Positions 1-43,968 of a DNA stretch of 43,968 nt are shown here, piece by piece. Every line of letters starts with the position of its first letter. Within the stretch, counting starts at the first letter, position 1. Under the pieces are notes generated by a model. The model was not told the DNA's origin. It was given only the letters and a program-made list of their open reading frames with translations, and did no database searches. This stretch comes from an uncultured Gammaproteobacteria bacterium (GTDB lineage Bacteria; Patescibacteriota; Patescibacteriia; Patescibacteriales; UBA12075): the NCBI GenBank assembly GCA_964505405.1, contig CAZDHZ010000002.1, positions 1 to 43,968 of the forward strand. The letters run 5' to 3'. The position numbers were made by a program, and so were the translations under genes.

Positions 1-41
1 ATATTTTTATTTTAATATTTTGGTTAAGTTTAATAGCCGAT

Positions 42-2426
42 ATGTTTATTTATTATCGGATTAGCGAAGAGGAAAGATTAAAGCATAAAATAAGCCCCTT
101 AACTTATTCCTTGAAAAATAAGTCTATAAAAATTCCGAAAGATTGGAAATCTTTAAATTTATCAAAATTTAAAAAAATTGATGTTGTGGGAGGCTATTCT
201 GATTCAGCTTTAAGTGTTTTAGAAGAAAGTTTTGAATTGGCTAAAAAATTAGGGCATGATAAAATAGACCCTTTTCATATATTTTTTTCCTCTTTTAAGG
301 ATAGAGAAGTGGCGGCTTGTTTTTCTCGTCTTAATATTAATTCAGAAAAATTAATTACAAAAGTAAAAAAACATATTTCTTTACTTCCTCAAGGCGAATC
401 TAAAATAGATTTTTCTCTAGAATCCAAAGAGATGCTTATTAAGGCTTATACAGGCGCTTATAATTTCGGGCAGAAAAAAGTAAGCCCTAAAAATTTTATT
501 ATTCCTATTCTGGAAACTAAGGGAATACTTAAGGAAATATTGTATGATTTTGAAGTTGATATTGATAAAATTTTTAATGTTATTTTATGGTTTGTAATTA
601 ATGAAAAACAAATAGAAAGTTATAAAACTTTTAAAAAACAGGCTCGTTTTAAACCCGGAACTAATATGGATCGTGCTTATACTTCTGTAGCTACTCCGAT
701 TTTAAACAGTTTAGGCTATGATTTAACCGTAGCTGCTAAATGGGGGCGTTTAGAATATTGTGTAGCTCGTGAAAAAGAAATTGAAAAAATTTGGCAGTAC
801 CTGGAAAGCGGAGAAAATGGCATTTTATTAGTCGGCTCCGAAGGGGTTGGAAAGAATACTTTGATTAGCGGAATAGCACAGTTAATGGTTAGGGAGGATG
901 TGCCTAAATTTTTACAAGACAAACGATTAGTAGAGTTGGACGCCGCTCGTTTAATTAGCGGAGCAACGCCTGCACAGGCCCAGGGAAGAATGATGTCTGT
1001 TATTAATGAAGTAATTAGAGCTGGTAATATAATTTTATATATTAAAGATGTGGAAAATTTAATTGGGATATCTTCGGGAGAAGAAGAAAGTCTTGATTTG
1101 TCTGAAGTGCTATCTTCGGCTTTAGAACGCAGAAGTATTTATTGTTTTGCGTCTGCTACGAATGAAAATTATATTAAGTATATAGAAGGAAAATCTTTAG
1201 GAAGTGCTATGGCTAAATTAGAAGTAGAAGAGCCAAAAGATAATCAAGCTATTCAAATTATAGAAAGTAAAATTGGTCATTTTGAAGGAAAATATAAGGT
1301 TTATTTTTCATATAATGCGATTGAGATGGTTGTTGAGCTAAGCGAGAAATTTATTCATGATAAATATTTACCATCAAAGGCCGTTAAAATTTTGGAAATG
1401 GTGGCGGTTCAGGTTGAAAAGGAGAAAGGGGAAAACGCTATTGTGTCTAAAGAAGATATTGCTAAAGTAATTGGTGAGATGACCGGAATTCCGGCTACAA
1501 AAATAAGCGAAACTGAAGGTCAACAGTTATTAAAATTAGAAGAGAGAATTCATGAACGCATGGTTAACCAAAAAGAAGCCGTGAAAATGGTGGCGGCTAG
1601 CTTAAGGCGAGCTAGGACCGAACTTAGGAAAGGGGATCGACCGATTTCTAATTTTTTATTTTTGGGTCCGACTGGAGTTGGTAAGACGGAATTAGCCAAG
1701 GCTGTTTCCCAAATTTATTTTGGAGATGAGGATTATATGATTAGAGTTGATATGAGTGAATATCAGCATCCAGACAGTATTAAAAAAATGATTGGAGATG
1801 CTTCTGGCTCAAAAGGATATTTAACTGAGAAAGTTAGAAAGTCTCCTTTTTCTTTGATTTTGTTAGACGAAGTTGAAAAGGCTCATCCGGATATTTTAAA
1901 TTTATTTTTGCAGGTTATGGATGATGGTCGTTTAACTGACGGGCAGGGCCGGACTATAGATTTTACAAACAGTATTATTATTGCTACTTCTAATGCTGGT
2001 GCTCATTTTATACAGGATGAAATTTTAAAAGGTAGTGATATTGAATTTATTAAAACTAGTTTAATAAACGAGCATCTTAATCAGATAATGCGTCCGGAAT
2101 TAATCAACCGTTTTGATGGAGTGATTGTTTTTTCACCATTAAGTCGGGAAAATGTAGTTGATATTTGTAAATTGATGCTAAAGGGAATTGCTAAGTTATT
2201 AGAAGAAAAAGGAATTAATTTTGAAACTGAAGAAGAAGGGGTAAGAATTTTAGCTCAACTCGGATTTGATCCGAAATTCGGAGCTCGGCCTTTAAGAAGA
2301 TTATTGCAAGACCGAGTAGAAGACTCTATAGCTAATAAAATATTAGAAGGATCTTTAAAAAGAAGGGATACGGTTGTGATTGATGAGAAGGGAAATGTGC
2401 AGGTTAAGAAGGGGATAGAAATATAA
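42..2426 (+). CDS. Clp/Hsp100-family double AAA+ ATPase (ClpA/ClpC-like, atypical first module)
   Basis: 794-aa ORF with Clp_N-like N-terminal repeats. Second ATPase module is canonical (GPTGVGKTELAK, LILLDEVEKAH, GARPLRR). First module is recognisable but reads GSEGVGKNT and ILYIKDVEN at the Walker A/B positions. Confidence 0.85.
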   Translation: MFIYYRISEEERLKHKISPLTYSLKNKSIKIPKDWKSLNLSKFKKIDVVGGYSDSALSVLEESFELAKKLGHDKIDPFHIFFSSFKDREVAACFSRLNINSEKLITKVKKHISLLPQGESKIDFSLESKEMLIKAYTGAYNFGQKKVSPKNFIIPILETKGILKEILYDFEVDIDKIFNVILWFVINEKQIESYKTFKKQARFKPGTNMDRAYTSVATPILNSLGYDLTVAAKWGRLEYCVAREKEIEKIWQYLESGENGILLVGSEGVGKNTLISGIAQLMVREDVPKFLQDKRLVELDAARLISGATPAQAQGRMMSVINEVIRAGNIILYIKDVENLIGISSGEEESLDLSEVLSSALERRSIYCFASATNENYIKYIEGKSLGSAMAKLEVEEPKDNQAIQIIESKIGHFEGKYKVYFSYNAIEMVVELSEKFIHDKYLPSKAVKILEMVAVQVEKEKGENAIVSKEDIAKVIGEMTGIPATKISETEGQQLLKLEERIHERMVNQKEAVKMVAASLRRARTELRKGDRPISNFLFLGPTGVGKTELAKAVSQIYFGDEDYMIRVDMSEYQHPDSIKKMIGDASGSKGYLTEKVRKSPFSLILLDEVEKAHPDILNLFLQVMDDGRLTDGQGRTIDFTNSIIIATSNAGAHFIQDEILKGSDIEFIKTSLINEHLNQIMRPELINRFDGVIVFSPLSRENVVDICKLMLKGIAKLLEEKGINFETEEEGVRILAQLGFDPKFGARPLRRLLQDRVEDSIANKILEGSLKRRDTVVIDEKGNVQVKKGIEI

Positions 2427-2444
2427 ATGAAATATTGTAGATAA

Positions 2445-2500
2445 AATAAAAAAAGGCGCAATCGAAGTTTTTTGTTGCTTCTGGTTGCGCTTTATATCTT
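2445..2500. terminator. Bidirectional intrinsic terminator between convergent genes
   Basis: Imperfect stem GCGCAATCGAAG / CTTCTGGTTGCGC (2456-2490). It is preceded by an A-run and followed by a T-rich tract, so it reads as hairpin plus U-tract on both strands. Confidence 0.5.
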
Positions 2501-2507
2501 TGTTCTT

Positions 2508-2693
2508 TTATTCATTTCCCTTAGTGGGAAAATATCTCCTATGTGTTATGGAGAGTGCTATTTGCATCTCCTTGGGAGAATCATGTTTTTCTGCTATTTT
2601 TTTACATTCTTCTGTATAAGCCATCAGCATAACCTGATGGTTTTGGTCATTTGTTGATAGCTCTTCTTTCTCTGTTAATAAGCTCTCTGTCAT
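2508..2693 (-). CDS. Small hypothetical protein (61 aa)
   Basis: Minus-strand ORF. Its ATG is preceded by AAGGAGGT (reverse complement of 2699-2706) with a 5-nt spacer. It ends just upstream of the shared terminator. No family recognised. Confidence 0.45.
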   Translation of the reverse strand: MTESLLTEKEELSTNDQNHQVMLMAYTEECKKIAEKHDSPKEMQIALSITHRRYFPTKGNE

Positions 2694-2770
2694 ATTCTAC
2701 CTCCTTTTTTTGCTATAGTTCATTTATTTTACCACTTAGAAATATATCATATTCTTTAGAAATAATCAAG

Positions 2771-3856
2771 ATGAATTTTTTGTTAGTAATTAAATTTTTA
2801 TTATTTTCCTTAATATTAGCTTATATTTTTAGTATTTTTATTAGAAAAATAGCTATTTATTTTAAAATTTTAGATATTCCGGATAAAAAAAGGAAAATTC
2901 ATCAAGAAAAAATTCCGCTTTTAGGTGGAGTCGCAATTTTTCTTAGTTTTTTTATTGTTTTGTTTTTAGCGCGTGATTATATTTTATCTGGGAATTTAAA
3001 TCCTAGTCATTGGATTGGATTTTTTATCGGCGGGCTTATATTGATGATTGGAGGATTTTTAGATGATAAATATAAATTATCTCCGGGGAAACAAATTATT
3101 TTTCCAGCGCTCGCTTCTCTAGCAGTTATTTTAGGAGGGGTAGGAATAGAAAAAATAACTAATCCCTTGGGTGGATATTTATATTTGGATACGATTAAAA
3201 TTAATTTAGGACATATTGGGGATACTGTTTTCTATTTTACTGTTTTTTCTGATTTATTAATTTTTTTATGGTTAATGGGTATGATCTATACTACTAAAAT
3301 TTTAGACGGTTTGGACGGATTAGTTAGCGGAATTATCGCGATAGGCGCTTTTATAATTTTTCTTTTTACAATTAGCGAGCAATATTATCAGGGAGATATA
3401 GCTATTGCTAGTATTATTTTATTTGGAGCTTGTCTTGGTTTTTTAATTTTAAATTGGCATCCGGCTAAAATATTTTTAGGTGAAGGCGGGTCAGTTTTTT
3501 TAGGATTTTCTCTTGGGGTTTTGGCTATTATATCTGGCGGAAAAATTGCTATTGCTTTATTGATTATGGGTATTCCAATTTTAGATGTTTTATGGTCAAT
3601 TATCAGAAGGCTTATTGCCGGAAAAAATCCTTTTAAAGCGGGCGATAGGAAACATCTTCATTTCAGACTTCTCGATCTAGGGTTAAGCCAAAAAAAAGCA
3701 GTTTTAATATATTATGTGATAGCTGGTATTTTTGGTTTGTCAGCATTATTTTTACAGAGCTTGGGAAAGATTTTAGCATTAGGAACGCTTGTTTTATTCA
3801 TGATTTTAATTTTAATTTTATTTTATTATTTAGATCAAAAGAAAAAGAATGTTTAA
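2771..3856 (+). CDS. Polyprenyl-phosphate N-acetylhexosamine-1-phosphate transferase (WecA/TagO/MraY family)
   Basis: Polytopic membrane protein with DDKYKL, ILDGLDGL and GDRKHLHFRLL motifs typical of the Glycos_transf_4 family. Start moved to ATG 2771, because the 2651 start would overlap the minus-strand small gene. Confidence 0.85.
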   Translation: MNFLLVIKFLLFSLILAYIFSIFIRKIAIYFKILDIPDKKRKIHQEKIPLLGGVAIFLSFFIVLFLARDYILSGNLNPSHWIGFFIGGLILMIGGFLDDKYKLSPGKQIIFPALASLAVILGGVGIEKITNPLGGYLYLDTIKINLGHIGDTVFYFTVFSDLLIFLWLMGMIYTTKILDGLDGLVSGIIAIGAFIIFLFTISEQYYQGDIAIASIILFGACLGFLILNWHPAKIFLGEGGSVFLGFSLGVLAIISGGKIAIALLIMGIPILDVLWSIIRRLIAGKNPFKAGDRKHLHFRLLDLGLSQKKAVLIYYVIAGIFGLSALFLQSLGKILALGTLVLFMILILILFYYLDQKKKNV

Positions 3857-4259
3857 ATTTAAGAATCTTTATTTTAAAAATAAATATTTACTTGTATCGT
3901 GGACAATTTTTGTTTTTGTTTTAATTGCTTGGCCCATGCAAAACTACAAGGGCGATGTGATCACTTTTTATGATAAAATTGTTCATGCCTTATTGTTCGG
4001 AACTTTTTATTATTTACTTTTTATTTTTTTAAGAGAAAATAAGAAATTGGTTTATTATAAAATTTTTTTAATAAGTTTTGCTGTTTCTGTGCTATACTCA
4101 GCTTTTGGTGAATTTATTCAAAACTATGTTCCGGGTCGAACTGTTTCGGAATATGATTTTTTTGCCGGAGTGGCTGGGATATTTTTAACTTCAATCATAA
4201 CTTATGTCCAATTTAGAAAATACGAAGTGCCCCGAGGGTACAAGTCGCCCCGAGAGTAA
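3849..4259 (+). CDS. VanZ-like family membrane protein
   Basis: 136 aa, about 4 TM segments, with DKIVHALLFG and GEFIQNYVPGR motifs. Its start overlaps the upstream stop (ATGTTTAA). The last ~12 codons run through a GC-rich repeat fragment. Confidence 0.6.
   Translation: MFKFKNLYFKNKYLLVSWTIFVFVLIAWPMQNYKGDVITFYDKIVHALLFGTFYYLLFIFLRENKKLVYYKIFLISFAVSVLYSAFGEFIQNYVPGRTVSEYDFFAGVAGIFLTSIITYVQFRKYEVPRGYKSPRE
4224..4256. repeat. Short fragment of the GC-rich mosaic repeat superfamily
   Basis: GAAGTGCCCCGAGGGTACAAGTCGCCCCGAGAG resembles AAGTGCCCTGGGGTACAA and GTCCCCTGGGGGAG of the element at 14385-14425. Confidence 0.45.
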
Positions 4260-4266
4260 AAAGAAA

Positions 4267-4788
4267 ATGCTTCTTCATATTTGCTGTGCCGGATGTGGAG
4301 TTTATGTTAGCCAAGTTTTAAAGGAGGATTATGATTTAAGCCTCTTTTTTTATAATCCCAGTATTTATCCGAAAGAAGAATATTTAAAACGAGAAGAAGA
4401 AGTAAAAAAACTAGCTGATCGATTTAATTTAAAGCTTATTGTGGGTGATTATGATCATGGTGCATGGTTAAAAAAAGTTAGGGGTCTGGAAAAAGAAAAA
4501 GAAAAAGGAGCACGATGTATGATTTGTTATTTTGATCGAATGGAAAAAACAGTTCTTTACGCTCAAGAGAATAATTTTGATATTTTTACGACTACCTTAA
4601 CAGTTTCTCCTCATAAACTCGCTAAAAATATTTTAAGAATAGGTGATAATTTATCAAAAAAATATAATATAGAGTTTTTAGCTCAAGATTTTAAAAAGAA
4701 AGACGGATTTAAAAAAGCCTCCGCGCTTTCTAAAGAGCTAGGATTATATAGGCAGAATTATTGTGGTTGTGAATTTAGCCGTTACTAA
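4267..4788 (+). CDS. queH: Epoxyqueuosine reductase QueH (DUF208)
   Basis: LLHICCAGCG, FTTTLTVSPHK and YRQNYCGCEFS motifs characteristic of QueH. Start set at ATG 4267 to avoid running through the upstream gene. Confidence 0.8.
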   Translation: MLLHICCAGCGVYVSQVLKEDYDLSLFFYNPSIYPKEEYLKREEEVKKLADRFNLKLIVGDYDHGAWLKKVRGLEKEKEKGARCMICYFDRMEKTVLYAQENNFDIFTTTLTVSPHKLAKNILRIGDNLSKKYNIEFLAQDFKKKDGFKKASALSKELGLYRQNYCGCEFSRY

Positions 4789-4956
4789 TTACAAATCTTT
4801 ACAAATTTACAAATATTAATTTAAATATTCACAGCAATAAATAAAAAATTATAATAAATACATTTTGATTAATAAAAATTTTAAAATTAGAATTTATAAA
4901 TTTATTATTTTATTCTAATTTGTGAATTCGTAATCTGTATATTTGTAATTAGTAAC
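4781..4956. repeat. AT-rich long hairpin element whose arms carry the TAATTACAAAT motif
   Basis: GTTACTAATTACAAAT (4781-4796) is the reverse complement of ATTTGTAATTAGTAAC (4941-4956). The left arm overlaps the queH stop codon. There is an inner TTAGAAT/ATTCTAA hairpin. Confidence 0.6.
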
Positions 4957-4978
4957 TATAAAGTGTTATAATAGCAAC

Positions 4979-6022
4979 ATGGATATATCTTATTATTTTA
5001 AGCAAGCTATAGAGAATAAGGCTTCTGATATTCATTTAGTGGAAGGCAGTATTCCGGCTTTAAGAATTAATGGGGAGTTAGTGCGTTTTAAGGAGAGCCC
5101 TATACCTTTTGGTGAATTGCGCCATTCTGTTTTTAACCTTCTAGACAAAAATATCCAGGAAAGATTTGAACGCAAAAAAGATATTGATATTTCTTTGGAA
5201 TTGTTTGATAATAGATTTCGTATTAATTTGCATCTGCAAGGCGGTAAAATAGGTCTTTCTGCTAGGATGATTCCAAGGTTTATACCCGAACCGGATAAAA
5301 TAAATTTTAGTGAAACAATTTATAATTTAACGCACCTAAAAGATGGATTGATTTTAGTAACTGGACCTTCCGGAGTAGGAAAATCCACTACTCTGGCTTC
5401 TATGATAAATATTATTAATAATGAAAGAAGATCTCATATTATTACCATAGAAGATCCAATTGAATATATTTTTGAAGATAAACAGAGTATAGTGGAGCAA
5501 AGGCAATTAGGGCGGGATACGGAAAGCTTTGCTGCGGCTTTAAAGTCCGCTTTACGCCAGGATCCTAATATTATTATGGTAGGTGAGATGCGGGATTTGG
5601 AAACGGTTTCGGCGGCTTTAACTGCCGCTACAACCGGACACCTTGTTCTTTCAACTTTACATACTTCAACTGCGGCTGAGACGATTGAAAGAATTCTAGA
5701 TATGTTTCCAAATGAAAGGCATAAGTTAGTTGCTGATCAACTAGCTTCTGTTTTAAGGGCGGTAATCGCTCAGCAACTTCTTCCTTCAAAAAAAGGAGAT
5801 TTAGTTGTAGCTCGGGAAATACTCATTAATACGAGAGCGGTAGCCAACTTAATTCAACAAAAACAAATTGAACAAATAAATAATATTATTCAAACTAGCG
5901 CTGGAGATGGAATGATTACCATGAATAAATCAATAGATAATTTATTAAAGGAGGGAAAAATCACTCAGCATGTAGCTCAAAATAGAAAACGAGACATGGA
6001 AACTCATGCGGTTTATTATTAA
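4979..6022 (+). CDS. pilT: Type IV pilus retraction ATPase PilT
   Basis: 347 aa with GPSGVGKSTT Walker A, IIMVGEMRD, LSTLHT His-box and an AVANLIQQKQ motif. Length and order of motifs match the PilT family. Confidence 0.85.
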   Translation: MDISYYFKQAIENKASDIHLVEGSIPALRINGELVRFKESPIPFGELRHSVFNLLDKNIQERFERKKDIDISLELFDNRFRINLHLQGGKIGLSARMIPRFIPEPDKINFSETIYNLTHLKDGLILVTGPSGVGKSTTLASMINIINNERRSHIITIEDPIEYIFEDKQSIVEQRQLGRDTESFAAALKSALRQDPNIIMVGEMRDLETVSAALTAATTGHLVLSTLHTSTAAETIERILDMFPNERHKLVADQLASVLRAVIAQQLLPSKKGDLVVAREILINTRAVANLIQQKQIEQINNIIQTSAGDGMITMNKSIDNLLKEGKITQHVAQNRKRDMETHAVYY

Positions 6023-6034
6023 CTAAACAAACAT

Positions 6035-6361
6035 ATGGCACCAGAAAAATGGGAATCAATTATTGGAAACATTAAAGATAAATTTAGTGTTTTAGACGAG
6101 GGGAAAGAACATATTGACGATGAAGGGGGCGTTGATATTCATTATATAGAATTTGAGGGGCCATTGGGGCGAATACGCTTGGAATTTGTTCAAAAACCAG
6201 TTATTCTTGATAAAAAAACAATTTATTCTAAAAGAATTGGTTCGGAAACAAAAGTAGATTATATTTATAGTGAAACTGAAAAAAGCGCGAAAATGACTGC
6301 TTATAAATGGGGTGAAGATAACGATGAGTGGCAGGAAATTAATCAAGATATATTTTCTTAA
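6035..6361 (+). CDS. Hypothetical acidic cytoplasmic protein (108 aa)
   Basis: Long ORF in an AT-rich background, beginning 12 nt after the pilT stop. No family recognised. Confidence 0.6.
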   Translation: MAPEKWESIIGNIKDKFSVLDEGKEHIDDEGGVDIHYIEFEGPLGRIRLEFVQKPVILDKKTIYSKRIGSETKVDYIYSETEKSAKMTAYKWGEDNDEWQEINQDIFS

Positions 6362-6421
6362 AATAAATATTCTATAATTTATTCAAATGAATTTTTAATA
6401 TCTAATAATTAAATAAAAAGT

Positions 6422-6880
6422 ATGTTTAATAATTCTAGAATTTTAATAATATTAATTATTATTTCCCTAGGTCTTGCTTCTTATGTTCTTTTTTCCTTAA
6501 ATAAAATTGATGTTCAGGATGAGGTTAATATTAATTTGAAAATTGCAGATTCAAAAGTTAATATGAAGGACATAGAAGAAAATTATGAACAAAATTTAAA
6601 AAACTTAATAGAAGAAATTAGGTCTTGTGTTGATACTAGCAAAAATTCTCAAGGCGAATTAAATTTTAATTTGGAAAAAATCAAAAACAAAATATCAGGA
6701 CTTAAATCACCCAGCAATGAATATGAAAAAGTTCACTTAGATTTAATTTTGGCTCTGAATAATTTAGAAAAATATTTTGAATTGGGTGATGAGAATGAAA
6801 AAAATAAAAGTCTAGCTCTTTTAGAAGAAGCTAATTTAGAATATTTAAAAATAACTAAAGAAAAAGAAAATGGGATTTAA
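6422..6880 (+). CDS. Hypothetical membrane-anchored coiled-coil-like protein
   Basis: N-terminal hydrophobic anchor (ILIILIIISLGLASYVLF) followed by a charged helical region. Overlaps the next gene by 11 nt. Confidence 0.55.
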   Translation: MFNNSRILIILIIISLGLASYVLFSLNKIDVQDEVNINLKIADSKVNMKDIEENYEQNLKNLIEEIRSCVDTSKNSQGELNFNLEKIKNKISGLKSPSNEYEKVHLDLILALNNLEKYFELGDENEKNKSLALLEEANLEYLKITKEKENGI

Positions 6881-7631
6881 TCGTTTTTTACCTTTGCTTG
6901 CCCCAATCTTCGCTTTTATTTTTTTGGAATTTTATTTTTTTTGGCCGAAGATGGTTTTTGTCTTCTCTTTATTTTTTTATCTTCTCATTTTTTTTAGTAT
7001 TAGACAGTTCATAAAAAAAAGCTCTCAGGAAGAGAATTTATTTAATTTCTTCATATTTCCCCTTGTATCTTTTGCTTCAGTTGTCGCTTTTAGTGCTCTT
7101 TTGACTAATAAATTTTTAGTTCATTCAATTTTTTTACTGGAGTTTATTTTAATTTTTATATATTTTAGATCCATATATTATAAGCTTTTGAATATTAATA
7201 AATATGTAAAAGGGCATTTGGAAAATTTTTCATCTTATGCTAATTTTATTTCATTTTATTTTTTGTCTTCCGCTATTTATGGTTATCAGGTTTATTTGGG
7301 AATAAATTTTTCAGTGCTCTCGCTGTTTTTTTTACTTGTTTCTTTTTTGATTATTTATCAAGTTTTTTGGATTAATAATCTTTATTCCAAAGAAAATATT
7401 TTCTTTATTTTTTTAATTGTTTTTTGCTTATTGGAGATGTCTTGGGTAATATCTTTTATGAGCTTAAGTTATTATATATCGGGTCTCTTGCTTTCTGTTT
7501 GTTATTATATCATAATTGGTTTAAGTAGATTTTTCCTTTTAAATAAAATAAATAAAAAAATTATAAGATCTTATTTGGTTTTTGGTTTTTTAAGTATCAT
7601 TATCGTGCTTTTGACGGCCAGATGGATATAA
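6870..7631 (+). CDS. Hypothetical polytopic membrane protein
   Basis: 253 aa, hydrophobic nearly throughout with multiple predicted TM segments. Start overlaps the previous stop (ATGGGATTTAA). Confidence 0.6.
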   Translation: MGFNRFLPLLAPIFAFIFLEFYFFWPKMVFVFSLFFYLLIFFSIRQFIKKSSQEENLFNFFIFPLVSFASVVAFSALLTNKFLVHSIFLLEFILIFIYFRSIYYKLLNINKYVKGHLENFSSYANFISFYFLSSAIYGYQVYLGINFSVLSLFFLLVSFLIIYQVFWINNLYSKENIFFIFLIVFCLLEMSWVISFMSLSYYISGLLLSVCYYIIIGLSRFFLLNKINKKIIRSYLVFGFLSIIIVLLTARWI

Positions 7632-7635
7632 AATT

Positions 7636-8775
7636 ATGAATAATAAAATTATTATTTTAGTTGCTATTGCTACAATTTTTGGATTATTAAGTGGAGTTGT
7701 GGGTCAGATTGTTTCTAGAGCTTATTTTCTTGAAAAAGATTTTAATATGCCTCTTTTCGGTGATATTAGTTTTGGTGACGATAATAATTCTGCTAATTTA
7801 ATTATTAGTAATCCTAAGAAAATTGTGGTAGAGCAAGAAACAAAGGCCGTAGAAACGGCACAGGCGGTAAGCGGAGGGATTATGGGTATTTTTCTAAAAG
7901 AGGATCTTGAGGACAAATATATCAATCTTAGGGAAAAAGATGGTCAAGCTTTTGTAATTACGAGTGATGGTTGGATGGTTTCTACTTTTATACCGAAAGA
8001 AATTTTGCAGATTAAAGATAAAGACGCTACTAGCTCTCGAGAAAAGATTTTAAAAGTAATTAAAAATTATATTTTTATTTCTAGCGATTTTAAAAATTAT
8101 GAAGTAGAAAATGTTTTATATGATTCTCTGTCTGGATTTTCCTTTTGGAAAATTAAAGCCTATGATTTGCCGGTAAGAAAATTAGAGGGATTTTTAAATA
8201 ATGGAGAATTAGTTTTTGGAGTTAATTGGGCAGGAGATATTTTAGTCACAACAATATTAGGAAAAGAAGAAGAGACAAAAGTTTTATCTAGTGATATTTT
8301 TATGGAAGAAATATTAGTTTCCGATAAAATAGATCCAAAATTAAATAATTCATTTTTGTTTAATGTCTATGGAGACTTGCTTGGCTTTATAAAAGAAGAC
8401 TCAAAAATTATAGCCATTAAAAGTTTTAACTCGCTTATAAAAAATTTATTAAAAAACAAAAGCATAAAAAGACCCAGTTTGGGGGTTAATTATATTAATT
8501 ATTTTAATGTTTTAGATTTAGAGAAGAATAAGACGAGACTTGGAGCGAAAATTTCTAAGGACGAAAAAGATATTGCTATCTTTAAAAAATCACCAGCCGA
8601 AATTTCCGGTTTAAAGGAAGGAGATATTATAATGGCTATTAATAAAATTAATTTAACGAAAGACACAAATTTACGAGAACTCATCAATAATTATCTCCCC
8701 GGAGATGAATTAATTATAGATTATCTAAGGGAGGATAAAAGTTTTTCGGTGAATTTAAAATTGGATAGTTTTTAA
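7636..8775 (+). CDS. Membrane-anchored HtrA-like protein with C-terminal PDZ domain, apparently non-catalytic
   Basis: N-terminal TM segment. The central region has HtrA-like strand patterns (GQAFVITSDGWMVS, LFNVYGDLLGFI). The C-terminal PDZ-like segment reads SGLKEGDIIMAINKINL...PGDELIIDY. The protein contains no histidine. Confidence 0.6.
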   Translation: MNNKIIILVAIATIFGLLSGVVGQIVSRAYFLEKDFNMPLFGDISFGDDNNSANLIISNPKKIVVEQETKAVETAQAVSGGIMGIFLKEDLEDKYINLREKDGQAFVITSDGWMVSTFIPKEILQIKDKDATSSREKILKVIKNYIFISSDFKNYEVENVLYDSLSGFSFWKIKAYDLPVRKLEGFLNNGELVFGVNWAGDILVTTILGKEEETKVLSSDIFMEEILVSDKIDPKLNNSFLFNVYGDLLGFIKEDSKIIAIKSFNSLIKNLLKNKSIKRPSLGVNYINYFNVLDLEKNKTRLGAKISKDEKDIAIFKKSPAEISGLKEGDIIMAINKINLTKDTNLRELINNYLPGDELIIDYLREDKSFSVNLKLDSF

Positions 8776-8826
8776 TAAAAAAGAATAGCTTTAAATAACA
8801 AAATTTATCTCTGTTTTGTTGTTTAT

Positions 8827-8856
8827 TTGTTTTTAAGAAGCTGAATATGGTATAAT
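8827..8856 (+). promoter_or_regulatory. Candidate sigma70-type promoter with extended -10
   Basis: TTGTTT (8827-8832), 18-nt spacer, then TGGTATAAT (8848-8856). It would give a ~200-nt leader for the NYN gene or a separate small transcript. Confidence 0.35.
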
Positions 8857-9063
8857 AAATTTAGTTTTAATAAAAATGTGGATAAGATTTTGTTGATTTT
8901 TTAATAATTTTTTATCCATATCTAAGCCTTAAGTTTTGCAAAATCCCATGCAGGAAATTTTTTATTATATAAAAACAAAACCAAGACTGTTTTTTAGTTT
9001 TGGTTTTTTTGTTGGTTTAATGTTTTGAGGGTGTTTTTGAATATTTTAAGTGATTTTAAATTT

Positions 9064-9588
9064 ATGATAAAAAAATATATAAAAGGAAGAGTTAGCGTTT
9101 TTGTGGACGCTTCAAATGTTTATTATTCACAAAGACGTTTAAAATGGCGTATTGATTTTGTCAAATTTTTGAATTTATTAAAAAAAGAAAGTGATTTGAT
9201 TGATATTTTTTATTATACCGGTCGAGATAAGAGTTCAGAAAAACAAACAAAGTTTATTAATTTTTTAGAAAAAACAGGTTATAAGGTAAAAAGCAAAAAA
9301 CTTAAATTTATCAAAGACGGAAATTTGAAAACAAAAGATAAAGGATTTTTTAAAAGTAATTTAGATGTGGAATTAACAATTGATGTTTTGGAAACAAAGC
9401 ACAAATATAGAACATTTATATTAGTTAGTGGTGATAGTGATTTTGAACCTTTAATTAGATTAATGAAAAGGAAGTATAACAAAAAATGCTTAGTAATGGC
9501 TACTAAGCATAATATTTCAATTGAGCTAATTAAGTGTGCTAAATTTATTAATTTAGCAAAACTAAAAAAATATATTGAAAAAGTATAA
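9064..9588 (+). CDS. NYN-domain (LabA/DUF88-like) putative RNase
   Basis: VFVDASNVYY near the N-terminus and LVSGDSDFEPL later, the acidic signature of NYN/PIN-like nucleases. ATG 9064 preferred over the TTG at 9025. Confidence 0.75.
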   Translation: MIKKYIKGRVSVFVDASNVYYSQRRLKWRIDFVKFLNLLKKESDLIDIFYYTGRDKSSEKQTKFINFLEKTGYKVKSKKLKFIKDGNLKTKDKGFFKSNLDVELTIDVLETKHKYRTFILVSGDSDFEPLIRLMKRKYNKKCLVMATKHNISIELIKCAKFINLAKLKKYIEKV

Positions 9589-9616
9589 ACCCACGCTGTA
9601 AGGCGTGGGCTTTATT
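9588..9616 (+). terminator. Intrinsic terminator after the NYN gene
   Basis: CCCACGC (9590-9596) pairs with GCGTGGG (9603-9609), followed by CTTTATT. Confidence 0.5.
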
Positions 9617-9742
9617 CCCGCAGATTAATAAATTAATCCCGAGATGTTTGGTACTAATATAATAACATAATCCATATTAATGTCAACCCTATTAGATATG
9701 AAAAAGTATTTAAAATCTTCTTGGAAAAAAAGATATATAAAG

Positions 9743-9925
9743 AACAGACGAGCGGAGCGAGGAGGGATCTATAATATGTGAATGAGTATGAAAATAAGTA
9801 TTGCTAAGATAAATATGAAGTTAGAAAATTAAATATTAAAGTATAAGATTAAATATTAGAGTATAGAATCAGATGTTAAAGCGTAAAACCAAATATTAAA
9901 GATCTCTCCTCGCTCCGCTCGTTCG
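9743..9925. repeat. GC-rich 23-bp inverted repeat enclosing a 20-bp tandem array
   Basis: ACGAGCGGAGCGAGGAGGGATCT (9748-9770) matches the reverse complement of AGATCTCTCCTCGCTCCGCTCGT (9900-9922) with 1 mismatch. Between them are about 5 tandem 20-mers in phase from 9811, consensus AAATATTAAAGTATAAGATT. Confidence 0.75.
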
Positions 9926-9988
9926 AGGTGGCAAGGGTGAGGGTATAAAACAAATAGACAGAAGATTAAAATTTGCTAAGATATATTT

Positions 9989-11434
9989 ATGTCAATAAAT
10001 AATAATAAAATAAACAGCATCGCTCGTAATACCTCCTACTTTACCGCAGCTTTAGTTATGCAAAAAATTATCAGCTTTACTTATTTTGCGGTTTTAGCGC
10101 GAAATCTTGCTCCAGAAGATTTAGGGCGTTATTATTTTGCGATTAGCTTAACAACGATCTTTGCGATTTTTATAGATTTAGGCTTAGCTAATGTTTTAAC
10201 TCGGGAAACAGCCAAAGATCGGGAAAATGCGGGTAATTATTTGGGGAATATTATTTTGATAAAGCTACCCTTGATGCTTTTTTCCGTTTTAAGTGTTATT
10301 TTATATGTTAATTTATTGGGCTACCCGGCATTTACGAAAAATCTGGTTTATATCGCTTTAATTCCCATGGTTCTAGATTCCTTTACTTTAAGCTTTTACG
10401 CCTTAATCCGTGGTTTTCATAATTTAAAATATGAATCTTTCGGATCTATAATTTTTCAATTAATAGTTTTTAGCTTTGGTTTAAGCGCTTTAAAATTTGG
10501 TTTTAGTTTAAATTATGTTTTATCAGCTTTGGCACTTGCTAGTATTTTTAATTTTCTATATTCATTTTATTTTTTAAAATTTAAAATAAAGGCTCAGATT
10601 AATTTAAAATTAAATAAACCTTTAATTCAAAAAATTATTTTGATAGCTTTACCCTTCGCGGCTTATGCGGTTTTTCAGAGAATGTATATGTATTTAGATA
10701 CTGTTCTTCTTTCTCGTCTAGCTGGGGATCATTTTGTCGGACTTTATCAGATTGCTTTTAAGATTATTTTTTCTCTGCAATTTTTACCCATGGCCTTTGT
10801 GGCCTCTCTTTATCCAGCCTTCTCCGATTATTGGAAGAACAATCGAGAGCAACTGCAAATTACTTTAGAGAGAGCTATTAATTATCTTGTTTTTATTTCT
10901 CTGCCAATATCTTTCGGAATTATTGTTTTAGCGGATAAAATTCTTCTCATTTTTAAGCCTGAGTATATTGAAGCTTTAAATGCCTTAAGAATTATTATGA
11001 TTGCTATGCCTTTTATATTTATAAATTTTCCAATCGGAGCCTTGCTTAATGCTTGTGATCGGCAGAAAGTAAATACGCGCAATATGGGAATTGTTTTAAT
11101 AAGCAGTATTATTTTAAATTTAATTTTAATTCCAAAATTTAATACTCAAGGCGCAGCCATTACTGTATTAGTTAGCAATTTTTTAATGTTCATCTTAGGA
11201 ATTCTTGTTGTTCCTAAAATTACTAAAGTCAATTTTCATAAAATATTTATTCCCGGCTTAAAAGCATTGATCTCAGTATTCATCATGAGCTTGTCAGTTT
11301 ATTTTTTAAAAAGTACTATAAATTTAGTTTTAGTAATTTCCTTAGGTGCTATTATATATTTTGCGTCCATGATAATTTTAAGAGCTATTAGGAAAGAGGA
11401 TATTAAAAGTCTAGCTTCGGCTTTTGGAAAATAA
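9989..11434 (+). CDS. Polysaccharide/oligosaccharide flippase (Wzx-like, MOP superfamily)
   Basis: 481 aa, about 12-14 TM segments, with the typical N-terminal pattern ARNTSYFTAALVMQKIISF...LARNLAPEDLGRY. Confidence 0.8.
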   Translation: MSINNNKINSIARNTSYFTAALVMQKIISFTYFAVLARNLAPEDLGRYYFAISLTTIFAIFIDLGLANVLTRETAKDRENAGNYLGNIILIKLPLMLFSVLSVILYVNLLGYPAFTKNLVYIALIPMVLDSFTLSFYALIRGFHNLKYESFGSIIFQLIVFSFGLSALKFGFSLNYVLSALALASIFNFLYSFYFLKFKIKAQINLKLNKPLIQKIILIALPFAAYAVFQRMYMYLDTVLLSRLAGDHFVGLYQIAFKIIFSLQFLPMAFVASLYPAFSDYWKNNREQLQITLERAINYLVFISLPISFGIIVLADKILLIFKPEYIEALNALRIIMIAMPFIFINFPIGALLNACDRQKVNTRNMGIVLISSIILNLILIPKFNTQGAAITVLVSNFLMFILGILVVPKITKVNFHKIFIPGLKALISVFIMSLSVYFLKSTINLVLVISLGAIIYFASMIILRAIRKEDIKSLASAFGK

Positions 11435-11443
11435 TAAGGTGAA

Positions 11444-11495
11444 AATCTCACAGGCATCCGATGCCTTAGCTAAGGCATCGGATGCCTGTGAGATT
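11444..11495. terminator. Perfect 52-bp palindrome (putative terminator) with nested sub-palindromes
   Basis: AATCTCACAGGCATCCGATGCCTTAG | CTAAGGCATCGGATGCCTGTGAGATT. Each arm itself contains the palindrome AGGCATC(C/G)GATGCCT. Confidence 0.7.
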
Positions 11496-11504
11496 AGATA
11501 AATT

Positions 11505-12638
11505 ATGAAAATATTATTATTTACATTAGAATATCCGCCCTTTAAAGGGGGGATCGCTAACTATTATGGTAATTTAGTTAGGCATTGTCCAAAAGACAAT
11601 GAAATTTTTGTTTTACATAATAATGAAAATAAATTATTGTCTAATAAAATCTATCCGAAGTGGATTCCGGCTTTTTTTACTTTATACAAAAGCATTAAAA
11701 AGAATAAAATTAATCATGTAATAGTGGGGCATATTTTGCCTCTTGGAACTGTTACTTTTTTATTAAGCAAGATATTTAATTTTAAATATAGTATAGTTTT
11801 ACATGGCATGGATCTTGAATATGCCTTAAAACGAAAACAAAAAAAATATTTAGCAAAATTAATTTTAAAACATGCCCAAACTATTATTTCTACAAATTCT
11901 TATGTAGAAAAAAAGATGTTAAATTTTTTAGGATCTAAATTTGATCATAAAAGTTTTGTGGTTAATCCGGGAGTATCCTCGCGTAACGTGGAATCCTTCG
12001 GCTCCGTTCCCTCCAAAACGGCGAGCAAGCAGGACGGTCGTGGAACGTGGAACGCAGGTGAATTTTCTAATTTTAGAAAGAAGCATGATTTAGAGGGGAA
12101 ATTTATTTTGTTTACTGTGGGGCGTTTAGTGAGGCGGAAGGGGCAGGACAGGGTTATTGAGGCGGTGCAGAATTTAAGGGAGATTATCCCTAATTTATAT
12201 TATTATATTGCGGGTGCTGGGGAGGATGAAATGTATCTTAAGAATTTAGCAAAAAATAATTCTCATGTTAAATTTTTGGGTGCCATAGATGATGCGGAAA
12301 AAGATTTATGGCTTAAGAATTGTGATATATTTATCATGCCTTCGCGTGATATTAATGGAGACGTGGAAGGATTTGGGATCGTATATTTAGAAGCCGCTCT
12401 GGCCGGAAAACCGGTTATAGCTGGGCGAAGCGGAGGAGTTTCGGACGCGGTTGTGGATTATGAAACTGGAATTTTAGTGGAACCTGATAATGTTGATAGT
12501 ATAGAAGACGCTATTCAAGAACTTTATAGAAATTTTGACCTCAGACAAGAGCTGGGGGATAATGCCATGAAAAGAGCAATAAGCTCATTTAGTTGGAAAG
12601 GGCAGGCGGGGAAGTTTTTTGAGATTTGTGGAAATTAA
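11505..12638 (+). CDS. GT-B fold glycosyltransferase, family 4 (Glycos_transf_1)
   Basis: TVGRLVRRKG, PSRDINGDVEGFGIVYLEAALAGKPVIA and GILVEP motifs of GT4 enzymes. Contains an atypical GC-rich segment in the inter-domain linker. Confidence 0.85.
   Translation: MKILLFTLEYPPFKGGIANYYGNLVRHCPKDNEIFVLHNNENKLLSNKIYPKWIPAFFTLYKSIKKNKINHVIVGHILPLGTVTFLLSKIFNFKYSIVLHGMDLEYALKRKQKKYLAKLILKHAQTIISTNSYVEKKMLNFLGSKFDHKSFVVNPGVSSRNVESFGSVPSKTASKQDGRGTWNAGEFSNFRKKHDLEGKFILFTVGRLVRRKGQDRVIEAVQNLREIIPNLYYYIAGAGEDEMYLKNLAKNNSHVKFLGAIDDAEKDLWLKNCDIFIMPSRDINGDVEGFGIVYLEAALAGKPVIAGRSGGVSDAVVDYETGILVEPDNVDSIEDAIQELYRNFDLRQELGDNAMKRAISSFSWKGQAGKFFEICGN
11975..12063. repeat. GC-rich in-frame segment in the GT4 linker, probably repeat-derived
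   Basis: GC content is locally much higher than the gene. Shares GGCGAGCAAGCAGG (compare GGCGAGCGATAGCGAGG at 12706 and ACGAGCGGAGCGAGG at 9748), CGCGTAACG (compare GTTACGCG at 12911) and a terminal AGGTGAATT motif. Confidence 0.45.
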
Positions 12639-12653
12639 GTAATTCGATAATGG

Positions 12654-12884
12654 TTTTTTCTCTTTGTACTCCCAGGACATTCTTTCTTCACCTTTGTCAT
12701 CCCTGGCGAGCGATAGCGAGGGAAAGGGATCCAGGAAGAATAGCTATATGCTACTTAAATCTTCTTAGCTTTAAAAATATTTATATCTCTTCCTCCTGGA
12801 TCCCCGATAGCCTGCGGCTTCGAGGATGACAAAGGTGAATACCAAAGGCAGAGATAATGTCTTGGGATGACAAAGAGAAGAGGG
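12654..12884. mobile_element. MITE-like nested-palindromic GC-rich repeat element, copy 1
   Basis: Three nested inverted repeats: CTCTTTGTACTCCCAGGACATT / AATGTCTTGGGATGACAAAGAGAAG, TTCACCTTTGTCATCC / GGATGACAAAGGTGAA, and GGATCCAGGAAG / CTTCCTCCTGGATCC. They surround an AT-rich core that is about 80 percent identical, in inverted orientation, to 19391-19458. Confidence 0.65.
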
Positions 12885-12910
12885 AATAATTTAATAAAAT
12901 AATTTCATAT

Positions 12911-12938
12911 GTTACGCGTTATGCGTTACGAGTTATAC
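12911..12938. repeat. Four imperfect tandem heptads just upstream of the GT2 start codon
   Basis: GTTACGC GTTATGC GTTACGA GTTATAC, ending 4 nt before ATG 12943. Confidence 0.6.
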
Positions 12939-12942
12939 GAGT

Positions 12943-13641
12943 ATGATCAGCATAATAATCCCAATCTACAATCAAGCCAATAAATTAAGTGCTTGTTTAG
13001 AATCTATCAAGCGTCAGACTTATTCTAATTATGAAATTATAGTGGTGAATGATAGGTCTACGGATAGATTATCTAAAATAATTAGCAAATATAAAAAAAT
13101 ATTCGGTTATAGGATTGAGTTTTATCATAATCAGGAAAATCATGGTGCACCTTACACTCGGAATAAGGGCTTTAGATATTCTAAGGGAGAATATGTTCTT
13201 TTTCTTGATGCTGATTCTGTTTTAAGAGAGGATGCTTTAGAAGTGATGCTAGATACGCTTAAAATTCAAACAAACGCTTCTTATGTTTATCCTAACCATA
13301 AATTTGGCATGAAAAAATTTAGGCTTTTCCCCTTTGATGCAAAAAAATTAAAAAAAATGCCATATATTCATACTAGCGCTCTTTTGAGAAGGGAACATTT
13401 TCCAAAGTCAGGATGGGATGAAAGTTTAAAAAGATTACAAGACTGGGATTTGTGGCTTACTTTTTTAGAAGAAGGACATACTGGATTTTGGATTGACAAA
13501 TTATTATTTAAGGTAAGTACTGGAGGAACTATGAGTGGATGGATACCCGGTTTTTTTTATAAGTTCTTTCCGTTTTTGCCAAAAGTTAAAAAGTATAAAA
13601 AAGCTGTAGAAATTATTAAGAAGAAACACGGACTTTTATAA
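12943..13641 (+). CDS. Glycosyltransferase family 2
   Basis: ISIIIPIYNQ, VVNDRSTD and FLDADS (DxD) motifs, with the length typical of GT2. Confidence 0.85.
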   Translation: MISIIIPIYNQANKLSACLESIKRQTYSNYEIIVVNDRSTDRLSKIISKYKKIFGYRIEFYHNQENHGAPYTRNKGFRYSKGEYVLFLDADSVLREDALEVMLDTLKIQTNASYVYPNHKFGMKKFRLFPFDAKKLKKMPYIHTSALLRREHFPKSGWDESLKRLQDWDLWLTFLEEGHTGFWIDKLLFKVSTGGTMSGWIPGFFYKFFPFLPKVKKYKKAVEIIKKKHGLL

Positions 13642-13770
13642 TTTTGTAATTTTTAAATAAATCTAAAACTCAAATTTTTAAATGCGCAAAATAAAATATT
13701 TTGTTTAAAAATTCAAAAATTTAAATTTATTTATAAAATTAAAAATTATAAAAATTAAAAATTATATTCT

Positions 13771-14229
13771 ATGTTTGATTTTAAAAAGATATTATTTTTG
13801 TTTTTGTTAGTTTTTGTTCTTGGGGCATTTTGCATGTTTACGGCTTGCACATCTTCTGAGAATGAGAATATTATTAAAATTAATGATAAAGAATTTAAAG
13901 TTGAATTGGCGCGAACTGATGAGGAGACTTATCGGGGCTTAAGTTTTCGGGAAGAACTTTGTTCTGATTGTGCTATGCTTTTTATTTTTCCGGAAGCTCG
14001 AGAAAGGACTTTTGTAATGCGGAATATGCTTATTCCTTTAGATATAATTTTTATTAGAGATAATAAAATAATTAATATTCACAAAAATTTAGAACCCGAA
14101 GGAAAAAATTATAAGGGGCGTTATAGTTCAGACGGACCCGCTAATTATGTCTTAGAAATAAACGCCGGTTTGTCCGATACTTTTGGAATAAAAAAAGGGG
14201 ATGATGTTTTTATTGATATTGGGGAGTAA
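13771..14229 (+). CDS. DUF192-family protein, probable lipoprotein
   Basis: Signal/lipobox-like MFTAC, then RGLSFRE...MLFIF...FVMRNMLIPLDIIF...YVLEINAG, matching the DUF192 pattern. Confidence 0.7.
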   Translation: MFDFKKILFLFLLVFVLGAFCMFTACTSSENENIIKINDKEFKVELARTDEETYRGLSFREELCSDCAMLFIFPEARERTFVMRNMLIPLDIIFIRDNKIINIHKNLEPEGKNYKGRYSSDGPANYVLEINAGLSDTFGIKKGDDVFIDIGE

Positions 14230-14295
14230 TTTGAATTTTTTCTTTTTTGTAGATTTAACTAATTTGTTGACAAAACATCTAAACAGAATTTCCTC

Positions 14296-14432
14296 CCCCT
14301 TGTCATATAAAAGAGGTGAATTGCGAAGCAAGAGAGGCTACCCTGGGGTATGGCGACAGCCAGACAAGGTGAATTTCGAAGAAAGAGAGAGTCCCCTGGG
14401 GGAGAAAGTGCCCTGGGGTACAAAAAGTAAGG
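14296..14432. repeat. GC-rich mosaic repeat, family 2, copy 1
   Basis: Built of sub-units AGGTGAATTnCGAAGnAAGAGAG...CCCTGGGG. About 85 percent identical to the reverse complement of 19240-19350. Confidence 0.7.
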
Positions 14433-14475
14433 TCTATTATTTAAATAAATTATTAAAATAAATAAACAACAAAAA

Positions 14476-15966
14476 ATGCAAAAGAATATTTTTAGACAAA
14501 TATTTTTATATATCATACTTATAGAGTTGCTTTCGCTCTTTGCTTTTTTGGTTCCGGCATTTATGCCCTTTGCTTTTATCACGATTTTTTTAGTAACTTT
14601 AATTTTATCTTTTCAAAATCTTAAATATGGATTGTATATATTATTTATAGAGCTAATTATCGGTTCTCTCGGATATCTTTTTTGGTGGGATTTAGGATCT
14701 TTTAAAATTTCAATTCGCATTGCTCTTTGGCTTGCCCTTATGTTTGCTTGGTTTTTAAAATTATTATTTCAATTATATAAACAAAAAAACTTTTCAGCTT
14801 TTAAAAATATATTTAATAAAAATTTAAAATATTTTTACATATTATTTATTTTTATAATTTTAGGATTAGTTAATGCTTATTTTCGGGGGAATAATTTAAA
14901 AGATACATTTTTTGATTTTAATGCTTGGATTTTTTTCTTGCTTATTTTTCCTATTTCAGAAGCATTTCATGAAAAAAAAGATATCAATATTTTAATAAAA
15001 GTATTATCTGCTGGAATTTTTTGGGTGGCTTTAAAAACTTTTATTCTGCTTTTTGTTTTTTCTCATAATTTTTCATTTTTACCGGAATTATATCGCTGGA
15101 TAAGAGATACGCGGGTGGGGGAGATTACTAGATTTGATTCTGGATTTGTTAGAATTTTTTTCCAATCTCATATTTATTTTATCCCAGCATTCTTTTATGC
15201 TTTTTATAGAATATTTATTAAGTTTAAAGAATCTGGAAAATTTAGAAATATTTTAATTTACTTCGCATATTTAACTTGTTTTTTAAGTATTATCATTCTT
15301 GGTTATTCTCGTAGTAATTGGCTCGGATTTTTATTGGGATTATTTTTATTTTTTATTTTCCTTTTTTATGAAAAAAATAAATTAAAAAATATTTTTAAAT
15401 TATTAATAACTTTTATTTTAAGCGGAATTTTTTCTTTAATTTTTATTTCTTTAATTATAAATTTTCCTTTACCAAATATAAAAAATAATTTAAACGCTTT
15501 ATCTTTAGTGGGGGATAGAGCGTCTCAAGTTAGTTCTGAAGCTGGAGCTTCTTCTAGATGGAATTTATTACCGGTTTTATGGAAAGAAATTAAAAGTTCT
15601 CCCATTATTGGAAAAGGTTTTGGGCGAAATGTTACTTATATTTCTGATGATCCTAGAGTGAGAGAGCAGAATTTAGATGGAATTTATAAAACTTATGCCT
15701 TTGAATGGGGTTGGCTTGATATCTGGCTTAAATTGGGATTTTTTGGCTTAATAGCTTATTTACTATTATTGTTTAATATAATTCAAAAAACATTTGAAAT
15801 TATTAAAGAAAATAGTCAAAATAAAATATTTTTTATAAGTTTTTTAATAGGATTATTTTCCATAATAGCTATTCATTTTTTTAGCCCTTATTTAAATCAT
15901 CCCCTAGGTATCGCATATTTAGTATTATTGGCCACAGCAAGCAATAAGCTCTTGCCAAAAGTTTAA
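14476..15966 (+). CDS. O-antigen ligase/polymerase-like (Wzy_C family) membrane protein
   Basis: 496 aa polytopic protein with a central YSRSNWLGFLLGLFLF motif and a following periplasmic loop typical of the Wzy_C family. Confidence 0.65.
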   Translation: MQKNIFRQIFLYIILIELLSLFAFLVPAFMPFAFITIFLVTLILSFQNLKYGLYILFIELIIGSLGYLFWWDLGSFKISIRIALWLALMFAWFLKLLFQLYKQKNFSAFKNIFNKNLKYFYILFIFIILGLVNAYFRGNNLKDTFFDFNAWIFFLLIFPISEAFHEKKDINILIKVLSAGIFWVALKTFILLFVFSHNFSFLPELYRWIRDTRVGEITRFDSGFVRIFFQSHIYFIPAFFYAFYRIFIKFKESGKFRNILIYFAYLTCFLSIIILGYSRSNWLGFLLGLFLFFIFLFYEKNKLKNIFKLLITFILSGIFSLIFISLIINFPLPNIKNNLNALSLVGDRASQVSSEAGASSRWNLLPVLWKEIKSSPIIGKGFGRNVTYISDDPRVREQNLDGIYKTYAFEWGWLDIWLKLGFFGLIAYLLLLFNIIQKTFEIIKENSQNKIFFISFLIGLFSIIAIHFFSPYLNHPLGIAYLVLLATASNKLLPKV

Positions 15967-16018
15967 AAATTATATATATTGAAAGTTGTATAAAATAAAA
16001 AATTATCTAAAAAAAATT

Positions 16019-16477
16019 ATGGAAGATCAAATTATATCTCAAGAGGGTTATGAAAAACTTGAGAAAGAGCTTGAATATTTAAAAACAATAAAAAGAAGAG
16101 AGATTGCTGATCGTATTCAAAAGGCTAAAGATATGGGTGATTTAAGTGAGAATGCTGAATATGCTGAAGCGAAAGACGCCCAGGCTTTTAATGATGGTCG
16201 GATTGCTGAATTAAATTCTATGTTAAAAAATCTTACTGTTGTTCAAAATGAATCTAAAAAAGACTCAATCGGTATGGGCTCTCGTGTTTTAGCTAAAAAT
16301 GATAATAAAGAAAAAGAATTTACTATAGTAAGTTTTAATGAGGCCGATCCTTTGAAAGGAAAAATATCAAATGAATCTCCCCTAGGTCGAGCATTTTTAA
16401 ACAAGAAGAAAGGAGAAAAAGTAATAGTTAATACTCCTAAAGGTGATGTGGAATATAAGATAATAAATGTTAATTAA
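16019..16477 (+). CDS. greA: Transcription elongation factor GreA
   Basis: N-terminal coiled coil (EGYEKLEKELEYLK...DLSENAEYAEAKDAQ) and C-terminal SPLGRAFLNKKKGE domain. ATG 16019 preferred over TTG 15986. Confidence 0.9.
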   Translation: MEDQIISQEGYEKLEKELEYLKTIKRREIADRIQKAKDMGDLSENAEYAEAKDAQAFNDGRIAELNSMLKNLTVVQNESKKDSIGMGSRVLAKNDNKEKEFTIVSFNEADPLKGKISNESPLGRAFLNKKKGEKVIVNTPKGDVEYKIINVN

Positions 16478-16710
16478 ATAATTTAAGAATTTTTTCATAT
16501 TTTTTTAATCATTGAGTGCTATTCTTAAAATACTAAATGGATATTGTCTGAAGTTTTTGATGCCTTTAATTCATTTATAGGAATAGTGCTTATTGCTTTT
16601 ATTGATTAAAAATTCGCCTAATCAAATGAAGTTATTGAAGCGCGCCTATGAAGGATTATTTAAAGCGAGAAAACAAAAGCAATATCCGTCCAAATATTAA
16701 TGAATCACAT

Positions 16711-16740
16711 AAAAAAGCTCTTCTTCTTGAAGAGTTTTTT
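16711..16740. terminator. Intrinsic terminator-like hairpin in an otherwise unassigned spacer
   Basis: AAAAAAG CTCTTC TTCTT GAAGAG TTTTTT. A-run and T-run flank a 6-bp GC-containing stem. Confidence 0.55.
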
Positions 16741-16806
16741 AATGGACAAAAAGAGTTCAATAATATATTATTTAGATATAAAACAGGTCAATTGTAAATA
16801 AAATTT

Positions 16807-18306
16807 ATGCAAATTCCCGAATTTATATTTCAAATTATAGAAAAAATTAATAATAATGATTTTGAGGTTTTTTTAGTGGGTGGATGCGTGCGGGATTTAT
16901 TAATGAATAAAAATCCGAAGGATTGGGATTTAACAACAAATGCAAAACCCGCAGAAATGTTGAAAATTTTTAAAGATGCTAAATATGAAAATGATTTTGG
17001 TACAGTTTTACTGCCCTTGAAAAATAAAGAAGGAGAAACCGAAAATTTGATTGAAATCACTACTTACCGAAGTGAAAAAGGATATTCTGATCGCAGGCAT
17101 CCGGATGAAATTTTTTTTGAAAAAGATTTGGATAAGGATCTGGAAAGGCGAGATTTTACCGTTAACGCGATGGCTTTAGGTCCACTTAAAGATACTAAAG
17201 ACTTTAAGATAAAGAATGCTCAAGAATTAAATTTAAATGTTCCTAAAAATTGGTTTTTAATTGATTTATTTGGTGGGGAAAAAGATATAAAAAAGAAAAT
17301 AATCAGAGCGGTAGGCGAACCAAGCGATAGATTTAAGGAAGATGCTCTGAGAATGATTAGAGCGATTCGTTTTTCTTCTCAATTAAATTTTGAAATTGAA
17401 GCGAAAACTGAAAGAAATATTCTTAAATTTTCCGGAAGCATTAAATTTATTGCTAAAGAAAGAATCAAAGATGAATTAATTAAAATTTTAAAAACTGATT
17501 TAGCCTATGAAGGTTTTATTCTCATGTATAAGACCAAGCTTTTACGCTATATTATTCCCGAACTTTATTTAGGCGAGAATATGAAGCAAAATCATCATCA
17601 TATTTATACGGTTTTAAGGCATAGTTTTCTTTCTTTAAAAAATTGTCCGAGTAAAATTTGGCAAGTTCGTTTTGCCTCTCTTTTGCATGATATCGGTAAA
17701 CCAAAATCAAGGGGAGAGAAAAATGGCATAACAACTTTTTATAATCATGAATATATTGGTGAGCGTTTAACGCGTAAGATTATGCAAAGACTTAAATTTT
17801 CTAGTGCTGATACGGAAAGAGTAGCGAATTTAGTCAGAAACCATATGTTTTATTATGATGCGGATGAAGTAACGGCTAGCTCAGTCCGACGTTTAATCCG
17901 GAAAGTCGGCCGAGAAAATTTAAAGGATTTAATGGATGTGCGTATTGCCGATCGCCTGGGTTCGGGAACGCCTAAAGCTAAACCATACAAATTAAGACAT
18001 TTAGAATATATGATGGAAAAGGTTCAAAATGATCCTGTTTCCGTAAAAATGCTTAAAATTAACGGAGATGAGCTAATTAAGATACTCAATATTAAGCCCG
18101 GACCTAAAATTGGAGCCATTTTAGATGTACTTTTGTCCGAAGTTATAGAAGATCCTCGGAATAATAATAAAGAATATTTAGAAAAACGTAGTTATGAATT
18201 AGATAAAATGAATCTTGAAGATTTAAGAAAAAAAGCTAAAGAAGCTATAGAAGAAAAACGCGAAGAAGATGATCAAAAAATAAAAAAAGAACATTGGGTG
18301 AAGTAA
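16807..18306 (+). CDS. cca: CCA-adding tRNA nucleotidyltransferase with HD domain
   Basis: GGCVRDLL head-domain motif, RDFTVNA, and an HD-domain LLHDIGK motif further downstream. Confidence 0.85.
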   Translation: MQIPEFIFQIIEKINNNDFEVFLVGGCVRDLLMNKNPKDWDLTTNAKPAEMLKIFKDAKYENDFGTVLLPLKNKEGETENLIEITTYRSEKGYSDRRHPDEIFFEKDLDKDLERRDFTVNAMALGPLKDTKDFKIKNAQELNLNVPKNWFLIDLFGGEKDIKKKIIRAVGEPSDRFKEDALRMIRAIRFSSQLNFEIEAKTERNILKFSGSIKFIAKERIKDELIKILKTDLAYEGFILMYKTKLLRYIIPELYLGENMKQNHHHIYTVLRHSFLSLKNCPSKIWQVRFASLLHDIGKPKSRGEKNGITTFYNHEYIGERLTRKIMQRLKFSSADTERVANLVRNHMFYYDADEVTASSVRRLIRKVGRENLKDLMDVRIADRLGSGTPKAKPYKLRHLEYMMEKVQNDPVSVKMLKINGDELIKILNIKPGPKIGAILDVLLSEVIEDPRNNNKEYLEKRSYELDKMNLEDLRKKAKEAIEEKREEDDQKIKKEHWVK

Positions 18307-18360
18307 TACCGTTTTGAATTTTTTTAAAAACATGATATATTTATAAAATAATTAATATTA

Positions 18361-18445
18361 ATTTTGAATTTAAAATTTTTAATTTTGAATGAATTTTGAA
18401 TTATTTAATTTTTAATATTAAAAATTAAATAATTCAATTAAAATC
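18361..18445. repeat. AT-rich palindromic spacer element (AATTTTGAAT family)
   Basis: AATTTTGAATGAATTTTGAATTATTTAATTTTTAATATTAAAAATTAAATAATTC. About 85 percent identical over ~45 nt to 43800-43850. Confidence 0.45.
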
Positions 18446-18451
18446 AGAAAA

Positions 18452-19189
18452 ATGCTTATGAAAAAATCAATTTTTATTTTTTTGGGTCTTACTTTAATTT
18501 TGAGCGGATGCGCTACTCAAAATTCTGTATTAGATGAAAATTCTGCTCCAAAAAATATGGAAAATTATAATGAGACTAAGGCGCTTGATGATGTTAGTAA
18601 AACAAGAGAGCAAGAAAATAAGCAAAACTCTCAAAACAAAAATAATAATTTAGAAAATAATACAAAGCGCCCTGAGGGTGAAATAACAAACAATATGAAC
18701 ACAGTAATTTTAAAAACGAATAAAGGGGATATTAAAATTAAATTAAATCCGGAAAAAGCTCCGATTTCGGTTGAGAATTTTAAGAATTATGTTTCTAAGG
18801 GATTTTATGATGGAACAATTTTTCATCGAGTAATTCCTGATTTTATGATTCAGGGCGGAGGATTTGATAAAGACGGGAATCAAAAGGAAACTGAGGCTGA
18901 AATTAAAAATGAAGCCACCAACGGTCTTTTGAATAATCGGGGGACAATAGCTATGGCTAGAACCCAAGTAGTAGATTCAGCCAGTTCACAATTTTTTATT
19001 AATTTAAAAGATAATGATTTTTTGAATTATAAAGATCAGGCTAATTATGGTTATGCTGTTTTTGGGGAAGTTGTGGAGGGTATGGACGTTGTAGATTTAA
19101 TCGCCGGAGTGGAAACCGGAAGAAACGGCGGGCATCAAGACTGGCCGATTGAGAATATTATTGTGGAAAGTGCTAGTTTAGTGGAATAG
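18452..19189 (+). CDS. Cyclophilin-type peptidyl-prolyl cis-trans isomerase, lipoprotein
   Basis: Lipobox LILSGC, a low-complexity linker, then [14 protein letters not shown] and SQFFIN motifs of cyclophilins. Confidence 0.9.
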
Positions 19190-19239
19190 TGAATTTTAGA
19201 TTTGGTGCTCTAGGGGTAATCTTTTCATTAGGGGATTTT

Positions 19240-19350
19240 CTTTCAAAATTCACCTTGTACCCCAGGGCACTTTCTCTTTCTTCGGAATTCACCTTGTCTA
19301 GCTATTGCCATATCCAGGGCAGCTTCTCTTGCTTCGCAATTCATCTCTTT
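19240..19350. repeat. GC-rich mosaic repeat, family 2, copy 2 (inverted relative to 14296-14432)
   Basis: AATTCACCTTGTACCCCAGGGCACTTTCTCTTTCTTCGGAATTCACCTTGTCTAGC...CTTCTCTTGCTTCGCAATTCA is the reverse-complement counterpart of 14310-14425. Confidence 0.7.
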
Positions 19351-19508
19351 CACTTTTGTCATCCTGGGGGCGCGAAGCGCAACCCGGGATCCAGGAGAAA
19401 AAGATATAAATATTTTTAAATCTTAAAAGGTTTAAATAGCGTATAGCTTTTCCTCCTGGATCCCGGATACCCGCCAAAAGGGCGGGTTCCAGGATGACAA
19501 AGGTGGGT
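19351..19508. mobile_element. MITE-like nested-palindromic GC-rich repeat element, copy 2
   Basis: Terminal arms CACTTTTGTCATCC / GGATGACAAAGGTG. Inner arms GGGATCCAGGAG / CTCCTGGATCCC, each adjacent to a small GC hairpin. The AT-rich core matches copy 1 in opposite orientation. Confidence 0.65.
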
Positions 19509-19638
19509 AATCTACTATTGTGAGTTTTGATGTAATTTTGTCATTAAATTAGTTAAATCTATAGGGATGACAAAAAAAATGAGATAGCCGATATAATAAT
19601 TAGCGCTAAAACATTAAATTATAAAACAGAATCTTATT

Positions 19639-19977
19639 ATGAACATAATCATCAAATGGCTATTATCCGCCTTAGCAGTAATTATTACGGCTTATATTGT
19701 TCCTGGTATTTTAGTCGCCAGTTTTTGGTCGGCTTTATTTGTTGCTTTATTTTTAGGAATTATTAATGCAGTCATTAAGCCAATTTTAATTATTTTTACT
19801 TTGCCGATTAATATTTTAACTTTAGGTCTTTTTACCTTTGTAATTAATGCCTTAATGGTTTTACTTACTTCTTCTATCGTGAAAGGTTTTAATGTAGACG
19901 GGTTTTTAAGTGCTTTATTTTTTAGTATTATTTTGTCTTTGGTGACTTATGTTTTAAATAATTTAAAATCAAAGTAA
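19639..19977 (+). CDS. DUF360 / phage-holin-family-4-like membrane protein
   Basis: 112 aa, 3-4 TM segments, with the pattern YIVPGI...FWSALFVALFLGIINAVIKPIL...LPINILTLGLFTFVINALM...GF.VDGF typical of this family. Confidence 0.7.
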   Translation: MNIIIKWLLSALAVIITAYIVPGILVASFWSALFVALFLGIINAVIKPILIIFTLPINILTLGLFTFVINALMVLLTSSIVKGFNVDGFLSALFFSIILSLVTYVLNNLKSK

Positions 19978-20043
19978 TATTATTTTAATATACCAAAAGC
20001 TTAGGCATTTTTGAAAAAGCTTAAGTTTTTAATTTACATTTTT

Positions 20044-20072
20044 TTGACAATTACCCAATATTATGATATAAT
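20044..20072 (+). promoter_or_regulatory. Consensus sigma70-type promoter
   Basis: TTGACA (20044-20049), exactly 17 nt spacer, TATAAT (20067-20072). Confidence 0.6.
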
Positions 20073-20078
20073 GTGTTT

Positions 20079-21476
20079 ATGTTCAAAAAGCGTAAAAATG
20101 TTAATAATCACAAAAAAGACTGGATTACAATATTTCTGGGATTTTTGTCGTTTTTGGAAATTTTAAAATTTTCTAAGAAAAAAAAGAATAAAAAAATTAA
20201 GGAAAATTTTATTAAATTTTTGAAAAAAGAAGAAGTTGAAATAGAAGAACTTGTGGATGGGAAAGAAAATGCTAAGGAATTTCTAGAAGATTCCGGGAGT
20301 ATTTTTAAGGATTTTTTTATTCCCACTAAAGAAAATGGATATAAGCCGAAAATTTTACACACTAAAACTTTAATAGCAACTGGATTAATATTAGCTGGAT
20401 TGAAATTTATTTTAGCAAGTTATTTATTTTTCATTTATCCATACCAAGGCAGAATGGATGAATTTTTTAATGATCAGCTTTTAAGCTTAATTAATAGAGA
20501 TAGAATTAGCCAGGATATTTCCACAGTACAATTTAATGAAGAATTAAATTTTTCCGCAATGAATAAAGCAAAAGATTTAATTCAAAATAATTATTTTGCC
20601 CATGTAAGTCCCGACGGGAAAAAACCATGGGACTGGATTAATCGAGATAATTATAAATATTTATTAGTAGGAGAAAATTTGGCTATGAATTTTACTACGC
20701 CTGAATCTGTGCATAAAGCTTTAATGCTCTCTCCAAGCCATAAAAAAAATATATTAAATAAAGAATATAAAGATATTGGTTTAGCCGTTTTGAATGGGAT
20801 TATTGATGGGAAAGATACTAGCGTTTTAGTTGAATTATTTTCCATAAGAAAAGAAGAAGATTTTAAATTAGCTTCTGTGGTTCCTACTCAGGAGGAGAAA
20901 ACAGTCGAAATTAAAAATGAAATACCTTTAAGTCCACCTACACCAGATGAAAATAAAATAAATGTAATTTCAGAAATTAATAATGTGAAAAATAATAATA
21001 AAAATCAGGAAAAAAATATTCCCGATATTAAATCAATACCGCCTTTGCCTAAGGTTCCAGATCTTCAAAATATTATAAAAGAAGAATTATCCTTGTCTAA
21101 GGCACAGGTTTTAGCCAGTGAATTAGTTGAACCGGAAATTAAGAAAGAAACAAAAGAAATTGCTCAAGTTGCTCAAACGAGTGGTGCTTTAGAGGAAGTG
21201 GAAAGCAATAAATTATATAAAGCTAAAATTTTTACAAATAATCAAGACGAAGCTAAGGCTTATACTGAAGTAAAATTACAATATTTTAATTATTTTCTTT
21301 TTGCAATTCTTCTTATAATTTCAGCTTTTTTAATTATTAATATAATTATCAGACTAGAAGTTCAACATAAGCATGTTATTGTGCAGACTATATTTTTAAT
21401 GATTTTTATAGCCGGACTTATTTCTCTTAAATTTAATTTTTTAGTATCTATTCTCCCTAAGATTTTAATAGTTTAG
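20079..21476 (+). CDS. CAP/SCP (YkwD-like) domain protein with N- and C-terminal membrane segments
   Basis: NYFAHVSPDGKKPWDWI, GENLA and SPSHKKNIL...YKDIGLAV motifs of the CAP domain. ATG 20079 preferred because GTG 20073 abuts the -10 box. Confidence 0.75.
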   Translation: MFKKRKNVNNHKKDWITIFLGFLSFLEILKFSKKKKNKKIKENFIKFLKKEEVEIEELVDGKENAKEFLEDSGSIFKDFFIPTKENGYKPKILHTKTLIATGLILAGLKFILASYLFFIYPYQGRMDEFFNDQLLSLINRDRISQDISTVQFNEELNFSAMNKAKDLIQNNYFAHVSPDGKKPWDWINRDNYKYLLVGENLAMNFTTPESVHKALMLSPSHKKNILNKEYKDIGLAVLNGIIDGKDTSVLVELFSIRKEEDFKLASVVPTQEEKTVEIKNEIPLSPPTPDENKINVISEINNVKNNNKNQEKNIPDIKSIPPLPKVPDLQNIIKEELSLSKAQVLASELVEPEIKKETKEIAQVAQTSGALEEVESNKLYKAKIFTNNQDEAKAYTEVKLQYFNYFLFAILLIISAFLIINIIIRLEVQHKHVIVQTIFLMIFIAGLISLKFNFLVSILPKILIV

Positions 21477-21478
21477 CT

Positions 21479-21521
21479 CTACGAAGTACAAATAATACTT
21501 CGTAGAAATAATACTTCGTAG
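21479..21521 (+). terminator. Hairpin terminator with tandemly duplicated 3' arm
   Basis: CTACGAAGTA (21479-21488) pairs with TACTTCGTAG (21496-21505). The 16-mer AAATAATACTTCGTAG is present twice in tandem (21490-21505, 21506-21521). Confidence 0.6.
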
Positions 21522-21533
21522 AAATAAAATTAA

Positions 21534-22595
21534 ATGAGCAACAACAATAAAAAAGTGCTAGTAGCAATTTCGGGCGGTCTTGATTCTTCAGCCGCTGCTT
21601 TTATTTTAAAAAAACAGGGCTATGATTTAATTGGAGTTTATTTTAGGATTGGTGTTGTTCAAGATAAAATCGGTGAGGAAGCAGCTAGAAAAGTTTGTCG
21701 TTTTTTAAATATTCCCTTTTTTCCGATTAACTTGTCTTACCAATTTAAAAAAGAGATAATTGATTATTTTATTGATGAATATTCTCGGGGTTTAACACCA
21801 AATCCTTGTGTTCGTTGCAATAAGCTTATTAAGTTTGGGAAATTATTTAAAATAGCAAAAAACTTAAGTGCTGATTTTATGGCTACTGGACATTACATAA
21901 AAAAAGAAAGTACTAAAAATAAAATTGCTCTTCTGAAAGCCAAAGATATTTTAAAAGATCAGAGTTATTTCCTTTATAATTTAAATCAAGAAATTTTAAA
22001 AAATACCTTATTCCCTTGTGGCGAATATACAAAAAAAGAAATTAGAAAAATTGCAGAACAAAATAAAATTCCATTTTTAAAATCAGAAAGTCAAGATATT
22101 TGTTTTCTTAATGAGGATGGTAAAATAATTGATCATAATGATTTTTTAAAAAAGAATATTAAATTAAAATCGGGACCGATTAAAACTTTAGACAATAAAG
22201 AAATTGGCCAGCATCAAGGCTTGCCATTGTATACAATCGGACAAAGAAAGGGGATCGAGATTGGTGGCACAGGACCATTTTATGCCTTAAAAAAAGATTA
22301 TAAAAATAATACACTTTATGTTGTTAATAATCTTAATGACTCAGCTCTATTTGCTCAAGATTTTATAATTAATAATGTAAACTGGATTAGTGGTCTTAAA
22401 CCTGAGTTTCCTTTTGATTGTGAAGTAGTTATTAGATATCGACATAAGGCTGTTAAGTGTAGTGTTAATTTTTCTAAAGTTGGAAAGAAATATATTGTAA
22501 ATTTACATGAGCCTCAAAGAGCAATTTCTCCTGGGCAGAGTGCAGTTTTTTATAGGGGAGATGAGTTGATTGGGGGAGGGATTATAGTTTTGTAA
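21534..22595 (+). CDS. mnmA: tRNA-specific 2-thiouridylase MnmA
   Basis: VAISGGLDSS PP-loop, NPCVRCN and DQSYFL motifs, 353 aa. Confidence 0.9.
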   Translation: MSNNNKKVLVAISGGLDSSAAAFILKKQGYDLIGVYFRIGVVQDKIGEEAARKVCRFLNIPFFPINLSYQFKKEIIDYFIDEYSRGLTPNPCVRCNKLIKFGKLFKIAKNLSADFMATGHYIKKESTKNKIALLKAKDILKDQSYFLYNLNQEILKNTLFPCGEYTKKEIRKIAEQNKIPFLKSESQDICFLNEDGKIIDHNDFLKKNIKLKSGPIKTLDNKEIGQHQGLPLYTIGQRKGIEIGGTGPFYALKKDYKNNTLYVVNNLNDSALFAQDFIINNVNWISGLKPEFPFDCEVVIRYRHKAVKCSVNFSKVGKKYIVNLHEPQRAISPGQSAVFYRGDELIGGGIIVL

Positions 22596-22627
22596 TTTTT
22601 ACACTCAAGAGTATTCCCTTTGGTCAA

Positions 22628-22735
22628 TTTTATAATTTTTAATTTTTGAAATAAATATTAATTTTTAATGTTTAAAAATTTAAGCTTAAAATTTATTTCA
22701 AAAATTAAAAATTATAAAATTTAAAAATTATAAAA
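22628..22735. repeat. AT-rich 29-bp-arm perfect palindrome with tandemly duplicated 3' arm segment
   Basis: TTTTATAATTTTTAATTTTTGAAATAAAT (22628-22656) is the exact reverse complement of 22691-22719. TTAAAAATTATAAAAT then occurs twice in tandem. Confidence 0.6.
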
Positions 22736-22772
22736 TATTGTTATTGTAAAAATTAAACATATTTTACTATGT

Positions 22773-22811
22773 TTTGTCAACATTGACAAATAAAACTAAA
22801 AATTATATTAT
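22773..22811 (+). promoter_or_regulatory. Candidate rpsB-tsf promoter with overlapping operator-like palindrome
   Basis: TTGACA (22783-22788), 17 nt spacer, TATTAT (22806-22811). TTTGTCAAcaTTGACAAA (22773-22790) is an 8-bp inverted repeat overlapping the -35 box. Confidence 0.5.
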
Positions 22812-22928
22812 AGGCACAGTGGTTTAAGGCCACTTTTATTTATTTATTATTAAAATCTCTCATACTTTTCGTTATTTCCTTGTGCCTCTAGCGGGGTATG
22901 CAGAAAAGTAGAGGATTAAAGGAAATTT

Positions 22929-23642
22929 ATGTCAAAAATTCCAACAATTGAGCAAATGCTCAAAGCGGGTATGCACTTCGGGCACCGCACTAGTAAATGG
23001 CACCCTAAATCAGCGCCTTTTATTTTTACCCAAAGGCATGGAGTGCATATTATTGATCTTGTTAAATCAAGAGAGCTCTTAGCTGAGGCTCTAGATTTTA
23101 TGCAAAAATTAGTGCAGGAAGGCAAGGTTATTTTATTTGTGGGTACTAAAATGCAGGCTAAAAAAGCCATCAAAAATCTAGCAGAAGAAACAGAAATGCC
23201 TTATGTTGTTGAAAAATGGATGGGTGGTTGCCTTACTAATTTTTTGGTTATTAAAAAGATGATTAAAAAATATAATGATTATATTCGGGATAAAAATACT
23301 GGAAAGCTTGATAGATATACTAAGAAGGAAAGAACAGATCTTGAAAAAGAAATGACTAAACTTGAACTTAAAGTGGGTGGACTTACTAATTTAAATAAAA
23401 CCCCAGATGCTTTATTTATTTGGGACATTATTAATGAAAAAACCGCAGTGTTGGAGGCCAAGAAGAAAAATATTCCAATTATTGCTATATGTGATACGAA
23501 TACTAATCCGACTGGAATTAATTATCCAATTCCCTCTAATGATGATGCCACTAAAACAATTAAACTTCTTACTAATACAATAAAAGAAAATATTTTAGAA
23601 GCCAAAGCCAATAAAGGTAAGGCAGAAACAACTAGCAAATAA
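22929..23642 (+). CDS. rpsB: 30S ribosomal protein S2
   Basis: MLKAGMHFGHRTSKWHPK N-terminus and the overall uS2 pattern. Confidence 0.95.
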   Translation: MSKIPTIEQMLKAGMHFGHRTSKWHPKSAPFIFTQRHGVHIIDLVKSRELLAEALDFMQKLVQEGKVILFVGTKMQAKKAIKNLAEETEMPYVVEKWMGGCLTNFLVIKKMIKKYNDYIRDKNTGKLDRYTKKERTDLEKEMTKLELKVGGLTNLNKTPDALFIWDIINEKTAVLEAKKKNIPIIAICDTNTNPTGINYPIPSNDDATKTIKLLTNTIKENILEAKANKGKAETTSK

Positions 23643-23712
23643 AATGCTATTAGGAATAAATTTCAGGTTCCTAATTAACCAAGAAACTAATTAACTAATA
23701 TATTAATAACAT

Positions 23713-24516
23713 ATGTCATTATTAGAAGATATTAAAAAATTAAGAGAAAAAACCGGAGCTGGTATGGCTGATTGTAAAAAAGCAGTAGAAGAAGCTAAAG
23801 GAGATCTTGATAAATCTTTGGAAATTTTAAGAAAAAAAGGTATTGCTAAAGCGGCTAAGCGGGGAGACAGAGAAACTTCTGAGGGAATTATTGTTTTTGA
23901 TGTTAATGACGATAAAACTCGGGGAATTATTTTAGAAATGAATGCTGAAACTGATTTTGTGGCTCGTAATGAAAAGTTTATAAATTTATCCAATAATATT
24001 TTAGAACTTATTAAAAATAATGAACCTGCTTCTATGGAAGATCTATTAAAGTTGGACATGGATGGGTTAAGCGTTCAAGAAAATCTTGATAGCTTGAGCG
24101 GAACTATTGGAGAAAAAATGATTATTAAAAATTTTGCCGTTGTTAAAGGCGAAAGCGTAGCTGTTTATTCTCATATGAATGGTCAAAAAGGAACTTTAGT
24201 TGCACTTGATAAAAAAGGAGAGGAAGATTTAGCCCATGATATTGCCATGCAAATTGCAGCAAGCGACCCAAAATATTTAAGTCCAGAAGATGTACCAGTA
24301 GAAGAAATTAATAAAGAAAAAGAAATTTATAAAGAACAGCTTTTGAAGGAAGGAAAGCCTGAAAATATCATAGAGAAAATTATGAAAGGAAAAATTAATA
24401 AATATTTTGAAGATGTTTGTCTTTTAAAACAGGAATATATCAAGGATGATAAGAAAAAAGTGGAAGATATTTTAGGTGACGCGAAAATAATTAAATTTCT
24501 TAGATATAGCCTGTAA
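23713..24516 (+). CDS. tsf: Translation elongation factor Ts
   Basis: LREKTGAGMADCKKAL-like UBA N-terminus and ETDFVARNE motif. Located directly downstream of rpsB, as in most bacteria. Confidence 0.95.
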   Translation: MSLLEDIKKLREKTGAGMADCKKAVEEAKGDLDKSLEILRKKGIAKAAKRGDRETSEGIIVFDVNDDKTRGIILEMNAETDFVARNEKFINLSNNILELIKNNEPASMEDLLKLDMDGLSVQENLDSLSGTIGEKMIIKNFAVVKGESVAVYSHMNGQKGTLVALDKKGEEDLAHDIAMQIAASDPKYLSPEDVPVEEINKEKEIYKEQLLKEGKPENIIEKIMKGKINKYFEDVCLLKQEYIKDDKKKVEDILGDAKIIKFLRYSL

Positions 24517-24518
24517 AA

Positions 24519-25337
24519 ATGAAAATAATTCAAGTACAATTTACTTCTTGGGATAAGATTTATGATTTTAGCTCAGGAAATATTGATCTTAACAAAGGCG
24601 ATAAAGTGGTTGTTAAATCCGATTCCGGAATGGAAATCGCTACAGTTATTTCTTTTCGCGAGAGTAAAGAAGATGAGCAAGAAAATTATGAGCAGATATT
24701 GCGTAAAGCTAATATTCATGATTTAGAGAAAATGCTGGTGAAAAATGAAAAAAAAGAAGCTTTGATTTATGCTCGTCAGATGAAAGATAGGCATAATCTT
24801 TCTATGAAATTTATTGATGTTCATTTTTCCTTTGATGGTTCAAAAATAACCTTTGCTTTTATTGCCGATGGGCGAGTTGATTTTCGGGAATTAGTAAAAG
24901 ATCTAACTAGGCATTTTGGAAAAAGTATTAGATTGCAGCAAATCGGTATTAGAGATGAGGCTAAAATTATGGGTGATTGTGGACATTGTGGAAGACCACT
25001 TTGTTGTCAGGGTCATTTAACTAACTTAGTTTCTATTAGCTCTGATATGGCTGAATTGCAAGAATGTTCTCATAGAGGGTCAGACCGAATTTCTGGGATT
25101 TGTGGAAGATTAATGTGTTGTTTAGCCTACGAACAATACGAGTATGAACAATTATCCTCTGAGATGCCTAAGATGGGAACAAAAGTTAATGTAGATGGAA
25201 AAAAGGGAATAGTTGTTGGCCGTCATCTTATTAAAAGATCTGTTGATGTTGAGTTTCCTGATGAAAATAAAAAAGGAGAAACAGTAGTTATAGAGGTTGA
25301 TCTTGATCGGAATAAAAACAAGAAAGAAGAAAAATAA
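24519..25337 (+). CDS. PSP1 C-terminal domain protein (RicT/YaaT-like)
   Basis: The GDKVVVKSDSGMEIATV N-terminal barrel, the PSP1 core and the Cys-rich GDCGHCGRPLCC...GICGRLMCCL segment match the RicT family. Confidence 0.75.
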   Translation: MKIIQVQFTSWDKIYDFSSGNIDLNKGDKVVVKSDSGMEIATVISFRESKEDEQENYEQILRKANIHDLEKMLVKNEKKEALIYARQMKDRHNLSMKFIDVHFSFDGSKITFAFIADGRVDFRELVKDLTRHFGKSIRLQQIGIRDEAKIMGDCGHCGRPLCCQGHLTNLVSISSDMAELQECSHRGSDRISGICGRLMCCLAYEQYEYEQLSSEMPKMGTKVNVDGKKGIVVGRHLIKRSVDVEFPDENKKGETVVIEVDLDRNKNKKEEK

Positions 25338-25409
25338 AAAAAATTTAGGGGTGAAACCTCTAACGCGTTAGAGGTTTCACCCCTAAATTTTTTTTATTTT
25401 TCTTCTTTT
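25322..25409. terminator. Near-perfect 88-bp palindrome, bidirectional terminator between convergent genes
   Basis: Symmetric about 25365/25366. The core is AGGGGTGAAACCTCTAACG | CGTTAGAGGTTTCACCCCT, flanked by A-run and T-run. The arms extend ~44 nt with one mismatch at the outermost position and cover both stop codons. Confidence 0.8.
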
Positions 25410-27384
25410 ATTTAAATAAATACTTAAAAATATAAATCTCTCCATCATCAATTTTTTGAAATGAATCTGCTTCCATTCTTGCTTCCTCAATAATTTTAGA
25501 GCTAGCCCACCAATATTTATTAATAACAAAATAAACCGTTTTTACGCCAACCAGATTAGCCGCTTCTAAGGCGGTTTTTTTGTCCGGTTTTTCATAGACC
25601 ATTTTTAAATAATACTGATAAAGTTCTCCTCCTGTTGGAATTGGGTAATAAAAAATGTTATTTTTAAAATATTTTTTAAATCCGAATTGACTAAGCGCAG
25701 CTGCACTTACTTGCTGATTAGCAAGAACTATATAATCTTTTTCGCTATCATTATTTATCCAAAGGCTTGCCTTTAAGTCTGCTTCACTTACCGAATATCC
25801 ATGAGAATTATGATAATGATCAAGGCGAGGATAGGAGGCATAAAGAGAGAAAGTAAGAGCAACGCTTAATAAAATAAAAAATATATATTTAATAATATTA
25901 TTTTGTTTTAATAATTTCTCCGTAAATTTATAAAAACTGAGAATAAAAAAGGGAAGAAGAAAAATAAGGACTAGACTTAAAATTCTATTACTAAAATCAT
26001 CTTGTTCATAACTTATTAAATAATAAAATTGCATGTTTTTTAAAATAAAAAAGGAAGCCAAAAGAGAGATTGCCATGAAAAAATTTAGAAAAATTAAAGA
26101 ACATTCTTTTTTGTATTTGTAGGCTGTAAAAATTCCTAGACCAATAATTAAAATTAATAAAAATTTTAAATTAAATATGTATAAATATAAAAAATTTAAT
26201 ATTAAATTTTCCGAGTTGGGATTTATGAATTTAAAAAAAGAATAAAAATTTTGCAGTAAATTTTGCTTTTGCGTGGATGTTTCAGCGATAGCGCTTACCT
26301 GATTTCCATTTCCGAAGAACATAAAAGCCAGAGGTAAAGAGGCACTATTTAAAATTAAAACAATTCTATAAAGATTCTTTTTAAATTTTAAGTCGGAATG
26401 ATATATGGTAATCAAAAAAGCATAGAATAAGGCGGAAATACCGGCGAGGGGATGAACGGAGAGAGAAGCTAGTGCAAAAAGATAAAGTAGAAATAAATCC
26501 AAATAATTTTTTGACACAAATCCAATCAAAATAGCAAAAATTAAATATAAATATGCTAAATTTTGAGGATTGGATAGCGTCAGAAAAGAAAAAGGAATTA
26601 TAAGAAGCCCCAAAATTGAAAATAAAAATAATTTTTGATTTTTTAACCACTCTCTATTTGCCCTAAAAAGAAGCAGAGGAATATAAAGAGAAGCTAAAAC
26701 AGGTACTAAAAATTTATTTAAAATACTTATGGGAATTAAAGTTATTTTATTTAAAATAATAATTAAAGCGTAATGTCCTAAATAATAAAAGGGTTTAGGA
26801 TCTAAAATTCCCTTTTTCTTAATAAGATCAAGACTGGTATTATGAATAAAATAATCAAAACCGTATCCAATTTTATAAATAATTGCAATTAGGGTAAAAG
26901 AAAGAAAAGCATGTAATATTATTAGAATTAAAGAATATTTTTTCTTAAAATAAATATTTAAAATAATAATAAATCCCAATATAGTATATAAAAGTAGAAA
27001 TGGAAAATTTATTTTTTCCCAAGGAGAAATAATTGCATCGCTAGTTTGAGAATTTATCAATATTATGATTTCTATTAAAAATATTATTACATAAACAAAT
27101 AGTAATACATATTTTTTTAAAAAATTTTGGATTATCTTGTTTTCAAAACTAAAGCCGTTTATTTTTTGCGTTTCAAAATTTAGATAATTATTTAGATTAA
27201 TATTGAATTTTTTACTAAAATAGGGTATTATGAAGATAATTATTTGTGATAAAGCAATAGTCAAGAGGATAGTGAAATTATTTAATTTATAAATTTTATA
27301 TAGAAAAGCCCCTATAATACTAAATAGGGTAAAATTTATTAATAAATAATATATTATTTTAAGTAAATATTTTTTAATCGGCAT
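25408..27384 (-). CDS. Large polytopic membrane protein with C-terminal soluble domain (function unknown)
   Basis: 658-aa ORF, the only long minus-strand gene. More than 12 hydrophobic segments, then a ~130-aa hydrophilic C-terminus. No diagnostic motif recognised. Confidence 0.7.
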   Translation of the reverse strand: MPIKKYLLKIIYYLLINFTLFSIIGAFLYKIYKLNNFTILLTIALSQIIIFIIPYFSKKFNINLNNYLNFETQKINGFSFENKIIQNFLKKYVLLFVYVIIFLIEIIILINSQTSDAIISPWEKINFPFLLLYTILGFIIILNIYFKKKYSLILIILHAFLSFTLIAIIYKIGYGFDYFIHNTSLDLIKKKGILDPKPFYYLGHYALIIILNKITLIPISILNKFLVPVLASLYIPLLLFRANREWLKNQKLFLFSILGLLIIPFSFLTLSNPQNLAYLYLIFAILIGFVSKNYLDLFLLYLFALASLSVHPLAGISALFYAFLITIYHSDLKFKKNLYRIVLILNSASLPLAFMFFGNGNQVSAIAETSTQKQNLLQNFYSFFKFINPNSENLILNFLYLYIFNLKFLLILIIGLGIFTAYKYKKECSLIFLNFFMAISLLASFFILKNMQFYYLISYEQDDFSNRILSLVLIFLLPFFILSFYKFTEKLLKQNNIIKYIFFILLSVALTFSLYASYPRLDHYHNSHGYSVSEADLKASLWINNDSEKDYIVLANQQVSAAALSQFGFKKYFKNNIFYYPIPTGGELYQYYLKMVYEKPDKKTALEAANLVGVKTVYFVINKYWWASSKIIEEARMEADSFQKIDDGEIYIFKYLFK

Positions 27385-27423
27385 AAATTAAAAGAAAATT
27401 ATATATTTATATTAGCATATTTT

Positions 27424-28011
27424 ATGTCAAAAAACAGCTTTGAGAAAGCGGATAAAATATTTTTTCATGATAGATTGCTTGAAGCAAGTATTTTAAAATT
27501 GTTTCCAAAAATTATCAAACCTAACCATATTACGGTTTTTCGGTTTTTGGCAACGCCGATTGTTATTTATTTAATGGCCACACAGCGCTATACCGTTGGT
27601 TTATGCGCTTTTTTAATTACTGCTTTTACTGACGCCTTGGACGGATCAATGGCGAGAACTAGAAATCAAATTACGCAGTGGGGAAGAATTTACGATCCAG
27701 TTGCGGACAAGGTTTTAATTAGCAGTATGGTTTTTATAATTGTTCTTAAATATCTCGATCCTTTAGTTGCATATTTAATTGTATCTATTGAAATTGTAAT
27801 TATCATTACAGCCTGGTTTAGGTTGAGATTTGGTTATAAAGTAGAAGCAAATATCTGGGGAAAGATTAAAATGAATTTACAAGTTATCGGAGTTGCTATT
27901 TTACTTCTATCTATCATTTTTGATTGGGCAGCACTTCTACCTTTCGCTTCTGGCTCTCTTTATATCGCTATCGCTTTTGCAATTGTGAGTCTCTTAACTT
28001 ATGGAATATAG
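27424..28011 (+). CDS. CDP-alcohol phosphatidyltransferase family protein
   Basis: Exact signature D-G-x2-A-R-x8-G-x3-D-x3-D in DALDGSMARTRNQITQWGRIYDPVADK. 195 aa with multiple TM segments. Confidence 0.85.
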   Translation: MSKNSFEKADKIFFHDRLLEASILKLFPKIIKPNHITVFRFLATPIVIYLMATQRYTVGLCAFLITAFTDALDGSMARTRNQITQWGRIYDPVADKVLISSMVFIIVLKYLDPLVAYLIVSIEIVIIITAWFRLRFGYKVEANIWGKIKMNLQVIGVAILLLSIIFDWAALLPFASGSLYIAIAFAIVSLLTYGI

Positions 28012-28012
28012 G

Positions 28013-28091
28013 AAATAAGAATGAAAATAAAAATAAGAGAAATAAGAATATAAATTTCTTATTTCTCTTATTTTTATTTTCATTCTTATTT
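28013..28091. terminator. Perfect 36-bp-stem AT-rich hairpin
   Basis: AAATAAGAATGAAAATAAAAATAAGAGAAATAAGAA (28013-28048) is the exact reverse complement of 28056-28091. The loop is 7 nt. It begins 2 nt after the stop codon. Confidence 0.7.
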
Positions 28092-28151
28092 TTATTAATT
28101 CTTGCCAAATAGATTTATTTATGCTAATCTAAGAGAAATATTTTTGAAAAT

Positions 28152-30068
28152 ATGAATTTAAAAATTAGAAAAATTAGTCCTGTTTTTATAGTTATTATTT
28201 TAGCTCTTGTTTTTTTTATGGGAACAAGTTCTTTTAATTTTTATACGCAGAATTATTCTCCGGATGGATCTAAAGATTTCGTAAAATGGGCGGCGCCTGA
28301 CGAGAGCGCTAATTATATTTTTACAAAACTTTATGCTCAAACGGGAGAGGTGAAAATAACGGAAAATTATAATTTATATACTTCCGATATTATGCACCCT
28401 CGAAGTTTAAGATCTGATCACGGCGATATTAAACCAGTAAGTTTTTTGGGTATTATTTTAATTTTTGGATCTTTGGCTAAATTATTTTCATATAAAATTA
28501 TACCTTTTTTAACACCGTTTTTTGCTTCTCTTGGTATTGTAGCGTTTTATTTTTTAATTAAGAAAATTTTTAATAAGAGCAATGCCTTATTGTCGGCTTT
28601 TCTTTTAGCGTCATTCCCTCCCTATATTTATTATACAACGAGAAGTATGTTCCATAATGTACTATTTACCGTATTATTGCTTTTCGCTTTAACATTTTTA
28701 GTTTATGCATTTCAGAATAAGAAGAAGAGAAAATATTTATTATCAAAAAAAATGAAGGCATCGGATGCCTTCATTTTTTTAAAACGTAAAAAAAAACAAG
28801 CTTCATTGTTTGCTTCCAATAAATTTATTAATAGGCATTTTGATTTTAAAAAAATAAATTATTTAAGTTATTTTTTTATTTCTTTGTCAGGAATATTTTT
28901 GGGATTAGCTATTATTACAAGAAGCTCAGAGCTTTTATGGCTTTTGCCTTTATTTCTTTTTTTGTGGCTTTTTAATATTAAAAAAATAGGATTTTTAAAA
29001 CTTTTAATTTTTTTAGCTTTTGTTTTTATCGCTGTGCTTCCAGCCGGACTTTATAATAAAGTTTTATATGGCGGATATTTTTACGGCGGATATTCAGAAA
29101 TGAATTCTTCTTTAGCTGGGATAACAAGCGCTGGAATGGATTTTATAAAAGCAGTGCCTCAAGCAAGATTAAATGTAGTAGGGGAGACTAGCCAAAAAAT
29201 AAAAGAAATAGTTTTTTATTTTGGTTTGCATCCCAAATTTAGTTTAAAAATGGCTTATGAATATTTCATAAAAATGTTTTGTTGGATTTTCTGGCCAGCG
29301 CTTTTTGGATTCTTAATATTTTTATTTCAAGTTAGAAAATATAAGAAAAGACATTTTGTATATTTAGGAGGATTAATTATCATTTCTTTTATTTTAATTA
29401 TTTATTATGGTAGCTGGGAATTTCATGATAATCCAGATGCTTCTAGACACACAATAGGAAATTCTTATACAAGGTATTGGCTACCGATTTATTTAGGGGC
29501 GCTTCCCTTTGCTTCTTTATTTATTATGCGTTTAACTCGTGCAATAGCTTCTTTAATTTTTAAATTTAAGTCTATAAAATTTTTTCAAAATAGAAAAAAT
29601 AAGAAATTTGTTTTTAATTCTTTGCGGGCGGTGATTATTATATTCTTTTTTTATATTTCCATTAATTTTGTGCTTGCGGGCTCGGAAGAGGGTTTGATTT
29701 TTTTAGCTGAACGTCAGAAACAGAGCAAAGCAGAATGGGAAGAAATTATTAAATTGACCGAAGGAAATTCAACTATTATTACCCGCTATCATGATAAGCT
29801 TTTATTTCCGGAAAGAAAAGTAATCGTCGGACTTTTTGATGATCAAAATATGGTGCAAGAATATGCAAATTTAGTTAAACTTTTGCCTGTTTATTATTAT
29901 AATTTTAGTTTGCCAGAAAAAGATATTAAATATTTAAATCAAAAAAGACTATACGAAGCTGGTTTACAGATTGAGAAAGTTAAGCAGATTACAAGTGATT
30001 TTAGTTTATATAGATTATTTTTAGCTTCAGATAATAAAAAAATCCCGGAAGATGAATTAGCTTTTTAA
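28152..30068 (+). CDS. GT-C fold glycosyltransferase-like membrane protein (ArnT/PMT-like)
   Basis: 638 aa polytopic protein. The first extracytoplasmic loop carries WAAPDESANYIF, resembling the acidic DE motif of GT39/GT83 enzymes. The C-terminal domain is soluble. Confidence 0.55.
   Translation: MNLKIRKISPVFIVIILALVFFMGTSSFNFYTQNYSPDGSKDFVKWAAPDESANYIFTKLYAQTGEVKITENYNLYTSDIMHPRSLRSDHGDIKPVSFLGIILIFGSLAKLFSYKIIPFLTPFFASLGIVAFYFLIKKIFNKSNALLSAFLLASFPPYIYYTTRSMFHNVLFTVLLLFALTFLVYAFQNKKKRKYLLSKKMKASDAFIFLKRKKKQASLFASNKFINRHFDFKKINYLSYFFISLSGIFLGLAIITRSSELLWLLPLFLFLWLFNIKKIGFLKLLIFLAFVFIAVLPAGLYNKVLYGGYFYGGYSEMNSSLAGITSAGMDFIKAVPQARLNVVGETSQKIKEIVFYFGLHPKFSLKMAYEYFIKMFCWIFWPALFGFLIFLFQVRKYKKRHFVYLGGLIIISFILIIYYGSWEFHDNPDASRHTIGNSYTRYWLPIYLGALPFASLFIMRLTRAIASLIFKFKSIKFFQNRKNKKFVFNSLRAVIIIFFFYISINFVLAGSEEGLIFLAERQKQSKAEWEEIIKLTEGNSTIITRYHDKLLFPERKVIVGLFDDQNMVQEYANLVKLLPVYYYNFSLPEKDIKYLNQKRLYEAGLQIEKVKQITSDFSLYRLFLASDNKKIPEDELAF
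28745..28780. repeat. Terminator-like perfect palindrome lying in-frame inside the GT-C gene
   Basis: AAAAAAATGAAGGCATC G GATGCCTTCATTTTTTT shares the AGGCATCGGATGCCT core with 11444-11495. It is translated as KKMKASDAFIFL in a Lys-rich loop. Confidence 0.7.
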
Positions 30069-30197
30069 TTAAATATTTAAATTTTATTCTCAAGACGGTT
30101 TTTGTCGCACACAGAAATCGTTTTTTTGTTTTAGTTCCTTAATTTGAATATTAATCCAAATTAAGGTATAATATAGATAGATTTTATACTTTTCCCC

Positions 30198-33100
30198 ATG
30201 TCACAAAAAGATAAAAAAACTGAGATTATTTATACGGACTCGGATATTAAGGTATCCCGTTTTTTATTGGATTTACCGGCTAAATTTAATGAAGAAATTC
30301 ATGATTTAGCCTCAAAGAAAGAAAAGAAAATATTTAATAAAATTAAAAGTAAGGCTAAAATTTTTAAAGTTCTTAGCTTAAAAAAAAATTTAATTAAAAA
30401 TGCGGGGGATTTTATTAAGAAACAAAAGCTTAAGGGAAAGGAGAAAAAAGAAGTTAAACCTATTTTTTCTGATTATAAATTATTGGGAGAAGCACGAAAG
30501 GAAAAAGAAAAACAAAGTGGGAATATGGAGATCCTGAAACCTGCCCGAAATGCTTCGCATAACGATGTAGGCGGGCAAGTTCAGGATGACAGGGTGGGGA
30601 ATTATTCTGATCTAATAAGTAGAACCGTTAAGCGTGTAGACAAGCAAGATGATGAAAAAAAAATCAATATAGTAAAAAAACAAAAAACCAATAAACATCA
30701 TTACAAAATAAAGCGTTTAGCTTTCTTCCCTTTATTTAAAACCTTATATTTTTTGATTAAAAAAATCGTAATATTTTTAGCTCAAATTTCTCATGGAATG
30801 GGCTGGATTACGGTTTTTTTATTTAGATTTATTTTTATTTTATTTTTTAAAATATTTAAATATATACTTAAATATATATTTTTTTCAAAAAAAACCAAGC
30901 CTAAGAAAAACACTATAAAAATAGATAACAAAAAAATTCAAAAGCAGAGACTTGGTTTTTTTGATATTTTTAAATTTAGAAAAAATAAAAAAACTACAAT
31001 AAATTTTGTTTTAGACAATAAAGATAATAAAAAACAGTTCATACAAGCGAGCAAGATCCTGAAACCCTCCTACGTTGAAACTTCGGAGGACGGGCAAGTT
31101 CAGGATGACAAGGTGGGAATTCAGGATGACAAGATGGGAGTTCAGAGTGAAGTGGGTAATTATAATGAGATGAGAAATAAAGTTGTTAAAAGTGAAAAAA
31201 ATAAAAAAGAAAAGTTATATAAAAAATTTACATACTTTATTTTAAGAAAAAATGAAGTTCAAAAACCTAAAATTAAAAATAGCTTTAAATTTAAAAAATT
31301 AGCTTTTCGTCCGACGCTTGGATTTTTAATGATTCTAATAATTTTTGCCCTACCTTTTAAAGCCTTTACTTATTATAAGGATTTGAATTTATTAAAGGGA
31401 AGAGTGCTTGAGGCTAGCGAGGAGGCTGTTCTAAATATGGTAGAAGGTTCTCGGGGGATTCAGGATAAGAATTTTAATGAGGCTGAATCAGAATTTAAAA
31501 CTGCCGAGGACAATTTTTTAAAAGCACAAGATGAGATAAAAAATTTAAGCTTATTCTTTGGCGTTCTGGGAAATGTTATTCCCAAAAAGGAAATTAAATT
31601 AGCAGGAGAAGCAGATAATATTTTGGAGGCCGGATCTCTAAGCGCGCGGATTGGAATAGATTTAAATGATTTATTATCTGATTTTGATTCTAAGGACATA
31701 AAAGCGGAAAAAATAATTAATTCATTATCAGATAAAACTAAAAGTTTAGAGGAAAATATTCTAAAATTAAATTTAATTATAAATGACATTGATCCTAAAA
31801 TAATACCAGAAGAATATTATGAAGATTTTCAAAATATTCAGGAAAAATTTTCGCTTTTGTCTGGAACGATAAGCGAATTTTCCAAATTAATAAAAGCTTT
31901 AAAAATTTTTAGTGGATTTTATAATGACGAGCGCTATCTTTTAGTTTTTCAAAATAATACGGAGATGCGAGGAAGCGGAGGGTTTATCGGAAGTTATGCT
32001 TTAGCCGATTTGCGCAATGGAGAAATAATCAATCTGGAAATTCCAAAAGGTGGAAGTTATGATACGGAAGGAGGACTTTATGAAAAAATAATTGCTCCCA
32101 AGCCTCTTCATTTAGTTAATCCTCTTTGGCATTTTTGGGATGCTAATTGGTGGCCAGATTGGAGTATGAGTGCTGAAAAATTAATGTGGTTTTATGAAAA
32201 AAGCGGAGGACCAACCGTAGATGGAGTAATTGCATTTACGCCTACTGTTTTAGAGCGTATGCTTGAAATTATTGGTCCTTTGGACATGTCTTTAGAGTAT
32301 GGAAAAATTATTGATGCTCATAATTTTTGGGAAATTACACAGGAAATTGTAGAAGAAAAACCCCGAGAGGAAAAAACAGAAATAAATTCGGGAGAAATAA
32401 AAAATGAACCTAAAAAAATAATAGGGGACATGATGCATGAAATTATTTATAAGCTTAAAGATGGACTTGATAAAGAGAAAATTCTAAGTTTAGCTAATAG
32501 CTTGAACCGAAGCTTGGATGAAAAGCATTTAATGTTTTATTTTAAAGATTCAGAATTAAAAAATATAGCAGAGGATTATGGATGGGATGGTAAAATCAGA
32601 GACAGCTCTGGAGATTATTTGATGGTGGTTAATTCAAATATCGCCGGAGCTAAAAGCGATAAATCTATAAAAGAAGAAATTATGCATCAAAGCGAAGTAC
32701 AGGAGGACGGAAGCATTATTAATACTCTTAAAATAAAAAGGATTCATAATGCAATTAGGGGAACCGATTTTATTGGAGTGCGCAATGTTGACTGGCTACG
32801 CGTTTATGTTCCTTTAGGCTCCGAATTAATCAGCTTTAAGGGGGCTCAAAAACCAGATAAATATTATTTTGAAGATCCTGATATTAGTTGGCAGGAAGAT
32901 GAGGATGTTTTATTAAATGAAGGCCAGGCGCTTACTCATCCGGAAAGTAAAACTAAAATTTATGAAGAAAAAAATAAAACAGTTTTTGCTAATTGGTGTA
33001 TGGTTGATCCCGGAGAGACAATCGAAATTATTATCAGATACAAATTACCATTTAAAATGGAATTTAAAACAGAAGCTAATAATTTTAAAGAAAAAATTGA

Positions 33101-33326
33101 AAAATATTTTAATCCAAATATTAAACCCCTCATCCCGTACTCTATTTTAGTGCAAAAACAGCCCGGATCGCTGGGAAGTAAATTCAGTTCTAAATTAATT
33201 TTATCTAAAAATATGCAGGCGGTCTGGTCCTATCCATCTATCGTAGAAACAGAATACGGAGGATGGAATGTGGAAGATATTTTATTAACTGATAAATACT
33301 ACGCACTTGCTGCGAGTTTAAAATAA
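30198..33326 (+). CDS. DUF4012-like membrane-anchored protein with long Lys-rich N-terminal extension
   Basis: 1042-aa ORF. From about residue 370 there is a TM segment, a coiled-coil-like region, and then FQNNTEMRGSGGFIGSYA, which I recognise as the DUF4012 signature. The N-terminal ~360 aa are low complexity with two repeat-derived inserts. Confidence 0.65.
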   Translation: MSQKDKKTEIIYTDSDIKVSRFLLDLPAKFNEEIHDLASKKEKKIFNKIKSKAKIFKVLSLKKNLIKNAGDFIKKQKLKGKEKKEVKPIFSDYKLLGEARKEKEKQSGNMEILKPARNASHNDVGGQVQDDRVGNYSDLISRTVKRVDKQDDEKKINIVKKQKTNKHHYKIKRLAFFPLFKTLYFLIKKIVIFLAQISHGMGWITVFLFRFIFILFFKIFKYILKYIFFSKKTKPKKNTIKIDNKKIQKQRLGFFDIFKFRKNKKTTINFVLDNKDNKKQFIQASKILKPSYVETSEDGQVQDDKVGIQDDKMGVQSEVGNYNEMRNKVVKSEKNKKEKLYKKFTYFILRKNEVQKPKIKNSFKFKKLAFRPTLGFLMILIIFALPFKAFTYYKDLNLLKGRVLEASEEAVLNMVEGSRGIQDKNFNEAESEFKTAEDNFLKAQDEIKNLSLFFGVLGNVIPKKEIKLAGEADNILEAGSLSARIGIDLNDLLSDFDSKDIKAEKIINSLSDKTKSLEENILKLNLIINDIDPKIIPEEYYEDFQNIQEKFSLLSGTISEFSKLIKALKIFSGFYNDERYLLVFQNNTEMRGSGGFIGSYALADLRNGEIINLEIPKGGSYDTEGGLYEKIIAPKPLHLVNPLWHFWDANWWPDWSMSAEKLMWFYEKSGGPTVDGVIAFTPTVLERMLEIIGPLDMSLEYGKIIDAHNFWEITQEIVEEKPREEKTEINSGEIKNEPKKIIGDMMHEIIYKLKDGLDKEKILSLANSLNRSLDEKHLMFYFKDSELKNIAEDYGWDGKIRDSSGDYLMVVNSNIAGAKSDKSIKEEIMHQSEVQEDGSIINTLKIKRIHNAIRGTDFIGVRNVDWLRVYVPLGSELISFKGAQKPDKYYFEDPDISWQEDEDVLLNEGQALTHPESKTKIYEEKNKTVFANWCMVDPGETIEIIIRYKLPFKMEFKTEANNFKEKIEKYFNPNIKPLIPYSILVQKQPGSLGSKFSSKLILSKNMQAVWSYPSIVETEYGGWNVEDILLTDKYYALAASLK
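30529..30603. repeat. GC-rich repeat half-unit, in-frame copy A
   Basis: AGATCCTGAAACCTGCCCG...CGGGCAAGTTCAGGATGACAGGGTGGGGAATT has the same architecture as the right arm of 19456-19508. Translated as ILKPARNASHNDVGGQVQDDRVGNY. Confidence 0.7.
31054..31160. repeat. GC-rich repeat half-unit, in-frame copy B with triplicated 3' arm
   Basis: AGATCCTGAAACCCTCC...GGAGGACGGGCAAGTTCAGGATGACAAGGTGGGAA followed by TTCAGGATGACAAGATGGGAG and TTCAGAGTGAAGTGGGTAA. Translated as ILKPSYVETSEDGQVQDDKVGIQDDKMGVQSEVGNY. Confidence 0.7.
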
Positions 33327-33329
33327 ATT

Positions 33330-35849
33330 ATGGATGAAGCAATACAAGATAATATTATTTTTAATGAAAATTTTGGTTCACAATTTGATTTTTCTTGGAT
33401 TTTTTGGATTTTTTTGGTTTTCTTAATTGCTATTATTATTATTTTAATCAAAAAATATATAAATTATTTAATACATCACAGTACTTATTTTAAACATTCC
33501 ATATTTTTAATTAGATTACCAAAAGAAAGACCGGGAGAAAATAAACAGGAATTTACAGTGCAATCTTTACATGAAGAAATAGCTAAAGGTGAAACTATAT
33601 TTTCAAGTATTGGTGGTTTAAGAGCGCAAAGAGGGATTAAGGCCTTTTTTCTTGGAAGAAACGATCATTTTTCTTTTGAGATTGTGGCTAATAATAAAAA
33701 AATTGCTTTTTACATAGTAGCGCCCGCTAAGATGAGCCGTTATATTGAACAGGAAGTGCATGCTTATTATCCAGACGCGGTTATTGAAGAGACTGAGGAT
33801 TATAATATTTTTAAACCCAATTCAAAAATTTTAGCTGGATTTTTAAAAACTCGCCGTAATCGTATCTTTCCTTTAAAAACTTATAAGAAACAAGATACTG
33901 ATCCGATGAATTCTTTAATTAATGTTATGTCTAAATTAGATGAAGATGAAGGATTAGCTATCCAATATTTAGTCCGTAGCGCCAAAGCGGGCTGGCATAG
34001 AGATGCGGGTCAGGTTACTCAAAAAGTTCATGAAGGTAAAACTTTAAAGGAAGCAATTAAAGGAGTCGGAAAAAATATTTTCTGGCAGGCCATTAGTGAA
34101 ATAGCAAGTGCCGCGAAACCAATGTCTGAGCAAGAAAAGCAAAAACTTCAAAGTCAGCAACAGCAAAGAATGACGCAGATGGAAGAAGAAATGCTTAAGG
34201 GTCTTGAAGAAAAAAATTCTAAAGCCGGACTAGACGTTAATTTAAGAATAATTGTTAGCACTAAAGATAAAGGGCGGGCTAATTTATATAAAGAAAATTT
34301 ATATAATGCTTTTTCCCAATATAATTTTTATGAATATGGAAATAGCTTTAGCCATAAGATAAAAACTAATAAACAAAAAAAGTTAATAGAAGATTTTATT
34401 TATCGGCGTTTTCATAAAAATATAGCCTTTTTATTAAATACAGAAGAATTGGCCGGTCTTTATCATTTTCCATTAAAGGATATGGAGACTCCGAATATTC
34501 TTTGGCTTACTGCTCGGCATGCGCCAGCTCCGAATAATATTCCTGATGAAGGAATAATACTCGGCCATAATGTTTATAGAGGCGTTGTTAAGGACATAAG
34601 AATAAAAAAAGATGATCGGCGACGGCATATGTATGTAATCGGAAAATCCGGCGGAGGTAAATCAAAATTTATTGCCAACATGGCTATCCAGGATATTTTA
34701 AATGGGGAGGGAGTTGGAGTTTTGGATCCGCACGGAGATTTAATTGAGGATATTTTAAAAAAGATTCCGCCGGAAAGAGCTGAAGATGTTGTTGTTTTTT
34801 CCCCGTCTGATTTAGAGCGTCCCCTAGGACTTAATTTAATTGAATATGATCCAAATTATCCAGAACAGAAAACTTTTTTGATTAATGAAATGATTAAAAT
34901 TTTTGATAAACTGTATGATTTAAAATCTACTGGTGGACCAATTTTTGAACAATATATGCGTAATGCTTTACTTTTAATTATGGATGATCCTGATTCAGGT
35001 TCTACTTTGATGGAAGTTCCGAAAGTTTTAGCTGATGCTAAATTCAGAAATATGAAATTAGAAAAATGCAAGGATCCAACCGTAGTTGCTTTTTGGAAAG
35101 AAGAAGCGGAAAAAGCTGGGGGAGACGCTGCGCTTGCTAATGTAGTTCCTTATGTTACTTCAAAATTAACTCAGTTTATTTCAAATGATACTATGCGTCC
35201 GATTATTGGACAGCAACACAGTGCTTTTAATCTGCGTGATATAATGGACAAACAAAAAATTCTGCTCATAGATTTAAGTAAGGGACAAATTGGAGAAATG
35301 AACGCTTTTTTACTCGGCATGATTTTGATTGGAAAAATTTTAATGTCCGCGCTTTCTCGCTCGGATATTTCAGAAGACAAGCGAAAAGATTTTTATTTAT
35401 ATATTGATGAATTTCAAAATTTTACCACTGATTCAATTTCTTCTATTTTGTCCGAGGCTCGAAAATATGGCCTCAATTTAATTATCGCCCATCAATATTT
35501 AGGACAATTAGTTAAAAACCAGGACACCTCTATTAAAGACGCTGTTTTCGGTAATGTAGGAACATGGGTAAGTCTTAAAATCGGTGCGGATGACGCGGAA
35601 GCCTTGGAAAAAGAGATGAGTCCAGTATTTAATCAATATGATTTATTAAATGTTGATAAATTCTCCGCTTATGTTAAATTATTAATTGACAATGCAGCCA
35701 GCCGTCCTTTCTCTCTAAGAATGCCTTGGCCTTTGCCCGGAACAGAAAGAGAAGGAATTTCTTCTAAAATCAGGACTTTGAGCCGCTTAAAATATGGACG
35801 GGATAGAAATGTTGTAGAGGCGGAAATTAGAAAAAGATCTAACTATTAA
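33330..35849 (+). CDS. VirD4/TraD/TraG-like P-loop NTPase (type IV coupling-protein-like) with N-terminal TM and unknown ~350-aa domain
   Basis: GKSGGGKSKF Walker A, LYIDEFQNF Walker B and LIIAHQYLGQL motif typical of the TraG/TraD C-terminal module. Starts 4 nt after the DUF4012-like stop. Confidence 0.7.
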   Translation: MDEAIQDNIIFNENFGSQFDFSWIFWIFLVFLIAIIIILIKKYINYLIHHSTYFKHSIFLIRLPKERPGENKQEFTVQSLHEEIAKGETIFSSIGGLRAQRGIKAFFLGRNDHFSFEIVANNKKIAFYIVAPAKMSRYIEQEVHAYYPDAVIEETEDYNIFKPNSKILAGFLKTRRNRIFPLKTYKKQDTDPMNSLINVMSKLDEDEGLAIQYLVRSAKAGWHRDAGQVTQKVHEGKTLKEAIKGVGKNIFWQAISEIASAAKPMSEQEKQKLQSQQQQRMTQMEEEMLKGLEEKNSKAGLDVNLRIIVSTKDKGRANLYKENLYNAFSQYNFYEYGNSFSHKIKTNKQKKLIEDFIYRRFHKNIAFLLNTEELAGLYHFPLKDMETPNILWLTARHAPAPNNIPDEGIILGHNVYRGVVKDIRIKKDDRRRHMYVIGKSGGGKSKFIANMAIQDILNGEGVGVLDPHGDLIEDILKKIPPERAEDVVVFSPSDLERPLGLNLIEYDPNYPEQKTFLINEMIKIFDKLYDLKSTGGPIFEQYMRNALLLIMDDPDSGSTLMEVPKVLADAKFRNMKLEKCKDPTVVAFWKEEAEKAGGDAALANVVPYVTSKLTQFISNDTMRPIIGQQHSAFNLRDIMDKQKILLIDLSKGQIGEMNAFLLGMILIGKILMSALSRSDISEDKRKDFYLYIDEFQNFTTDSISSILSEARKYGLNLIIAHQYLGQLVKNQDTSIKDAVFGNVGTWVSLKIGADDAEALEKEMSPVFNQYDLLNVDKFSAYVKLLIDNAASRPFSLRMPWPLPGTEREGISSKIRTLSRLKYGRDRNVVEAEIRKRSNY

Positions 35850-35952
35850 TTACAAATTCACAAATTTAAACACAAATTCACAAATTGGAAAAAATATTTA
35901 TAACATTTTATTCAAATTTGTGGTATTTGTGATAAGATTTGTGAATTTGTAA
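35847..35952. repeat. AT-rich long hairpin element with TAATTACAAATTCACAAAT arms
   Basis: TTACAAATTCACAAAT (35849-35864) is the reverse complement of ATTTGTGAATTTGTAA (35937-35952). There is an inner imperfect pair, ACACAAATTCACAAATT / AATTTGTGGTATTTGTG. The left arm overlaps the stop codon. Confidence 0.6.
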
Positions 35953-36023
35953 TGCATATATGGACAAATGAGACAAAATAATATAATATAAAAATAACAA
36001 AATAATAAAAATAAATAAAAAAT

Positions 36024-36710
36024 ATGTCTAAAATAAACATGCAAAATGAGGAGGGAATTGATAATAGCGGATTTATTGATGATCTTGATTTATCGGGAGG
36101 AACGAATAACAAACAAGACAATAAAAACGATAATATTAAGACTTCTGACTCTGTAAATTTAAGCTTTTCTAAAATTAAATTAATTAAGGAATTGCTTTTA
36201 AATTCTGAAGAAAACATTAAAAAAGCAAAAAATCTTTTATCCGGTTATTTATCTCTGAAAGATGAAGAAAAAATAAGTATTGGGCAATTGAGTGATGCTT
36301 CTTTTGAAAATGTTAATACCGAAGAATTGGGAAGTGGAAGAATAATAGAGGGCGTATTTGATGGGGAACAGATGATCGGACCAGACGGAAAACATTATAG
36401 CATTCCGGCTAACTATGCCTCAAAATCAAAGTTAATTGAAGGAGACATTTTAAAATTAACCATTACTCCTAGTGGGACTTTTGTTTATAAGCAAATTGGT
36501 CCGATTGAGAGAATTAGGGTTATTGCCACCTTAGAACAAGATGAAACTTCAAGTTTTTATGCGTTTTCCGACGGTAAAAAATGGAAAATTTTAACTGCTA
36601 GCGTAACTTATTATAAAGGATCGGTTGGTGATGAAGTTGTAATTTTAATTCCGAAGACAGGAGAAAGTGGGTGGGCTGCTGTTGAAAATATTGTTAAAAA
36701 ATCTTATTAA
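36024..36710 (+). CDS. Hypothetical protein (228 aa), N/D-rich N-terminus and beta-rich C-terminal domain
   Basis: Long ORF in an AT-rich background. No family recognised. Confidence 0.6.
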   Translation: MSKINMQNEEGIDNSGFIDDLDLSGGTNNKQDNKNDNIKTSDSVNLSFSKIKLIKELLLNSEENIKKAKNLLSGYLSLKDEEKISIGQLSDASFENVNTEELGSGRIIEGVFDGEQMIGPDGKHYSIPANYASKSKLIEGDILKLTITPSGTFVYKQIGPIERIRVIATLEQDETSSFYAFSDGKKWKILTASVTYYKGSVGDEVVILIPKTGESGWAAVENIVKKSY

Positions 36711-36791
36711 AATAATTGTGATAGCTATTGCAGACTCAAGAGTTTTAGCTTTAAGTCTGCTTTATTAATGGAATTGTTCACGAATTAATAT

Positions 36792-38429
36792 ATGGCTACT
36801 TTATATAGAAAATATAGACCGCAAAATTTTAAGGAAGTGGTAAATCAAAACCACATCAAAATTACCTTAGAGCATGAAATAGAATCTGGTAGTATTGCTC
36901 ATGCTTATTTGTTCTGTGGGCCTAGAGCAGTAGGGAAAACAACAATTGCCAGAGTTTTTGCTAAAGCGATTAATTGCGATGCCAGAAAAAAAGGAGAACA
37001 TGAACCTTGTAATCAATGCCAATCCTGTAATGAAATTTCAAAAGGCAGAAGCCTAAATATTATAGAAATAGATGCTGCTTCTCATACTGGTGTTGATAAT
37101 GTGCGAGAAAATATTATATCTGTTTCTAAAATATCCGCTGAAAAAGGGAAATATAAGGTTTTTATTATAGATGAAGTCCATATGCTTTCTATTAGTGCTT
37201 TTAACGCTTTACTTAAAGTTATAGAGGAGCCTCCTGAAAATGTTATTTTTATTCTTTGTACAACTGAAGTTCATAAAATACCAGCTACCATTATATCCAG
37301 ATGTCAAAGATTTGATTTTAAAAGAATAAATATTAGCGAATTAACAAAAAAACTTCAATTTATTTGTGATAAAGAAGGAATCAAGGTAGAAAAAAACATT
37401 TTAGAATCTATTGCTCGACATTCTGAGGGTCATATGCGCGACGCAGAAAGTCTTTTAGGACAAGTAATATCTATTGGAGAAAATGAGATTAGTCAGAAAG
37501 AAGCGGATTTAGTAATCCCAAGAAGCGATATATCCGAGGTAATTAGTTTAATAGATTCTTTAAGTAAAAAGGACGCGGGAGCCGGAATTGGAATTATTAA
37601 TAAAGCTCTTGATGAAGGTGTCGATATTAAAAGATTTACAATTGATTTAATAGAAATTTTAAGAAAACTATTGTTATCCAAATTAAACAAGAATTTAGCT
37701 GAAAAATTGGGTCTTGAACTAGGGGAATCTTTGGAAATAAAATTAAATGAAATAAGCAAAAAATTAGAAATTTCTCAAATTATTTATTTTATTGAAAAAT
37801 TTCTTAAAGCCAAAGATATTCTTAAGAGTAGTTTTATTATTCAGCTTCCTTTGGAACTTGCTGTTGTTGAAATTTGTACAGGAGAAACCGTGATTAATCC
37901 AAAATCTCCTTTAAGAAAATCAGAAGAAGTTAAAAAAAATATTTTTAAACAAAATATTCAAGATCCATTTAAACAAGAAGATAAAAAAGAAGAAACATTA
38001 TCACAGGCGCCAATATTAGATAAAGAAAATTTAAAGACATCGTCTAATAATATTAATATTCAGAATATTAGAGATAAATGGAATGAAGTTCTGCTAAGAA
38101 TAAAAAAACATAATCATTCTTTAACTTTTATTTTGCGTGTTTGCGAACCAAGAAGTATTGAAAATGGATGTTTGCGCTTAGCTTTTAAATATAAATTTCA
38201 CAAAGATAGAATTAATGAAGTGGCTATTTCTAATATAATTAAAAATGTTTTAAATGAAGTACATGGCGCCAATTTAAATATTGAAGCTGTTATTGATGAA
38301 AAAATTATAGTTGAGAACAATGTTGTTTCCGAATCTTCTGATAAAGAAAAAAATAAAAAAGAAGATAATAACAATGAAGATGTTTTAGGTGGTATGTTAA
38401 AAACATTTGGGGGAAAAGTTTTAAATTAA
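36792..38429 (+). CDS. dnaX: DNA polymerase III subunit gamma/tau
   Basis: LYRKYRPQNF, GPRAVGKTT Walker A, a CNQCQSC zinc module, FIIDEVHMLS and SRCQRFDF sensor motif. Confidence 0.9.
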   Translation: MATLYRKYRPQNFKEVVNQNHIKITLEHEIESGSIAHAYLFCGPRAVGKTTIARVFAKAINCDARKKGEHEPCNQCQSCNEISKGRSLNIIEIDAASHTGVDNVRENIISVSKISAEKGKYKVFIIDEVHMLSISAFNALLKVIEEPPENVIFILCTTEVHKIPATIISRCQRFDFKRINISELTKKLQFICDKEGIKVEKNILESIARHSEGHMRDAESLLGQVISIGENEISQKEADLVIPRSDISEVISLIDSLSKKDAGAGIGIINKALDEGVDIKRFTIDLIEILRKLLLSKLNKNLAEKLGLELGESLEIKLNEISKKLEISQIIYFIEKFLKAKDILKSSFIIQLPLELAVVEICTGETVINPKSPLRKSEEVKKNIFKQNIQDPFKQEDKKEETLSQAPILDKENLKTSSNNINIQNIRDKWNEVLLRIKKHNHSLTFILRVCEPRSIENGCLRLAFKYKFHKDRINEVAISNIIKNVLNEVHGANLNIEAVIDEKIIVENNVVSESSDKEKNKKEDNNNEDVLGGMLKTFGGKVLN

Positions 38430-38433
38430 TTTT

Positions 38434-39225
38434 ATGTCTAAAAAAATAGGCTTAGCTTTAGGGTCCGGTGGCGCAAGAGGAATTGCTCATATTGGGGTAC
38501 TTAAAGAATTAGAAAAAAATAATATCAAAATAGATTATTTAGCTGGTTGCAGTATGGGAGCCTTAATCGGAGGAAGCTATGCATTAAGCAAAAATATTAA
38601 AGAACTTGAAGAAATTGCTCTTAGTTTTAATAAAAGATGGTCATTAAATAAAATAGCTGATTTAAATTTACCTCATAAATCATTGATTAAAGGTTTTAAA
38701 GTTTCTAATTTTATAAAAAGCTTAGTTTATGATAAAAAATTTAATGAAACAAAAATTCCTTTAAAAATTATAGCGACAGAATTAGCAAGTGGTGATGAAG
38801 TTGTTTTAGATAAAGGAAAAATATCAGATGCTATTAGAGCAAGTATTTCCTTACCCGGAATATTTCCACTTATAAAAATTAATAATAAATACCTATTAGA
38901 TGGAGGTTTAGTTAATCCTACGCCAGCAGATATTGTTCAAAAAATGGGAGCAGATATTACCATAGCTGTAGATTTTATTATTAATAGTAAACAAGAATTT
39001 AAAAATCCCGGAATTTTTACAGTTTTAATGCAATCCTACGAAATAATGAGAGAACAGGCAGTCAAACATAGAATAAAAGAAAAGAAAAATTTAATTATTA
39101 TCAAGCCTGATATTAGAAGTGCAATTGATAGTTTCAAATTTCGTGATATAGAAAAAATTATAGAATCTGGAGCAAAAGCGACTAGAAAAGCCATGCCCCA
39201 AATCAAAAGTTTAATATTACAATAA
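38434..39225 (+). CDS. Patatin-like phospholipase (RssA-like)
   Basis: GSGGARG oxyanion motif, GCSMGA nucleophile elbow and DGG catalytic Asp motif. Confidence 0.85.
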   Translation: MSKKIGLALGSGGARGIAHIGVLKELEKNNIKIDYLAGCSMGALIGGSYALSKNIKELEEIALSFNKRWSLNKIADLNLPHKSLIKGFKVSNFIKSLVYDKKFNETKIPLKIIATELASGDEVVLDKGKISDAIRASISLPGIFPLIKINNKYLLDGGLVNPTPADIVQKMGADITIAVDFIINSKQEFKNPGIFTVLMQSYEIMREQAVKHRIKEKKNLIIIKPDIRSAIDSFKFRDIEKIIESGAKATRKAMPQIKSLILQ

Positions 39226-39256
39226 TTCGGAGATCGTCTAATGGCCCGCCTGCAAC

Positions 39257-39493
39257 GTGTATTATACTTATGTTTTAAAGAGCTATCGAGATTTAAAATT
39301 ATATATTGGATGGACGGATGATTTGAGCTCAAGATTTATTAAACATCAAAAAGGTCTAGTGCTATCAACAAAAAACAGAAGACCTTTTAAGTTGGTTTAT
39401 TACGAAGCGTGCCTAAGTAAAGAAGGAGCTATTAAAAGAGAAAAACAGTTAAAAACTGGATTTGGAAGAAAATATTTAAAAAATAGAATATAA
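39257..39493 (+). CDS. Small GIY-YIG nuclease-domain protein (78 aa)
   Basis: YYTYVLKS...LYIGWTDDLSSRFIKH...YYEAC...AIKREKQLK pattern of stand-alone GIY-YIG domain proteins. GTG start. Flanked by direct repeats. Confidence 0.8.
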   Translation: MYYTYVLKSYRDLKLYIGWTDDLSSRFIKHQKGLVLSTKNRRPFKLVYYEACLSKEGAIKREKQLKTGFGRKYLKNRI

Positions 39494-39496
39494 TTT

Positions 39497-39570
39497 TCGG
39501 AGATCGTCTAATGGTAGGACATTTGGTTCTGGTCCAAAGAATCGGGGTTCGAATCCCTGTCTCCGAGCCA
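39497..39570 (+). tRNA. tRNA-Gln (anticodon CTG), CCA encoded
   Basis: Manual cloverleaf: acceptor TCGGAGA/TCTCCGA (U1:A72), D stem GTCT/GGAC, anticodon stem TTTGG/CCAAA, loop TTCTGGT, T arm CGGGG-TTCGAAT-CCCTG, discriminator G, then CCA. Confidence 0.85.
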
Positions 39571-39718
39571 CGAAAAATGGCTGCGCCATCTCGTGGCGCG
39601 CCACATCAGCATAGACGTGTCGAGAGCCACTTACATTAATATTAGATACCATTTTTGACGTGAGCCACGTGGTAGCGAAACTACTTTACGTGGCAAGGAA
39701 TGTGAATTATTTATCTTT

Positions 39719-41500
39719 ATGTCAAACATCAGAAATTTTTGTATTATTGCCCATATTGATCATGGAAAATCAACCTTGGCTGATCGGATGTTGGAATTAA
39801 CCAATACAGTTGAAGAGAGAAAAATGAAATCTCAAATTTTAGATAGGATGGATCTGGAAAGAGAACGGGGTATAACTATTAAACTACAGCCGGTTACTAT
39901 GAATTACAAAGATTATTCTTTGAATTTAATAGACACCCCCGGTCATGTAGATTTTTCTTATGAGGTATCACGCAGTTTAGCAGCTGTAGAAGGTGCTGTT
40001 TTGTTAGTGGACGCTACTCAAGGGATTCAAGCTCAAACTCTGGCCAATCTTTATTTAGCTATGGAACAAAATTTAACTATTATTCCTGTTGCTAATAAAA
40101 TAGATTTACCAGCTTCGGATTTAGAAAAAACAAAAAGAGAGATTGTAGGGCTTTTGGGATGTTCAGCTGATGAGATTTTAAGCGCTAGCGGAAAAACCGG
40201 AGAAGGGGTAGAAGAAATATTAAATACAGTTATAGACAAAATTCCAGCGCCGATTAAAAATGAAAATGAAAATTTAAGAGCTTTAATTTTTGATTCAAAT
40301 TATGATGAATATAAAGGAGTTGTAGCTTATGTTCGACTTATTGATGGAGAAATTAAAAAGGGAGATAAAATAAAACTAAAAGCAACTGGCGCTGAGAACG
40401 AGGCCTTAGAGGTTGGAATTTTTAAACCGGATTATTTTAAGACGGATAAATTAAGCGCTGGAGATATAGGATATATTATTACTGGATTTAGGAATGTAGA
40501 AGAATGCCGAGTAGGGGATACGCTTTGTCTTTTAAAATCACATACAGAATGCAAACCCTTAAAGGGTTATAGTGATATTAAGCCTATGGTTTTTGCCGGA
40601 ATTTTTCCAAAAGAAGGAAATGAATATAAAGAATTAAGAGAGGCTATTGATAGATTGAAATTAAATGATTCCGCTTTAATCTATGAGGCTGAACATTCTG
40701 ATGCTTTGGGTTTTGGATTTAGGTGTGGTTTTTTAGGAATATTGCATTTGGAAATTTTTCAGGAAAGACTAAGACGGGAATATGGGCTTGAACTTATTGT
40801 TACCTTGCCTAGCGTGGCTTATAAAGTTTATTTAAAAAACGGTGAAGAATTTATCATGCGCACTCCTCAGCAATTTCCAAATAGAGAAAGCATAGAAAAA
40901 ATAGAAGAACCTTGGGTTAAGCTTGATATTATAACTCCCAAAGATTATGTAGGCGGAGTTATGAGTTTAGCTCAAGAAAAAAGAGGAGTTTATAAAAATA
41001 CCGAATATATTGATGAAACTAGGGCAATACTCCATTATGAAATGCCTATGAGCGCAATTTTAACCGATTTTTATGATAAAATTAAAAGTGTAAGTTCGGG
41101 ATATGCTTCTATAAATTATGAATTTTTTAAATATGAAGAGGCTAAAGTCGTGAAGATGGATATTTTAGTGGCTGAAGAAATAATAGAGGCTTTATCTACT
41201 ATTGTCTATGAGGATGAAGCCTTTAAGGAAGGTAAAGAAATTGTTAATACTTTAAAAGAGAGTATGCCAAAGCAGATGTTTGTTTTAAAATTACAAGCGT
41301 CTATAGGCGGAAAAATTATTGCTGGAGAACGTTTATCAGCTCTAAGAAAAGATGTTACTGCTAAACTTTACGGAGGAGATGTAAGCCGGAAAAGGAAATT
41401 ACTTGAAAAACAGAAAAAAGGAAAGAAAAAAATGATGATGTCCGGGAAAGGCAGTGTTGATATTCCTCCGGAAACTTTTGTTAAGATTCTTAAAAAATAA
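39719..41500 (+). CDS. lepA: Translation elongation factor 4 (LepA)
   Basis: IRNFCIIAHIDHGKSTLADR, DTPGHVDF and NKIDL GTPase motifs, with the LepA-specific C-terminal domain. Confidence 0.95.
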   Translation: MSNIRNFCIIAHIDHGKSTLADRMLELTNTVEERKMKSQILDRMDLERERGITIKLQPVTMNYKDYSLNLIDTPGHVDFSYEVSRSLAAVEGAVLLVDATQGIQAQTLANLYLAMEQNLTIIPVANKIDLPASDLEKTKREIVGLLGCSADEILSASGKTGEGVEEILNTVIDKIPAPIKNENENLRALIFDSNYDEYKGVVAYVRLIDGEIKKGDKIKLKATGAENEALEVGIFKPDYFKTDKLSAGDIGYIITGFRNVEECRVGDTLCLLKSHTECKPLKGYSDIKPMVFAGIFPKEGNEYKELREAIDRLKLNDSALIYEAEHSDALGFGFRCGFLGILHLEIFQERLRREYGLELIVTLPSVAYKVYLKNGEEFIMRTPQQFPNRESIEKIEEPWVKLDIITPKDYVGGVMSLAQEKRGVYKNTEYIDETRAILHYEMPMSAILTDFYDKIKSVSSGYASINYEFFKYEEAKVVKMDILVAEEIIEALSTIVYEDEAFKEGKEIVNTLKESMPKQMFVLKLQASIGGKIIAGERLSALRKDVTAKLYGGDVSRKRKLLEKQKKGKKKMMMSGKGSVDIPPETFVKILKK

Positions 41501-41504
41501 GTAT

Positions 41505-41523
41505 AATTACAAATTCACAAATA
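41505..41523. repeat. Single copy of the AATTACAAATTCACAAATA motif
   Basis: Identical 17-mer core to 35848-35864, located 5 nt after the lepA stop codon. No partner arm seen. Confidence 0.55.
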
Positions 41524-41525
41524 AT

Positions 41526-41624
41526 ATGAAGAAGAAAACAATAAGAAAAATAGTTTGGGTTTTTTTAAGCTCTATGATAATTTTTACCATGCTTATCTGG
41601 ACTTTAGCTCCAGCTTTTATGTAG
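41526..41624 (+). CDS. Candidate 32-aa membrane microprotein
   Basis: ATG 41526 to TAG 41624 translates as MKKKTIRKIVWVFLSSMIIFTMLIWTLAPAFM: a basic N-terminus plus one hydrophobic helix. It fills the lepA-recJ spacer and is below the ORF-track length cutoff. Confidence 0.35.
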   Translation: MKKKTIRKIVWVFLSSMIIFTMLIWTLAPAFM

Positions 41625-41638
41625 TTAATATTTTTTAC

Positions 41639-43363
41639 ATGCAAAAAAATTGGGAGATAAAATCTAAAATTAAAGACTCTAGTTTAAAAAAATATGCGGA
41701 TGTTAATCCGCTTATTTTGCAAATTCTTTTTAATCATGGAATAAATAATAAAGAGGAAATTTATGATTTTCTTGATGAAGTAGGAATGGTTCATGATCCT
41801 TTTTTATTTAAAGAAATGGATGATGCTATTAATCTTATTATAAGTCATCTTAAAAAGAAAAATAAAATAACAATTTATGGAGATTATGATGCGGACGGAG
41901 TTACTTCTTCGGCGGTATTATTTAATGTTTTAAATCTTTTTAAAGCGGAAGTAGAAGTTTATATACCTCATCGTGTTTATGAGGGCTATGGGCTTAATAA
42001 AAATGCCATTGAATCTTTAAGTAAAACTGGAACTAATTTAATAATTACTGTTGACGGAGGAATAAGAGGAAAAGAAGAAGTTAAAATAGCTAAAGATTTA
42101 GGAATGGACATAATTATTACTGATCATCACATCCCTCCAAGCTTGCAGGATGATTATCCAGATTGTATTATTATAAATCCATTAAGCAAAGGTGAAACAT
42201 ACCCTTTTAAATATTTAGCTGGAGTAGGTGTGGCGTTCAAATTAGCCTCTGCTCTTATTTCAAAGTCAAAATTAAATGATAAAGATAAACAAAAATTAAT
42301 TGAGCAACAACTTGATTTTGTGGCTGTCGGTACTATTGCGGATTGTGTAAAATTAAGAGGAGAAAATCGTTCTTTGGTTAAAAAAGGCCTAAAAGAACTT
42401 GATAAGGCTAAAAGACTAAGTTTAAAAGAATTAGCTAAAATTTCTGGTTTTAAGGAAAATTTAAAATACGACTCTTGGAATATTGGTTTTCAAATTGCTC
42501 CGCGTCTTAACGCTGTCGGACGTTTAGACCATGCAGAAACAGCTTTTAAATTATTGGTTGAAAATGATGAAAAAAAAATAAAAAAATTAGTTTTAAAATT
42601 AAACGAAAGAAACTCACAAAGGCAATCTTATACTCTAGAACTTCTTGATCATGTTGAAGATAGTTTGAAAAATCAAAAAAACAATTCAATTTTAATTGGC
42701 ATTTGCCCTTCTTCTAGAGAAAGTGAAAATAATTGGAATGAAGGCGTAATTGGACTTGTGGCTGGAAGACTAAGTTCTAAATATTATCGCCCAGCTCTTG
42801 TTCTAACTGAGACTGAAGATGGATTTAAAGGCTCAGGAAGAAGTATTTCAGAATTTAATTTAATTGAGGCTATAGAAAAATGTGCTCCCTTTTTAGAAAA
42901 ATATGGAGGGCATCCCATGGCTTGCGGTTTTAGTCTTCAGAAAAAAAATTTAGAAAAATTTTCTAAAAAAATTATAGAAATAAGTAATCAAGAAATAGAT
43001 ATTAAAACTTTTAAACCTAAAATAATTATTGATCAAGAAATGAACTTAGAAGATTTTGATTTAGAATTAATGGGAGAATTAGAAAAATTAAAACCTTTTG
43101 GACAAGAAAATGAAAAACCGATTTTTATGACTAAAAATTTATTGATACTTGATTTCGTAACAATGGGCGCGGATAATCAACACCTTAAATTAAGACTTAA
43201 ATCAGAAAAATCAAAAGTCATTAGTGCTCTTGCTTTTTCTCAGGCTGAAAAATGGCAAGATATTAAAATTGGTGATATAATTGACATGGCTTATTATGCG
43301 GAAATTAATAATTTTAATGGAAAAAGAGAAGTGCAGTTGAAAATTATTGACATAAAATCTTAA
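41639..43363 (+). CDS. recJ: Single-stranded-DNA-specific exonuclease RecJ
   Basis: DHH motifs (GDYDADGVTS, ITVDGG, ITDHH) and DHHA1 (GGHPMACG). ATG 41639 preferred over the upstream alternative start at 41555. Confidence 0.9.
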   Translation: MQKNWEIKSKIKDSSLKKYADVNPLILQILFNHGINNKEEIYDFLDEVGMVHDPFLFKEMDDAINLIISHLKKKNKITIYGDYDADGVTSSAVLFNVLNLFKAEVEVYIPHRVYEGYGLNKNAIESLSKTGTNLIITVDGGIRGKEEVKIAKDLGMDIIITDHHIPPSLQDDYPDCIIINPLSKGETYPFKYLAGVGVAFKLASALISKSKLNDKDKQKLIEQQLDFVAVGTIADCVKLRGENRSLVKKGLKELDKAKRLSLKELAKISGFKENLKYDSWNIGFQIAPRLNAVGRLDHAETAFKLLVENDEKKIKKLVLKLNERNSQRQSYTLELLDHVEDSLKNQKNNSILIGICPSSRESENNWNEGVIGLVAGRLSSKYYRPALVLTETEDGFKGSGRSISEFNLIEAIEKCAPFLEKYGGHPMACGFSLQKKNLEKFSKKIIEISNQEIDIKTFKPKIIIDQEMNLEDFDLELMGELEKLKPFGQENEKPIFMTKNLLILDFVTMGADNQHLKLRLKSEKSKVISALAFSQAEKWQDIKIGDIIDMAYYAEINNFNGKREVQLKIIDIKS

Positions 43364-43365
43364 TT

Positions 43366-43776
43366 ATGAAATATAAAAAACTTATTATTTATACCGATGG
43401 AGGTGCTCGGGGAAATCCCGGTCCAGCAGGATGCGGAGCAGTTATCTTTGATGAACATAAAAATATTATTGCGGAAATTTCTGAATTTATTGGCAAAGCC
43501 ACAAATAATCAAGCCGAATATCAGGCGGTTGTTTTTGCCATTAAAAAGGCACGAGAATTTACAGCAGAAATTTTAGATTTTTATTTAGATAGTGAGTTGG
43601 TTGTTAAGCAATTAAACCGAGAATACAAAGTTAAAAATAAAGAATTAGCTCTCTTGTTTGTGCAAATTTATAATGAAACTTTAAATTTTAAAAAAGTAAG
43701 CTTTTCTCATATAAGAAGAGAATTCAATAAAGAGGCGGATAAACTGGCTAATTTAGCTATGGATAGAGGAATTTAA
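43366..43776 (+). CDS. rnhA: RNase HI-family ribonuclease
   Basis: YTDGGARGNPGPAG, NNQAEYQA, LDSELV and NKEADKLAN give the DEDD catalytic pattern of type 1 RNase H. Confidence 0.85.
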   Translation: MKYKKLIIYTDGGARGNPGPAGCGAVIFDEHKNIIAEISEFIGKATNNQAEYQAVVFAIKKAREFTAEILDFYLDSELVVKQLNREYKVKNKELALLFVQIYNETLNFKKVSFSHIRREFNKEADKLANLAMDRGI

Positions 43777-43900
43777 TTTTTAATTTAAAATTTTGAATTT
43801 TGAATCAATTTTGAATGACTTAATTTTTAAGCATTAAAAATTCAAAATTAATTATTCAATCAAAATTCGAAATTTTAAATTCTAAAATTTAATATAAAAA
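43777..43900. repeat. AT-rich imperfect palindromic spacer element (AATTTTGAAT family)
   Basis: AATTTTGAATCAATTTTGAATGACTTAATTTTTAAGCATTAAAAATT... is related to 18380-18430. Confidence 0.45.
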
Positions 43901-43968
43901 ATATATATAAACCGAAACATCATGTTATCAATTTTTATAAATTTCTTTTTAGTAATCAGTCATAAAAT

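Follow-up and report, generated by a model that had tools for sequence, protein, structure and literature searches.

Two in-frame hairpin islands in a DUF4012 protein gene of an AT-rich uncultivated bacterium

How do GC-rich, repeat-like islands come to lie within the reading frame of a protein gene in an AT-rich genome? We addressed this question in a window of 43,968 nucleotides (the whole stretch of DNA analysed) from an uncultivated bacterium that probably belongs to the Patescibacteria. An ORF at 30198..33326 (plus strand) encodes a 1042-aa DUF4012 protein with a Lys-rich N-terminal extension, and it contains two such islands, A and B. An initial annotation of this DNA had likened them to the palindromic elements (RPEs) of Rickettsia. 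The window falls in a cell-envelope and glycosyltransferase region, which also holds intergenic copies of the repeat. An Rfam search of the window matched a tRNA alone.

The host gene and its two islands

The DUF4012 domain occupies aa 578-715 of the host protein (Pfam PF13196, E 7.9e-24), and hydropathy indicates TM-like segments at aa 174-195, 197-230 and 367-393. Compared with the orthologue on contig L001, dN/dS was 0.27 for aa 1-60, 0.20 for the first two TM segments, 0.18 for the third and 0.13 for the core. The linkers hosting the two islands had values of 0.83 and 0.49. The ATG at 30198 is preceded by a terminator-like site at 30092-30124 and, at 30144-30172, by the best of the promoter-like sites. 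Judged from these sites and from the dN/dS of 0.18-0.27 in conserved blocks, the N-terminal extension is truly coding. The initial annotation had named a start codon 3' of 31160 as a possible objection to its reading; purifying selection at the N-terminus and the terminator- and promoter-like sites before the ATG rule this out. Both islands lie in weakly constrained, Lys-rich and probably cytoplasmic linkers. Island A was correctly placed upstream of the first TM pair in the initial annotation, but island B, assigned there as well, lies between that pair and the third TM segment.

Island A (30529..30603, plus strand, 75 nt; aa 111-136) is a nested hairpin repeat that reads as EILKPARNASHNDVGGQVQDDRVGNY. 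On the plus strand, its 5' arm GATCCTGAAAC (30530-30540) and 3' arm TTCAGGATGAC (30580-30590) enclose a unique inner hairpin (30541-30579); the tag GACA, which is TGTC on the minus strand, has its last base at 30591, and the tail GGGTGGGGAAT follows. A word upstream, GTGGGAAT (30517..30524, plus strand), is a direct repeat of the 3' tail word GTGGGGAAT at 30594-30602, with a significance that was estimated by hand. Either a target duplication or what is left of an arm unit on the upstream side could account for it and, given this pair, island A may start about 12 nt before 30529. Of the two hallmarks of a MITE, terminal inverted repeats and a target-site duplication, the islands have inverted repeats in their arms; a flanking direct word is found at island A only, and in the arm array of island B the same word serves as spacer. 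Island B (31054..31160, plus strand, 107 nt; aa 286-322) is a nested hairpin with a 3'-arm array and reads as KILKPSYVETSEDGQVQDDKVGIQDDKMGVQSEVGNY. On the plus strand, its 5' arm (31055-31065) is followed by an inner hairpin, CCTCC..GGAGG plus ACGGGCAAG (31066-31098), and by 21-nt units that begin at 31099 and at 31120; a third, degenerate one follows from about 31141. Tandem Repeats Finder (TRF) reported a repeat at 31099-31145 with a period of 21 nt, 2.2 copies and 92% matches. The 21-nt period of the initially described triplicated arm is thereby upheld, but the third unit, to 31160, is degenerate.

The arms of the islands are inverted repeats and, as first noticed, are common to both. The 5' word GATCCTGAAAC is identical in the two islands, the 3' word CGGGCAAGTTCAGGATGACA(A/G)GGTGGG agrees at 26 of 27 positions (3 matches versus 0 expected), and the exact common arms are GATCCTGAAAC ... 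GGGCAAGTTCAGGATGACA. On the minus strand the unit is laid out as TGTC, ATCCTGAA, loop, TTCAGGAT, C... The 8-bp outer stem ATCCTGAA / TTCAGGAT is predicted to pair in both islands, and the 33-39 nt between the arms form a second GC-rich hairpin. Island A folds better than its shuffles (z -2.8). Although the outer stem is predicted in island B, the fold of the whole island is no better than that of its shuffles. The islands, initially described as half-units, are complete nested hairpins with 3'-arm repeats.

Both encoded peptides are net acidic and set in Lys-rich linkers. Predicted peptides spanning the islands include NASHNDVGGQVQDDR, VGNYSDLISR, ILKPSYVETSEDGQVQDDK and MGVQSEVGNYNEMR. A comparison of the island B peptide with a collection of 5.8 billion proteins returned no candidate with three common words. 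The shared frame and orientation emphasized in the initial annotation are correct, both islands being in frame in ORF 30198-33326, but they carry little weight. Two of each island's three sense frames contain stops, so that only insertions in the remaining one leave the ORF intact and the common frame is a survivorship effect.

Relatives in the window and in public sequences

We searched the window with a two-arm pattern, GATCCN{20,49}GGATGACA, using 100 shuffles of the window as the control. There were exactly six matches in the window and none in the shuffles, so the proposed resemblance of the islands to intergenic elements is formally significant. The matches are the island A unit (30530-30591, plus strand), the island B unit (31055-31110, plus strand) and four intergenic units: U4 (12695-12731, minus strand), U1 (12799-12831, plus strand), U2 (19357-19391, minus strand) and U3 (19459-19499, plus strand). 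All six read TGTC-AT... on the minus strand. The word AGGATGACA occurs six times against 0.16 expected, always within the islands or the intergenic palindromes, and a generic tagged-hairpin scan of the window yielded six matches against 0.9 expected, the same elements only. The arms of U1-U4 are separated by loops of 20-28 nt. These units end in GGAT-CCA-GG, whereas the island tails are CTC and CTT.

The intergenic units form composite palindromes. In E1 (12631..12906), U4 and U1 stand tail to tail with an AT-rich core at 12726-12811. In E3 (19251..19575), the core between U2 and U3 is that of E1 in reverse complement, and degenerate arm modules are present on the left side. Another intergenic element, E2 (14236..14432), has GGTGAAT..CGAAG..CCCTGG modules in common with E3 and is without an intact tagged hairpin. 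Contigs of other assemblies end inside both E1 and E3, as expected for repeats. The copy count, known for 44 kb of the genome, is six units. A candidate third intragenic copy, in a GT4 gene (11965-12064), was rejected for its weak similarity to the family (26 versus 19.3 +/- 2.3, maximum 28). Relative to 14 homologues, the GT4 gene has a real insertion of about 20 residues at this site.

The units are multi-copy in the source genome and very widespread elsewhere, the same arms being found across many phyla in scans of public data. The 19-mer GGGCAAGTTCAGGATGACA is present at 30 genome loci versus about four expected by a hand calculation; about 16 of the 30 have the full architecture, with eight in Patescibacteria-group MAGs. 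A metagenome scan with the two-arm pattern found at least 120 stretches. The simple members of the family have a 5-nt loop, and their stems covary: across six stem variants, the two stem arms pair without a mismatch in 110 of 118 simple hairpins. Inner hairpins nested in the loop also occur in public copies, and the 3' arm is arrayed in tandem in 13% of hairpins, with 21-22 nt as the most frequent period. In metagenome copies GGATGAC is mostly followed by A, which makes the tag TGTC, and sometimes by G, which makes it CGTC. The centre of island B matches an element in L033 (score 46 versus 17 +/- 2.2 in shuffles); for the centre of island A, the sequences searched held no significant relative and a single 11-mer match. 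A covariance model (R1) built from 31 simple hairpins scored the nested units of the window poorly, U4, U2 and U1 at E 0.2-0.9 and island B at 4.6, with island A unlisted. R1 penalises long loop insertions and was therefore replaced by the pattern and structure scans with shuffles. A literature search by sequence words of the repeat returned primers only.

Long open frames contain 15 of 164 copies, about 9% of a rough and biased sample. The in-frame copies read ILKQVQDD nine times, CHPELVSGS six times and VILNLFQD never. Ten Pfam-confirmed housekeeping or secreted proteins, from unrelated families, host such copies: ribosomal protein L1, CysRS, TatD, UDP-glucose dehydrogenase, a Mur ligase, a CCA-adding/poly(A) polymerase, a TPS-domain protein, a class I (Trp/Tyr-type) tRNA synthetase, GAPDH and YchF.

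In seven loci (L039, L050, L069, L083, L137, L142 and L154), a GIY-YIG gene lies 0-42 nt from a hairpin and is bracketed by inverted copies, in seven cases out of seven. The encoded proteins gave only sub-threshold GIY-YIG matches in NCBIfam, and, among solved structures, UPF0213 proteins come nearest to them (E about 0.002). The hairpin read as TGTCATCCTGAACTTGTTTCAGGATCT is a candidate ssDNA substrate for them. The only candidate nuclease in the window is encoded by a single-domain GIY-YIG gene of 78 aa (39257..39493, plus strand). Its product matches a profile of the hairpin-flanked proteins (46 bits, E 2e-12) and has a Pfam GIY-YIG annotation in L003; the flanks of this gene, when read, held no hairpins.

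Origin of the islands

As the initial annotation had anticipated, orthologues are without the inserts. Two of them, P0002 (68% identity, on contig L001, which is syntenic) and P0003 (49%), retain the conserved N-terminus, TM segments and core and have neither island. The orthologue gaps measure 66 nt at island A and 66 + 48 nt at island B, and the flanks align well. Because the linkers are too diverged in the orthologues, no clean empty site or target duplication is definable. Both islands are kept in proteins of 97-100% identity from four near-identical strains, in separate NCBI, JGI and ENA records, and are therefore real sequence and not an artefact. The islands are fixed in these four strains, which are too close for showing selection.

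We consider it probable (about 0.75) that a nested hairpin repeat of the (C/T)GTC-tagged REP / Ssn-related-motif superfamily was inserted in frame on two separate occasions, once as island A and once as island B, and that both copies are tolerated passengers derived from a spreading nuclease cassette. The island centres are unrelated and that of B matches L033, which speaks for independent origins of A and B. The copies would have spread as non-autonomous derivatives of a small GIY-YIG (Ssn-like) cassette bracketed by inverted hairpins, with the nuclease acting on the hairpin extruded in single-stranded DNA. Arm arrays could arise by cleavage beside the tag followed by repair, or by slippage, and the acidic peptides of 25-37 residues would be tolerated passengers and not selected modules. 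The case is real but of an ordinary sort, in which selfish DNA lengthens a protein, here one of an uncultivated bacterium with an AT-rich genome.

We weighed this reading against others. The arms, 100% and 96% identical, could suggest that the islands are not independent, with one copied from the other, or with an N-terminal "peptide + transmembrane" module duplicated and the arms kept alike by gene conversion. There is weak protein similarity 3' of the islands (K.K.LAF.P + TM; 51 versus 31 +/- 5.8, a score reached by 2 of 500 shuffles), but no DNA similarity between the island flanks, and the centre of B resembles an element of another organism and not the centre of A. The L001 orthologue has both TM modules and neither island, so any module duplication predates the islands, and hundreds of unrelated contigs have these arms too. 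Tandem duplication of the N-terminal module was rejected as the origin of the islands on the weak protein signal, the absence of one in DNA and the island-free orthologue with both modules, and we regard non-independence in general as improbable.

Selection on the protein is less probable still. Acidic interaction patches in a basic linker, for example, would make the nucleotide conservation a by-product, in keeping with the net charge of the two islands within Lys-rich linkers, with their retention in four near-identical strains and with the restriction of in-frame copies to two hydrophilic readings. Those strains are, however, too close to show selection, and the orthologues lack the islands. 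The same DNA is found between genes, on both strands, and in unrelated proteins, and conservation concerns the pairing of a stem, upheld by compensatory changes, and not a peptide. We therefore judge this explanation very unlikely. The hairpins might instead act in cis, either as DNA marks for an Ssn-type nuclease of the host, which would restrict recombination or transformation at this surface-protein locus in the way proposed for Neisseria NTS, or as elements of RNA stability or pausing. The predicted outer stems, the intergenic copies in the cell-envelope/glycosyltransferase region and the precedent of Neisseria NTS, which cluster at membrane-protein genes and modulate transformation (PMC11893778), point in this direction. 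Yet the orthologues do without the islands, only 2% of Neisseria NTS are intragenic (PMC11893778) and island B as a whole folds no better than shuffles, and we give a cis role a low probability.

The preferred reading, insertion of a tolerated hairpin repeat, has practical consequences. GC-rich islands inside AT-rich genes become recognisable as hairpin insertions, and not as domains or assembly errors, by an annotation signature (GATCCTGAA ... TTCAGGATGAC(A/G), with the peptide readout ILK..VQDD or HPE..VSGS). The elements also offer concrete substrates for Ssn-type nucleases, with hairpins outside the published search motif. A broader proposal, which we put forward tentatively and hold to be rather doubtful, is that TGTC-tagged nested hairpins and GIY-YIG (Ssn-like) cassettes may be active as a system in Patescibacteria and in further uncultivated bacteria, routinely writing short hydrophilic peptides into housekeeping proteins, with cutting beside the tag yielding the 21-22-nt arrays and the hairpins within loops. 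If so, lineage-specific protein insertions in small-genome bacteria would have a general source in an ssDNA nuclease/hairpin pair, and Rickettsia RPE-4/6, Neisseria NTS and these elements would form one mechanistic class.

Comparison with known repeat systems

The CGTC/TGTC-tagged REP superfamily includes Neisseria dRS3 (CGTC-1) and the R. conorii elements RPE-6 (CGTC-1) and RPE-4 (CGTC-4) (Di Nocera, De Gregorio & Rocco 2013, PMC3733652). Its design comprises a CGTC tag, often TGTC or CCTC, an 8-9-bp stem, a 4-5-nt loop and a tail with the consensus CCA, and some families have other loops (PMC3733652). The units described here likewise have a tag at one end (TGTC in all six window units), an 8-9-bp stem opening with A-T and T-A pairs and a 5-nt loop in simple forms. 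Their short tail is CCA in U1-U4, and CTC or CTT in the islands. In both, copies are dispersed, often as opposed pairs, and in-frame intragenic copies encode 20-30 residues, sometimes two per ORF. This likeness is one of design. The window units differ in loop length, with 33-39 nt (the second hairpin) in the islands and 20-28 nt in U1-U4 instead of 4-5 nt, in the 21-nt arm array of island B and in their AT-rich host, which is probably a member of the Patescibacteria, a group outside the 2013 survey.

Ssn GIY-YIG nucleases cut ssDNA beside NTS/SRM hairpins, and ssnA is itself flanked by hairpins (Chenal et al. 2025, PMC11893778). The oriented repeat described here has the same design (GTCAT - stem - loop - stem - ATC), seven related loci have a small single-domain GIY-YIG gene with inverted copies on both sides, and canonical NTS-like repeats (TGTCATTCCCGC...) are present in the same fetched loci. 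The flanking nucleases are likened to Ssn by their domain and by the hairpins on either side. The published SRM motif, HGTCWYN(0-2)YYVSBRHN(0-5)WNVSBRGN(0-2)RNCYNB, matched the NTS control, with no match in the window and none for any of the six stem forms that simple GTCATCCTGAAC hairpins take. About 9% of our rough, biased sample of copies lie in long ORFs, unlike the 2% that are intragenic in N. meningitidis.

According to the summary of Ogata et al. (2000) in PMC10969869, RPE-1 is palindromic and lies in frame in many unrelated Rickettsia genes, where its peptides are tolerated. As far as that summary goes, the likeness consists of in-frame palindromic insertion into unrelated genes adding tolerated peptides, here with islands absent from orthologues; RPE-1 differs in being about 100-150 bp long and from Rickettsia, whereas the islands are 75 and 107 nt. 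The initial comparison with RPEs proved to be more than analogy, since RPE-4 and RPE-6 belong to the CGTC/TGTC REP superfamily, whose design the islands match; this link rests on the 2013 assignment (PMC3733652). The novelty claimed for this kind of lineage holds in that our literature search found no description for Patescibacteria, but in-frame copies of such repeats were already documented outside Rickettsia.

REP/REPIN-RAYT systems also combine short hairpins with a gene for a hairpin-specific ssDNA enzyme flanked by inverted repeat copies. They differ in having a GTAG tag and a Y1 (IS200/IS605-like) transposase, in place of the TGTC tag and GIY-YIG nuclease gene found here. The GC clusters of yeast mitochondria (var1) are similarly GC-rich palindromes in a very AT-rich genome; they have terminal repeats in common, lie mostly between genes and also occur in frame within a gene for a protein. 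They belong to an organelle and have no sequence relationship to the units described here; the comparison is an analogy only. To our knowledge, they have no GIY-YIG/hairpin cassette. The islands join three things that had been described separately, Rickettsia-type in-frame palindromes, CGTC/TGTC-tagged REPs and the recently discovered Ssn nuclease/hairpin pairs. They carry this picture over to an AT-rich genome that is probably of the Patescibacteria, and environmental contigs add at least ten proteins of housekeeping or secreted kinds.

Two hairpin islands and related units in the window

The window has a G+C content of 29.7%, and the two GC-rich islands A (30529-30603) and B (31054-31160) lie, at the coordinates given by the initial annotation, within an ORF of 1042 aa on the plus strand (30198-33326). 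Both islands start with exactly GATCCTGAAAC and end with CGGGCAAGTTCAGGATGACA(A/G)GGTGGG (26 of 27 positions identical), which confirms the described shared arms. Their centres differ, and folding places in each a small hairpin of its own within a longer outer stem. The 3' arm of island B is repeated with a period of 21 nt (31099-31145, 2.2 copies, 92% matches by TRF) and followed by a degenerate third unit, as expected from the proposed 21-nt triplication. The proposed kinship to intergenic elements also held. The window holds six copies of the 9-mer AGGATGACA versus 0.16 expected, each of them in an island or in one of the intergenic palindromes (12.7 and 19.4 kb). For the two-arm pattern GATCCN{20,49}GGATGACA there are exactly six matches (the two islands and four intergenic units) and none in 100 shuffles. 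A generic tagged-hairpin scan of the window, designed as 'G + AT-starting 8-nt arm ... complementary arm + GAC', returned six hits versus 0.9 expected; these were the same elements and no others.

The AT-rich cores of the intergenic palindromes (12726-12811 and 19379-19464) form an inverted pair: each is 86 nt long, they are 85% complementary, and 6.5 kb separates them. Other assemblies of this organism contain a 6.6-kb contig that terminates within both cores; these repeats break assemblies and could mediate inversion. Three perfect intergenic palindromes (11447-11492, 46 nt overall and approximately -41 kcal/mol; 25323-25408 and 28013-28091, with arms of 43 and 36 nt) are unrelated to the tagged hairpins and are probably bidirectional terminators.

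Insertion into the host protein

We compared the protein with its orthologues P0002, from the syntenic contig L001 (68%), and P0003 (49%). Both have the same architecture and lack both islands, as the initial annotation predicted for inserts. The DNA alignment is good in the flanks, with gaps of 66 nt at A and of 66 and 48 nt at B. Among records from NCBI, JGI and ENA, four proteins with 97-100% identity to that of the window have both islands, differing there by a single Q-to-H in island A. The islands are thus genuine sequence and are fixed in this population. Pfam places the DUF4012 domain at aa 578-715, and the hydropathy profile shows three TM-like segments (aa 174-195, 197-230 and 367-393), so island A (aa 111-136) precedes the first TM pair and island B (aa 286-322) lies between that pair and the third segment. 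The earlier placement of the islands upstream of the TM and DUF4012 core is thus correct for island A, and for both relative to DUF4012, but island B follows the first TM pair. Measured against the L001 orthologue, aa 1-60 have a dN/dS of 0.27, TM1-2 of 0.20, TM3 of 0.18 and the core of 0.13, versus 0.83 and 0.49 in the two island-bearing linkers. Upstream of the ATG at 30198, a terminator-like hairpin occupies 30092-30124, and the region's best promoter-like site occupies 30144-30172. We conclude that the N-terminal extension is translated, with the islands in its least constrained parts. The next gene (33330-35849) encodes an 839-aa TraG/VirD4-like coupling ATPase (TrwB_AAD_bind, T4SS-DNA_transf, DUF87), a pairing kept in L001.

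The islands are thus multi-copy tagged hairpins, inserted relative to orthologues, in relaxed linkers, frame-compatible and fixed. Copying within the gene is an unlikely rival source for two islands with shared ends. The element in L033 resembles island B, the centre included (score 46 versus 17 ± 2.2), whereas the centre of island A matches nothing among the compared elements, so the islands appear not to be copies of each other. Weak protein similarity 3' of both islands (K.K.LAF.P and a TM segment; score reached by 2 of 500 shuffles) hints at an old duplication of a membrane module. As the source of the islands this duplication was rejected, since the orthologue has both modules without islands and there is no DNA similarity between the island flanks.

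Another unlikely rival is that the islands are selected acidic modules: they are net acidic, in strongly basic linkers. Both are in frame, as had been claimed, but this carries little meaning because each has only one open sense frame; the common frame is a survivorship filter and no evidence of design. We counted 164 copies in the retrieved loci; 15 of them sit in reading frames that stay open for 60 codons or more on either side. Ten hosts were confirmed by Pfam: ribosomal protein L1, CysRS, TatD, UDP-glucose dehydrogenase, a Mur ligase (2 copies), CCA-adding/poly(A) polymerase, a TPS-domain protein (tandem IAVVQDD), a class I (Trp/Tyr-type) tRNA synthetase, GAPDH and YchF (2 copies). Translation of the simple-hairpin consensus leaves only three of six frames without a stop; the in-frame copies read ILKQVQDD (9) or CHPELVSGS (6), and the hydrophobic VILNLFQD is read in none of the 15. 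On our reading the added peptides would be neutral passengers. The remaining rival, also unlikely, is action of the islands in cis at the DNA or RNA level.

In a GT4 glycosyltransferase gene (11505-12638), a 100-nt island (11965-12064, 58% G+C) adds approximately 20 residues (VESFGSVPSKTASKQDGRGTW) that are absent from the 14 closest homologues. It resembles the hairpin family only weakly and may represent another in-frame insertion, the third, now decayed.

The hairpin family and a GIY-YIG nuclease

The 19-mer GGGCAAGTTCAGGATGACA was found at 30 genome loci versus approximately 4 expected (hand calculation). About 16 of the 30 have the full architecture GATCCTGAAACCC-TTCGGCCTCGCTCAGGGC-GGGCAAGTTCAGGATGACA, eight of them in Patescibacteria-group MAGs and others in lineages including Chloroflexota, Flavobacteriia, Ignavibacteria, Nitrospirales and Planctomycetota. 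In metagenomes the two-arm pattern occurs in at least 120 stretches, on contigs of 29-58% G+C; the inner hairpins are GC-rich and very diverse. The simplest family form is GATCCTGAAACAAGTTCAGGATGAC. When the three central positions of the stem were allowed to vary, pairing was perfect in 110 of 118 simple hairpins, spread over six stem variants (CCT/AGG 58, GCT/AGC 25, CCC/GGG 12, GCC/GGC 7, TCC/GGA 4 and TCT/AGA 4). Further 3'-arm copies follow 13% of 217 complete hairpins, with a modal period of 21-22 nt as in island B.

At L004:2250-2600 (IMG/VR contig IMGVR_UViG_2937460283_000002), an intergenic tandem array adjoins a 298-aa ORF; the array's units of approximately 140 nt comprise a GATCCTGAAAC/TTCAGGATGAC hairpin, arm repeats of 21-22 nt and another hairpin, GTCATTCTGAC..GTCAGAATC. 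Approximately 15 metagenome contigs (including L036, L037, L049, L054, L061, L078, L081, L098, L125, L126 and L141) share a single nested copy whose flanks are conserved (CC.ATTTGGTGA - element - ..AAATTTCAAATAT.TTTGG), which is a conserved locus or larger repeat of an abundant freshwater or sediment organism.

Clustering every ORF up to 2 kb from an element gave one recurrent neighbour, a single-domain GIY-YIG protein of approximately 95 aa (..YIGVT..REKQLK.WHR.WKINLI..). In seven loci its ORF lies 0-42 nt from a hairpin. Each of the seven has inverted hairpin copies on both sides of the ORF (GTCATCCTGAACTTGTTTCAGGATC - ORF - GATCCTGAAACAAGTTCAGGATGAC), and arm arrays often extend outward from them. 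The tagged hairpins would have spread with the help of such a hairpin-specific ssDNA nuclease cassette, and cutting and repair at the extruded hairpin may have produced the arm arrays and nested hairpins. The window's single GIY-YIG gene (39257-39493, 78 aa) scores 46 bits against the profile of the hairpin-flanked proteins and has no flanking hairpins.

That gene immediately precedes tRNA-Gln (39497-39570) and sits between two direct copies of a 19-nt sequence, TTCGGAGATCGTCTAATGG (39226-39244 and 39496-39514), the second copy being the 5' end of the tRNA; the region looks like a small cassette inserted at a tRNA gene, with duplication of the tRNA start. At L142:4400-5800 a hairpin - GIY-YIG - hairpin cassette (~4913-5255) lies between the copies of a direct repeat of host sequence (ACCTGTAATAAATCGAAAGGAAAGATTAATTTTGTAGAAAATTTTAAA) of approximately 48 nt, unusually long for a transposon duplication. 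Directly after tRNA-Gln, the GC-rich 39571-39700 has two hairpins of a different repeat type (CCACGA..TCGTGG and GCCACGTGG..CACGTGGC).

Comparison with known repeats

In-frame palindromic repeats are already documented for Rickettsia, other REP-bearing bacteria, ERIC and BOX elements and yeast mitochondrial GC clusters; our literature search found no description in Patescibacteria. The window itself is probably patescibacterial, judging from its base composition, its genes and the closest matches to its elements. CGTC-tagged REPs, known from five phyla, have a tag that is often TGTC, a stem of 8-9 bp opening with A-T pairs, a loop of 4-5 nt and a tail of approximately CCA (Di Nocera et al. 2013, PMC3733652). 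Their families include Neisseria dRS3 and R. conorii RPE-6 and RPE-4, their intragenic copies encode 20-30 residues, at times two per ORF, and a dedicated transposase was not found (PMC3733652). The Neisseria NTS (CGTCATTCCCGCG...GCGGGAATC) and related SRM hairpins flank ssnA, whose product, a single-domain GIY-YIG nuclease, cuts ssDNA beside the hairpin (Chenal et al. 2025, PMC11893778). The authors likened the NTS-ssnA-NTS layout to an insertion sequence, and only 2% of NTS repeats lie inside genes (PMC11893778). How genes are arranged at related loci leads us to infer a link of the window units to Ssn, although no window unit fits the degenerate SRM motif as published. The minus-strand reading of the unit is TGTC / ATCCTGAA / loop / TTCAGGAT / tail. 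The window units share the tag and stem of CGTC-tagged REPs, and the four intergenic units (U1-U4) also the CCA tail, where the islands have CTC and CTT; their loops are not short. We therefore file the islands with the CGTC/TGTC-tagged REP and NTS-SRM kind, as a stem variant outside the published search motif.
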